A program made the translations under genes and the position numbers. Source: Paramecium tetraurelia (taxonomy: Eukaryota). Taken from it: a stretch of 64,000 nucleotides of DNA. This document shows, piece by piece, positions 1 to 64,000 of this stretch; the stretch's first letter is position 1; every line of letters starts with the position of its first letter. Where the stretch lies: the NCBI GenBank assembly GCA_000165425.1, contig CT868001.1, positions 62,001-126,000 on the forward strand, read 5' to 3'. The notes beneath the pieces are model-generated. The model saw only the letters and a list, made by a program, of their open reading frames with translations. It was not told where the DNA came from and ran no database searches.

Positions 1-79
1 TCTCCTGGTTGATAAGGATGTTATAAATAAAAAGAAATATTGGGCATTTTAATTTTTTCGTGATTATATTATTAATTAT

Positions 80-1464
80 ATGATAAAGAAATTCAAGAAA
101 CTATTTCAGAGTCAATCGGAGTTCCAAAGCTTTTTAACTAAATCAAGTTTGTCCAGAGATAATTTTGTATTTAAACAGGAGGATGTGGAAATTTTGATTC
201 CGTTTCTAACTGATGAATAAAATATTATAGATTTTTTCAAGGTTTATTTAGATGGAAGTTTGCAAATATATACGGTGAAAATGAAGATGTTAATCACAAT
301 CCACTAAGTATTGAACATTAGTGAGGAATTCGCCCAACACTTCTCAAAGATTAATTTTGCATATTTCAATAAGTAATGTAGATAGTAAAGTAGACCGATA
401 TCAAAGCCTTAAACCTTTGTTTTCAAGTAAATACCAAATGAGGTGTGGCTGCTCGATAATATCCAGATTCCGTTCCTGCAATATCTGTAGAAGCTAGCAT
501 TGAATGTCCAAGAAATAAAGGCCTATAGAAATAATAATCCCAGAAAGTAAATCCTGCAATCGAAGTAAGAGTCTGAAATTGATAGTAGTCTGGTGATAGA
601 GTGTTTCAAATTGGAGAATCTGGTTAACCAAGGCTTATCGCTTGTTCCTCAACTGAAGACTGCCTTATCTAATTTCCCCCATGACTTTCTTCTCAAAAAA
701 CTAGCCTGTAATCTTTATAGTGAATTGAGACAATTTCAAAGGCAATTGATAAACTCTCTTTCTGCCCTATTAGACACCAACTCCAGAGCCTCCAACATAG
801 AGATATTCGAGTTCTTTAGAGAAGTAGGATTTGATTACTAATGTAGGTGTAAATGATAGAGAAGAAAACCATGTCTTATTATCTGTTGCATAAATTGTTT
901 GATCCAGCCAGGAAGTTGATGCCACCTTTGCAGTTGAAGATCGATCTGAAGAGTGCGAAACATCTCGAACAACAGGCACAGCATGAACAGCAGAGGATTA
1001 CTCAATAGAGGTAATTGAGGAGTCAGAGAAATTCTCGATCCAATAGCACTGATCAGCAACAACCAGCATCTCAAGGGTTTATTAGTTAGAGAGAGAGACG
1101 ATTCATGATGTACAGCAGAGCCAAGAAACAGGATACAATACAGGAGGACATTGAGATGCCAACAGAAGAACAACAACCAGCATCTGAATAGAAGAAGAGT
1201 TGTTAGAATATGAAGATTGTTCAAGATGATGGAAATAATATACAAGAAATTAAAATTGAAAATATAGAAGTACAAAAAATTGATAATTTTGAATTAAATG
1301 AATATCCAAACCAATTTGTTGTCTCCCAAAATAATAGTTAAGTGGAACCACAGGAAAATGGCAATGAAATAAATGAAAAAATTAGTTAAAAAGAAACGAA
1401 TGATTTAGGTAAAAACTAAGAAAGTACTAGCTAAGCAGATCAAGAAGAAAATTAAGACATTTGA
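80..1464 (+). CDS. Hypothetical protein with ANTH/ENTH-like N-terminus and Q/E-rich tail
   Basis: ATG 80, open with TAA/TAG=Gln; 23-nt intron 824-846 (gtaggat..tgtag); TGA 1462-1464. KMLITIHQVL resembles the ANTH K.L...H..L motif. Confidence 0.6.
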
Positions 1465-1737
1465 TTTATAACCTTATTACTAAAATTCATTAATTAGTAT
1501 TTCTTATATAATAATTAATTCAATAATTTGATATACATTTATTATAATGATACATAATATGATAAGTATTTTCATTAAAGTAATTTAAGATTCTATTCTC
1601 ATTTTGTACAATTACATTTTTAATTACGAAATTTACTAATTAAAGTTCACTTACTCCTTTACCTGTCTGTTCTTTAATATTAAATATAAATATCTTAATA
1701 ATTTCGAAATAATTATATTAATTTCTAAATATTCATA

Positions 1738-2499
1738 ATGAAATAATTATCGCAATCAGAACGAAAACACAAACCCAAATAAAAAAGCGAGCCTTCTCTC
1801 TTACCAAATATCGATATTCTTAAAGAGAATGTTAAATCGAGCTTTGCATTGGGACATTTGCGAGGTCTCTTGAAATACAATAAAGTGAAAGATGTACCAA
1901 AAACAGAAATCTAAGTGAAACGAGATCAGACATTTGGAGTGGCCAATAAGCAATCCAAGAATAAAAGATTAACCTTTCTTAAATTCGGTTTCAGAACACA
2001 TGAAAAGAAGAATAATTACTATTTACAACCTTTAATTAAAAAGGTTAGAGATGTTTTTGGAGATGCTGCAATTGATGGGTCAATGGGAGTAGTAGATTTA
2101 TGGAGTGATCGCAATGTCAACCGTTTAATGGATGCCATCTAAATGACAAGAGACAATTTAATTGTACGCAAACTAGGCAAAGAATTAAATGAGGCTGATC
2201 ATTTCATTCTTAATCGTAATGAAGAAAAGAAAATAAGAGATAGAATATTTATGGAATCACTCAAATTATAATTCCAAGAAACTGATACTTTCTCATTAAA
2301 ATTTCTATTGTCCGAAAAAGACAAAAAAATTGTACAAAGAGTTGCATAACCTACTATCTCTAGTAATCTGAGACACACTAATCCTAATCTAAATATATAG
2401 AGCATTGTCGAAAATATAGATTAACTACATCAAGAGAACTTGGAGATATACACAAATCTATACAAGGAAATAAAATAAATACAAAAAAATATTAAGTGA
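1738..2499 (+). CDS. Hypothetical protein (~253 aa)
   Basis: Single frame from ATG 1738 to TGA 2497-2499 under the ciliate code; contains track ORF 1915-2142. No motif recognised. Confidence 0.7.
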
Positions 2500-3292
2500 T
2501 TTAATATAATCTTTTATCAACTCTTCTCTCAAGAATTAATGAGCTTTCTATTATTGTATATAAATTATAATTATTATTAAGTTTAAGTTTCAAAAATTGA
2601 CAAAACCAATATCAATATAAGTATATAATGCTATTGAAATGGCATTCTCTGAAAATTTATCTTATCCATTAAGGATTTATTGAGCTTCATCAGGTAATTT
2701 AAACTGAATAACAACTACAACTTATATGAATTAAGGATTGTAAAGCTCTTAACTTAGGATATGCTAAACTTGATTGTAGCCTTGAATTATGATGATAAAG
2801 AAGTATCTTATTTTTTATGTAAATAGATTTTATTGAAATTATCAATTTTTGAGAAACACTAAATTATCCTTTGTGAATCTTCTTAATGAAATTAGATTAA
2901 CTAATAAAAGGTCATCAAGATTAATAACCATTAACTTCAATCTTTGATACATCCATTATTGAATATCATTTGATTTTTTAATTATTCTACAATTATAGAT
3001 TTATCAAATAATGATGAACGACTTAAACTCCTGACATAAGTATTCATACAATTGGTGTGATATTCAAATATTATATGATTTTCATCATAAGATTTATTTT
3101 CACTATAAATTTAACCCTGTAAATGAAAATAAGATATTGTAAATTGAATTCACATATAGTCATTCTAATAACATGATTTTAGTTTAAAATAACATTATTT
3201 TTTTTAATTGGAGTTTTATTTTTGAAGATGAAAATAAATATTGATAAAATTAATGGGAAATAATTAAATTCATAAAATTATTCATTTTATTT

Positions 3293-4169
3293 ATGGAGGA
3301 ATATCTACAAGGGTTTGTGAGCACATCCATTGTAAAAACACTTTTCGCTCCATTGGAGAGGTATAAACTCATCAGACAGACCTAAGATATTCTTACTTTG
3401 AGTTCCAAAGAGAAGATGACTAATTTTTATTAATTTCTTAAGAAAACAATTTATAATGAAGGCCCAAAAGGATTATTCAGATCAAATTTAACAGCAATTT
3501 ACATGTGGATACCTTAGGTGTATGCACAATATGTTTTCTATCAAAATATCAAACAAGCCACTTATGACAAAGATGTATATAAATAAATTGAATTTCAAGC
3601 TTTTGTCTATGGGACTTTGTGCAACACTTTGTGGCATTACTACTTCTATATTCTCATATCCTTTTGATACAATTAGAGTGAGATAGGCAACTGAAATTTA
3701 GATTCCAGGGTAGAAAAGATAGTATGTGGGTTTTGAAGAGACTCGATTTAATATCAAAATAGAGAGTGGATTTTTCAAGGGTCTGTATTCAGGATTTACA
3801 GTTGGATGTTTATAGACATTGTTGTTTGCATACGGCATAGTGGGTTTGAATTCTCTTTTAGATGGCACAACACCTTATAATCAATAATTAGCTTACTTGG
3901 GATCATATGCATTAATATATCCAATTGATAGTGTGAGACGTCGTTTGCAGGTGAAATCAATTTTGTTTTAATAAGAAGCATCAAAAAAAAAGAATTTATG
4001 GGAGAAATTGAAATTTAATATGAAGGAATGGAACTTCAGTTGGGGTTACGGAGGATTCTTGGCCCACAATGTAAGAGGAATAGCGATGTTGCTAATATTG
4101 GAATAAGTAAACTTTGAATCGCTTTACAAGGAGACTTAAAACCAATTAAATCAAGCTTTAAAATATTGA
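3293..4169 (+). CDS. Mitochondrial carrier family (SLC25) protein
   Basis: Three Px[DE]xx[KR] signatures: APLERYK, YPFDTIRVR, YPIDSVRRR. 25-nt intron ~3575-3599 restores the frame; TGA 4167-4169. Confidence 0.85.
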
Positions 4170-4719
4170 GTATTATAATTTTATCTAAAATACAATAATA
4201 TATGTATTTGTTTGGGTGTAAGATTAATGTGATCAACCACAAAGGTCATATCTGATTTGCATACAAACATTTTAAAGCTCAATTACACAACCTAGTACGA
4301 TGGATGCAAGAATTTTGAAAAGCATGGGTTAATGTTATATTTTTACAACATTGTTATTATACTAAGTTGATGTTAATGTTTATAATTCTATTACAGATGA
4401 AAGGATTTGAATACATACAAAATTATATAATGTAATAGTAGCAGGTCTATCTAGTGTTAAAATTACAACTGAAGAATGATGTATAAAAATTCTTAAATTG
4501 CTGTTGCTATAATTTGTATCAATTCATCATCTATTTTGATATTTACTATAGGTACGAATTCAAAAAATTAGAATTCCACAAAGGGCAAAAAATTTTATTA
4601 GCAATTATTAAGATCAAATATTAAATTTGAACTTAATTTTTAATAGCAATAATTAATCAGACTATTATTTTATGTTACATTGATAAATTTGATTATTTTA
4701 ACTTAATATTATATTTAAA

Positions 4720-6097
4720 CGATATGAGGATCTATTCAAACTCCTTTGAATAATCTTATTCCTTCTCATCCTCCCCAAAGACCTCTAACCATCAAATGCC
4801 AATATGCAAATGGGAAGAAATGCTTCTTCAATAAATACATGGCTTTACTGTTTGACAATTAAAAGACTGGGATCTTTCATCTAATTGTTTGTTGTATTTG
4901 AATTCAGCGATCATCACTTTCTTATTGGAAGCGTAGAAAGGACAAGAGGTATATAACCTTGAGTGTATCTTAATTTCAATACCTTGATATTCTGGGAAGG
5001 GAACTACTTTAATTTCCAAGTTCTGATGAGGTTTTAATAAGAATAGGAGTTTGGGCCATCACAGCAGCAGTTTTGAATGTTGGAAGTGAGGAGCAATCTC
5101 CCAAGGCCCAGACTTTAGCATAACGTAGATGTTGGAGTGTGTTTGGATGGACATGTGCATACCCATCTGAATCACCTAATCCTCTTTCAGCAATGAATGC
5201 AGCTGGTTTCTGAACAAGATATAAGATACACTATTTACTTAAGGTGGCAGAATATGCAAGAAATCATAATCAGAGGTATATTGTTCTTTCGTTTCAACAT
5301 CTTCAAAGATGAATTTATGATGTTGAACTTCAACTAATCTTTTTTTTAAATGACAATGCAATCCTTTCTCATGTGCCAAATCTCCTAGGATTTCTGAGTA
5401 ATTGTGGGGTGCCAAAGATGAAATCATTGGCTTTTGTACACATGTAAGTCACATTTGATATTTTTGGCAGATAATCTTTCATGTGTTAAAAATACAATGT
5501 TGGATGGAATTCCTTCACATTTTGAAGATGGTTGCGAAAATATTAGTCTACCTCCTTTAAATTCTTTGATTATTCTATCTATCTTCTGAGCGTATTTGTA
5601 ATAGTAAATACTACCAACTGGTGCTTCTGGTTGTTAAGTTACTCCAAAGCACCTGATGAATGGATAAACTTATATTTATACCTTTAATGGATGCAAAATC
5701 ACGTTGCACTCCACTTGCTACAATCAATTAATAGTATGGGTATTTCTTTCCATCTATGGTCACTATTGTATTCTATTCTGGATCGATTCTCTCAAACATA
5801 CATTTTTTGGTAGAACCATTTCCATAGGCCTCATAGTTTTCTCCACATTACACATACCAGCACCTTCATTTGATCATCATAGTCTACCAACCAAGGCCCC
5901 TCCTGTTTAATAGGCGTGCATTTTGTATGGCTCAAAAACACGAATCTATTGTGGAATATAGTGGCCATCCCTCACTAATTGAGCGGAAACATTCAATCCC
6001 GCACATCCACCTCCTATGATCGCCACTTGATTATGAATAGCTCGAAAGGTGATTGTATACAAGGATATATGATTCAAGTTCCTCAATTATTTTATGA
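4720..6097 (-). pseudogene. Sulfide:quinone oxidoreductase (SQOR-like) pseudogene
   Basis: VAIIGGGCAG FAD motif, YDFLHILPP, WALGDCSSLPTFKTAAAV and YTSCP are recognisable. No ATG at the expected start (ATC instead), frameshifts near 5790, 5630 and 5410, in-frame TGA near 4768. Confidence 0.75.
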
Positions 6098-6235
6098 TAA
6101 ATATAATAGCTAACACCTAAGATATTACTAAAATCAATTGTATATTTTAATTAATTCTATTCTTCCCTTATCATTCATGCTAATTTAATTGATAGTCATC
6201 CACACACCAAAAAAGAATTTCAATATAATTAATTT

Positions 6236-7554
6236 ATGAAACTATTTATTATTGCTACATTAGTTTTACTTATATACATAGCACTTGACATTGTATTCAA
6301 TTCCAATATGTGGGAAGCGAACACCACTTTGACACTATATTTGCAACAGCACTAATTTCATGGTGAGAAAGAAATGTTCCTAGTTTTCTCTTATTCCCTT
6401 TATGTACTTCCGAGCATAGCAGGAATTGCCTTCCTGATTTTGGATAATAAGTTGGGAGCATTGTTATATGGAGGGATGATTCTATTCTCAGTAGCGTCTA
6501 ATTCTCTGTTGAAAAATATCTATCATTAAGCAAGACCATTCTTCATTGTCGAAGAGATTGAACCTTATGAATGCAACAAAGAATTTGGTAAGCCTTCAGG
6601 TCATGCTATGACATCATCAGCTATGTGTTTCTTGTTGCCCTCCATTATGTTCCCTGCAATTTGGACAGATTAACCTAAGTAATTACATTAATAGCCATAG
6701 CTGCAAGTATCCATTATACTTAAGGTTATTAGTTATATTTATAATCACCTTTTGGACCTTCATGACTGGATTCGCAAGGGTGTTTATGGGAGTTCATTCA
6801 TTTGCCCAAATCATCCTGGGTTGGGTTTACTAGGGATATGTCTCCATCATTTACATGTAGTACTTGCATGATCGAATAGCCAATTATCTAAAAGAATGTT
6901 TATAAGTGGGATAACAGGGAGTTTCAATCAAAGCAATCAATGTGATTGGCTTAATTGTGTTCTGTTGGACTTGCATATCGATTCTATTTTTGGAATTAAA
7001 CAACAATATATTCATAACCACATCTGAAGCCAATTTATGGATGAAGGCTGTGTATGAGAAGTGTGAGAACCAATCAACTTTGTACTCAATCAACAGTCCT
7101 TCAGTTCTATAAAATATTTGTTTCAGTATGTGTCTGTATATTTGGTTTATGCTAAGCTTTGTGTTTGGGATCAAACTTAGTAAAGGAATTTACTTAGAGA
7201 ATCAATTCTCATAGAATTTTAAGTTGATCTCCTTTTGGAAAAAGACATAGAGAATAGTTGTGCTGATTGTTTTGGTCGCTCTTTTGATTCCATTCTATGT
7301 GATTAAATTTGAAACAGTCTATGCATAAGCATTTGGTTAGGTAAGTCACTCTATTATCTAGGTTGTTCCAGTTTCAATATTAGGGGGATTATTTATAACT
7401 GTTGTGTACTAAAAACTATTAAATTATTTAAAGATTTCTGTGTCTGGAGACTTCTTATAAATAATAACTAATCAATCATCTGCATCAGATGGGTATACTT
7501 AATTAACTATTAAAATTTAGTCAATCTGTAGAAATGTAAGCCATAAAATCTTGA
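6236..7554 (+). CDS. PAP2-superfamily membrane phosphatase
   Basis: Motifs KNIYHQARP, FGKPSGHA, ARVFMGVHS plus many TM segments. Introns ~6679-6700, 7341-7361, 7493-7520; TGA 7552-7554. Confidence 0.85.
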
Positions 7555-7794
7555 AATACACAACATTATATTCTTATTATAAAATACAAAATGCAATTTA
7601 CTTTTTAAAATCAATCTGTTTAATATATAATTGTTTTATTTATATTTCAAGCCTATTCCTATTCTTCAACGATTAATTTCTAAATCATAATTTGATTTTT
7701 TCAATCCATAAATAATTGATTAAATCTTATTTCTTTGAAAGTTAAATATAATTAAAAATTAAATTATATTAAATATAAATAATCATTCTTCACA

Positions 7795-9363
7795 TCATTG
7801 TTTAGTTGCCTATTATTCTATTTTCTATATATATCTAGATTAACCAAATTCTTAATAAGTGAATTTAACAAACTAACTCTATCTGAGTTCCTTCATTTCC
7901 TTTTTCTCCAATTAATGATCATCCAATAGTAAATTCTGAGAAGCCCAAGCAGGTTTTCGATACTTGGCTGGTACATGTTGATAACATAACATCCTAAACT
8001 TCTGATTATCCAAGTATTATTGAGAGGGTTCCAATTTCTTCCAACAGTAATATTGTATCCAAATCTAACAATTTTCATCATTGCACTTAAGAGTGGGACC
8101 CTTCCTCTTACATAAATAACAGTAGGTTTCCTGAGATATTTTGACTACTTCTTATAGAGATTCAAAATCAATGGTTCCTTTCTTCTCATCACATTCCACC
8201 AATGATGACCAAAACACACACAGATCGTGGAAGTAAAGACCTCCTCTGTCAATCAAGTAATCCTTATTGGTTCTCTTATCAAAGGCCACCTTGAAATTGC
8301 CAGTAGTCTAGCCTCTAAATGATAGGGTCCATACAAATCCCCATATTTGAAATTGAAAAACTCGTTTATCCTTGCGAATTTCTGATGACATTTGCATATT
8401 ATACATGCTTATTTTGATTCAATTTTTGAGTGCTTAGATGTTGGTTTGAATTTATTATAGATGAAATCCAGGAACCAGACTTTGGATCCAGCTACAGCAA
8501 ACACTTTTTCCAATCTTCCATTACCATATGAGAATGGTTCATCATCGATCACTTGTTCTTTCTTTGTTCTTTATTTCATCATCAACATCTTTCTCATGGT
8601 TTCATTCTTGTCTATCCACAAACTCTCCAACACCTTGTCTTCTTCCTTTGGTTGATCTGTCTCAAATATGATTGGTTCAAAAAAGAATTTACCTAAGGCA
8701 ACAATCCGTTTTTGAAAGTCAAATCTAATTTGTTATAATAAAGAGGCTTAGTAAAACTAGATTCAGCCTATAACCTTATTCCTTCAAGGTTGATAAAAGG
8801 GGTTCCAAATATTCCTAGAATAGTCTCTCGTCTGGTACAAACAATGAATTAGATTGACATGTGACAGAGGATTTGATGTGTAGTTTCTGTAACTTAAGAC
8901 AGAGTCTCTTCAAACACTCCTCAAATTTATCCTTGAATTATTATGGTTCTATTCCTTACTTTTAAGAGAAAATCAAGAAGTTGTTTATCACATTTACATC
9001 ATTTGATATCTGGCAATATTTCTCGAATTGTAATCTGATTTACCCCAAAATCTCAGAGAAGTATTAATTCAATGCATCTAAACCATCAATCGAAGTCAAC
9101 ATAGCATTACTATCCTGGCTGAAACCTAATTCACATTATTGGAAGACTTAGATGACCCATCATAGCAAACCAATTGTTTTAATGTGTCAAAGAATTCTAT
9201 TCCCTAAATTACGTTGTGACCTTCATGATGATTCTTACATTGAAAACAGAAAAAGCCTTGGTTCAAACAAGAAGCTGTTAGACAGATCAAATTAGCTTAT
9301 TCATTTTCATAAAATTTGCATTTCTCCTAAAGAACAGGTATAGTCTCTATTTTTAGTATTCAT
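7795..9363 (-). pseudogene. Frameshifted gene for a zinc-finger protein with C-terminal extended PHD (ePHD) finger
   Basis: C-terminus FHDLCVFWS..CYLCKRKGPTLKC..C..IQYYC..CYQH (Gln where a His ligand is expected); N-terminal Cys/His cluster. At least four frame changes without intron signals. Confidence 0.65.
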
Positions 9364-9532
9364 TAAAATCTAACGTGCCTCAAACACAATTCATATATAA
9401 CTCAAAATCTTGGTATTTATTTTTAACCACAGGAATTCAATTTTATATTAATATCCTTTAGGAATTCGGATAATCCATTTCGATATTTTTGAGCTGAGAA
9501 TCCAGATTTATCATTCAATTTATTAATTATAA

Positions 9533-10206
9533 ATGAGTCTCACATTAGTATCTTACAATATCTCACCATTTGTGCTCAGAGTCACAGCAGCCTTAAACTA
9601 TTTGTAGATTCCCTTTGAACAGAAGGACATTGATATCATCAACAAACCTGAATGGTTCGTCAAAGCCAATCCTCTAGAAAAGGTCCCTACTTTGTTAGTA
9701 GGAGACAAAGTCATCTAAGAATCCCTGGTTATTTTGGAGTACATCAATTCACTCACCCCCAACTCCTTACTCCCAAATGATCCACTTGAAAAAGCAATAA
9801 ATCGAGGCAGGGCTGAATTTTCCAATGACGTCGTAGGAATTTTCCTGGGATTGACTGCAGCATCTACAGAGGAGGTACTTTATTAACTCTAACGTAGGCC
9901 TACAATAATGGATTGGCAGAATTGAAGTGGTATTTTGATAAACTTGAAAATTGGTTAAATTAAACCAAATTCATATACAGTGATGAATTAACTCTAGCAG
10001 ATTTTGCATACATTCCAATTTTTGCAATCCTCCAGGCTCTATCGCCCCATTTGAAAGTCAATTTGCTTGAAGGCTATCCCAAAGTGCAGCAATATGGAAC
10101 AACTCTGTTGGCACTTCCCAGAGTGGCTGCAAGCAAGCCAGAAGGGTACGAGTAGATTTTGTTAGAAAGAATTAAAACAAGAAAACCGTATTTTTTATCG
10201 GTGTGA
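9533..10206 (+). CDS. Glutathione S-transferase (Ser at the active-site position)
   Basis: MSLTLVSYNISPFVLRV..KPEWFVKANPLEKVP..ESLVILEYI; 23-nt intron 9875-9897; TGA 10204-10206. Confidence 0.9.
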
Positions 10207-10847
10207 TTAATATAAATATTATATTACAACGATTTCATCTAAAAGTCATTCTAATATTATTTATTATGAAATAAGATTAATCATATATCGATATTAAAAA
10301 TACACAATTTTGGATTAGTTTAAAAGCACATATATAATATGAAATCAATTTATTAATGAGTTACTGGTAATTAAACTATCAAATCAATATAAAAAAAATA
10401 ATACGAATTTTTTCATAATTGATCTATGTTAATAAATAATACATGGTGCTCTCTATATACACATAAGAAAGAGCACCATTTTATTTCAACATCTGCTGTT
10501 TTAAATTGAAATGAATGAATGGAGTACTCAAATTCCCATAATTTCCATAATTCTATCAAGGACTCGGATATTCCATCAGACCACCCGAAAGCACAAGTAG
10601 AGACACATAAGTATGACTAGTTATCACGATTTTCGAGGGAATGGCTAGGGTGTTGAACTAAATAAAAGGTTGGGTTAATTAATGAAAGTTCTCATTGATG
10701 ATGAAATGTGTTATAGTTTTAGAAACAAGGGGATAGATTCAAGATATCTATTGAATTGCGAATAAAACAAATAGAGAGAGGGACATAGACATGAGACAAT
10801 TAAAATATATGTTTATTTGTCATTATTTACTCATCAAAGAGCTGGAT

Positions 10848-11143
10848 TCATTCAAAAGAGATGAGTTGGAATGCATTCCAGTCGACTTCTATATAGTCAG
10901 TTTCCTAAAATTGGAATTGAAAATGGTTACTTCATGCAATACTGCTGATCTAACTGTATAATTGTTGATTGTTTAACTATCCTCGAGCTAATTATTTTAG
11001 AAGTATTGCGGTTCACTTTTGATTTCTGGTTTAAGATCTATTTTGGGTAGTTTAGGCAAAACTGTTCCCCATCTCCAAACACTATCATCCAAAGGATGAG
11101 GCTTAGAGGGTTTATTCGTGAAGACTATGGGAGACTAACTCAT
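10848..11143 (-). CDS. Small hypothetical protein (~89 aa)
   Basis: MSQSPIVFTNKPSKPHPLDDSVWRWG...; 26-nt intron gtaaccatttt..tttag; ends VDWNAFQLISFE-TGA. Confidence 0.6.
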
Positions 11144-12481
11144 AAATTAATTTTAATAATTATAGTACTCAATTATACATTTGACTTAATTTTATGTCTC
11201 CTTTCCAATTATGAGAATTATTAATGGACATTCAGCTCAAATAACTAGTACATTAAATCTTCCTTTAACAATATCAACAATTCATAATAATGTAAATATA
11301 AGCTCTAATAAAATTGTTGTTGTCTCTAAATTTAATGTAAGTGGTACTGCCAATCGTCTCTCTTACAAAAGCACTCATATTTGGAAAGAAAAAAGAAGAT
11401 TTGCTACAGTTTAATGATAATAACTGAATTCCATCTTTTTATTATGAGCAACACTTTGATCATTATAAAATAGAAAATAATTTACACTCTTATTTTTGAT
11501 CCAAGTCTAATTAGCTGATGAGAACGAGATGGAACTAAATGTGAAATAGCTAAATTCACATTCTAATACAATCATGATTTCGAATTTCACGATAAAAAAT
11601 AGAACAAGGTATATAAAAATCTGAATAAATAATTTAAATTTTATCATTTATTTTTGAAGCTTTTCGTAAGTCTTCATATTGTTGAATCAAATTAGAATGG
11701 CTAGACTCAAAATCCAAGATTAAGATAACAAAAATTATTAAAAATAATCATGAAACCTTAACAATAACTTTGATGTTAAAGATCATATCTAATCAAGATT
11801 TTCTGAAAAAGTGGCCAATAAATGAAATATTAAATTTAATGTCTTAAATGAGTTTGATAATTTAATTTCTTATTAATTGAACTAGTTTAAAAATTATCAA
11901 ATATCATACTAAGAGGTCTGTTTATGATTGATCTTGAATTAAATTATCAGAGAGTGTAATATTAAGTATCTCTTCCAAAATTTAATATCAGTGAAAGAAT
12001 AGTCTTAATATCTAAAAACCATAATAAAAGCATACTTTATTCTATTTGATAATCTGCTTATTTGAGGATATTAGTAATCCTAAAATTAAAGAAATATATT
12101 GTAACATATTAAAAGTGATGCTGTTCTAACAAATAAAATATCAAAATTAGATTTATGGGATTCTTTCTTTCAAGAATCTTAATAAATGTCTATCATTAAT
12201 GGGATCTATTTGTATTCGAAAGTTACTGATTTGCACATGACTAATATAAAAATAACTATTTATATATTCTTTCAATTTTATGATGTTAAAATATAATTAT
12301 AATACTAATCACATTTGATAATCCATTATCGCAAATACAAATAATGAATGAAAATCTGATTGAATCAAAAAACCTACTAAATTTAATAGGTTATTTAATA
12401 ATTAATTTCTTAAAAAACCCTAAAATAGTTTTCCATAAAGATGCAGAAATGTCTTGAATTAATTTTGGAATTAATATTAAG

Positions 12482-15400
12482 ATGAACTTTGAGAGACAAC
12501 TCTATGAAATATATCAAGTTGACCCAGATCAATTGCACAAAAATATGAATCAAGATAATCTCATTCTTTTATGCCAATTGGCAGATCAGAGTGATAATGA
12601 AATTACATTACAAATTGTTGGGAGCTTGGTTTCAACTTACATCGATTAGAACCATCAAAATACACCAGAATTTGCAAAGATATTTGAATTTGCATGGAAT
12701 AGAATCAAAAGATTTACTACAAATTCACGTCCAGTCTATCACTTTTTTGCTTCCATCATTGCCAATATCATATTACACTTTTATGATCAAATCCCTGTGT
12801 AATATTTTAAAGAACAAGCCTAAATAATGAACAAATAAGTGTATCTCATCATCATTGATACAGTATTAAGAAGATTACAACCATAAGAACGAGTTGGTGA
12901 ATTCAGGATCCTAGATTCAAAGCAAAAAATAGTCAGACAACAATTCTTTAAGCACAACCTTGATTTCTTTCTTGAAATCATAACTACTAGTTTGATTGGA
13001 AACAATAGCAATCCTGATTTACAATTGTTGGATAGTGCAATTGACTTGTTAAATTTGTTGTTGTCTTCAGAAATTAAAGAGGATATTAAAGAGAAAGACT
13101 GGCATAACATCAAAAGAGCTGAAGTGAAAAACAAAAGGAACTTATAAACCATTATGAGGGAAATCAAATCCTAAATTCTGGATCAGAATGAACTTGAAAA
13201 GATGATACAAAATCAACATTTAGATCACATGGATCCAATCACCAATCATATTAAAATGGTTTGGTCCATTGTCAAATATTAGTAATTCATTGCTAAAATG
13301 ACTGAATTATTACCTTTAAATATAAAGATATGGGAATCTCTTGGTAAAATTTGTAAAATATACTAAAAGTACTATTCCAATGATAAAGACAGCATTGATA
13401 TAATCTTTTAAATCACATCAAAAATCATGGTATCAGACATATCAAAAATTAACTCAATAAATTTACTCAATTTTGCAGGTAAGACAATCTTTGCCAATCA
13501 CACTCCACAATGGATTGAGTTCAATCTAAATTTAATCAAAAACTTAAATACCATAGAGGCTGTTTAAGTTGGACTCAAGTTTCTCAGAAATCTAGTGAGG
13601 TTTCAGAGATAATATGACTATAGTTAATTACATACTTTTGTTATGCCCATAATTACAAGCTTTTTTAATTCTTGGATTGTGCAAAACAACCAATGGGGTA
13701 ATGATAAATTTTTAAGAAACAATATCAAACACATATTGAAAGAAATCAGTTGCTTTATGATTGAATAATATTTAGCATTCTTCGCCTAGATGATTCAATT
13801 AAATCCTGAATAAAGTATAAAGGAAATGGCTTTTAGGTATTACTCAATCGGATTATTCGCATCCATTAAATGCACAACATATCAATTAGATGTTACGAAT
13901 AAATTGTAATTCTACAAGATGGAATAATTTCTATATCCAATCAACCTAGATCTGTTCAAACAATTTCAGTATTAAGAATTCTACAGTAAGGCCTTTGATT
14001 TCGCATTCTTATACTTGAATAACCAATCCCCTTATACAGATAGGTTCTTATATAAATTTTGGAAGGTTCTGTTTGATCAGTAGACTTTGATAAAATTTGA
14101 AGAAATAGTATAGAAAATATAAATAGATAGAAAAATACTGTTTAATTTTAGTAGAATATTTTTATTTAATGATCAAGATTTGATATAGAAGGCCTTAAGG
14201 GTATTTGTCAATGCTAAAATTAAAATGGAAGATCAATTTTATTAAATCAATCAAATCAATATCCCAAAGGAATGTTTTTCTGACTTTCATGAGTTTCGCA
14301 TCATTCCCAACTAAAAGATTATTACTCTCTATCACAAAGTCAAAATGTATTTGCTCAATGTTTAAAATGAATCTATTCATGATCAATTAGTATCTGAGCA
14401 ATTAATATAGAAATTTAAAAATGATGTTCTTCAGTTTATGGATTAAATTTAAATCACTCGAGACATTGTTTTTATTTTGTAGAGCATGTTGAATGAAAAC
14501 GTAAGGAGTTTATATGGAGTCATTATGCAAATAATAGACGATAAAGGCTATTTGAAATTATTTGCATAGGCAGTCGATTTGGATATGCTGAAATTAACCA
14601 GAATGATGATAAATACAACAGGGTAGATTGGACAATTGAAGTAAGTTATGGTTGATCAACTTTATGAATGGATTTTACTGGTAGTTTAGAAAGTACAAAT
14701 TCATCTAGATTCTATAAACAGGGAATTCAATTAAGAAAGACAATTAGGATAAAAGAGTATCTAAAATATATACAAACTTTATTACAAACCCCTGCTATAA
14801 TTATTAAAGATATTCGAAAATTTAAAATACCTTAATCGATTATTAACAAGCAAAAAGCAAGTCAGAATTTAGATTTATCAATCAATTTTACTAATTTTCA
14901 AATACATTAATCTCAATGATCTAAGCAACTACATTCACAAAATGTCATCATTATTCTATGTTATCCAATGGTTATTGGAATTTGAAATTACGAGATAAAT
15001 GATAACTGATGAGATATTCGGAAATATTTTAGATGTAACTCTATTCATATTAAATTAGTTTATCAACTGTGCGTTATTAATACAGGAGAAACGATCCCTG
15101 ATGACCTGCTTAAAGATAATCTCAGATATCTAGACATATGATTAGTTTAGCCATTCTTAATATGTAAGTTTATTAGTTCATTCTTTAGATTTAACAGAGA
15201 TTAGTTGCTGAGAATTGTTTGTTTGGTGCCTTTTTGTATAACATAAGAATCTCCGATATATCAGTCTTGACTTTAAGGTACTTTTAAAGAATGCCCAATG
15301 ATTTTACTGTTCTATTCTCTAAACTTAAACAGAGAATGCAACCGTATAAAAGTCAAGAATGGGATTAGATTATAAATGTCAAATTAGATAAGCTGTACTC

Positions 15401-15515
15401 AATCATTCCAAAATAATAATAACTTATTAAGGCAACAGCTTCAAACAAATAAATTGAAAAAACCTTCCAGGAATATTTTTATTAAGTATAATTATTTTAT
15501 AATTATTATCCATGA
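12482..15515 (+). CDS. Large (~1000 aa) helical protein, possibly ARM/HEAT (karyopherin-like)
   Basis: Long open frame under the ciliate code, one 25-nt intron near 15164-15188, TGA 15513-15515. The fold is inferred only from the amphipathic helical pattern and size. Confidence 0.65.
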
Positions 15516-15791
15516 TAAATTAATGTACATTCATCCATTATCCTAGTAAAATTGATAAAAATTCAACATCATCCAAAATATGATATAACTTCTAATATTA
15601 TTATTTCATATTTATTTAATTAGCATTCTAAACTTGCTTTATAAATCAATTACAGAAGTGCAATCATAGATAAGATGCTATATATTTGAATGGGTAGAAA
15701 ATATTATAAATTTACAATTAAGTTTTAATTGTACATTTATAAAATATGAAAATCAAATAATTGTAGATAAATGTTATATAATAAACATATC

Positions 15792-16465
15792 TCATTATTT
15801 CAAAATGTAAGGATCTCCTTTCTTTAATCTTTCTTGGAGGATTTAATCGTAATTCTCTACTTTGCTTGATTAAACTCCTGGTAGTGATAAAATTTGTTTA
15901 GAGTATTCTTATAATCTTGGAAATCCTTCGTAGACATCCAATTTGAAAAGTGGCTTAATTGCCTCAAGCAATGTGAATATTGGTGCATAAGCAAAGTCAG
16001 CTAAAGTTAATTCATTGCTATAAATGAATTTGGTTTAAGACAACCATGCTTCTAATTTCTCAAAATACCACTTCAAATCACCAAAACTGCTTTTGAATTA
16101 CTAAACATAAATATAATAGATACCTCTTCTGTTTTAGATGAAAATACACTCCAGAAAGTACCAATGATTTCTCCAGAGAATTCTGCTCTTGCTCTATTCA
16201 ATGCTTTTTATAGATTGTCAGCTGGAAGCAATGACTGAGGAGCAAGAGTATTGATATAGTCTAAAATAACAAGGGATTCGAAGATGACTGTCTCACCAAC
16301 AAAAAGGATAGGCACTTTTTCCAATGGACTTGCCTTAACAAACCAATCTGGCTTATTCTCTAAATCGATGTATTTTATTTCATAAGGGATTTTCAAGTGG
16401 TTAAGTGCTGCCACTACTCTAAGAACATATGGGCAAATGTTGAAGGATACTAATGTTAAACTCAT
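15792..16465 (-). CDS. Glutathione S-transferase (CPY, omega-like/Cys-type)
   Basis: MSLTLVSFNICPYVLRV..KPDWFVKASPLEKVP..FESLVILDYI; 23-nt intron 16101-16123 at the same position as in the 9533 paralog. Confidence 0.9.
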
Positions 16466-17435
16466 TTATTATTAATTAATGTGTAATCAACTAAGTCATT
16501 TATAAATCAGGGAATTAGAATTTCTTAATTCTAAAATAAAAGAAGCGAACATTCATTAAACAATTGTTTATATTGATTCTAAACTCTATAATTTTAATAT
16601 CTAACTTCGGAATTACTCTAATTTCTTGGCCACAGCTGGCGAAGATCATTAAATCAATGACTCCACCACCTGTGAATTCCTATATATATTCTTTTATTAA
16701 ATATCTATCAGATGTATGAACAACATAAACTCATGATGAAGAAAAAGGGAGCAAAAGCAAAACGACCTATTTTAAATAATTGTATGCATTTTTGTATATT
16801 ATGAAAGCATATAATATAAAGAAATCTAATATCAACTCCTTGAATATAGTACGCTTCCTATGATTTTTCCAGAAAATACACTTCAAAAGATTTCCAAAGG
16901 TTTCTTTTGTAATAAGCTGTGAACTCAAAGTATAAACCAAAGAATAAGAGCATTTATATAATGTTTATTACTAAAATAAAGGTTCACTTGAATGGATAGA
17001 CAACCAATGGATTATAAATAATAGGAATTAAGAATGATAATTTTTAATACTTAAAATTCTCAACAATATTTACTAGTTTGATGATTATACAGAGATTGTT
17101 GAATTTGCATCATTCATTCTCTTAGTATTAAGTCTTTTCTTTGAAATTAGAAAGTGTTATTAACTACTTCTTATATATATTTATGATACATAGTAATTAG
17201 TCGAAAAAATAAATTTGAGTTTTTGCAATTGAAAATAAAGATTGAGAAAAGAAATATCTATCCCTTATCTATACCACCTTTACTCATTTTAACCATTTAG
17301 TATATAATAACTTAATAAAATAATAGCATATGAAAAATATATATAATTATTTATAGTTTATGCTAAGAATCTTATATCCTTTTGACTGAAAGATCCTTGA
17401 AATTTAATCATAAATACTTTTTAATTATGATATTT

Positions 17436-19402
17436 TCATTATTTTAATTCTATGTATTCTGACCCTTATAATTTTCCCTTTTGAATCAATATTTTAATAG
17501 CTTCCTTTATATTGTTTTCGGTGATAGGAGTTGAAAATTCACTTTTGAAAGTTGTTTTGAACAACTGAACAATCTTCTCAATTTTCAGAGTGCCTGTTTA
17601 TTTTAACAATTCAATCAAATTATGAGAAATTTATTGAATAAGTTGGTTGGACTATAAGAAATTAGTAGATGAGACAAACAAGTCTTCAGGTATTTCTTCA
17701 ATCAATAAATCATCACAAGCTAGGATAAATATATATGATACATTAAGGAACATATATTTTGACAGATGTATAGCAAATTACATCATTTTCACCTTTTTAT
17801 TCTCTAATGACTCCTTTCTAAACCCAAAATTGCATTCTCCTCTTCAAATCTTCATGGTTCATTTGTAATTATTAAGCCAGGGCATCACTGTACAATCCCT
17901 TAGAATCATCATCATTGAAATATCCAATTATACAAGCATGAATTGGCAAACATTTGAATTCAAAATCTCCATTATCGAAAGTCAAATCCAAAGTGACACT
18001 GCCTAAGTCATGATGCCATAATAAAGAACGCATAGTCTTGATTTTCTCGAATCTTTTTTGATAATCATTAAATAATTGTTCAATGGCTGGAGGTAACTTA
18101 AATGTAGGTTTAAATTCATAACTGATTGGCCAGAAGGTTTTGCTTAAAAACAGTGGTTTCAACATATTGAATTGGGTTGTCAATGATTAAATATTAGTAT
18201 CAATACGTTTGCTTTCATAAATGTCTTTCATCATAATACTGCAGGTATTCATCGATTATTCACCAAAACGAATCTTCATGAGTTCAATATTGGCAATCTC
18301 TTACTCTAAAGAGAAATCTTTTGGAGTCAATATCTTTTCAGCAACCATGTTTTAATATTCACTTATAAATGCTTCTTAAGATCCATATAAACTAACTAAA
18401 ACACTTGTTAAATCCTTTTCTTGAGAGGATTCTTCATCAGATGAATCTTATTATTCAAATATCATAACTTTATCAGTTGAATAGTTTTATTAAGTCAAGA
18501 TACCGATAATGCATCTTAAGAAATCAGATCTCTATAATAAATATTCTTTGATTGGCTTAGTGACTTTATCAAATACCATGTAGTCCGAATCTACAAACTA
18601 TAACACCTTCAATAAATTCACATAGAATTTTAGAATAGTATCAGTATTCACTCCTGAAATCAATAATCTCTTTTTCATCTGTTGTTACAAACATGAATCC
18701 ATATTGGCATACATTTTAGTTACTTCCATGCTAGATTTAAATTCGTGTAGATGATCACTTGTATCAGGGTAGTAGAGCACAGCTTCAAACATGTTCTTGA
18801 TGGTTCTGTCTGCATGAACTTATTATATAATATTTTTGGCCAAAGGTTCAATTGATTCCAGAGCAGCTCCGAATTCCAATAGCTCATTTAAGAAACCCTC
18901 CTCTGAATACACTTTTTCTGCATACAATTTCAATAACTCTATTGTAATTGTTTAGTATTGCTCTTTGAAATTCAAATTATTTAATGATTTAAGTCGATCT
19001 TATATGTCGTATTCAAGTTCATATTTTTCAACCACAGTCCTCACCTAATCAAATAGACTGTAATCCTATTTTATTCCCATAAATTTGACGAAATCAGCCA
19101 AATAATCAATTTTACCTTCTTCTTCAAGTGCACTACTCATCAACTTCTAAATGGGTTCTAATGAACTTAACTTGTTCTCTTTTGCAAAATCTAAGGATTA
19201 ATGATAAAATAATACACTTATAATTCTCATAGCAGATATCTAATATTCCTGCCTATCTCACAATAGGCCAGATTTCTGCTATCTTATTAGGGTCACTTTA
19301 TAACTAAGAATAATATTGCTAGTATGCCTTCTACTACGCAATAATTGTGTCATATTGAGTTTGACTAACAAATTAAGAGTTAAGTATGTCAAATATGTTC
19401 AT
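17436..19402 (-). CDS. APC2: Anaphase-promoting complex subunit 2 (cullin-like)
   Basis: LVSLYGSQEAFISEYQ, NIELMKIRFG, FLSKTFWP, KTMRSLLWHHDLGSVTL are APC2/cullin motifs. Confidence 0.85.
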
Positions 19403-20269
19403 TCAAATTTCAATTTTTATTAAATAAATATAAATAACTATAGTATTTTATAGGAGAAATGATCCAAACAATTAAAACATTAATCAAACTTTGATTTTAA
19501 TTATCTAGTACCTTTAACTATAAATTGAATGCATTCTGTATTATAATAAATAAAATATAATAGTTAATATTATATTAATTGTATAAGCAAAGACAATTAA
19601 TTTTGACTTATATAGCGAAATACTCTTGCTTTTAATATTGTTAATTATTTAACTATTTTTGTATATTTCTTTTATAAATAATCAAATTATAAACAATAAT
19701 TCATTCCTTTCCTCTAAAATTTTGTCTTAAAGTTCTAAGTTTTTTGTTTATTTTAGATTTGGGAGCAAATATATTTATCATTAAAAAGAATTTTTAGTTC
19801 AGTTGATTAGTTTATGATATTTAAACAATCAAAAATTACCAATAGATCTAAGAATTTTATTTTGTATTACATAGAGAATTTAGACTTTAAAAAAGAATAA
19901 TTTTTTCCTTTGATACAATTATGTTAATCATCCCTAGCTTTCGACATTGAACTTCTTAAAATTCTAATTACTTATAACAAGATTTGTATTTAAATAACTA
20001 AGCATAATAATTTAGATATTCGATTATTGATTGTTAATTAAGTATTATCTAATTTTAATAATTCAATCAAAATATACCAATAATCCCCATATATATTTTG
20101 GCTTATTAATTGTAATTTAACTACCTTAAGATAATTTGAATAAATACTTTTATTGTGAATTTTGTTATTCCAACAATATGAATGAATAAATATAAACATA
20201 ATTTGTGAATACAATTTTTCGATCTATTAAATAGATTTATTCAGTTAGATGTATAAAAATTAATATAAC

Positions 20270-20620
20270 TCATTCTTTGGGTGTAATTTTCTTGGCTTCC
20301 ATTTTTAAATCCTTTTCTAACTTTTAGATGCATTTATAATTATCTCCTTCATCTGGTCTATGTTTCAAACAATCAACAAATCTATGTTCAAAGTAGAGTC
20401 CTTAGTATCTAAACTTCTTTGACATCTCATTAAATTGATTGACTAATTGCAATGCGCAATTTACATAATTGTCCACAGATTTGATATTTTCTTAATAGCA
20501 CTTTTCTTTTTGTTCAAACATGTAATTGGTTAGATAATATTTAGTGAGATTTTAGAATTCTTATACATGATAACTGATTTTTTCAGTATACTTCATTTCT
20601 TTCTCATACCTTTTATCCAT
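20270..20620 (-). CDS. Small hypothetical protein (116 aa) with two Cys pairs
   Basis: Intronless 351-nt frame MDKRYEKEMKYTE..KCY..NCA..DCL..KCI..TPKE-TGA; alternative start at 20596. Confidence 0.65.
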
Positions 20621-21494
20621 TAAAATATTTATTTTATATATTTTTTAATTTTTTTAAGTACTTAATGGGATCTGATTCCTTAACCTTCCCATTCAATTAA
20701 GAATATCTAAAGTATGGATTGCCCATTCTTTCTTCAATGAGCGAGGTGGGAATCAAATTATCTAATCCCATTTTATTTTAAACAACAATGTTGTCAGGTT
20801 CAAGAGTTTTGGCAAACAGAAACACTTCCTATTATGGTAGATGACCTGGGAAGATTAAGGTCTCATCATGAAATCCTCTTAACTTTTATAAAGTAGCGAA
20901 GAATGCTCCGTAATCTTCGATTTCTCCAACATTACTTATCATTATTATTTAACTAAACTTACTTCACTAATATGGTATCTCCAGAAAATAAGATGGGAAT
21001 CTTAGTGGATTACGAATTCGTATCTGTCACAGCAATCATGTAATTATCAAAGGTGTCTAAATTAAGAATTCAATTGTACGTCCATTAGCTTAGATGAAAC
21101 AAACTGCTAAATCTCCAATTTAAAAAGGTTAGAATTCTCTGGCAAAATCAGTTTAAAAAAGTGTGCACAACTTATTTTCAACAACTCCACTATAGACCTT
21201 CGCGTCTTTGAATTTTGAATAGAGTTCTAAAACACTTGCAGTATGATTAGATCTTCCATGTGTTTAGAGGATATAATTCAAGCGATATCCCGAATTCACT
21301 TCCAGATTCTTTATATTATAGAAGGCGGCTTCAAAATCTCCAGGATCAATTGATATGATAGATTTGGTTTGGTGATCCAAAAGTAGGTAAGCAATATAGT
21401 GGTCTCTATAGTTATAGGAATATATTTGTTATAAAAGCGAATGATTCTAAGAGGAGTATTTTGAGAAGCTGTATGCAAATCTGAATAATTTCAT
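20604..21494 (-). CDS. Glyoxalase II/hydroxyacylglutathione hydrolase-like metallo-beta-lactamase protein with degenerate metal motif
   Basis: AYLLLD..IDPGD, THGRSNH, LFSGDT, FPGH, IPTSLIEERMGNPYFR; N-terminus resembles a mitochondrial presequence. 3' end uncertain. Confidence 0.75.
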
Positions 21495-21506
21495 ATTATA
21501 TATTTA

Positions 21507-22205
21507 ATGAAAGGTTAAAAATTATGGAAAAAATTGAAGGGCTATCTTCTCGAGAACTAAGACTATAAGCCAGACATAAATGATGTGCAAATATTCAAAA
21601 AAGAAATCAAAGATGATATTATAATCTATTAAGTGGAAGATGTAATTGTCAAACAATCCAATAAATAATTATTACCTGATAAGAGTTAATTGAACTAAGT
21701 TAATGAAAATGATATAGATAATACAGGCGTCTTTTATTGGCCATCAGAGATCATTTTAACAAAATACATCTTAGGTGATCTTGACAGAATAAAGAATTAC
21801 AACATTGTCGAACTTGGAGCAGGGAGATCTGGTTTTTGTGGGCTTGTACTAGCCAAGAAAGGATTTAATGTTATTCTGACAGATGGAAATTAATCTATTA
21901 TAAATGAACTTAAGGAAAATGTTATTTTAAATGAATTAAATTTATAAGTCGAAGCATTAAAGTGGTAATCTGGAGATCCCTATGCGAACACATGTGCATT
22001 GATATCTGACTGCTTCTTTTTTGAGAATTATCATAATGATTTAATCCAAATGATAAAACGATTTTGCTTTGCCATAGGTGCAGCGCCATCTCGTGGAGGA
22101 TCATTGGAACGATTCATAAATAAATGTTAGAATCAAAATATTGAGTGTAAACAACTTAATATTCTTCATGATACTTAAATAATTTTATTTAATGTTATAA
22201 ATTGA
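21507..22205 (+). CDS. CAMKMT: Calmodulin-lysine N-methyltransferase-like (METTL21/MTF16 family)
   Basis: LWKKLK, IDNTGVFYWPSE, IVELGAGRSG, VILTDGN, ISDCFFF, APSRGGSL; intronless, 699 nt. Confidence 0.8.
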
Positions 22206-22224
22206 ATTTTATTCCTTTTGAATA

Positions 22225-23724
22225 TCACTCTTCTCTTACGTAAAGGCATAAGTTACGAAAATCATCAGCCACAATATACTTTGCATCCTTTGATACATCA
22301 AGATTCCAACAATTCACTTTAATCTATTACTTGACGATCCATTCATTATCATTTTATTAATCTTCTTCAAACAGTTAAATTGAATGATTTCCTATGATAA
22401 TCAGTTTTGAATTCAATCTAAACTTAATAGTGCATCCAAATGTTGAAGAACTACTATAAATTGCTTATGCTTCATAAAATAAACCTTGAATATCTGGTTT
22501 CCAAAAAGCACGATTTCCAAATCTATTGACAGCACAAAAAATATTCTTAACTGAATCACTAAATTAAGCATAGATTATTGATTGATTTTCAAAACATTAG
22601 TAAATTTCTATTTAATTTGAATTACTAATCTTCCATATTACCAAAATATCTTCACATGCTGTTAGTAAAAATGATGAATTATAATTAAAACTTATACTCC
22701 GCACAATTTTTTTGTGTTTCTAAGGAAGAGATATTTTATTTCTTTCTTCGTTCCCTTATTAAGGCCATAACATTACTATATTTTTTAAAGTTAACCCTAT
22801 CAATTCAGACATACTGATTTAAATTAAATGTATAGTTTGTAGCATCTCAAATTATTTAATATGTGTCCAATGGTTTTATTAGTTTTCTTCATAAACTTCA
22901 AGGTACTTATCAGAAACAACGTAAATCCTATTAACCATTTTGCTACAAGCAATTGAAGAGATATTTTAGGATTTTTATTCTAATTTTTGATAAGCAGTCA
23001 ATTTGTTATTTACGATTTTAAAGGCAGTCAAAGGCAATTCATGACTATGTGCAAAAACATATTAATTATCTACACTAAATTCTATTCCTCTAATTTGTTA
23101 GGAGTATTATATTCTATCTTTTTCAATATAGTTTTTATATCCTGTTGGTTTTTCATTAAAACAATCTTCTTCGTCTGTTTAAATCGAACTTTAGGTTTAA
23201 TAATCAGGATTGAAGGAATTTTCAATTTAAATTTTGAGTTAATTTACTTTTTTAATTTTATTATGAAGAATAATGATTTATTATTGTATAATACTATTTG
23301 TCTTATTATAAGAGAATGAATGGTTATCCAATCGAAAATTGAGTGCAAAAAGAGTACTCAATTGTTTTAAATCTTCAGATGTAAATTATTAGATACTGGA
23401 GTAATAGTTGATAGTTTCAGGAGTAATTATCTGTTATTTGAAGAATTTAATTTAATCCTTGACTTATTTACTAAAACTTTCAATTACTTAAAGAAATTCT
23501 TGCTTGATTGCATTTATTCTATTTGATAAAAAGTTGAGATAGTTTTCAACATTCGATTCGTCTTCTATCTGAATTTTTGAAAGTCGGTCTAAAATTTGCA
23601 CTATCTCAAGGCTGCCATCTTAGGATTTAGGGCATTTTGAGCAAAATAATTAGAGTTCTTCTGTAGGAAATTAAATCAAAGTAATTTCAGCAATTGGTTG
23701 TTAGTGATGAAGACACAATGGCAT
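22225..23724 (-). CDS. Protein with N-terminal Cys/His motif, coiled coil and C-terminal WD40-like repeats
   Basis: 1500-nt frame starting MPLCLHHQQ..LFCSKC; WD-like segments near the C-terminus (HKKIVRSISFN..LLTACEDILVIW). Confidence 0.7.
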
Positions 23725-23822
23725 TTAAATTTATTTCATCAGAATTTGTTGAAATTTTATTTGTAATGAAATAAAATATTAGTTGAATGTGTTTAAATTA
23801 TTATTGGGATGAATTAAAATAC

Positions 23823-25958
23823 TCAATGTAAATTAGTGCATCCTTCATGAATGTTTCTAAGTTCAGTTTCATTGGCTGGAGTTTATGAAATAGTAGATTT
23901 CCAGTGTGTTTTAAGAACATCAGCAGCAAACTCAATAAATAATGTGTCTTGAATCATACAAGCATGTCCACAATGGTCGATTCCCTTAAAATGATAAATG
24001 AAATAAATTTACAGTTTATCCAAATTTGCAAGAACAAGTAAGTCCTAAATATCCTGACTCAGTGAATTGTCTTTGTCCTTGAGCATCTTTTGAATCATAA
24101 ATAGATGAGACGGCATCTCCATTATATTATGAACAATACTCAACCAATTTAGTTGGAATAGTGGTTAATCCATGGTTGTGTTCATATATCCATTTGATAC
24201 CTGGAGTCATGGCTGAGGAGGCAAGAACTGTGCTGTCTCCAATGGCTTTGGTGATATGATCTGGGAAATAGAAATCATCACTAGACTCAACAATAGGTTT
24301 AGGTTGTTTCTTGTATTCAAATTGGAATGGAGTCATTTCATGAGCAGCGTAGACTATAACCATAGGTACTCCTGGATGTTCAACATTATTGGCTTTTTCT
24401 CTTTTAGTTTCTTCAACATAATCTAATATTTATTTGGCATCATTAGCAGCGATGGTGTCATTAATAGCTTCTTTGGTAGATTCTTCAGTTGAATAATACA
24501 ATTTGTCAACGACTTTCAAAAAGTGTTCGCTCATATCATGCATTAACAATTAGCAATGATTGGATCTATCAGCAAAATCAGCCCCACAAATCTCACTAGG
24601 TTCTGGGAACCAAGGTAGAGGATTTGCTCTTGTTGGTCTCTTTCCAGTTGAAATGAACTCGGTATCCCATTTCATTCTGTCAAGAATTTCTTACATCCAT
24701 GGTTCATCTCTGAATCTTGTGAATGTATCCTTGGGATATAAATCCACAATACTGGCAGATGTACGAGCCATCTTCCTTTGAGCATACCAGTTAATACCAG
24801 CATCCAGGATTAACACTTTAAACATAAAGCTGTCATCTCCACCTACTTAAGGTTTGAATGTTTTAGTTGCTCCCAAAAGAGGTCCAGCAATTGTCACAAT
24901 ACCAGCTACTTTATCCTTCTATGCTTAAGTCATTGAGTACACTGCCTCTGTAGAATGAAGAGAACCCAAAGAATGTCCAAAGATGTAGGTTTTCTTTCCT
25001 GTCAATCTATAGAATGTTTCCACAGACTTCTTGATGTATTATTGAGATTCTGATGCTGCAATTGATTTTCTGAAATCATAGGGAGCAGCTTGCATTGTTA
25101 ATCCTGGAATGTAACCCATGTTTTTAAGAGTGTCTGAGAAAACATGATAACCTTTAGGATCACACATTGCTGCTTTGATAAGGGAATCAGTGGCTAACTC
25201 TTAGATGGCAGTTGTTCCACATTCATTATCGATTGATTTGGGAGTGTTACCAGCCCAAGTGATTTCAATACCTGGGGCAGCTGTATATCTGTCTCTTGGA
25301 TCCTTTTTAGATCTATCATAATAAAGTTCAATAAAATCTCCAAAGCATTTATCCTTCTTGTTGGTCATTGCAATTGAAAATGGACCACTTAATGCACCTA
25401 TCCACAATCTGTACTCTTCGCTTGGTTTCTTCAACCAGAATTTAGAGGCACTGCAAGTTTACCAACCACAATTTTCAAAGATATCTGGTCTTTTTGCTTA
25501 TAAGATTTCGCAATCAATTTTTACCTATTAGACTATAGAATATGACATTTATACTTATAATGCTGTGCCAATCAATCCAGGTACTAAGATAGCTGGTTAA
25601 CAAGGACCATTGATGAATTCATTCATGTAATTTTATAAGGTCATTTTGGTGTGATCTTTTCCATTTGTACAAATGTGAGCTGTGCTTTAGAGGAAGTCAG
25701 ACATCTTTTCTTTACGTAATCTTTCTTGTTCTTGATAGATTTGTTCATGATAATCTCTAAAATTATTTAATTCTATAATTACTCATATGCTGACTGTGGT
25801 TTCCAGTTTGGATCAAATCTGCTAACTCTTTTCATGCTTCCATCAGTGGAGACTATGAATGTGTCACCCTCAAACCATGGGTTATAATCTGTGTTGTCAA
25901 GATAAGGCACTATTGACAGTGTTCCAATTGCCACAATAGCAAGCAATTACTTAATCAT
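23823..25958 (-). CDS. Lecithin:cholesterol acyltransferase / group XV phospholipase A2 family
   Basis: Signal peptide, PAILVPGLIGT, AAPYDFRKS, nucleophile elbow IFGHSLGS, GDSTV; two short introns. Confidence 0.9.
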
Positions 25959-26102
25959 TCAAAAAATAATTAATTCTAAATGATGAAACATTGAATGATA
26001 TCATTCATCAATTAATCATCATTAGATTAATAAGACATACAATTAATGATTGATTATTGAATTATTATTTATATAGAATAATGCTATTCAATAACTTTGA
26101 AG

Positions 26103-27755
26103 TCACAATTTATTTCTCACCATTTTATCAATAATTTCCGTCAAGATTTAACATACTGTCCAATTGGGATTTTGTTTTTTTAAATCTAAATATTCTTTCA
26201 CCATTTTCTCCTAATGTTCTGGTCGTACCAACTTGGATATATCGCTGATATCTTTAGCCTACCTTTGATTTTCTTTCTCTCTTTCTTCTTTCGAAGTATC
26301 TATCTAGCATTTAAAGATGTCTTCATCTGGGTCTGTTTTTTAAATGTATGTATTCTCTTAATAGAATGGTTTGGATAGAGAATTATTTTTTTTATGTAGA
26401 CTTTAGGAAGTATCAAAAATCTAAGGAAGAACATTTTAACCGAATGGCTAAGATGATTGTTGAACGATTGCTTGATTAAAATTTTGAGTCATTGAGGACA
26501 ACTCATTATTTGGAATGGGGAAATTCGTAAATTTATTCGATATAGTGCCGAATGGTTTTAGGGTTCCTTAATTCTATTTATCTTATGAAGTTTGCTATGG
26601 AAACATGGGGAAAGGGCTTGATTATTATATGGGTTTTAGAGTTGATTAGAATTAGAATTGTTATTATGAAGGTGGAAGTTATACAGAAAAAGAGTCTGGT
26701 ATTTTGGCTGAAATAGGTGCAGAAAAAGTGTCTGGCGGTTTGGCTGCCATTGGGAATTTGTTTGGTTGGATAAATTATTGTGTTGTTTGTGGAATTCCGT
26801 GTAGTACAGTGGATGGACGCTTTTGTGCATTCATCGTTTAAAAGGGGGTTAGAGCTGGAGGTAGATTATTGAACTTAGGCACTTCCTTTTACTCAAAATT
26901 CACAATAGGATTAGTTTTCATATTTCTAGTTTATTATTGCTTGTTCCCTATCGAAGATGCTTCGTATTTTCTATTTTTTAAGTCATCTTTTTAAAGCTCG
27001 TCTATATAGGTTTCTAATTCTGGTTTTCCCTCTACGATGACTTTAAAGATGAATTGACTTAGTTTGTTGGGTAGTTTTGAAAGCTCTTGCACTTTATCCT
27101 ATGGGATACGTGTTCTGTCTGGATGGTTTCGATTGAACAACCTCTGCGATGTGTAGACTTCAAATACTACACAGGCAAAAGCAAAGATATCAATAGTTTG
27201 ATCATAGACTCTGTCTAGCATCAAGTCTTAATTCCAATAAGAACTATCTCCTACTGCATCTAATTTCTCTTTCATTATAAAATGAACAACTTAATTTAAA
27301 TTAGTTATTTTATACTATCCATTTACAAAACAGATGTTTTCAGGATTTATGTTCCTGTGTCTGTAGCTGAGTAGGTGGAGATAATATATTCCTTTGGCAA
27401 CATCCTCACAAATCTTAAGTTTTTGAACGTCGTCAGGTTACTAATGCTTCAATTAGTAATTGAGATAGGATTCCTATTGGACATATTCCTAAATCACATA
27501 TAAATGTTTTGTTTGGGGATCCATAAAGAAGTCTTGATAATGTATGATGTTTTCTTGTGGGAATTAGATCAACTCGTCCAGACACCTCATAAATTGATCG
27601 GTGTATTGTTTCAGAACATCACATTAAATTCTGATGTTTTTGCCTTCCATTTCCCCTTCAAATCGATCCAGATTCTGGTCGATGGATTGCCTGTTTCTAA
27701 GGACATAGACCCACCCATTCGAAGGGTTTTGTTTTCTGATCGAATTCTATTACAT
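26103..27755 (-). CDS. Protein kinase-like protein (probable pseudokinase) with Pro/Gln-rich region
   Basis: 1653-nt frame; LKICEDVAKGIYYLH..HRNINPENI and QTIDIFAFAC. HRD is replaced by HRN and DFG by NLN. Confidence 0.75.
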
Positions 27756-27786
27756 TTTATATTATTATTGTTATAATTTAAAACTA

Positions 27787-30700
27787 ATGATAATGAATAA
27801 TAGGAAGACTCTTTTTGAGTATTCAAAATGGGATCTTTGGATTCACTCCCTAAAGATGTCCATTTACAACCTCACACATAACTTACTCTTAAACAGTGTT
27901 GTAACTGTGCACCTATACAATTTCCTAATTTTATTGGAAACCATGCAAATGGTAATTGAAATCATATAACATTTCAGGTGTACTATTCAATACATCCGAG
28001 CTTTTCATTCCTCTTCCAAACTCCCATTTTCAAATATTTCCGCTTAATTCTATCCTATTTCTAGCCCAACGAAGTATTGGGCAAAGGACAAATAGAAATT
28101 TAGTTAGCACTATTGTACATAGTAATACAAATCACCTATCAAGGTATTCGCAGTATAATTGCTCATGATCGCCTTGAAAATTGTGATCCTCTGCAATTTG
28201 AAAAAGCATACCACATTTTACATCTACACATATCGACTTGTAGCCTACTTCGGAGTATTCTTCAACACAATCCTACTGATTCCATTCACCAACGTGTACA
28301 TCGCCATACTGTATTGCGTGAACTCCAACTTTGAATGCTATGTCGGAGCCTACTATGCTCACTTTGTGTTTTCTGTAACGCGTTTGTGTTTCAATATATT
28401 AGTTTTTGGGACTCTTCATGCACTTGATACACATCGTCTACTTCAACTTGATTTTCATGGAACAGAACCCATTTTCCTCCATCCCTTTTGCCACTCCTCA
28501 ACAAAGTGCCACTCTCATCAAACAAATCATAAAGATCGTCCTGCCCATCTACACCATCTTCGACTACGCTGGCTCCCTAGACAGAGTGTTCATCTCACTC
28601 CTCTGCTTGTCCTACATCTATCTGAATGTGCAACGATTCAAACAACCCAAATACTACAACAAATGGGTTGCTTGGGCCTCGATAATAGAGGAAATCACTT
28701 TGCTCTGGATCACACTCGTGAGTTTCTTCACGGCCTTCATCAATTACAACCAGGCTGAAGACATAGGGTTCTTCTATATGATAATAGGCATCCCCTTGGT
28801 AATTCTTGTTTATTTTCACCTGTTGCATCTCCAAAATAAGAAGGTCCTGTCTATTCTATTCAGAAACATCGAAAGAGACATCGAGGCTGAGATATACCTG
28901 CTCGAAGTCATTAAGTTGATCAAACAGAGAAAAAAGATCTGGTCGCGAATGCTCCTGGAGGGCAAACTGAGATTGCACTCCAAGGCCTGTTAAAACAAGG
29001 ATTGCATCTGCAAGGCTTTGATGCATGAAAACATAAAGGAGGAGGAGATCGATCAATATTGGTATAAGTTTTTGGGATTCCTATTGAATGAGATGAGAGA
29101 AAGGTTCAATAAGAGTTGTAGAATCAATCTTCTGTATGCCTTTTTATTGAATGATCAATTGAACAACCATTTCAAAGCACTCACTGAGATGATGTTCGCA
29201 GAAGACAACAAACCATCCTTATAAGAGGAACTAGCTATGTACCATTATAAATAAATCATCCAACAAAAACTGAAAGACATGGAACAGAAAACCAATGAAA
29301 ATAAAGGAATAGATGTGAATGGAATAATGGTATTCTAGAATACCTTCATCATCTTCCTGAATGCAGTAGAGAAGACAGTCAATTATCACATTGAGTACTG
29401 GCGTGAGTTACTGGAAACTAATCCCGATATTCTAAAATTGAAGGTAGTTGGATCCAAAATAACAAAGAAATTAGAGTAGACAATGATTTAGTATCAGAAA
29501 TTGCAAGAGCTGAATTCTAATCACATTAAGTTTTTAACCATCTATGGCAATTTCTTAAAAGAGATTGTGAATGATGAGGATGAGTCCAATAGGATTCTAG
29601 ACAGAGTTCAGATTTTGATCAAACAATTCCAGAACAATAAGATTCATGATTAAATAAGATTGAAGTATGGAGAGAATGCCAATACATGTATAATAACATG
29701 TTCAGGTAATTTTAACAACATGGGTGTGGTCACCAATTGCAATAATGAAATCACACGACTTCTACAATTTAGTAAGAGTGACATCATGGGTATTAATATC
29801 AATTGCATTATGCCAAAAATATATGCAAGTCATCATGATCAATATATGATTGATTACATAGATACCAGCAAACCAAAAGTGATGGACAAAGAGAGGATCT
29901 TGTGTTGCATTAACTCCCAACAATATTTGGTGCCTTGTTCTTTGATGATCAAGATACTTCCAAATCTAGATGAGGGCATCAAGATGGTTGGATTCTTATA
30001 AGATTACAATAATCAATAGGAATCAAACGAAGAATGGCATTATCTAATAGTTGATGGATACACTCAGACTCTCTTGGGCATCACCTAATCTTGCACTCAA
30101 ATCTTCGGAATTCCACAATCTATTATGACTAATAATACATTCAAATAGAAATTTACTTTTGATGTGCTCTTCCCAAATATAGAAGAACACATCAATATGG
30201 AAGATGGAATCCTCACTTATTTAGATACAACTCAATTGTAGGAAGACTATTTATAAGGAATTGGAGAAAGTCAGAGTGAAATATCAATTGAGGATGACGA
30301 TGATTAATTCTGCGAGTTTCCTCATGATCCATTGAGATCCTCGAATGATACAAGAATACAAAGGTATTTACTCAAACCAGTGGAGGTGAAACAATAAGAC
30401 TAAGTCTCTGATACACCTAGTCCATTGTTTCATAGATTTTAGACTGTTGATTTCAAGAAAAAGAAGAATGACAAATTGCAAAGATACAAAAAGTATAAAG
30501 TTAAATTAGTATTATGCGATCAACTCAAAATTGGAGAAATCAATTTATAAACTATCAAATTTATGTGGATCAAGGAGGATGAGTAGAGTGAACAAATTAT
30601 GAAGATGGATTCCATGAATTCAAAGCAAAATCAAAATAATCAAGATAACAAAATCAGCGATCATTTACAACCAGTAATCGAGGATGGCAATTCAAGTAGA

Positions 30701-32815
30701 TCTTCTAGAACTGAAAATAATCAAAAGGAATTGAAGGAATTCAAATAAATGATATCATCCAAAACTCAACCTAGATCTATAATTATTTTAAAGCGTACAG
30801 TTTGGTTCATTATGATCCTTCTACTAACTTTAAGTACTTTAATTATGGCTTATAGAATCATTTAGATTGATGATGTTAAGGAAGGTGTGAATGCCATCTA
30901 TTAAGGGTATTACAGACATAATATCATCTCTGATGTTGTCTACAATGCTCGCAAATTGCAACTCATTTATAACAATACTTATAATGATGATTTGTAAGTA
31001 GTCAAATCGGATTTATAATATTGGGTCAATTCATTACAACAACTGCAATATGATTTAATCAATGTCAGACTCATTATGGAAAATAGAAAGGGAAGCCAAA
31101 TTCAACCTTAAATGTACACAACCAAGTTCTTAATGTCTAATGGACAAGAAAGCAATTAAGATCTACTCTTTGATGATGCCATGATGTACTTCATCACATC
31201 TGGTTCCTAATTGGACAATGCTTCAAACGATTCCTTTATTTAATCTACAAATAGTGGTTACAAGAATTTCTATTTTCTCATCAATAATGGATACTATGTA
31301 CTCAGAAATGGATCTGAAAACATTGCTAACAATTTCTATTCCTTTTATTCTAATCTTATCTAGGATTACTTGATCAAATTCCTCATCATCATGATCATCG
31401 GCATTGCATTCCTCATCATCTCCTCCTTGGTCTTAATTCCGATTGTCTCACAAGTGCATGATACCAATAATAAAGTCTTGTCCCTTTTTGGTATCATACC
31501 TGTGAATGAATTAAAGGATTTGGTCACTAAATGCGAACAGTACTTAAAGAATTTCTTAAATGAATAAGGAGATTCACATAAACAAACAAAAGTGTAAGAA
31601 GCATAAATTACTCACTAAAATATCATTCATACATCTGGACATGGAGAACAACCATTAATAAATAAGGAACATCCAGAGAAATAAGAGAGTAATGAAGATG
31701 ATGCTAGCAAACTCATTCAAAAACCATAAAAGTTATTGTCATCAGGACATCAAAGTGTAAGTCATGTGAAACAATTATCAAATTTAACTTCTGATGGCTA
31801 ACCTCAAATCCCCATACCAGTTTCTTAAGGTGCAACTAAACACGATTTAAAATTTTCATAAAAGAAATAGTAATAGAAAGAGGAAGAGAAAGAAGATGAT
31901 TAAGAAAATTTAAAAGCAAACAAATTGTTGAATTCTCAAGGAAGTCACAAATGTGCTGTAACTGTCTAGTTTATATTCTTTGCTCTCTTGTTCATTTCCT
32001 ATTTTGTCTTAGATATCATATTAGAATCCTATTTCCTTAAAGAAACTCAGAATATATTTGATCACCTCAAAAACATAGAAGACAGACCCATCAATATTAA
32101 ATACTACATGTACTTGTCAATTGAGCATTTGCTTCTACAGAATCCCACTTCTTTAGATACATATAAGACGGACTTTCAAAACAGATAGTCAGAAAATGAA
32201 CGAAACATATCCATTGAAATTCAATAGTCTCACCCTTCATAATTTGATTCATATTTTTCATTATTGGCTGGTATTTCTTTTAATAGTCTGTGCGACTATC
32301 CATTCACTGTAAACTAATTCACTCTGGTCGCCTCAACTTGCATGGAGGTATAGGCTGGCCTCTTACAATAAGGATTGAAAACTACAATAGCTTCAGTCGC
32401 ATTAACATCTAATGATATGCTAGCTAAGTGGTCATTAAGTAATAAGACTGTTGATGATCTATCCTAAACCTTGAAAGATTATTTTAAAAAGCTAGACTCT
32501 ATTATGCAATATGTATCTAACTGTTGCTATTATCTAACTTTGTAATACTAGTAGGCTACCTTAGATTTTCTGTCATATTCAGAAATGATTGAATAAGTCA
32601 AATTTTCTGTGTTTCTAATTGTTATGTTCTTTGTTTTCATATTTTGCATGACTCAATACTAAAATAATTTGAGTGAATAAATCTGGGAAACTAAGGTACT
32701 CTTATTTTTATTATTGCAGGGCTTGTTGAATATGATTCCTTTAGAGATTATTGCCAAGTATCAACACTTGAAGGATCAATTTGTTGGAGGAGAAATTCTT
32801 AAAGCTGTTCAATGA
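27787..32815 (+). CDS. Large multi-pass membrane protein with PAS domain (TmcB-like/PAS S-box family)
   Basis: N-terminal TM cluster; PAS segment GVVTNCNNEITRLLQFSKSDIMGININCIMPKIYASHHDQYM; C-terminal TM helices and LLNMIP. Introns near 27952, 28375 and 32696; TGA 32813-32815. Confidence 0.85.
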
Positions 32816-33341
32816 ATAAATAATTAATAATTACTCACTGTGAGCACCACAATCCTTGTGTCAATAGCTCTTTTATAATTATTATAAAATAAATATAATA
32901 CTTTGAGAATCATTCATTGTTTTTGTTTTCTGAGTTTTGGTAGTAATGAGATTATGAGCATATGTAAACATGAATATCTTCTCAATCTCAAGCCAAAAAT
33001 AGATACATGACAAACATAATTAATAAATGGACTCAGTTGCTCAGTGCAATAAGGTAAAATTCATAAATAATTTGTATATTTAAAGTTGAAACAATATCTT
33101 TAATCCTTATTTGACTAGAATTATTCAATTTTAAACTCTGTAATTTGAATAATAAGCTTATCAATATCGTTTAAATGTGATTAGAAGGTATCAATTATAG
33201 ATAATCATTAAAAATTTCGTTTATTTTTCTACAAAATTTGACATTATCTATAATAATAAATTTTGTTTATTCTAATTTATTAATCTTCCCTTAATTTTCT
33301 AATTTCCATCATAGATAATACACTCTACTAAAACTTAAATT

Positions 33342-33414
33342 CAATTTGTGGTGATGTGGTTAACACGCCGGATTCCAAATCCGAAGGCCCGAGGTTCGAC
33401 TCCTCGCAAATTGC
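33342..33414 (+). tRNA. Atypical tRNA with CCA (Trp) anticodon and 4-bp anticodon stem
   Basis: Cloverleaf: acceptor CAATTTG/CAAATTG, D-arm GTG..TGGTTAA..CAC, anticodon loop TTCCAAA (CCA 33375-33377), T-arm CGAGG-TTCGACT-CCTCG; followed by T7. Confidence 0.88.
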
Positions 33415-33421
33415 TTTTTTT
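33415..33421 (+). terminator. RNA polymerase III oligo-T terminator
   Basis: TTTTTTT immediately after tRNA position 73. Confidence 0.6.
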
Positions 33422-33476
33422 AATTTTTAATAATAAAAAATAAATTAAATAATTAAGATTCCATTTTCATGATAGA

Positions 33477-34260
33477 TCATAAATAATAATTTTTAAAGTG
33501 TAATCCTCCATATTCTAAAAAAGAGGGGTTTTCTAAGAATTGTTCTTTTGTTTATCTTGTCCAATTCTTTTCAGATAAATATTCAATGTTGATTGCTTTT
33601 TATATAAGACTAGCGCTTGCTGTTTACCAAGTAAATCTAATGTCTTATGGATAAATAAAAACAGGAATTAGATGGATAAATATCTTATTATATTTGTAGC
33701 AATCGAGTATTCCTTTCTTGCTAAGCCACAATTTAGGCTGCAATTATTGTTTAATGCATTCCCACAATAAATTTTAAGTCATTATTTCCTAAGCCAAGAC
33801 TCTTTTTCAAAACTTCATTCAAATTTTCCTTGAAACCAATGCTGATTAATATAACACTCTATCTATTAAATATCTAATTGCTACCAATAATTTTGTATCC
33901 TTTTGACAGTATATTTTTAATAAGTTATAATGTGTAATTTAAACTAATTTCACTTACATCAGAAGGAGTATATGCCAAGATCTTAGTTGATAATTTTTGG
34001 GCGCTAATTTCGATTGTTTCAAATTGCAATGCCTTGCCTTTAAGTTTACTAATTATTTCTGAACTTTCGACTTGATTTTAGTAGAATTGTTTATTGAGTG
34101 ATAAAGAACATTATTTAACAATGTAATTATGATTCGTGATTGGCCAAAAGCAACCTGCAATTATGATAGGTCCATTTAGAAGTCCTCTGCCTGCTTAGAA
34201 AATACCTAGTATCCATTCTGAATTGGCTTTAGAATATTCGTCTAAAACAACAAAAAGTCA
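33477..34260 (-). pseudogene. Degenerate RNase H2 subunit A paralog
   Basis: WILGIFQAGRGLLNGPII (cf. LGIDEAGRGPVLGPMV), IAAQIVAQQERN (cf. SAASICAKVARD), PVFIYPQDIRFTW (cf. PVFGFPQFVRFSW). Upstream in-frame TGA, frameshift near 33670, GSGYP segment missing. Confidence 0.7.
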
Positions 34261-34751
34261 CAAAAGTATGTGGCTATCTAAATGATACTTTCTAAATGTG
34301 TTTCCAAAAGATCATTTAAAATATTGCAAAAGATGAAAATTTTAAATTCAACATTTATTAGATTTTGAATAATTTGATTCCTAATACTCTGATACCTAGC
34401 CTAAATCGCTTTAAATGAGAATTATTTTTCATAATATAATTTAATTTTTCTACATTATTAAAGTGTAAATTAAATTACTATATTATAAAAGTTGCGTGAA
34501 TTAAAAGTAATTTCTTCGAATTAATAAGTAATTGTGAATAAATAATATTAAAATAAATAAATAATTAACATAATATTTAAAGATTTCAAATAAAATTAAA
34601 GAATTATTCTTATTAAAATTAAGAAAATACAAGTAAAATAATATACTAGGGATGAACACTTTTATTTTACAATGTTTGAAATGATCTAAAACAATGATGT
34701 CTTGTAATCTAAAAAAAAATATTTATGGGATCTATTATTTCATTATAATAA

Positions 34752-35747
34752 TCATGAACTACTCCTAATGCAGGTATTATATATAAATTCACATATTCTC
34801 ACTATGGGTTAAAAAATAAGAGCATATAGCAACATTGATAAAATCATATAATCATCAATTTACAATTTTAAACTCTTAAAGGAAAATAATTATTTTTACA
34901 TCTTATTCTATCATTAATCTTAACTCCAAAATTAAATATAATCCGTAGATGATACTGATAAATGCACATAACAAGTATTGCAATGCAAAAGAAGAGTCGA
35001 GTATGACAAAAAAGATAAAAGCCAACAAGGTGATGAAAAACACAATAACTGCGCCAACTATAAAATATAGAATGAGAATACTTTAGAAAGAAAGATCTTT
35101 CTCTTTCAAAATAACATAACACATCAATCCAAATATAATAAGACCAATAGTTCCCCAAGTCATACAAATGAACATAAAATAAATATGAATACCCATAAAA
35201 TTGATATGAATACCCATAATCGCCCATATTATTGCAAACGTAAATCCATAGATCAATTAATATAAGAAAAAAAACAAGTATGGATGCATAATCTAAACTT
35301 AACAATATAATTATTACTTATCTTCCACTTTGTTGTCCAAAGTAATGTGTAAATTACAAAGTCATCGAAGAACTTAGAAAAAAATAGAACACCCAAGTTG
35401 GCCCGTAATAATAGCCGCAGGTTTCAACTTTTTGACCATCTTCGTAGTCAGATACACAGATGTAGGCGATCAAGTAAAACAAATCAAATAAATATGTAAA
35501 GACCACTAACATAAACATTACATAAGTAATGAAGAATTCAATCAGTAAAATTGCAAACACTTTCTTGAGAAAGTTAGTTCTGATTGATAAATCATTAAGT
35601 TTATCCTACTCTAAAGATATATCTTGTAAAATTACATTCAAAGTAATTATTTTTCTAAATTTATTATCCTTGTGTTTCAAAAGACTAGATATTAAGGTAT
35701 TATTATTAAGTGGGCTAATTTACGTTGTTGGAAAAGTTGTTGTTCAT
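34752..35747 (-). CDS. Bax inhibitor-1/TMBIM (Lifeguard-like) membrane protein
   Basis: IRTNFLKKVFAIL near the N-terminus, multiple TM helices, IDDYMILSMLLY at the C-terminus; several short introns. Confidence 0.75.
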
Positions 35748-36726
35748 TTATTTTAAGGTAATTAAAATATTGAAGAATATTTGTTTACCCTCAGGGGTAT
35801 AAAAAGACAAGGTTATTGAATGATTATTCTATATTTAATTTAAAATTTATAATTATAAAATATACATTATATCAAATTCTATATTTATTTTCAAATTTAA
35901 TACAAATTGAAAATTTAAATAATTAGTTATATGTATAATTAAACAATTTGTAGATTAAAAAATGCGTTCTTTATTTTCTTAGGGATTAAATTTTTAGTTG
36001 CATTGTTGTAATAATAATAATAATTAAAAAAAAAAAATCGTAATATATTCGATATTCAAAATTGAATCAGTTCTCATTTTTTTCTATAAATTGAAGCTTT
36101 GCATATACTTTCTTTCATATCTCATATTTTTATAAAATCAAAGATTTTCTATTTAATATATCCAACCTCCAAAACAGGTGAAAAAAATTATTAATTCCTT
36201 ATAATAAAGTCATTATGATTATTTGTTGTAACAATTTAAAAACATATTTATAAATATATAAGTTATAATATTTAATCAAGTTCTACAAGTTTTGGAACGC
36301 TCAACACAATAAACATTCATAACAATTAATGAAATTTATATGTTAAACAATTCAATGCAAAAATATATCATGATTTATTCAATAAGAAAATACCCCCTAA
36401 TTTAAATGTGTCCTTAATAAGAGTACTTAATAATTAAGGTCATATTATGTCTTAGTTCCTCAATTAATTTATTGAAATCATAATTTTTATATAAAAATAA
36501 AGTGTTTATTTTTGTTAGGAATGATTTTTTCTATTTATATGAAAGAGAGATGAATACTATGATCACGTAATTGAAATTCAATAAATTTCTCTATCAATCT
36601 TAAGTTGAATATTGATATTTGACTGTAATAAAATAATTTTACAAAGTTATTTTCCTGTAATAATTAATAAGTAGAATCTGGAAATCATTTTTGGTTTATC
36701 ATTATTAAAATAACCATCGATTTGAT

Positions 36727-38871
36727 ATGTCATCTTGCAAGACTAATGAATGTCAAAGGCCGCCTCTTCTTGCTTTATATGATAAAATAAGCAGATTAAA
36801 ATCATTGGATCGAATTTTGATAAATACAGGCTCTAATTTTAAAGCTAAATCACCACAAAAATCACCTGACATTAGGGCAATTCTTGATCATTCTAAACTT
36901 TCTATTGAAAGATCAAAATCCTCCAAAGCAATTGACTAATAATTAAATCATTAAAAACGAGAACAGAAAAACGACATACGAAAAGAAGGCCAGCTTTTGC
37001 AATTATATTTAATGTGTATGCATAATTCATTATAAAACCAGAGATTAGTAATTAATTTATAAAAGAAAGCAAAGATAATAGAACCGATAAGTGTCTTCAA
37101 CTTCTGGAGCCAACCTTTGTACATTAAATATGTAAGAAATCAGTTTAATTAACTTAGTGAACTTAAATTCATTAATTCCAATTAACCCAAACTTAAAAGC
37201 AAATATAAATTTTCAAGATATCAAGAAGAACTCTGCATTGCATTACGCAGTGTTGAATGAAAACGTCTCTCTTGTGTAAGCTTTGATTTTTAAGCAAATT
37301 TAAATAGACATAGTAAATTCTGAAAATATCACCCCTTTTATGCTAGCTTGTATTCAGTAAACTTTGATTTAATTTTAAAAGCGGCCATAGAGACATAATT
37401 CTTATTTTGTATGAGGAAGGAGCAGATATCAATCATTCAGATAACAAGGGAGATACCTCGCTTCATTATGCGTGTAAATTAAATTAGAAAGAGGTGGTTG
37501 AGTGTTTATTATAAATGAATGGAATTTAAATAAGAAAAAATAATGAATAAAAAATACCAGAATATTATACAAATCTATTAGAAATTCAGAAGTTGTTTTA
37601 AAGTTATCATTTATCTACAAAAAGTAAGAGAAGTAGTAATTCAGAAAAAAGAACAAAAGAGATTAAAATTTAAAATATTTTGACAGAGTACCTTAAAAAA
37701 ACCAAAAAATGTCAATCAAAAGAAACTTCTACTCCTATAGTCAATTTATAACATGAATTAAAATAGTAAAGTGTAAATCAACAAACCAATCAACTAAATC
37801 AAATTTTAATAAATACTTCATCTACTATTGATTCTTTGAAATAGTCAAAATCTAAGGAGGATGAACGAATAGGCCCACAACAATTTTTATTAGTTGGACT
37901 CTTAGGCAGAGGAAGTTTTGGAGAAGTATATCTTGTATAAAGATAGTAGAAATTATATGCTATGAAAGTGCTACGAAAAAGCTTAATTTTCAGTATAAAT
38001 CACAATTTATATAAGAGTAAAACATTTGCAGATACGCAATAACTGAGAGAAATGTCTTATCAGTATCTTCACATCCATTCATTGTTAAATTAAGATATGC
38101 CTTTTAGACCTAGGATAAATTATTTATGATATTAGACTATTGTCCAGGTGGTGACTTAGGTTAGGTCTTGACTAAGTAAAAACGATTGCCTGAAAATGTA
38201 GTCAAGCTGTATATGTGTGAGGTAATATTGGCATTAGAGGATCTCCATAAAAGAGACATAATCTTTCGAGATTTGAAGCCAGACAACATTGTACTTGATT
38301 CGGAAGGTCATGCTTTGATAACAGACTTTGGCCTATCGAAAGAAGGAATTTTTGATGCTGATAAAGGAGCTTAATCCTTTTGTGGTTCAGTAGCATATTT
38401 AGCTCCAGAAATGCTACAAAGACAAGGACATGGGAAGGCTCTAGATTGGTATTTACTCGGAGTTGTTATGTATGAACTCTTAACTGGATTGCCTCCTTTT
38501 TATTCAGACGATAAAGATGTCTTATTTAACAATATTTAGAATGGGGAGCTTCAAATTCCAAATTACATTTCTGCAGAAGGGAAGAACCTTTTGAAAGCAG
38601 TAAGATATTATTAATTCTTTAGCTATTGAACAGAAATCCAGTAAATAGATTGGGATCTGGAGAAGGGGATTATTTGGAAGTGAAATAACATCCTTATTTT
38701 CAAGACATAAATTGGGATAAAGTATTTAATCGAGAACTCAAGTTGCCCAAGCCTACTAATAATAAGGCGTATTTGATATCAAAAGGGGGGTAGAATGTGT
38801 TTGATTTGCAAAGTTTCATTGAAATAGAAAAATCTCATGTTGATGGATGGTCATACATTCATACAGAATGA
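36727..38871 (+). CDS. Ankyrin-repeat plus AGC-group Ser/Thr protein kinase
   Basis: Ankyrin motifs ([24 protein letters not shown]), then [37 protein letters not shown] and an AGC C-tail; TGA 38869-38871. Confidence 0.9.
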
Positions 38872-39080
38872 ATATTTTAAATGCTAAAGTTTATTTTGAT
38901 ATAGATTTTTATACTCGCAATAAGATTATAACCCATTTTCTTTATAATTTTCAGGGCTTTTCTATATTTTGATCATCAGTGTTTAGATTGATAGTATTTA
39001 CCAATAATATTAATTGATTAAATAGTATATATTATTTTAATCATAAATTTATACTTCTAAGTTTAAGAATATAATTGTAG

Positions 39081-40295
39081 ATGAAGAAATCAACGGGTTA
39101 AAGCTATCGTAAAATACAAGCAGAATTTAGGTATGAGGTGTATTAATAATTTGTAGATAACCTAGACCACATTTGATGGAAGTATAAAGTATGACAGTAA
39201 TTGCGAATCAAAGTAATGAAGTTCTTATTCTTTCAGATGGAGCAGGGAAATTTTCAATTAAAGAGTTCCTTGAGCGATAAAAAGCTAATATAAGAGAAAA
39301 GAAAACCCAATCAAGCGATAACATTATCAGGAAGATTGCTCCAATCAAAATAGAAAATTAAAAGGGCACAAACAGTTCTCCTCGATTCAGAATAAAATTG
39401 GTCTCGAGTCCTTTAAGCACTAACCGTACTACTCTTTCGAGATCTCCTTAGACTTCAACATTTCGAAATCATAGAATACCTTTAGAATCTGATTATGTTT
39501 GTGAAACGGAGATGCATATATAAACCAATAGAATAGACAGGGCATTTCATTAAACTGATATTGATGAAAGCACAATGTTATCCCCTAAGTCTCCTACAAC
39601 ACAGGATTACGGAGTAGACAGTTCTCCAGTAGTTAAAACAAGGAATGTTATTAAATCTGTTGATGATGAAAATTTGTTGAAAGAGTAAATTAAACCTCCA
39701 AAAAGAACCAAAAAATAATTGAGACATTGTTTGCTCAGAGCCTTGAAAAAATTGAAGGAAATGAACATCACCACTAAAATGATGGTCTAAAAATAAATAT
39801 TCTCTAAAAAGCCTTATCAAAAACCTTTTTCTCAAGAATTCATTCATGCAGTAAAGTTGAATCAATTAGAGAAGGTTCATCAATATTTGGAGAAAAACAA
39901 ATACTTGGTTTTCGATTTCGATTTCTTCAATATGTCTGCCTTGCATTGGTCTAGTAAAAAGGGTTTGTATGAAATGTCTGAATTGTTAATTAAGTATCAT
40001 GCAGATGTTGATGCAATAGACATATTGAATAGAACACCTCTGTATTTAGCTATACAAGAAAATAACATTCCTATTATTGAGGTAAGAATCTCATTGCTAA
40101 TTTTGTAGTTACTATTAAGAAATAGGGCATATCCCTGGTCTACTTAAGTCACTGATTTGGGAGAAGTGGTTAAGGACAATAAGAAAGTTCGTAGGATCTT
40201 AACTTAAATCAGAAGAGTAAGGGTTATAATATAATTCTTAGGTGGACATCATCAACATGTGGGGGGAGAAGAAATTAAAAGAAGAGTTTTTTTGA
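39081..40295 (+). CDS. Ankyrin-repeat protein
   Basis: MSALHWSSKKGLYEMSELLIKYHADVD..RTPLYLAIQ; four short introns; TGA 40293-40295; start approximate. Confidence 0.75.
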
Positions 40296-40316
40296 TTTTT
40301 ATATATTTTTATAATG

Positions 40317-42067
40317 TCACCAATCATCGTCACTTGTCATTGATCTCTCAGGTAGGGGAGAGCGCTATTCAGGGAAGAATCTTGAATAGTAAGCTATGTT
40401 CCTTTGTATCTGGCTTAACAACGAATCTTATTCTACAAAGTAATTTATAGTGAAACTCAGAGGCTCTATACTAACTAAACTTATGGGGCCTTTGTGAATC
40501 TTATTGTATTAATTGGATAATAAAGTACTTATTTTCGAAAGAAAGGCAATTATCCTTTTTAGATATGCCACATTATGGTAACTCCTTCATTAGTACAACA
40601 AACTATTAAATTATTATGATGCCACCCGATATCAAATTATTTAATGAGCAATTTTGGATTATGTTCTATAAACATCTTCACAAATTCAAGATTGGGTAGG
40701 GAATAATAGGTGAATTGATAATTGATATTTTTGGTCATGGTAATTAAAAAGGTTTGTGCTTTTTCAATTTTCACATCTATAATTTGATCATTCAAACTAA
40801 GTTGTCGAATCAATTGCTTTTTTGATAATTAGTAGATTGATAACTTGTATTCACTTACAATAATTAGGGAATCCTGATTTTGATCATAATGCATTCTTTT
40901 CACCTTCTCCTCAGTCTTAAGACTGTAAATCTTATTTCCCTACTCCCATCCAAATAGCCAGCCATCGTTGGCAATAGTCCATATCTTGTACTTTAATAAT
41001 TTTAGAGTAGTTGATGTCTAATTACTTTGAAAGAGTGATTCTTATTAATCCTGTTTCGAATGTTGAATATTGGCACTACTATTGCCATTCACGACATTAT
41101 GTTACAAAACCCAAATCATATCTTAGACTGCACTCTGATGAGCATTTAATACTAATTGTTTGTTCTTTCGTAGTTCAAATATTATTGCTGTTTTGTCTTT
41201 GGATGTAGTGCCGATATATTGATTGCAAGGAGATATCGTAACTGAAAGGATCTCGCTTTGATGATGATCAATTAATGTGCACAATTTGTATACTTAGAGT
41301 TCTGAGTTGTTTAACAAATGTTATTAATAAATTATCAAATTTACCTTATCACTTACTTACACTTGCAATGATAGATCATTAGAATATTGAACAATAGATC
41401 TACATAATAGAAATATAAATAAAACATTGAATGTTGCTCTCGTATAATTTTCTTGGTTAATTTTTAAGTGCACTGATGTTTGGAAGTGAGTTGATAATTG
41501 GATTCCAATTAGCAATGATTTTTGCATTCCAAAATCTTATTTGTCTGTGCTTATTGCATCAGAACCATGAGTCTGTTTGGTTGTAGGACTCCAATTTCTT
41601 GGTGACATATCAGTAGGATCTGCCTGATGATTTCAACACAAGTAAGAGGTTGAAATTCTGATTCGATAATGAGGTTTGCAAGCTGGTGTTTTTGTTGTTC
41701 ATCTATCATATGAATTAAGAGAATAGGAACCTAAACAGCAATCTTGTAATCGACCTCTCAATAATTCGACAGCTTCATTTATTTTTTGTTGTTGCAACAA
41801 TTCTACATAATGATTTTAGACAATTATAAACATGCATTTTTGCTTCTTCTCTTAATTCACATAGGTGTTGAATAGTTATTCCAATTAATCGAAATCTTGA
41901 TTCTGAATGTAGGTAGTAATCTTGGAAACAATTGAAGAATCAACTTTTGAGTCTAATTGTTATAATTGATTATAACTTGTTTTTTAGATGAGTTCTTGAA
42001 TTGTTTAATAGTAACCATGATTGTTTAAATATTGAAGAAATATTTATAATTTTTCTTATTGTTTCAT
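40317..42067 (-). CDS. LisH/CTLH plus WD40 protein, WDR26/Gid7-like
   Basis: LisH IFLQYLNNHGYYQTIQEL, CTLH-like HYVELLQQQKINEAVELLR, QPNRLMVLMQQA..ECKNH, followed by WD repeats. Confidence 0.75.
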
Positions 42068-42150
42068 TAAATAAATTAATAAATTGCAATCAAATAATAA
42101 TCGCTCGATTATTTTTCATTAAATAAATTATCACAATTAAAAATTTATAC

Positions 42151-42956
42151 ATGATTTCCAAAATCCCTCTTAGATTGTTAAGCACCATCCAACCATTGAA
42201 GATGACAAGAGTATTTGCTCCATTCTGCACCCAATTGGAGAAGGTCAATAAAAGTATACACTCAATTAATAAAATAGCTGGATAAAAGTTAGTGAAGATA
42301 GTTGAGAAAGAATTGAAATACGAGAAAACCAATTACGTTGAGGATGACACAGCCATTCAATTCGTCGAAAAGGCCGGATTCCAATTGGTCGACGACGAAG
42401 CCAATCACGAAGTCACATTAGAAAAGAAAGTAGGAGATGTCAAAGTCATCGTGCAATTCCAATCAAGACAACCCAATTAAGACGAAGGAGAAGAAGAAGA
42501 AGCAGAAGAACAATAGAAAAATAAGTAAAATCAAGAGGAAGAGGAAGAATAAGAATCACATACTGAATATGCCGATTTCACAGTTTATCTCCAAAAAAGC
42601 AATGGACAAATCTTATGCTATGAATGCAGCACTTCATAAGGAGAAGTACATCTCTTATTATATCCCATTAGGTTAATGTTAACATGGTTAGTTTGATTAA
42701 GGACTTAGAGGCTCACAAGTTGATTCCAAGATTTGAGAGAGGATTATAAGATTACTCAGGCCCAGATTTCATTACTTTAGATGAGGTTGTCATTAATAGT
42801 TATTTTTAGAGATTACAATTGGCTTTGGTCGACTATTTGAAAGGATTTGGAATTAACGATGAATTGGGTGCATTCATTGAACACTACTCATTGGACAAAG
42901 AATAAAGATTGTACATCTAATGGTTAAACTCATTGACAACCTTCTTGAAGAATTGA
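42151..42956 (+). CDS. Mitochondrial acidic matrix protein MAM33/p32 (C1QBP) family
   Basis: Presequence-like N-terminus, KELKYE, YSGPDFITLDERLQ..YLKGFGINDEL..KEQRLYIQWL; three short introns. Confidence 0.9.
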
Positions 42957-42991
42957 GCAAAGTTATTCATTTGTTATTGTATAATAATTAG

Positions 42992-44784
42992 TCATTATTA
43001 TTTATTCACTTTTGCCTTCAATTTCATGTGTATTCTCCAAATTGATAATAATCCAAATATTCCTGAACTCTATAACAATATCAAACCACAAAATTTTCCG
43101 AAAAAGTTAGTTAGAATATATAATAAGGAGGTGATAGAGAAAGAGAAACTGTAAATTATATACATTAAATCGACTGAGTAAATGAACTATTATTAATTTA
43201 ATAATTTACTTTTTGAAAATAAACGATCTAAAATGATATGGTGGTTGACATCATTGCAGAACAGCTGAATCCAAAAATGAATGACATTACAAATACTAAA
43301 AACTCTATTTAAAATATGTAGATTCCCCAAGCCAAAAAGCAACCCAATTGATATACTCCAAGAATATAATACAGTCCTCTTAATTTATTACACAATTCTA
43401 TACGTTATTTTTTATGAGAAGTCTCCAAACAACCCTATATAAAAACATCCAAAAATCTGTCCTATCCCTACATACAAGAATCCTTCATAAATTGTGGCAG
43501 CCCTCATCTCAGCATCCAACACTGAATTTATTGTCAATAAGTTTGGCAATTACAACAACAAAAAGGACATCAAATTTCCAACATTGAAAATCAAAATTAT
43601 AAAATAAAAGAATCCTTCAGAACAAAGAACGGACAAAGTTAAATATAAATTTCCAAAGTAATTGTTTTTTACATATTCCTCCATCGATATTGTTTTCTAA
43701 CCAGCTTACACCCATCGCAGATCTTCAGCTGAACTTGGCTTCTCTGACAAAATATCCTATAGGTTGTTCTCTTCATATGAAAAACTTTAAATCGTAAAGA
43801 ACTGCTGAGTCTGCATCATCTATACCTACTAATCCATAATTTTTTTAATCTTCCCATTTTCCCCAGTCACTTCCTCCTCTATTAGTTTATGATATAATTC
43901 ATTCTGCTCTTTCTTCTAATTCATCTTCTGTAGTTCTAATTTCAAGATCTTTTTGTTTTCCTTACCATTCTCCATCAACAATTGAGCAATAATCTTATTG
44001 AACTTCTTAAACTTTGACTTCTTCTTTTCATCAGGAATTGTTAAGAATAACGAACATAAAAACAAAGAACTGACTATCAATATAATATAAACGTGTTTTA
44101 ATGTTTCTACTAATGAATCTCTACTACAAATATGAACCAGCAAATTCCCTATCAGACTACCCACCAACCATTGAAATTGATGTCTATGCATTAAATTATA
44201 ATATCTATATACATACATAAAATAGAACGAACTATAGTAAATTATCTTCTCCCGTCCACCAGCCAAATTTGACAAATAATAAAGCATCGAAAAAAGCAGC
44301 AAAGTCTTACAAAATCCTGAGATAAATGAAAACACTATTGTGAATGTCCATAATGCAAAGACATTGCAAATAGGCTGTTCAGCGTCTTTGCAGATTGTTG
44401 CAAATTAAAGGGGTATAATAAACAAAATAGATCCTAATGAGGAAAAGAAAAATATGTATTTGAATTAAACTTTCAATAAAAGCATTGGCATCATTGGCAA
44501 ACTCAAAGGGGCAGCCATCTCGTAACAAAACCATCTACAAAGATTAATATGCGATTGTACTAAACATTTCCAAGACTTACAAGTCCTGAATCGAGACCTG
44601 ATGGAAAATTGGTTGAATATAGGAAATCATATATTTGCATCATTCCCATTTTTCCAGTCATATTGAATGCCTTAAGCAACATAAACATAAAGCAGCAATA
44701 AGTTGAAAGCCACAAGTCTTTTTCTGATTTTTTTTCTTGTATTCTCAATTAATATCTATATTAAATGAATTATAATTCATTCAT
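42992..44784 (-). CDS. MFS-type (UNC-93-like) multi-pass membrane transporter
   Basis: Two clusters of hydrophobic helices separated by a charged loop; start MNELQFIQYR; one short intron near 44536-44560. Confidence 0.65.
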
Positions 44785-45934
44785 TTACTATAAATTTATA
44801 TATGTTTAATTGTCTTAAACAAAAATTTTAAATTTGATAATGTTGTACAAATTGTTAAATTATTGTCACAAGTAAATTACGATTAATTTTAACTCCTATA
44901 AATATCGACTCTTGTCATTATAGAATATGAACAGAATCCTAAAATTATATCATTTCGAAGTTTAAATCAAAAATGTTAACCTATAAATTTAAATTTCAAC
45001 TTCTATTTAGACAACAAAGAAAAGTAACCATTCAAGTAAACAATCAAACAATCCAAACGACAAGAAAATATCACTTACCCAATTTCCATTATATTAAATG
45101 TCTATAACTACGAAGATAATAAGATAAATATTAATTTTAATATAATTATATTCTATATAAACTTAAAATTGCATTTTTTAAATTCTCTTATTTATGACAA
45201 TTTAGTTTAACTTTAAATAAAAGCCTAATTAATTCAAATAAGTTCTTCTAAATGATAGGAATGGAAGATTTAATTTATTCCTAACATTGTTCTATACTCT
45301 GAGGTGAATAAATTTTGGAATAAACATGTGTTCATTTGATTATAATCTAACATGAAAAATCAAGCTATTTAAACGATTTTTTAAAAACTGCCTTGCCTAT
45401 TACATTCTTATACAATAATAATATTATTGGAAACTGTAATTTAAGATCTAGTAACCTACTTTAACAGGATTACTCGTCAGCTTTTTCCATAAAATGTAAA
45501 CGTTTCAAATGTGCATTTAATATTCAGATGTCCTTTGAATGATTTATCATTTCGTATGCTAAGTATGATAGATTTTTGGCATTAATTAATTACTTGTCTT
45601 AATTTAATAATATCTCTATTGATGATTTATTGTTACTTTCACATTCATAACATTTAGATGCACTGAAATTACGTTTATATGTCAATTAAGGATTATTGTT
45701 TAAAATAACAATAATTTGATTCTTTCTATTAATTATTTTATATCATAATTATCTAAATCTATTAAAAATTTAAATTTTTATTAAGAATAACTGTTCTCTA
45801 AAATGAAAACGCATTTTACCTTTGCTTTTATTTATTTTATTTATTAATTGTTTTCAGTTTATGGAAAATTTAAATATATATGATTTGCGATAGAAATAGA
45901 AATAGAGCAATAAATAATTATTATTATTAATTAA

Positions 45935-48244
45935 ATGTCTTAGAGCTCAGATAAAAGAATGTGCAAAACTCATAATTTATAGATCATTGCCACCAATCTT
46001 AAGGAGTCTTGTGACGAGGAAAGTAGACATTTATGTGGGTAATGCCTAACATTAAGAACTATGGAATAGACCATCCATATAAATGAGGTGGCCTAAAATT
46101 ACTTAAATGAAATTAAAACAGAGTACTATTAACAAAAGAGTAAAAATATTGAATAGGCATAAAATATACTAAGCTAACTCTAAGTTTGCATTGATGAGCT
46201 CAAAAGAAGTTTGTTGTAGATTTGTGAAAAAGTCTCTCAATAAATCACTCAAGAGATAGAGAGATTATCATCTCTTATGGAGAAATTAGATTAGACTGTT
46301 TAATCTATAGATGTTTATAATTTTGATGAATTATTTACCAAACTCTCAAAAAGAAGATTTAGAAAATTCATAGTTTTCATTCAGAAACATCTTAAAATCT
46401 CAGATAGAACAAATTTAGAATAACTAAAAAATCGAAGAATTTCTTCAATAACTTAATTCAATAGAATTTTAAACAAGTCAAATGGAAATCTTTTAAACTC
46501 AATAATGCTCGTAGAATTAAGAAGAACATTAGATTGTAAAGATTATAATGATAATAAATAGGACACTCCAGGACTTAAGGTAGTATGCCAAACTCACAAT
46601 AAAGAAGTAATAGCCTTTGATCTTGATCCTGAGAGAGCTAAGGAAAATCGGTTAGCTTGTATTTACTGTATTGAAGAAAACTCAATAAAATATCATTCGT
46701 TGACAAAAGTGTAGAAACAGTGGAATTAATTGGAAGAAATAAAGAAAAAGAAATTGGAGGCATTGCAACAAAAAAATTATGAGAATGAATAAGTTATATT
46801 GTAATAATTAACCACTTTTACTGATATATTGCAATAGAAGAAAAATGAAATTATTGATTATCTAAAGGAGCATAATTCAAATTTAAATAACATAATTAAT
46901 TCAGCATTTTAGGGATAGAATTAAAATTGGCAGAATTTTTAAAAGAAAACTCTTCTTGATATAGCTGAAACTTTATCTAACACTTAATTAACTGATTAGA
47001 TTTAGTTTAAGTAAGAAAATTAAATATTGGAATAGGAATAGTAATTAAATAAAAACATTTATAATTCTCTTTAGAAGGTTAAAGAAACTTGTGCGACATC
47101 ATTCCAAAAAATATCTGAAAAGATTTGTAATGATTAGGAATAAGTCTTTTATCATTCTATGATATAACAGTAGAGAGAACCTTAAATGATATCAAAAGTG
47201 GTCGAATTAAATTTGTAGATTCCATAAGAAACGAAATATCAAGAGATAAAATAAACATAAACAGATTCAGTATCGTAAGGGCAAGCAAAGATTAATTATT
47301 TAATGTTACAAAACCCTCCAATAAGGCAAGTTGATAATTTTAGGTCATTATGCTTTACAAAAGAGAATGATATATTAATAGCAGGATGCAATAAATCAAT
47401 ATAACTATACAAATTTATTTGGGGGTAATTGGAACTTATTTAATCGCTAGATAAGCACGATTCAAATATTTGTTCAATTTATGCTATGAAGAAAAGTAAA
47501 TCATTTGTTTCAGGGGATTTTAATGGGAAGGTAATCTTTTGGGTTTTTGAAGACAATAAGTTAAAATTCTAAGCTGAATTAAAGGAACATACAGATTACG
47601 TTAATTAGATATTGATGAATAAGGATGAGAATGAAATGATCACATGTAGTGATGATAAGTGTATTAAATTTTATACCAAAGAATAATAATAATGGAGATG
47701 CGTATAGACTATAAAGAATCATCAGAGTAACGTAAATGCAATATCATTGAATGCATTAGAAAATACTTTGATTTCATGTGGATTTGATAGCCTAATTTCA
47801 GTGTTAATTAAAGATCCGCTTTTAAGAGAATGGTAAGTAAAGTAAACAATTAAGAATGAGCAATATGGTTATAGGATTTGTTTCATTAAGAATAACCATT
47901 TCTTTTTTTAACCTCAGGGATAATCGAAAATATAGCTATTTAAAAAATCTAGTGTGAGTGGTGAATTTGAGAAGATGAATGAGTTTGATGTGACTAAAAT
48001 ATAGAGTAGTTGTTGTAGATGGTTCTAAATGGAATATAAGGAATAAAGCAAGTTGTTATTATGTAAGAATGGAAATTGTGTTAATTTATTTAAAGTTTAG
48101 GATGATTATTCACTAAAGGCTGAATAAACAATCACATTCGAAACTTAGAGTATTTATGGAGCAATAACAAGTGATTCTTTGTATCTAATTTTATGGGATG
48201 AGAAATCTAAGCAATTTTAAATTAGAAAATAGTACGATGAATGA
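45935..48244 (+). CDS. WD40-repeat protein with two N-terminal Cys/His motifs and coiled coils
   Basis: 2310-nt frame; CAKH..CHQ..LCGQC, CQTH..ACIYC; WD repeats (HDSNICSIY..FVSGDFNGKVIFW, HTDYVNQIL..ITCSDDKCIKF). Confidence 0.85.
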
Positions 48245-48294
48245 TAGATCTAATCACAAATCAAATTTTATATTAACATCATCAATCATTGATA

Positions 48295-49907
48295 TCACTT
48301 CCAGTTAGATGCGAATGTCTCTTTTTATCTTAAAGTTCTTCTCCTTAATTCTCAAGATGTTTGGCGAAAATGACTGTCACATTCTTATCACTATTTTTGC
48401 TTTGTCTTTTCTATGAGATAGAACAAAGGATTTACTTATTTGTCTTCATCATCAACATTGCTCATCTCGTAATATTTGATATCAGCCTACAACTGGTCAT
48501 CGAGAGCCACTCTCTTTAAGTGCTATCTTCTCTAATATACGCCGCAGAGAATGGCTACCAAGATGATCATAACATTATACACATAAACTGAATAGCCTAT
48601 TTTGATATCAAACCCGTATTCAGCCTATTTAGTTAGTAATAATTCATTCGGATAACCTCCAGCAATGAATCCAATAGGTCTGATTAGGCAGTAAGCCTAG
48701 GTTATAATATACTTCTTACTCCAACTAAAGAAGTGGACACAATTCCCATTTGGAGATTGTATCTGAGACCAAGCAAACCCAAAATCACTCCAGATACAAC
48801 GATGGAAGTTGTCAAAGGGAAGAACATTAAGTCTGTTTCAATAGTGTAGTAAAATAAGGATTGAATCATCAAGGAGATAATCACACCAACACTAAATCCA
48901 AAGTTGAATAGAAGGAAAAAGAATCTCTGCATGGAAGCATTGAAATAAATGAAAGCCACTAATATTCCTGATCCTATGACGACACACAAGGCGGCATTAC
49001 TCGATTAACTATTTAATGTGGCCTCTCCAATGACAATAGTAGTAAATCCGAAACCCATTATGGATGCTAGAATCATTGATGACAACTATGCTAATTAGTA
49101 TCCGAAGAGTAGGAAGAATATTCCAACCACCCAAAGGAATATGGAGAACATCCATTTAAAATCAATAAAGAATTAAGTCACAGGGTTATAGACCAATATT
49201 GGACAAGCAGATGATGTTGTAAGGATGAATAGATATCCATCTTTATTAGAGTCTTCTATCGTCAAGACATCTGATTCGGAACACTTCAATTATAATTTAA
49301 AGGTCTCCTTTTCTATGATTCCTCTTCTTTCAATAATCAATCCCTCAAATGGCTTATTTTCAACCAATAAAGTTATTTGGTTTGCATCCACATTGCTTTA
49401 TTCAGAATATGGAGTGCATGTGTTTTTTTCTCCAATAATAAGTGATTGTGATTAGTCTTTATCTACTTATTTAAGTACATTCGCATCTTCCTTATCATTA
49501 GTTTTCTTATCATCACTTGTCTTATCATCTACTTTAGGAGTATTTGTATCAGTTGTAGTGGAAGTACCACTATTAGTATTATTGTCCTCTTTATTTGTAT
49601 CTGTTGCGGGTTCTGTATTAGTGTTGTTTTCATTTGTTTTTTCAGTATCTGTGGTAGTGGTGGCAGTGTCTGTACTTGTATTATTTGTTTCAGTTTTGGT
49701 CTCTTCCAAAAGTCTGGTGGATTCTTACTACTCACATCTATAATTTAAAAGTCCACACAATGTGATGTATAAGGATTTCCCATCATTTCCATAAATCAAA
49801 TAATTAGCTTATACATTGCTAAAATCGAATTTAAGGTCGTTGTTATATTGGACTTGGCATGAGAGTAATGTTGTGAATAAAATTGATACTATAAAAATAT
49901 TCATCAT
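48295..49907 (-). CDS. Signal-peptide membrane protein, TM7SF3/DUF4203-like, with Thr/Asp/Asn-rich lumenal insert
   Basis: Signal peptide, Cys-containing ectodomain ending TSSACP, about 7 TM helices, STSLVG-AYCLIRPIGFIAGGYPNE; one short intron. Confidence 0.7.
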
Positions 49908-49915
49908 AATTAATA

Positions 49916-51199
49916 ATGAAATATCACAAAGTTAAATGGGAATTAGTACCAATCGTCGATGAAGCTAGCCAACATTATCTGAATTAGTTGAATTAACGAA
50001 ATCGCTTTCATAACTTTCCTGCCAACCAGTGGTTTAAGAGAAGATCTGATTAAGTAAAGCCTCAGTATCTCTATTACCCTGAAGAAAGAAGATTATAGAT
50101 GGAACTTAAATAGATTTTCATGGTAAATCCGCTCATTAAACCTCTTTAGACTTTAGATTGTAACAACGAAGGAGTACTTACATTGGCTCATCTGTTTATG
50201 CTCTTCAAACACTATGGGTATGAAGTCAGTGTCAACGATTTATAAACCATATACCAGTTTATCGATTATAACAAGGACAAGGCCTTGTCATTGGATGAAT
50301 TCAAAGGTCTCACTGAAAATCAAGAAGCCTTGTCAGCATTCAGAATGATGATGCTTAAGATTCAGAAGACCTTACAATATAGTGAAAAGTATGTTCCTCT
50401 GTCGGTCGGGGCTATGCTTAGTCATATTAGTTACTTGGTTCAAAGAGAAAAGTAACTCAAAATGATTCTCAGTGAATAGAGCATTTCAGTCAAATTCTAA
50501 GCATTTCGCTAATTAATTTAAGAAACCGAAAAGAAAACCATCGCAGACGAAGCTTATACTCTATTTCTTAAGGCTTAGGCAGAATTCTAAAGAAAACTTA
50601 AAAGGCAAAATTCAGTAGATTTGACAATCAAAGTCAGAAAATCCTTTTCAACCATCAATGGGTTATAGCCACTCTTGTTTAGGAACATGCTCATGAAGGA
50701 TGCTAGTGAACTCCAAGATCTGGCGAAAATGGTTCAAATTTAAAGTAAAATAAACCAAGATACTTTTCAAACTGTGACTGAATCATTGGAAGAGAGTTCA
50801 TTATCCAATATCGAATCAAATGATATAGAGTTAGTAGTCAAAAAAGCTTAATAAAATGGCAGACTCTAAGCTAGTCAAGAAATTAAATAATTATTAACTC
50901 ACAGAGAACTTCCTAAAATAACATCATAACATAGAAAATAATTAAGTGTAGCAACTGAAGATTTACCCAAAATTTAGTTTAATTTTAAGAAATGCCACTC
51001 TACAAATAATAAAAGCCTTTTAGAACGCTAATTGAAGCTATAAAAAATTATTCCTGCTGAGGAATTATCTCAATTTAACTTTCTTTCTTCATCGAGATCT
51101 AATAAAAATTAAAGTACAACCTAAGATCAAACCTCTTCAGAAAATTAAGGATGTTGGTCTAATAGTATTTTGTCTATGAAATTACCAACATTACAATGA
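49916..51199 (+). CDS. EF-hand-containing protein
   Basis: LKQIFM/TLDCNNEGVL and FIDYNKDKALSLDEF form an EF-hand pair; 27-nt intron 50123-50149; TGA 51197-51199. Confidence 0.75.
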
Positions 51200-51743
51200 A
51201 TATTTGATCTTATATTAAATAGCATTTTCAAATAATCTTTATGTATCCCTTTTATAATTAACTATTTTAATAATTATACTCTGTGGGTGTATCTATAATG
51301 TCAATAATTTTTATATCTCATATTGATAATCCTTAAAAACATTTTTAATCTTGAAAAACTTTTTTTGAATTTGAAAAATTAATACAAACCCATATCTACA
51401 GTAACTATTATTTTTATAAAATAAATTTAATCATTAATTACTCTAAGCACTAGATATAATTTATTTATATAGTTTGTTCTTTTAATGTTTTATAATAGTG
51501 ATTCTAAATCTAGTTTGACCAAAATATCTTTCATCTTTCTCAAAATGCACTATGATATATTTTAATATAAAATAGATATATTTTTAGTTTATAATTTACT
51601 CATTTATCATATAAATATTTTTTCATTATTAATTTAATTTAGTAGATTAAATATTACAATTAAATATCATACCTACCTTTGATGTTGTTCATCTTTGAAT
51701 TTGTTAAATATGAAGCTATTAATATATGAGTAGATAAGTAAAG

Positions 51744-52501
51744 TCAATAAAAAATGTATATATTCAAATAAGAAAAGTTACCTTCTTCTCCTTTTTCCCA
51801 ACTGGGGGCTTTTAGATCTTCTTAATTAAGGTTTGCAATTCATTAAGTTGTTCATCACAGGTTTGTTTCTAAATTAGTATTTCAATACCATTAATTGTTC
51901 ATATCTCTCTAATCTCTTAATAGGATACTCCTCTTCAATTCCTGCTTTTTATTTTTTGATGTTAGGTAGAATAGATATATATTGTCTTTTAGTTTCAGTG
52001 TGTGGATTGCAACTCGGATTTTATACATCGACGGTTGACTGATTGTTCGCATCATCATCATAAATAAAGTCTTGGGAATTGATGGGGTTAATTGGTTTTT
52101 ATTTTCTATTGATTATTTTTTATTAGTAATTGTTGCTCCTTAGAATCTAAGGAGCTATTTTGTAGAATTGAGAGACATCCACACTATATTTGATAATTGG
52201 GTTAATTGGAATAGACTATCCTTCAAATATCAATGAGTTCCTCCTACTCTTAAAGGCATTGCATTAGTTTTTGATTGAATCTTATGTAAGTTACAAGCTT
52301 TAAATTACCTGAGCTAATGATATTTGCTTCAATTTATTCTTGATTTGCTTTATTTTCTAAAGATAAGATCTACGCTGTTTTTTGGGCAGAACAATGCAAT
52401 TATCGTTTGAGTTACTTGATAAGATTGAAATCATTATAAGGACTGAGAGATTGGGATCGAAGTTGTTTAAATTGAAAAGGCTATTCACTTTATGAATTCA
52501 T
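51744..52501 (-). CDS. Hypothetical protein (3' end uncertain)
   Basis: ATG 52501 MNSQSEQPFQFKQLRSQSLSP; intron near 52281-52308; the end may extend via further introns. Confidence 0.5.
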
Positions 52502-52515
52502 AATTATTATTAAAA

Positions 52516-52928
52516 ATGGCAGAAGAGATTTCAATAACATTTGATGAATAAAACAAGATCAGAGTGTTAGATGCTGAGAAGTATAGAGAGACAGAATAGT
52601 TGAAAATAGAGAGCATGGATTTTATTAAAAAGGTGCTTGCTTTAGATGAGGTGGTTCAAAATTTGAATGAGACACTTGAAGAATATTCAAAAAAAATAGA
52701 GATTGAGAAGTTGAGAGCAATAGGAGAGGTATGATTAGTATGATTAATTAGAGAAATAAAGTAGAAACAGAGTAGGAAAACAGAAAGAAGAAATTGATGG
52801 AGTTATCGAACATTTTGAATGAGAGAAAGGCTGAATTGGATAGATATCAAATTGAACTTGATAGTCTATAGAAAGTCGAATAGGATCAAAGAATACTAAT
52901 AGAGAAGCTTAGCAACAATGAAGCATGA
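52516..52928 (+). CDS. IFT20: Intraflagellar transport protein 20
   Basis: ITFDEQNKIRVLD..IEIEKLRAIGE-RN..ELDRYQIELDSLQKVEQDQRILIEKL; 23-nt intron 52729-52751. Confidence 0.93.
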
Positions 52929-52953
52929 TGAGTTAATTAAAAATATCAATTAT

Positions 52954-54201
52954 ATGTTTCATTAATCGCAATCTCTTAATAATCTATAAAGGGATCTTCA
53001 TCTAAAACCATTACAAATAGCAGCAAGATATCCGGAAAGTGCTGACTTCAACATTAAGTTAAAGTTCTTTTTGCCACAGATTAAAAAGGCTGAACAAAGT
53101 AGTGTGTTTACAGAATAGTCAAAGTACCTTCGACTACCATAGTTATAAAATCATATGGCATCAAGTGATTAGCTCTAAAGTAAGAAGATTGAGATAAGAA
53201 AGTCAAGCACTCCCAAAAATTAAAGGAGATAAACAACTCTATATGCTATGAGAACTAAAGCAGGATGCCAAATTAATAAAGCTACAAAAATCAACCAAGA
53301 TTCAGCAATTGTTTGTCCTAAAATTCTTGAAAAGTATCGATCTATGATAAATAATCTAGTATTGGTTATAAGCTATTTGCAGTTTCAGATGGACATGGTC
53401 TAAATGGCCATCTTGTGTCCAATTTTATCAAACAAACGCTTCCTAAACATTTCCATAAGTATTTAGTAGATAACCAAGAAGATATTAAAATGTAAATAGC
53501 TAGAGCGTTTACAATTACAAATAGAGAAATTTGGAACTCAAATACTGATACAAATCTTTCTGGCTCTACTACAGCATCAGTACTCATCACAAAAGATAAT
53601 GTAACTTGATATTGCTATAATTTTAGATCTATACTGCAAACGTTGGTGATTCAAGAGCAATTTTATGTAAATTTGATTAAATTTGGAAAATTGTACCATT
53701 AACGAGAGATCATAAACCAGATGATCCTGAAGAAATGAAAGTTATAATTGATGCGGGGGGTAGAGTTGAACAATAGAAAGGTTTTAATCAATTACTTAAA
53801 TTTAGATTTTCATGGGAATCCAATAGGACCCTTTAGAGTTTGGTTATAGTATATTTAAGCACCAGGTTTAGCAATGTCTAGATCCTTTGGTGATAAAGTA
53901 GGAGCTTAAGCAGGAGTAACTGCAATTCCTGAAATTAAAGAATTTCCTTTGACTAAACATAATCAATTCATTATTGTTGCTTCTGATGGAGTTTGGGATT
54001 ACATGAGTAACGAAGAGGTATTTTATTTAATAATTAGGTTATGGGCTTGGTGATCCCATACTTTGAAAAGGATAATCCAGAACATGCTGCAGAGAAAGTC
54101 GTTAAAGAGGCAATTTAAGCATGGAGAAGAGTAATATTTGAATCCAATTTTAGAATAGTTTAGCAAGAGACGATATTACTTGCATTGTTATCTTTCTATG
54201 A
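52954..54201 (+). CDS. Protein phosphatase 2C
   Basis: NQDS, AVSDGHG, SGST, YTANVGDSRA, DHKP, PGLAMSRSFGD, ASDGVWD, DDITCIVI; several short introns. Confidence 0.93.
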
Positions 54202-54937
54202 CTAGAACAAGTAAGGGTAGAATGAAATAAACCTATTTTGTTCTTATTTTATAAAATTAGACTTAAATTTTATTTTATTTTTGGTTAGATAGCTGGAAAA
54301 AGAAAATACATTTCTTAAATTGTTTAATTTTATAATTTATCCATTTAGTTTAAGAATATTTAAGATATAACAAAAGTGAAGGAATTTCTAAAAATTTATC
54401 ATTAACTAAATTTATTAACATAAATTAATAGCTTTCTAGTTGAATATATTAAGATTATGTAAATTGAATATAATCATTTTAAACTTATTTATTAATTTAT
54501 AACCTTTATTCAAATATCTTTTAAGCATTAGTGCTTCTTTTGCTTTGATGTATATATTCTCGAGCTAGAGTTTATTTAAATTTCGCACAGATGCATATAA
54601 TAGCTGGTAGAAATCCTTATTGTTAATTTAAATTTTCAGCAACCATAGCTTTATATTTTACATAACTTATAGGGGATCTCACGTATTTAAGCTTCAAGAC
54701 AGACTTTTAGATGAGATTTAGAAAACCATTTAACACATCAATTTTAACTTTGAATATAATTCTAATTCATATTTTTTAAGATTTCAAAGAGTCTTTTATA
54801 TTAGAGATAGCTTTATTAAAAATATTCAAATTAATACAGAAGAGGTTAGAAAAAACTAAAGATTAAGAAAGATGATGAAAATACTTTTGTTAAATAAAAT
54901 CAAATTTAAAAAGTATCAACTTTTATTTATTAATAAA

Positions 54938-55888
54938 ATGTTTAAATTTGGATAGGAGAAATTCACAAAAAAGACTTTGCCTAAGAATTTTGCAGATTAG
55001 ATTCTCAATCTTGAAATGGAAATAGAATTGAACGAGTAAGTTCAAATAGAACTCATACAAGATTTGATTTCACTTTATATGGTAATAATTTATCGTCATC
55101 TCATTTAGGAAGGAGTAGAATATTACGAATCGATTAAAGACAGAAGACATCTTTATTTTTAGAGAAAGCTTAATGCACTAATGTTAAAGCCTACTTTTAT
55201 TAATGCAACTTAGAAATTTGAAGAATCTCATAAACCGTAGGATGACAATTAAGTCAAGAGAGCAAAGTTTCAAGAATAAACTCGCAGGATAGAGCTTGAT
55301 CTCATTTACAGTCAAACTGAATCCAAAGAGGTATTCATTTCAATTTGCGATTGAGGCTCAAGTTAAAGGAATAGTTGACAATCACACAAATTAAGTCATG
55401 AAAATTGAGAGCCTTATCAAAAATGAAATTGCCAATTAATCAGATGTATTACAAATGCGTCTTGAAAGACGACGCCGTTCAAAGTTGACCCATTCTCTAA
55501 GTCAACCTGAAATAGATCTGCAATCTCAAAAATCTGGTAATAGCAATAAGAAAAAATAAATTGAATTACACGAGTAAATAGGTATTCGCAATTCAATATC
55601 CTTTTAAGTGCAAATCAAATAAATCATTCATGAGGAAGATGAGACAGCGGCAAATAAAAAAGATTCCACATTACAATAGACTAAAGAAAAGAAATGGGAA
55701 ATAATCCATTAGGCATCTTTAAATTAAGAGAATAAGTATACTGCAATTTATTAAATCACAGAAAGCGAACAAATAGTTTGATTCAGAGAAGGAGATCTTT
55801 ATTTTTGACGACAAAACAAATGATATAAATTAAAAGATCCTTAAGTTGTGGAGCTTAAGAACCTGTAGAAGGACTCAAAAATGAATGA
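54938..55888 (+). CDS. Hypothetical coiled-coil protein
   Basis: LPKNFADQILNLEMEIE..LISLYM-EGVEYYES; introns ~55082-55108 and ~55331-55355; TGA 55886-55888. Confidence 0.7.
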
Positions 55889-56099
55889 ATGACAATGTAG
55901 TAATAATAATTATTATCATAAACGCATTATTATACTTTGCTTATTCTGTATATTTATTCTCTTTCTCCAAACTTTATAGGCTAAATAATTTGGAACAGGA
56001 TCTATAAGAAGGCAGAGATACTACCCTTAAAGACAAACATTTTTTATATCTGATAGTCAATATTAAAATTTATAAATATATATTTAAATAGATAATTTA

Positions 56100-57672
56100 A
56101 TGAATTAACTTGAGGACGGAGAAGTTCCCACAAATAATGAACCCAAAAAAAGTGGAGCATCCATATACTCTTCAACTTACAGAACAAAAGTTTGTGAGCA
56201 TTTCAAAAAAGGCTCCTGTATTAAAGGCAATAAATGTTCATATCTGCATCCGAAAGAGTTATAGAATGTTACTCGCATTTGCAAGTATTACTTAGGGCAA
56301 GGATGCTAGAATTCGTAACAATGCTAATATTCTCATGATTTGTCAAAATACCAATGTAAATTCTTTTTTGCAATGAGTAATTGCAAAGGATAGAATTGTC
56401 GCTTTTCACATGATCTTTGGGAAAATGAAATCGCCAAGCAACAATGGGCAGCTGACAATGATTAATTTTTAAGAGATACTTATCAAAGAAGAGTAAATTT
56501 TAATTTTATTTTCTAATAGGGTACTACTGGTTTAGGAGCAGCTTATGATGAATAATACAAAATGAAAGTTTTCGAACAATAAAAAGCCAATCCAAGTATT
56601 TCATTATTTTATATTCTTTAAAGATCAGAGAAGCTACCCCTTTTATCCAAATAATTATATGCCTCCACAATCATAAATGCAAATGAATATTTTATAGCAA
56701 ATATCTCCATAAATCCCTTAAGGAAGAACCAAATTACCCATCAATAATGACTTGGATCCAATAAGTGATGAAGAGCAATAAGAAGAAATTAACAAGATGC
56801 CAAAGCTAAACATCTACGAACAACAAAACCCATACTAAATGCACTAAAATAACATTGCACCCATTCCTCAGCATTCACCATTTTAAATTAATCCTTAATT
56901 CCTTCAATAAAGAATATCTATCAATTAGTAAAATTAATTTTTGTATCCTACTCCAGTCCTTCCAAACTAATAACAACAATAAATGTTTTAATAGTAATAA
57001 TAAGCATTTTAATCAATGAAATATTATCAATAATAGACTTAAAATAATATGTTAATCAATTAATATCACCAGCAACAAGCATATTAATTATAACAATAAC
57101 AACCTCTTATTGAAGAACAAAAAGAATAACTGTTATAATAATAATCACAATAACAATAATAAATAATCTAATAATAGAAGTAATAACAATTATAATAGTT
57201 ATAATAATAACAAATTTAATAATAACATTAATAGTAATAATTTTTATAATAGCAATAATAACAACCATAATAGCCATAATAACAATAATAATAATAACCA
57301 TAATAGCAATAATAACAATAATAGCAATAACAACAATAGTAACAATAATAGCCTTAATCATAATTTGAATAATAAACTAATATAGGAAAGCAAGAAAATA
57401 AAGAAAAATTCGAATATAAATAATAAAAGAAGAAATCCTCAGAAAAACAATAGAAAAAAATAAAAAAAAAGAAATAATAAAGGTTTAATAATAAAAAGAA
57501 AATGGAAACTATTAAATAGATTAAGGATAGATTAAAAAAATAAAAAAGTAAAATAAAAACCATCCAAATTCCTCCAGAAATGCCTGTCGATAGCTTTAAA
57601 AATGGACCGATCAGCAAACATCTTGGAATAACTATACGAAAGCCTGTACTCTAGTATTTCTTAGGTTTCTGA
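56100..57672 (+). CDS. Triple CCCH zinc-finger protein with Gln/Asn-rich low-complexity region (ZC3H4/6/8-like architecture)
   Basis: RTKVCEHFKKGSCIKGNKCSYLH, ICKYYLGQGCQNSQQCQYSH, CKFFFAMSNCKGQNCRFSH; TGA 57670-57672. Confidence 0.85.
57120..57360 (+). repeat. Coding AAT/AAC-rich low-complexity tract (poly-Asn/Ser/His)
   Basis: Degenerate trinucleotide runs (aataacaataataat..) in frame within the CCCH gene. Confidence 0.8.
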
Positions 57673-57843
57673 TTCATCATAAATAAATCAAAAAAATTGT
57701 TTATAAAAAAATTATTTCTATAGCCTCATACATTTGATAATTAAATGGTATGAGGAAATTAAATACTCTCTCAATTTTATTAGAAAAGTGAGAGGGAGGA
57801 AAGAATAGTGTTTTATTGATTAATTTATAATAATAATTGATTA

Positions 57844-60160
57844 ATGAAAAAATTTCTTGTTGCATAAAAATCTATAGGATTTATTCGATCAATCCGAGAA
57901 ATCTTTGATGAAGAGTACAATGAACATGCCTAGGAATATGAGGAAATTCTGCACACAATAAAAAATAGCTAATTGTAATTTACAGATTCTAATTTCCCTC
58001 CTTAAAGCAGCTCCTTAAGCTTGTCAGAATTACCCAAGAGTAAAGTTCATAAATGAAAGTAGGTTGGAAAAATTTGACATGGAAAAGAGCAAATGAGATC
58101 TTTGATGATTATGATATATTTAATGGATGTATAGAGCCATCGGACATAAAATAAGGGATTTTAGGAGACTGTTATTTTCTGTGTGCACTTAGTGTAATAG
58201 CAGAGAAAAATGAATTAGTAAAGCGCCTCTTTCATAACAGCGAAGTGAGTCAATATGGTTTGTATGCAGTATGGTTAAATATAAATGGAGAATGGACATC
58301 AGTAGTGATTGATGATTACTTTCCATGTACAGATAATTTACCAGCCTTCAGTAGGGCGAATGGGTTATGGGTTATGCTCTTAGAGAAGGCTTATGCTAAA
58401 GTTTATGGATCATATTTGAATATCGAAGGAGGGAATCCTGCAATAGCAATGAGAGATCTTACAGGAGCCCCATATGAGAACAAAGAGAGTGGTTCAGCTT
58501 AAGAATTTTGGGAGTACTGTGAGTAGAATCATGCTCAAGGATTCTTACTAACAGCTTATACAAAGGAAGCAGAATTGATTAATCACGAGAATGAATTGGG
58601 ATTGTTGGCTGGACATGCTTATGCGATTTTGAAGTTAGCTAACGTTTTAGATTAGAACAATAAGTAATGCAGAATAATGCAAATGAGAAATGTATACTAC
58701 TAAATATAATATGTAGCCATGGGGACGAGTTGAATGGAAAGGGGATTGGTGTGATAGCAGTAATAAATGGACAGAATAGACAAAGCAATAATATAGTGTA
58801 GAAGACAATGATGATGGTATTTTTTGGATGTCGATAGAGGATTTCAGAACATTTTTTGCAGGGATTGGAGTTTGCAAGATTAAGAATGATTACATTTATA
58901 ATAGCATTCAATGTTAGTTAAACGAATAGAATTGTTGCATAATTCATTTAGATATGGTTGAGGACTCTCACATTTATATCTCATTTAATTAGAATGATAA
59001 TCGATTTCATTTGCATTAGATCGCTGATTACAGGTATTCTTTTGTTAGAATTATTGTATCTCAATTGGTGGATGATAACCTAAAATATATTTCAGGTATT
59101 TATAGGGCTGACAGGAATGTTGTAGTTGAACAGAATTTAAAGAAGGGTTAATATTTAGTATTTATTGAATTGTAATGGCAATATTCCTAAATTCAAATAA
59201 TTAGTACTTTGAGCACTTATGCAAGTAAGAAGGCTAAACTCAAACGTATAAATGGTTTGGATTATTTAAATTCTATTAGAAACATAATAAAAGATTATTC
59301 TGATAACAATGTACATAAACTTAAAGAAATAAACTATTTGGATCAATATAACAAAAACATATTTAAGAGAATTGGTATTGTTGATGGATATTTATTCCTT
59401 CATTACTAAAATCAAACCTTCGATAGTATTTTATAGGAAGTCATTCACTTTACTGATACAATTGGGTATGTGCCAATTTCTCCTTTGTAATCCAATGGTT
59501 TTTAAAAGGATGGCTCATTGAAGGTTCAATTCACTTCGCCACCTTAATCTGTGGTTATTATTTTGTTATCTTAGGTAATGATTCTTAGTGAAAATAGGTT
59601 AGAAGTTCTATTGGAAAATGCTAGTACACTCAACAATCATAGAGTCAAATTATCTGCATTCCTTAAAAGCACGATTAATATGATAATAATCAATTCATTT
59701 TAAAGTAGCTAAATCTATCATAGATGCAATTAGTGGGAAGACACAAATTGAATATCAAATTTTATCAAGCTCATTTGTAATCTAAATCTAAGAATTCAAA
59801 TTTAATTAAGATATTTCAACCTCCACCTGAAAATGTTGAACTTTCCAGTTTGGAAACTTCCATATTTTATTATTTCCATGATTTCCTGTCAGGTATTATT
59901 GATTCTTATTATAGATGTTTGGGAACCTTTTATATTCTATATAATAATGTTGAATTTTATATCCATTATGATATTGAATAGTCATAGAACACACTTAGCT
60001 CAAGTATCATTTATCATATAATTTAGATTAGCAATTTACTCCTTTTCATATGTTAAATATTGAGTGGTCAAAAATAAAAAAAATCTATCATTCGTATCAT
60101 GTCTAAAGCATAATTCATTTCAATATTTTTAGAGATAATAACTAGATTGTTGAGTTTTGA
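57844..60160 (+). CDS. Calpain-family cysteine protease (CysPc plus C2-like domain)
   Basis: Intact triad motifs QGILGDCYFL, GHAYA and MRN-PWG; also LWVMLLEKAYAK, DDGIFWMS. 3' end uncertain. Confidence 0.88.
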
Positions 60161-60415
60161 ATGTCAATATTTTGCTCTCCCTCCAAATCAAATGACTGCC
60201 CTTTATAAGTTTTTATTAATTATTACTATTCTCCTTAATTTCTTACTTTTTGTATGTATACTGAAATTCCTTATTCATTATGAGACTATTGAGACTGAAA
60301 TCTTCAACCCAATGCAACTAAGGTATAAATGTCTTTATAATTTAGATTCAATAATTATTTAAAAAAACTGTCAATAAAATGAATGTTTGATATTATATGT
60401 ATTAAATGATTAAAT

Positions 60416-62665
60416 TCACTTATTTTTATCCCAACTTTAGAGTTGTTATTGAGGACTGAAAGTCTGATTTTAACATAATTTATTTTTCGGAGTCAAATGT
60501 TCGTTATTCTTATCATTCTAATCAAATGAGTTTCTTTTCTTGGGTGATGAGGGTTTTTCTGGTTTTGGTGGTTTTTCAGAATATGAGACTGTACCTCTTC
60601 TTTTTAATCTTGAATCACATTTATTTATCTCCAGTTCTCCGCTTTTGCTATTTTTTTCATTCTTAGCTTTCGTTTTAACATGATCATTTAGTACTCTATC
60701 TGCTGCATCTGGATTTTTGTATTCATCTCTTTCTAGAACTTCCTCTATTTCTAAAAATTATGACTAAAATTACTTGCATTTACATCATTTTAATTTTTAA
60801 TTTCTTCTTAATCTTAAAAGATATTATCTATCTCACCAAATTTTTAGCTCGATACTATTGTAGAGTTATCCTATTAGACTTTCATTTCCTGTTACTGAAT
60901 AATGATATTTTTTTAATCACTTTCTTAGAATTAAATTGATGGTATTTATTATTAAATTATCTATTATTATTATTATGGTTGTTGTTGTTGTTATTGTTAT
61001 TATTATTATTAATTGTTGTTTTATTCTACCACTTCGGTCTATTTTATAATATTGTTGTCCGAAGTAAATTTGATTGATTACATCAAGGCTTCCTCTTATT
61101 CCTCGTTCTCATAAGAATTTGGATTTTACCCAAGTAAATATGTATTTTCGTTCTAAAAAATCTATTGGTGATTTTGTAGATAAGCAGTCCAATTTTCATC
61201 TTAGAAATCTCCTTTCAAGATGTATGACAGTTTATTTGCCATTCCTTAATATCCTTTAGTGATTTATTTTTTTATTGATCCTACTTGATATTTCTCTTAT
61301 TAGTTAAGAAAAATAAAAAATCCCATGAGATTGGCAGCGTTGTAAGCCTCTTGAATTTATTAGTATGCATCATTCTTCATGACTAATTAGATCAGCTCTA
61401 AGAAGAGATTCTAGATAGCATTATTGAATTAATGTTTAAGAATCAATTGCATAATTGCAAAGCATACATTTTAATGCTAAATGTAAGGAATAATTTATGA
61501 GTCATTCATTTTTACTATCTTCAAGTATAATTCGACCAATTGTAATTTGAATTAGCCTAACGGTTCCTGGTTTGCCCCATAGGATGTTGGAAATGGAGCT
61601 AAGATTTTATAGATAGATTACTTAAATTTAAATCTAAATTAAGCAAGTCTACTAGATTAATGCCAACCTCTTAGATTAGCAAATAATTAATAAATATTTT
61701 ATTTTCACCTGCTTAGATATCTCGCTAAATGTACTCTAGAATGATTATCAGTATCTTGATCATTGAACTTGACTTGCTAATATACTAGAAATTAAAATTC
61801 TTAATACTATTGAATCATATCTCAAACTGGAGGATAGAATGGTATTAATAAACTATGCTCTCTCGTCATCATCAATTGTTTCAGTTAAAATATTCTGTAA
61901 AATATAAGATACATTCTCCACAATTACACCGTTATAACTTTTTGATTATAAATAATCAATAATGCGTGTGAGTAATTACAACCTCTGATCTATATAAACC
62001 TCTTCGCCTTCGTCTTTAATTATATCCAATCGAATAAGGTTGTATATTATTTCCGCAATCTGAGGCACATCTAATAGTTTAATGAGATCCTTAAATACAT
62101 ATTAACTTTCTTTTTGCGAATTTAATAAATATTTCCAAAGCTAAATATTATTTTTATAGAATTACACTTATTCCTCTTTTTTCAATTAATGCTTTTAATA
62201 TTTTTGCCACATACCCTGCAAGTGTATTATCAATGAAATCTCTGTCTATTGTTTTGAATAGCATATTAAGAAATTCAAATTCCTCAGGTCCCTTTTAATC
62301 AAAAAAATAATTGATTATCAATTCCTCTTTACTTCCAATAATTTCACTTACTAGAAAAGGATATCTAGAGATCACTATTAAATTGTACTTGTAAGGGATG
62401 ACTTCTTCATTCTCCTTGGGCATGAGATTAATTATTTATAGCATTTCCCAAAAGCGTTCTGGAGATTTTGTAACACTATTTCTATAAAGTATTTTTACAA
62501 TTCACCGAACAATTTTATGTTTTGTTTGGACTCCAACAGATCCTCTTGATCTAATATTTCTCGCAATTACGCATTAGGATTATCATTGAAGTATTGCCCT
62601 ATTTTACTTTGTACCTTTTGCCCTGCTCTTTTTCTACTATATATTGTAATGAATCATTACCTCAT
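60416..62665 (-). CDS. SIT4/PP6 phosphatase-associated (SAPS) protein
   Basis: LREILDQEDLL, YK-YPFLVSEII, NTLAGYVAKI, PGTVRL..GRIIL, GFFIF; several short introns; TGA 60416-60418. Confidence 0.8.
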
Positions 62666-62961
62666 GTATATGATGATTATATAATATTAATTTTTATTAA
62701 TTCATTTTCTAAACTCAGATCATATAGTGATTTATAATTAATTTACTATTTTATGTTGTTTAATAAATTCTACTAACCAAGTTTTTATGAACTCCTGGAA
62801 AATTTAGATAGACTCTATTCTAAACAAAATCACATATCCTAACAGGTAATCAAGCAATAAATACTGACACATGCACATATATTATCACCTTGATAAAATA
62901 AACTGGAGATTGATTCTACTATTTTTGATAAAAAAAGATTTTATAATAAAAATTAATAATT

Positions 62962-63027
62962 TAATCAGAATAGCGACGTTTGATTCATCAATCTCAGACG
63001 AACGAGACCGTGTTTATCCTCATATGG
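62962..63027 (-). ncRNA. Box C/D snoRNA with two rRNA antisense elements
   Basis: Minus strand: box C ATGAGGA (63017-63023), guide GGTCTCGTTCGT, D' CTGA, C' TGATGA, guide AACGTCGCTAT, box D CTGA (62965-62968). The guides match conserved SSU ACGAACGAGACC and LSU ATAGCGACG. Confidence 0.85.
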
Positions 63028-63289
63028 TATTTCTATTATTGTAATCTAATAATAAGCTTTTATTAAGATTAATTAATATTATGGGATAATATTAATTAAT
63101 AAATAATATTCTTGATCTAAAAACTCAATATTTTGTTGGAGATACTCGAAAATATTTCTAACATTGGGTCGATCCTTAGAATTAATATTTTCACTTAGAA
63201 ATTCAAATTATGTGTATTTAATGGTTTTGGATGTTTTTGTTTATTTTAATGATAATCTAACAATATATACAATAAATAATATTAAGTTC

Positions 63290-64000
63290 ATGTAAAAATT
63301 ATCTCTGGAGCAACATTTGAATGGACTTGAAAGGGAAGCTTATTCATATAAATGCAAGATCAAAGAGCTTGATAAGTATTCATATTGAGCTTTGTAGGGT
63401 GGTTAATCAATAGAGTGGGATTATAGAATTATAATAATAAAGAATTAATGAGTTGGAGGAAATCAATATTGATTTGAATAATAAACTGTTTAAGGTCGGC
63501 GAAGAGAAAAATGAAATTCAGGAAAGCAAAAGTATCTTGGAAACATAAATACGAAATTTATAGGAGTAAATTTTGCACACAATATAATGCACTGATGTAT
63601 TTATTTGATTAAAAGGGCCAATAGTAGTCGTAATTAGAATACGATTTGAAAAAGGAAAGGAATCTGACAACTCAATTAGAGAAGGAGATTTAAATATAAA
63701 GAAGCTAATTGGAGCATTTAGAATTGGAGCGCTAAAAATTGGATTAGGAATTGAAGACAAAGAGTTTAAATTAAGTAATATACATTAACAACGATGCTCT
63801 GACTAATGTCTTACAGAATTACAACTAGTATTTTGAGAACTTCAATAATGAAAAGCAATAATTACTAAATTAGATTCAATATTCTAAGGTTTTGGAAGAA
63901 AAGACAAGTAAATAAGAATTCAATAATTAGAAATTGAGAATCAAAAGCGAATTGATAGATTATAGATGATAATAAAAAATGCAGAGGAGAAAAAAAGGGC
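63290..64000 (+). CDS. Coiled-coil protein, truncated by the window end
   Basis: MQKLSLEQHLNGLEREAYSYKCKIKELD; 22-nt intron near 63376-63397; heptad-rich sequence continues to 64000. Confidence 0.65.

What the first reader, a model, noticed from the sequence alone, without database searches (positions are those of the whole stretch)
33342..33421. Non-canonical tRNA(CCA) with a 4-bp anticodon stem: candidate UGA-readthrough or non-Trp tRNA where UGA is the only stop
Seen: a full cloverleaf with a perfect 7-bp acceptor stem, 5-bp T-stem, B-box and T7 terminator, so it does not look randomly decayed. However, C27 (33368) and A43 (33384) cannot pair, leaving a 4-bp anticodon stem. The acceptor stem is A/U-rich and starts C1:G72, position 14 is U rather than the near-invariant A, and the discriminator is C73. 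Established: 4-bp-stem tRNA-Trp(CCA) promotes UGA decoding as Trp in Blastocrithidia and Condylostoma, and eukaryotic Trp identity normally uses A73 and G1:C72. Inference: a specialised near-cognate UGA suppressor, a tRNA charged with another amino acid, or a tRNA-like regulatory RNA.
Basis: partly seen in the sequence, partly recalled or inferred. Interest (0 to 1): 0.8.

Follow-up and report, generated by a model that had tools for sequence, protein, structure and literature searches.

The report
Odd tryptophan-type tRNA gene, Paramecium tetraurelia
This is a real but atypical tRNA gene with a tryptophan anticodon and a loosened anticodon stem; it is the more worn of two copies on one Paramecium tetraurelia chromosome, so it is a candidate for reading the UGA stop codon, not a demonstrated case.

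Summary
Window 33342-33414 (+) is a well-scoring tRNA gene with anticodon CCA. It has a perfect 7-bp A/U-rich acceptor stem (C1:G72), C73, U14, a C27/A43 mismatch that leaves a 4-bp anticodon stem, a B box and a T7 run.

New here:
- The window is Paramecium tetraurelia.
- Public runs hold a second version of the locus, about 6% diverged. It lies next to the intact RNase HII-like gene GSPATT00029875001 on the same scaffold.
- Both tRNA copies share C27/A43, the odd acceptor stem, C73 and CCA. They differ at four unpaired positions only.
- U14 is private to the window copy; the other copy has the canonical A14.
- The window copy sits in a duplicated block whose RNase HII-like gene is broken by a 63-nt deletion plus a frame change.

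Most likely this is the junior, possibly decaying copy of a minor, atypical tRNA-Trp-like lineage, not the cell's main tRNA-Trp. Nothing here shows UGA readthrough.

A 4-bp-stem tRNA-Trp was already flagged in P. biaurelia (Swart et al. 2023 preprint).

I could not see the rest of the genome, sister-species DNA or tRNA-seq, so function remains open. Interest is moderate.

The parts
33342..33414 (+). tRNA gene, anticodon CCA (Trp by anticodon), 73 nt without CCA tail
   Evidence: ARAGORN; Rfam RF00005 57.6 bits, E 8.1e-10; pair bookkeeping
33368..33384 (+). Anticodon arm. C27 (33368) and A43 (33384) cannot form a standard pair; four pairs remain (28:42 to 31:39); anticodon CCA at 33375-33377
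   Evidence: Marked non-canonical by Infernal. Unchanged in the second genomic version
33355..33355 (+). U14 in place of the near-invariant A14; private to the window copy (the second version reads A)
   Evidence: 33355 T>A in the variant contigs of X12, X17 and X19
33393..33403 (+). B-box-like internal promoter element in the T arm
   Evidence: Read from the sequence; the consensus is recalled, not from a call
33415..33421 (+). T7 run directly after the discriminator, as a Pol III terminator would be
   Evidence: a T run of 7 or more starts within 0-2 nt of 0.08% of window positions
33129..33700 (.). Part of a duplicated block (tRNA plus RNase HII-like gene) laid against a second version about 6% diverged; 33700 is the end of the stretch I laid, not of the block
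   Evidence: Variant contigs at about equal depth in X12, X17 and X19: 31 substitutions and 1 gap over 485 nt. The variant letters turn the window translation into P0033
33480..34230 (-). Broken RNase HII (H2A)-like gene, tail to tail with the tRNA. It lacks 63 nt (21 codons including GSGYPSD) at 33669 and changes frame there. The motif GIFEAGRGPLIGP of the intact relatives reads GIFQAGRGLLNGP here
   Evidence: Pfam PF01351 E 8.7e-4; orthologs P0030 and P0031; tblastn alignments; joint '63 letters between' at 33668/33670
27787..32815 (+). Upstream gene, PAS/TmcB-TPR family, equal to P. tetraurelia GSPATT00029845001; it ends in TGA and has 58 in-frame TAA/TAG in its main ORF

Best explanation
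A genuine Pol III-type tRNA gene of Paramecium tetraurelia with a Trp anticodon (CCA). It belongs to a small, atypical tRNA-Trp-like lineage with two copies on one macronuclear scaffold. The lineage has an unpaired top anticodon-stem pair (C27/A43) and an acceptor end (C1:G72, C73) that does not match the recalled eukaryotic Trp identity set.

The window copy is the junior member. It arrived with a duplicated block (tRNA plus RNase HII-like gene) whose protein gene has since died, and it has lost the near-invariant A14. Most likely it is a redundant copy that is weakly functional or on its way to being a pseudogene, and it is not the cell's main tRNA-Trp.

Shown: the anatomy, the second copy, the broken neighbour, and which features are shared or private. 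Inferred: low or absent function, and that canonical 5-bp tRNA-Trp genes exist elsewhere in the genome (by analogy with P. biaurelia).
For: Anatomy:
- A real tRNA with only two non-standard pairs.

Species:
- P. tetraurelia GSPATT00029845001 matches the window at 99.25% over 1473 aa and 100% over its first 196 aa. P. octaurelia matches at 97.4%, P. primaurelia and P. pentaurelia at 95.2%, P. sonneborni at 89.7%.

Second version of the locus:
- It stands at about equal depth in 3 of the 4 laid runs. X12: 24.1 vs 13.1 and 14.5 vs 11.7. X17: 87 vs 83.5 and 106.2 vs 69.7. X19: 57.2 vs 66.5.
- Inside the tRNA it differs only at 33350 (position 9), 33355 (14, T>A), 33388 (47) and 33400 (59). C27/A43, the acceptor stem, C73 and CCA are shared.
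- Applying the variant letters downstream reproduces 4 of the 5 residues that distinguish P0033 (GSPATT00029875001) from the window. The fifth corresponds to 33494 T>C, seen in X12 and X19.
- P0033 is on a contig of the same length (295349) as GSPATT00029845001, 30 gene numbers away.

The window block is decaying:
- The window's RNase HII-like copy lacks 21 codons, including GSGYPSD, and shifts frame at 33669. It has three changes in a motif that is identical in 4 of 4 intact relatives.
- P. octaurelia also has a degenerate copy (P0032), two accession numbers after its PAS-family ortholog.

Divergence:
- tRNA 4/73 against the rest of the block 27/412, Fisher p = 1.0. There is no excess conservation, and one change hits A14.

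Copy number and literature:
- No depth excess over the tRNA beyond the overlap of contigs, so only two copies of this type were seen.
- In P. biaurelia only 'at least one' of eight tRNA-Trp genes has a 4-bp stem.
Against: - All 4 differences between the two copies fall in the 31 unpaired positions and none in the 42 paired ones. Chance is 0.03 if changes fell at random. That is what selection for the cloverleaf would give, so the window copy may still be constrained.
- A perfect 7-bp acceptor stem, a 5-bp T stem, a B box and a T7 run survive in a block whose protein gene has decayed.
- In run X18, whose kind (RNA) is only guessed, a window-type contig covers 33169-33416 and stops 2 nt into the T run, while the adjacent pseudogene is uncovered. 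This could be a transcript end.
- I could not see the rest of the genome. That canonical tRNA-Trp genes exist in P. tetraurelia is therefore assumed, not shown.
Confidence: 0.55

Rival explanations
1. A functional near-cognate UGA decoder. The lineage, chiefly the A14 copy and perhaps this one, is expressed and charged with Trp. Because its top anticodon-stem pair is unpinned, it inserts Trp at a fraction of UGA stops. That would be low-level or programmed readthrough in a ciliate whose only stop is UGA.
For: - The unpaired pair is the same top pair whose disruption raises UGA reading by tRNA-Trp(CCA) in Blastocrithidia, Condylostoma, yeast, T. brucei and E. coli reporters (passages read).
- The mismatch is shared by both copies, so it is older than the duplication, which is at least as old as the tetraurelia-octaurelia split.
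- No stem changes between the copies.
- U11:A24 is present. A24 is the state of the Hirsh suppressor, but many tRNAs have it.
- Ciliates with UAR=Gln show an excess of tandem stops, read by the authors as pressure from readthrough (abstract).
Against: - UGA is not known to be translated in the P. aurelia complex.
- The two genes flanking the tRNA end in TGA.
- 6.5% of standard-code bacterial genomes carry only 4-bp-stem tRNA-Trp, so the stem alone does not imply UGA decoding.
- C73 and C1:G72 should make it a poor TrpRS substrate (recalled identity rules).
- The window copy has lost A14.
- No expression or charging data.
Confidence: 0.12
2. A tRNA with changed identity. It keeps the CCA anticodon but is charged by another synthetase because of its acceptor end, so it would put a non-Trp residue at UGG (or UGA).
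For: C1:G72, an A/U-rich acceptor stem and C73 differ from the eukaryotic Trp set as I recall it (G1:C72, A73). The perfect pairing of so unusual a stem suggests it was shaped by selection.
Against: - TrpRS identity rests largely on the CCA anticodon (recalled).
- The anticodon arm and variable loop look Trp-like to me (recalled comparison, not a test).
- No isotype-specific model could be run here.
- Mis-incorporation at UGG would be harmful.
- I do not know what the standard Paramecium tRNA-Trp acceptor end looks like.
Confidence: 0.08
3. It is simply what tRNA-Trp looks like in Paramecium tetraurelia, and the features are species norms.
For: I could not inspect any other tRNA-Trp gene of this genome. 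4-bp-stem tRNA-Trp decodes UGG normally where it is the only form.
Against: - Only two copies of this type appear in three runs laid at 80% likeness or more.
- P. biaurelia has eight tRNA-Trp genes, of which 'at least one' has 4 bp.
- One of the two copies lacks A14 and lies in a dead duplicate.
Confidence: 0.08
4. A tRNA-like element with a non-translational role, for example a TFIIIC/Pol III binding site or a source of small RNAs.
For: Intact B box and terminator but weakened tertiary core (U14, A13/A22). A possible 5'-extended transcript in X18 (the run kind is guessed).
Against: No conservation data. Nothing ties it to any such pathway. The second copy has a normal A14.
Confidence: 0.07

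Closest known systems
4-bp anticodon-stem tRNA-Trp(CCA) of Blastocrithidia nonstop, Condylostoma magnum, Blepharisma and Loxodes (Kachale et al. 2023; Swart et al. 2023 preprint)
   Same: CCA anticodon; the top pair of the anticodon stem is unpaired and the other four pairs are intact; found in a ciliate.
   Different: Those organisms translate UGA as Trp, and the 4-bp form is their only or dominant tRNA-Trp. Here UGA is the stop, the type has two copies, one is degraded, and the acceptor end is unusual. Activity is untested.
Paramecium biaurelia 4-bp anticodon-stem tRNA-Trp(CCA) (Swart et al. 2023 bioRxiv, Extended Data Fig. 1a)
   Same: Same species complex, same genetic code (UAR=Q, UGA=stop), same kind of tRNA, described as a minority among the tRNA-Trp genes.
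   Different: Different species. I could not see the figure or the source data (bioRxiv supplements are closed), so orthology and shared acceptor features are unknown. The paper reports no second copy or genomic context.
Bacterial 4-bp anticodon-stem tRNA-Trp(CCA) in standard-code genomes (Fakih et al. 2026, NAR)
   Same: The unpaired top pair coexists with UGA used as a stop. In my metagenome scan, 16 of 119 bacterial-type tRNA-Trp genes with the same 28-42 core had 27/43 unpaired, 12 of them as C/A like here.
   Different: Unrelated outside the anticodon arm (at most 45 of 73 ungapped identities). The bacterial genes have a bacterial acceptor end and an encoded CCA tail.
E. coli UGA or UAA suppressors with mutations outside the anticodon (Hirsh G24A; su7 27/43 mutants of Schultz and Yarus)
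   Same: A disrupted 27/43 pair, and A at position 24 paired with U11.
   Different: Those are laboratory mutants with measured suppression. U11:A24 is a common natural pair and proves nothing here.
Decaying tRNA gene duplicates (tRNA pseudogenes)
   Same: A junior copy in a duplicated block with a dead neighbour gene, loss of invariant A14, and divergence equal to that of the flanks.
   Different: All stems, the B box and the terminator are still intact, and the score is well above the family threshold.

Membership tests
tRNA (Rfam RF00005) | Cloverleaf sequence and structure scoring above the gathering threshold | tested here: met
   57.6 bits against 29, full-length match; ARAGORN agrees
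Eukaryotic cytosolic tRNA-Trp (identity set as recalled: CCA anticodon, A73, G1:C72) | Anticodon CCA | tested here: met
   33375-33377
Eukaryotic cytosolic tRNA-Trp (identity set as recalled: CCA anticodon, A73, G1:C72) | Discriminator A73 and first pair G1:C72 | tested here: not met
   C73 at 33414 and C1:G72. The rule itself is recalled from the literature, not from a call, and the Paramecium norm is unknown to me
Eukaryotic cytosolic tRNA-Trp (identity set as recalled: CCA anticodon, A73, G1:C72) | Charged by TrpRS | not testable with these tools
   Needs charging assays or isotype-specific models
Blastocrithidia-like 4-bp-stem tRNA-Trp(CCA) UGA decoders | Top anticodon-stem pair unpaired, other four pairs intact | tested here: met
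   C27/A43 is the only mismatch in the arm; kept in the second copy
Blastocrithidia-like 4-bp-stem tRNA-Trp(CCA) UGA decoders | Host translates in-frame UGA as Trp | tested here: not met
   Both neighbouring genes end in TGA. The upstream ORF is open with TAA/TAG as sense and matches the annotated protein to its end. The published code for the aurelia complex is UAR=Q, UGA=stop. Rare readthrough is not excluded
Blastocrithidia-like 4-bp-stem tRNA-Trp(CCA) UGA decoders | It is the only or dominant tRNA-Trp of the genome | not testable with these tools
   No whole genome is held. Two copies of this type were seen. In P. biaurelia it is a minority form
Blastocrithidia-like 4-bp-stem tRNA-Trp(CCA) UGA decoders | Measured UGA readthrough | not testable with these tools
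   Needs a reporter assay
tRNA pseudogene or decaying duplicate | Lies in a duplicated segment with other decayed genes | tested here: met
   The RNase HII-like neighbour has a 63-nt deletion plus a frame change, while an intact paralog, P0033, is on the same scaffold
tRNA pseudogene or decaying duplicate | Loss of invariant nucleotides or broken stems | tested here: inconclusive
   A14 is lost in this copy only, but 19 of 21 pairs are standard and there are no stem changes between the copies
tRNA pseudogene or decaying duplicate | Evolves at the neutral rate | tested here: inconclusive
   4/73 against 27/412, p = 1.0. All 4 changes are in unpaired positions (chance 0.03). The numbers are too small
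tRNA pseudogene or decaying duplicate | Not expressed or not processed | not testable with these tools
   No RNA holder is on record

The most novel reading that the evidence does not exclude
Paramecium tetraurelia, whose only stop codon is UGA, maintains a minor tRNA(CCA) lineage with an unpinned anticodon stem and a non-Trp-like acceptor end: the copy beside GSPATT00029875001 plus this duplicate. The lineage is expressed and inserts Trp, or another residue, at a fraction of UGA codons. That would be a standing 'ambiguous intermediate' of stop-codon reassignment in a genetically tractable ciliate.
Probability: 0.1. Interest if true: 0.8.

Novelty: new member of a known kind. Interest (0 to 1): 0.35.

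Why it matters
The current model links 4-bp-stem tRNA-Trp(CCA) to UGA-to-Trp reassignment. It cites the absence of such tRNAs in UGA-stop ciliates as support. Paramecium would be a counter-example: one such gene was flagged in P. biaurelia with a call for experiments.

Finding the type in P. tetraurelia, the laboratory model with microinjection, RNAi and many sequencing data sets, makes the test practical. The two natural variants (A14 and U14) and the precise address next to GSPATT00029875001 add to that. If the tRNAs are silent or uncharged, the case shows instead that such genes can persist as harmless relics, and that a 4-bp stem seen in a genome scan is not evidence of recoding.

Tried and rejected
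Genome and orthologs:
- Whole genome: none is held. I could not list the other tRNA-Trp genes or fetch the second copy as DNA.
All were bacterial-type tRNA-Trp, none like the window tRNA outside the anticodon arm (at most 45 of 73 identities).
- A pattern of D arm plus anticodon arm gave 0 hits in genome contigs and 0 in viral contigs. So I found no bacterial or viral source, but also no orthologs.

Expression:
- No RNA holder is listed.
- Run X18 is RNA only by a guess. It has one window-type contig (248 nt, depth 4.25) covering 33169-33416 that stops 2 nt into the T run. It has no cover of 33436-33624. A depth-25.7 contig comes from the second version's RNase gene.
- This fits a transcript ending at the Pol III terminator, but it is one run of uncertain kind and a contig end. 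I do not count it as evidence.
- In X19 the window-type contig for about 33270-33357 is missing. The tool warns that a hole proves nothing.

Earlier findings of this scan:
- Nothing on this genome or sequence. Word searches gave only other organisms.

Other computations:
- The ORF at 33822-34571 (-) had no homolog and is rejected as a gene. The real gene is the RNase HII-like one in other frames.
- The MFE fold of the bare sequence is not a cloverleaf, z = -1.06. This is uninformative for a tRNA.
- The bacterial promoter/terminator scan is irrelevant for a eukaryote.

Literature:
- The Kachale et al. 2023 Nature paper is not held. I relied on passages.

Origins considered and rejected:
- A mitochondrial (NUMT) origin is unlikely. 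Ciliate mitochondrial genomes encode tRNA-Trp(UCA), and Paramecium mtDNA has a tRNA-Trp gene. Here the anticodon is CCA, and the gene has a nuclear setting with a T7 terminator. No mitochondrial sequence was available to compare.
- A gene on the minus strand: both programs call the plus strand only.
- The second version as a whole-genome-duplication ohnolog: rejected, because its protein gene is on a contig of the same length as the window's upstream gene, 30 gene numbers away.

Full report
**What is there**

The 64-kb window holds one tRNA gene, at 33342-33414 on the plus strand.
- ARAGORN calls it tRNA-Trp with anticodon CCA.
- Rfam's tRNA model gives 57.6 bits against a threshold of 29, E 8.1e-10, over the full model.
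- The Infernal alignment flags just two non-standard pairs, A13/A22 in the D stem and C27/A43 at the top of the anticodon stem.
- Pair by pair, 19 of 21 stem pairs are standard. The acceptor stem is a perfect 7 bp: C1:G72, five A:U pairs and G7:C66. The T stem is a perfect 5 bp. The anticodon stem keeps four pairs.
- Position 14 (33355) is U, the discriminator (33414) is C, and pair 11:24 is U:A.
- The T arm carries a B-box-like GGTTCGACTCC (the consensus is recalled).
- Seven T's follow the discriminator directly. A T run of 7 or more starts within 0-2 nt of only 0.08% of window positions.

**Whose DNA it is**

- The window is about 28% G+C. Long ORFs appear only when TAA and TAG are read as sense.
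- The gene upstream of the tRNA (27787-32815, +) is a PAS/TmcB-TPR family gene. It matches P. tetraurelia GSPATT00029845001 at 99.25% over 1473 residues and at 100% over the first 196.
- The other species match less well: P. octaurelia 97.4%, P. primaurelia and P. pentaurelia 95.2%, P. sonneborni 89.7%.
- The window is therefore Paramecium tetraurelia macronuclear DNA.
- Both genes flanking the tRNA end in TGA. The published code of the aurelia complex is UAR=Gln, UGA=stop.

**A second copy, and what it says**

No whole genome is held, so I used public runs. Twenty of the 24 listed rows hold the stretch, from 7 named studies.

I laid the contigs of four runs on 33100-33700 at 80% likeness or more. 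Three of them (X12, X17, X19) cover all bins and contain two versions of the locus at roughly equal depth. One is the window version. The other differs by 31 substitutions and one gap over the 485 nt that the listed variant contigs cover.

Inside the tRNA the second version differs at four places:
- 33350 (position 9, G>A)
- 33355 (position 14, T>A)
- 33388 (position 47, C>T)
- 33400 (position 59, C>A)

It does not differ at 33368 or 33384, in the acceptor stem, at C73 or in the anticodon. So the 4-bp anticodon stem and the odd acceptor end belong to both copies and predate their split. U14 is private to the window copy; the sister has the canonical A14. Depth over the tRNA shows no excess beyond what overlapping contigs explain, so I saw only these two copies of this tRNA type.

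**Where the second copy lies**

Downstream of the tRNA, tail to tail on the minus strand (33480-34230), is an RNase HII (H2A)-like gene.
- Pfam PF01351 matches at E 8.7e-4.
- 281-aa relatives exist in P. octaurelia and P. pentaurelia, and in P. tetraurelia and P. primaurelia.

The window copy is broken.
- It lacks residues 198-218 of the relatives, 21 codons that include the GSGYPSD motif.
- It changes reading frame at 33669.
- It reads GIFQAGRGLLNGP where 4 of 4 intact relatives read GIFEAGRGPLIGP.

That gap is exactly the joint '63 letters between 33668 and 33670' carried by the second version in all four runs.

Putting the second version's five letters (33569, 33573, 33604, 33619, 33632) into the window turns its translation into that of P0033 (GSPATT00029875001) at 4 of the 5 residues that differ. 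The fifth corresponds to 33494 T>C, which X12 and X19 show at full depth and X17 does not.

P0033 lies on a contig of the same length (295349) as GSPATT00029845001 and is 30 gene numbers away. The second version is therefore an intrachromosomal paralog, not a whole-genome-duplication ohnolog.

P. octaurelia also carries a degenerate copy (P0032), two accession numbers after its PAS-family ortholog, besides its intact gene. The duplication is thus at least as old as the tetraurelia-octaurelia ancestor. The intact P. tetraurelia and P. octaurelia proteins are 271/281 identical.

**Is the window tRNA still under selection?**

The data pull both ways and are thin.
- For decay: the tRNA differs from its sister at 4 of 73 positions, against 27 of 412 in the rest of the block (Fisher p = 1.0). 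Against the non-coding flanks alone it is 22 of 275 (p = 0.62).
- For decay: one of the four changes removes A14, which is close to invariant in tRNAs (established knowledge).
- For decay: the neighbouring gene in the same block is dead.
- For constraint: all four changes lie in the 31 unpaired positions and none in the 42 paired ones, a chance of 0.03 under random placement.
- For constraint: the stems, B box and terminator have outlived the protein gene.

**Expression**

No listed holder is on record as RNA, so expression is untested. One run of guessed RNA kind (X18) shows a pattern compatible with a transcript ending in the T run. I list it under Tried and rejected only.

**Comparison with what is known**

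- Unpinning the top anticodon-stem pair of tRNA-Trp(CCA) raises UGA reading. It is the natural state in Blastocrithidia, Condylostoma, Blepharisma and Loxodes, which translate UGA as Trp (passages read). Older E. coli work on 27/43 mutants and the Hirsh A24 mutant points the same way.
- The stem alone is not diagnostic. 6.5% of standard-code bacterial genomes have only 4-bp-stem tRNA-Trp. In my own scan, 16 of 119 bacterial-type tRNA-Trp genes with the same stem core had an unpaired 27/43, 12 of them C/A.
- Swart et al. (bioRxiv 2023; whole text read) already report 'at least one' 4-bp-stem tRNA-Trp among eight tRNA-Trp genes in P. biaurelia and ask for experiments. Their figure and source data were not available to me, so I cannot say whether it is the ortholog of this gene.
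- Three library searches for Paramecium with 4-bp stem terms found no other paper that links the two. Two broader searches on Paramecium tRNA genes and UGA readthrough listed none either. I found no report for P. tetraurelia.

**Verdict**

The most likely reading (0.55) is a minor, atypical tRNA-Trp-like lineage of two genes, of which the window gene is the junior and partly degraded copy.

The suppressor reading (0.12) and the changed-identity reading (0.08) remain open. They are better tested on the A14 copy beside GSPATT00029875001.

The main gaps:
- I could not see the other tRNA-Trp genes of this genome.
- I could not see the sister-species loci.
- I had no tRNA-seq.
- The Trp identity rules I apply (A73, G1:C72) are recalled, not tested here.

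Noticed in passing
window 33480-34230 (-), and proteins P0030, P0031, P0033, P0034: The RNase HII-like family next to the tRNA reads GIFEAGRG in 4 of 4 intact Paramecium proteins examined. As I recall, RNase HII enzymes have GIDEAGRG there, with a catalytic Asp. GSGYPSD is kept. This may be a conserved, catalytically altered RNase H2A paralog. The window copy is a pseudogene of it (63-nt deletion, frame change).
   Followed up: partly
window 33494: T>C is carried at full depth by the single contig of X12 and of X19, but not by X17 or the window. It changes Lys to Glu, the residue of P0033. This could be a strain polymorphism or gene conversion between the two copies.
   Followed up: no
loci L001-L119 (metagenome contigs): 16 of 119 bacterial-type tRNA-Trp(CCA) genes sharing the 28-42 anticodon-arm core have an unpaired 27/43. 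Twelve of these are C/A, mostly on low-GC contigs (mean 0.37). This fits the published frequency of 4-bp stems in bacteria.
   Followed up: partly
window 32816-33341: A 526-nt gap without a recognised gene lies between the upstream gene's stop and the tRNA. The X18 contig (run kind guessed) starts inside it at 33169. It may be an unannotated transcript or a long tRNA leader.
   Followed up: no
P0032 (P. octaurelia, 129 aa): This annotated 'uncharacterized protein' matches the window's RNase HII-like pseudogene in two different frames. It is probably a mis-annotated pseudogene, the P. octaurelia counterpart of the window copy.
   Followed up: partly
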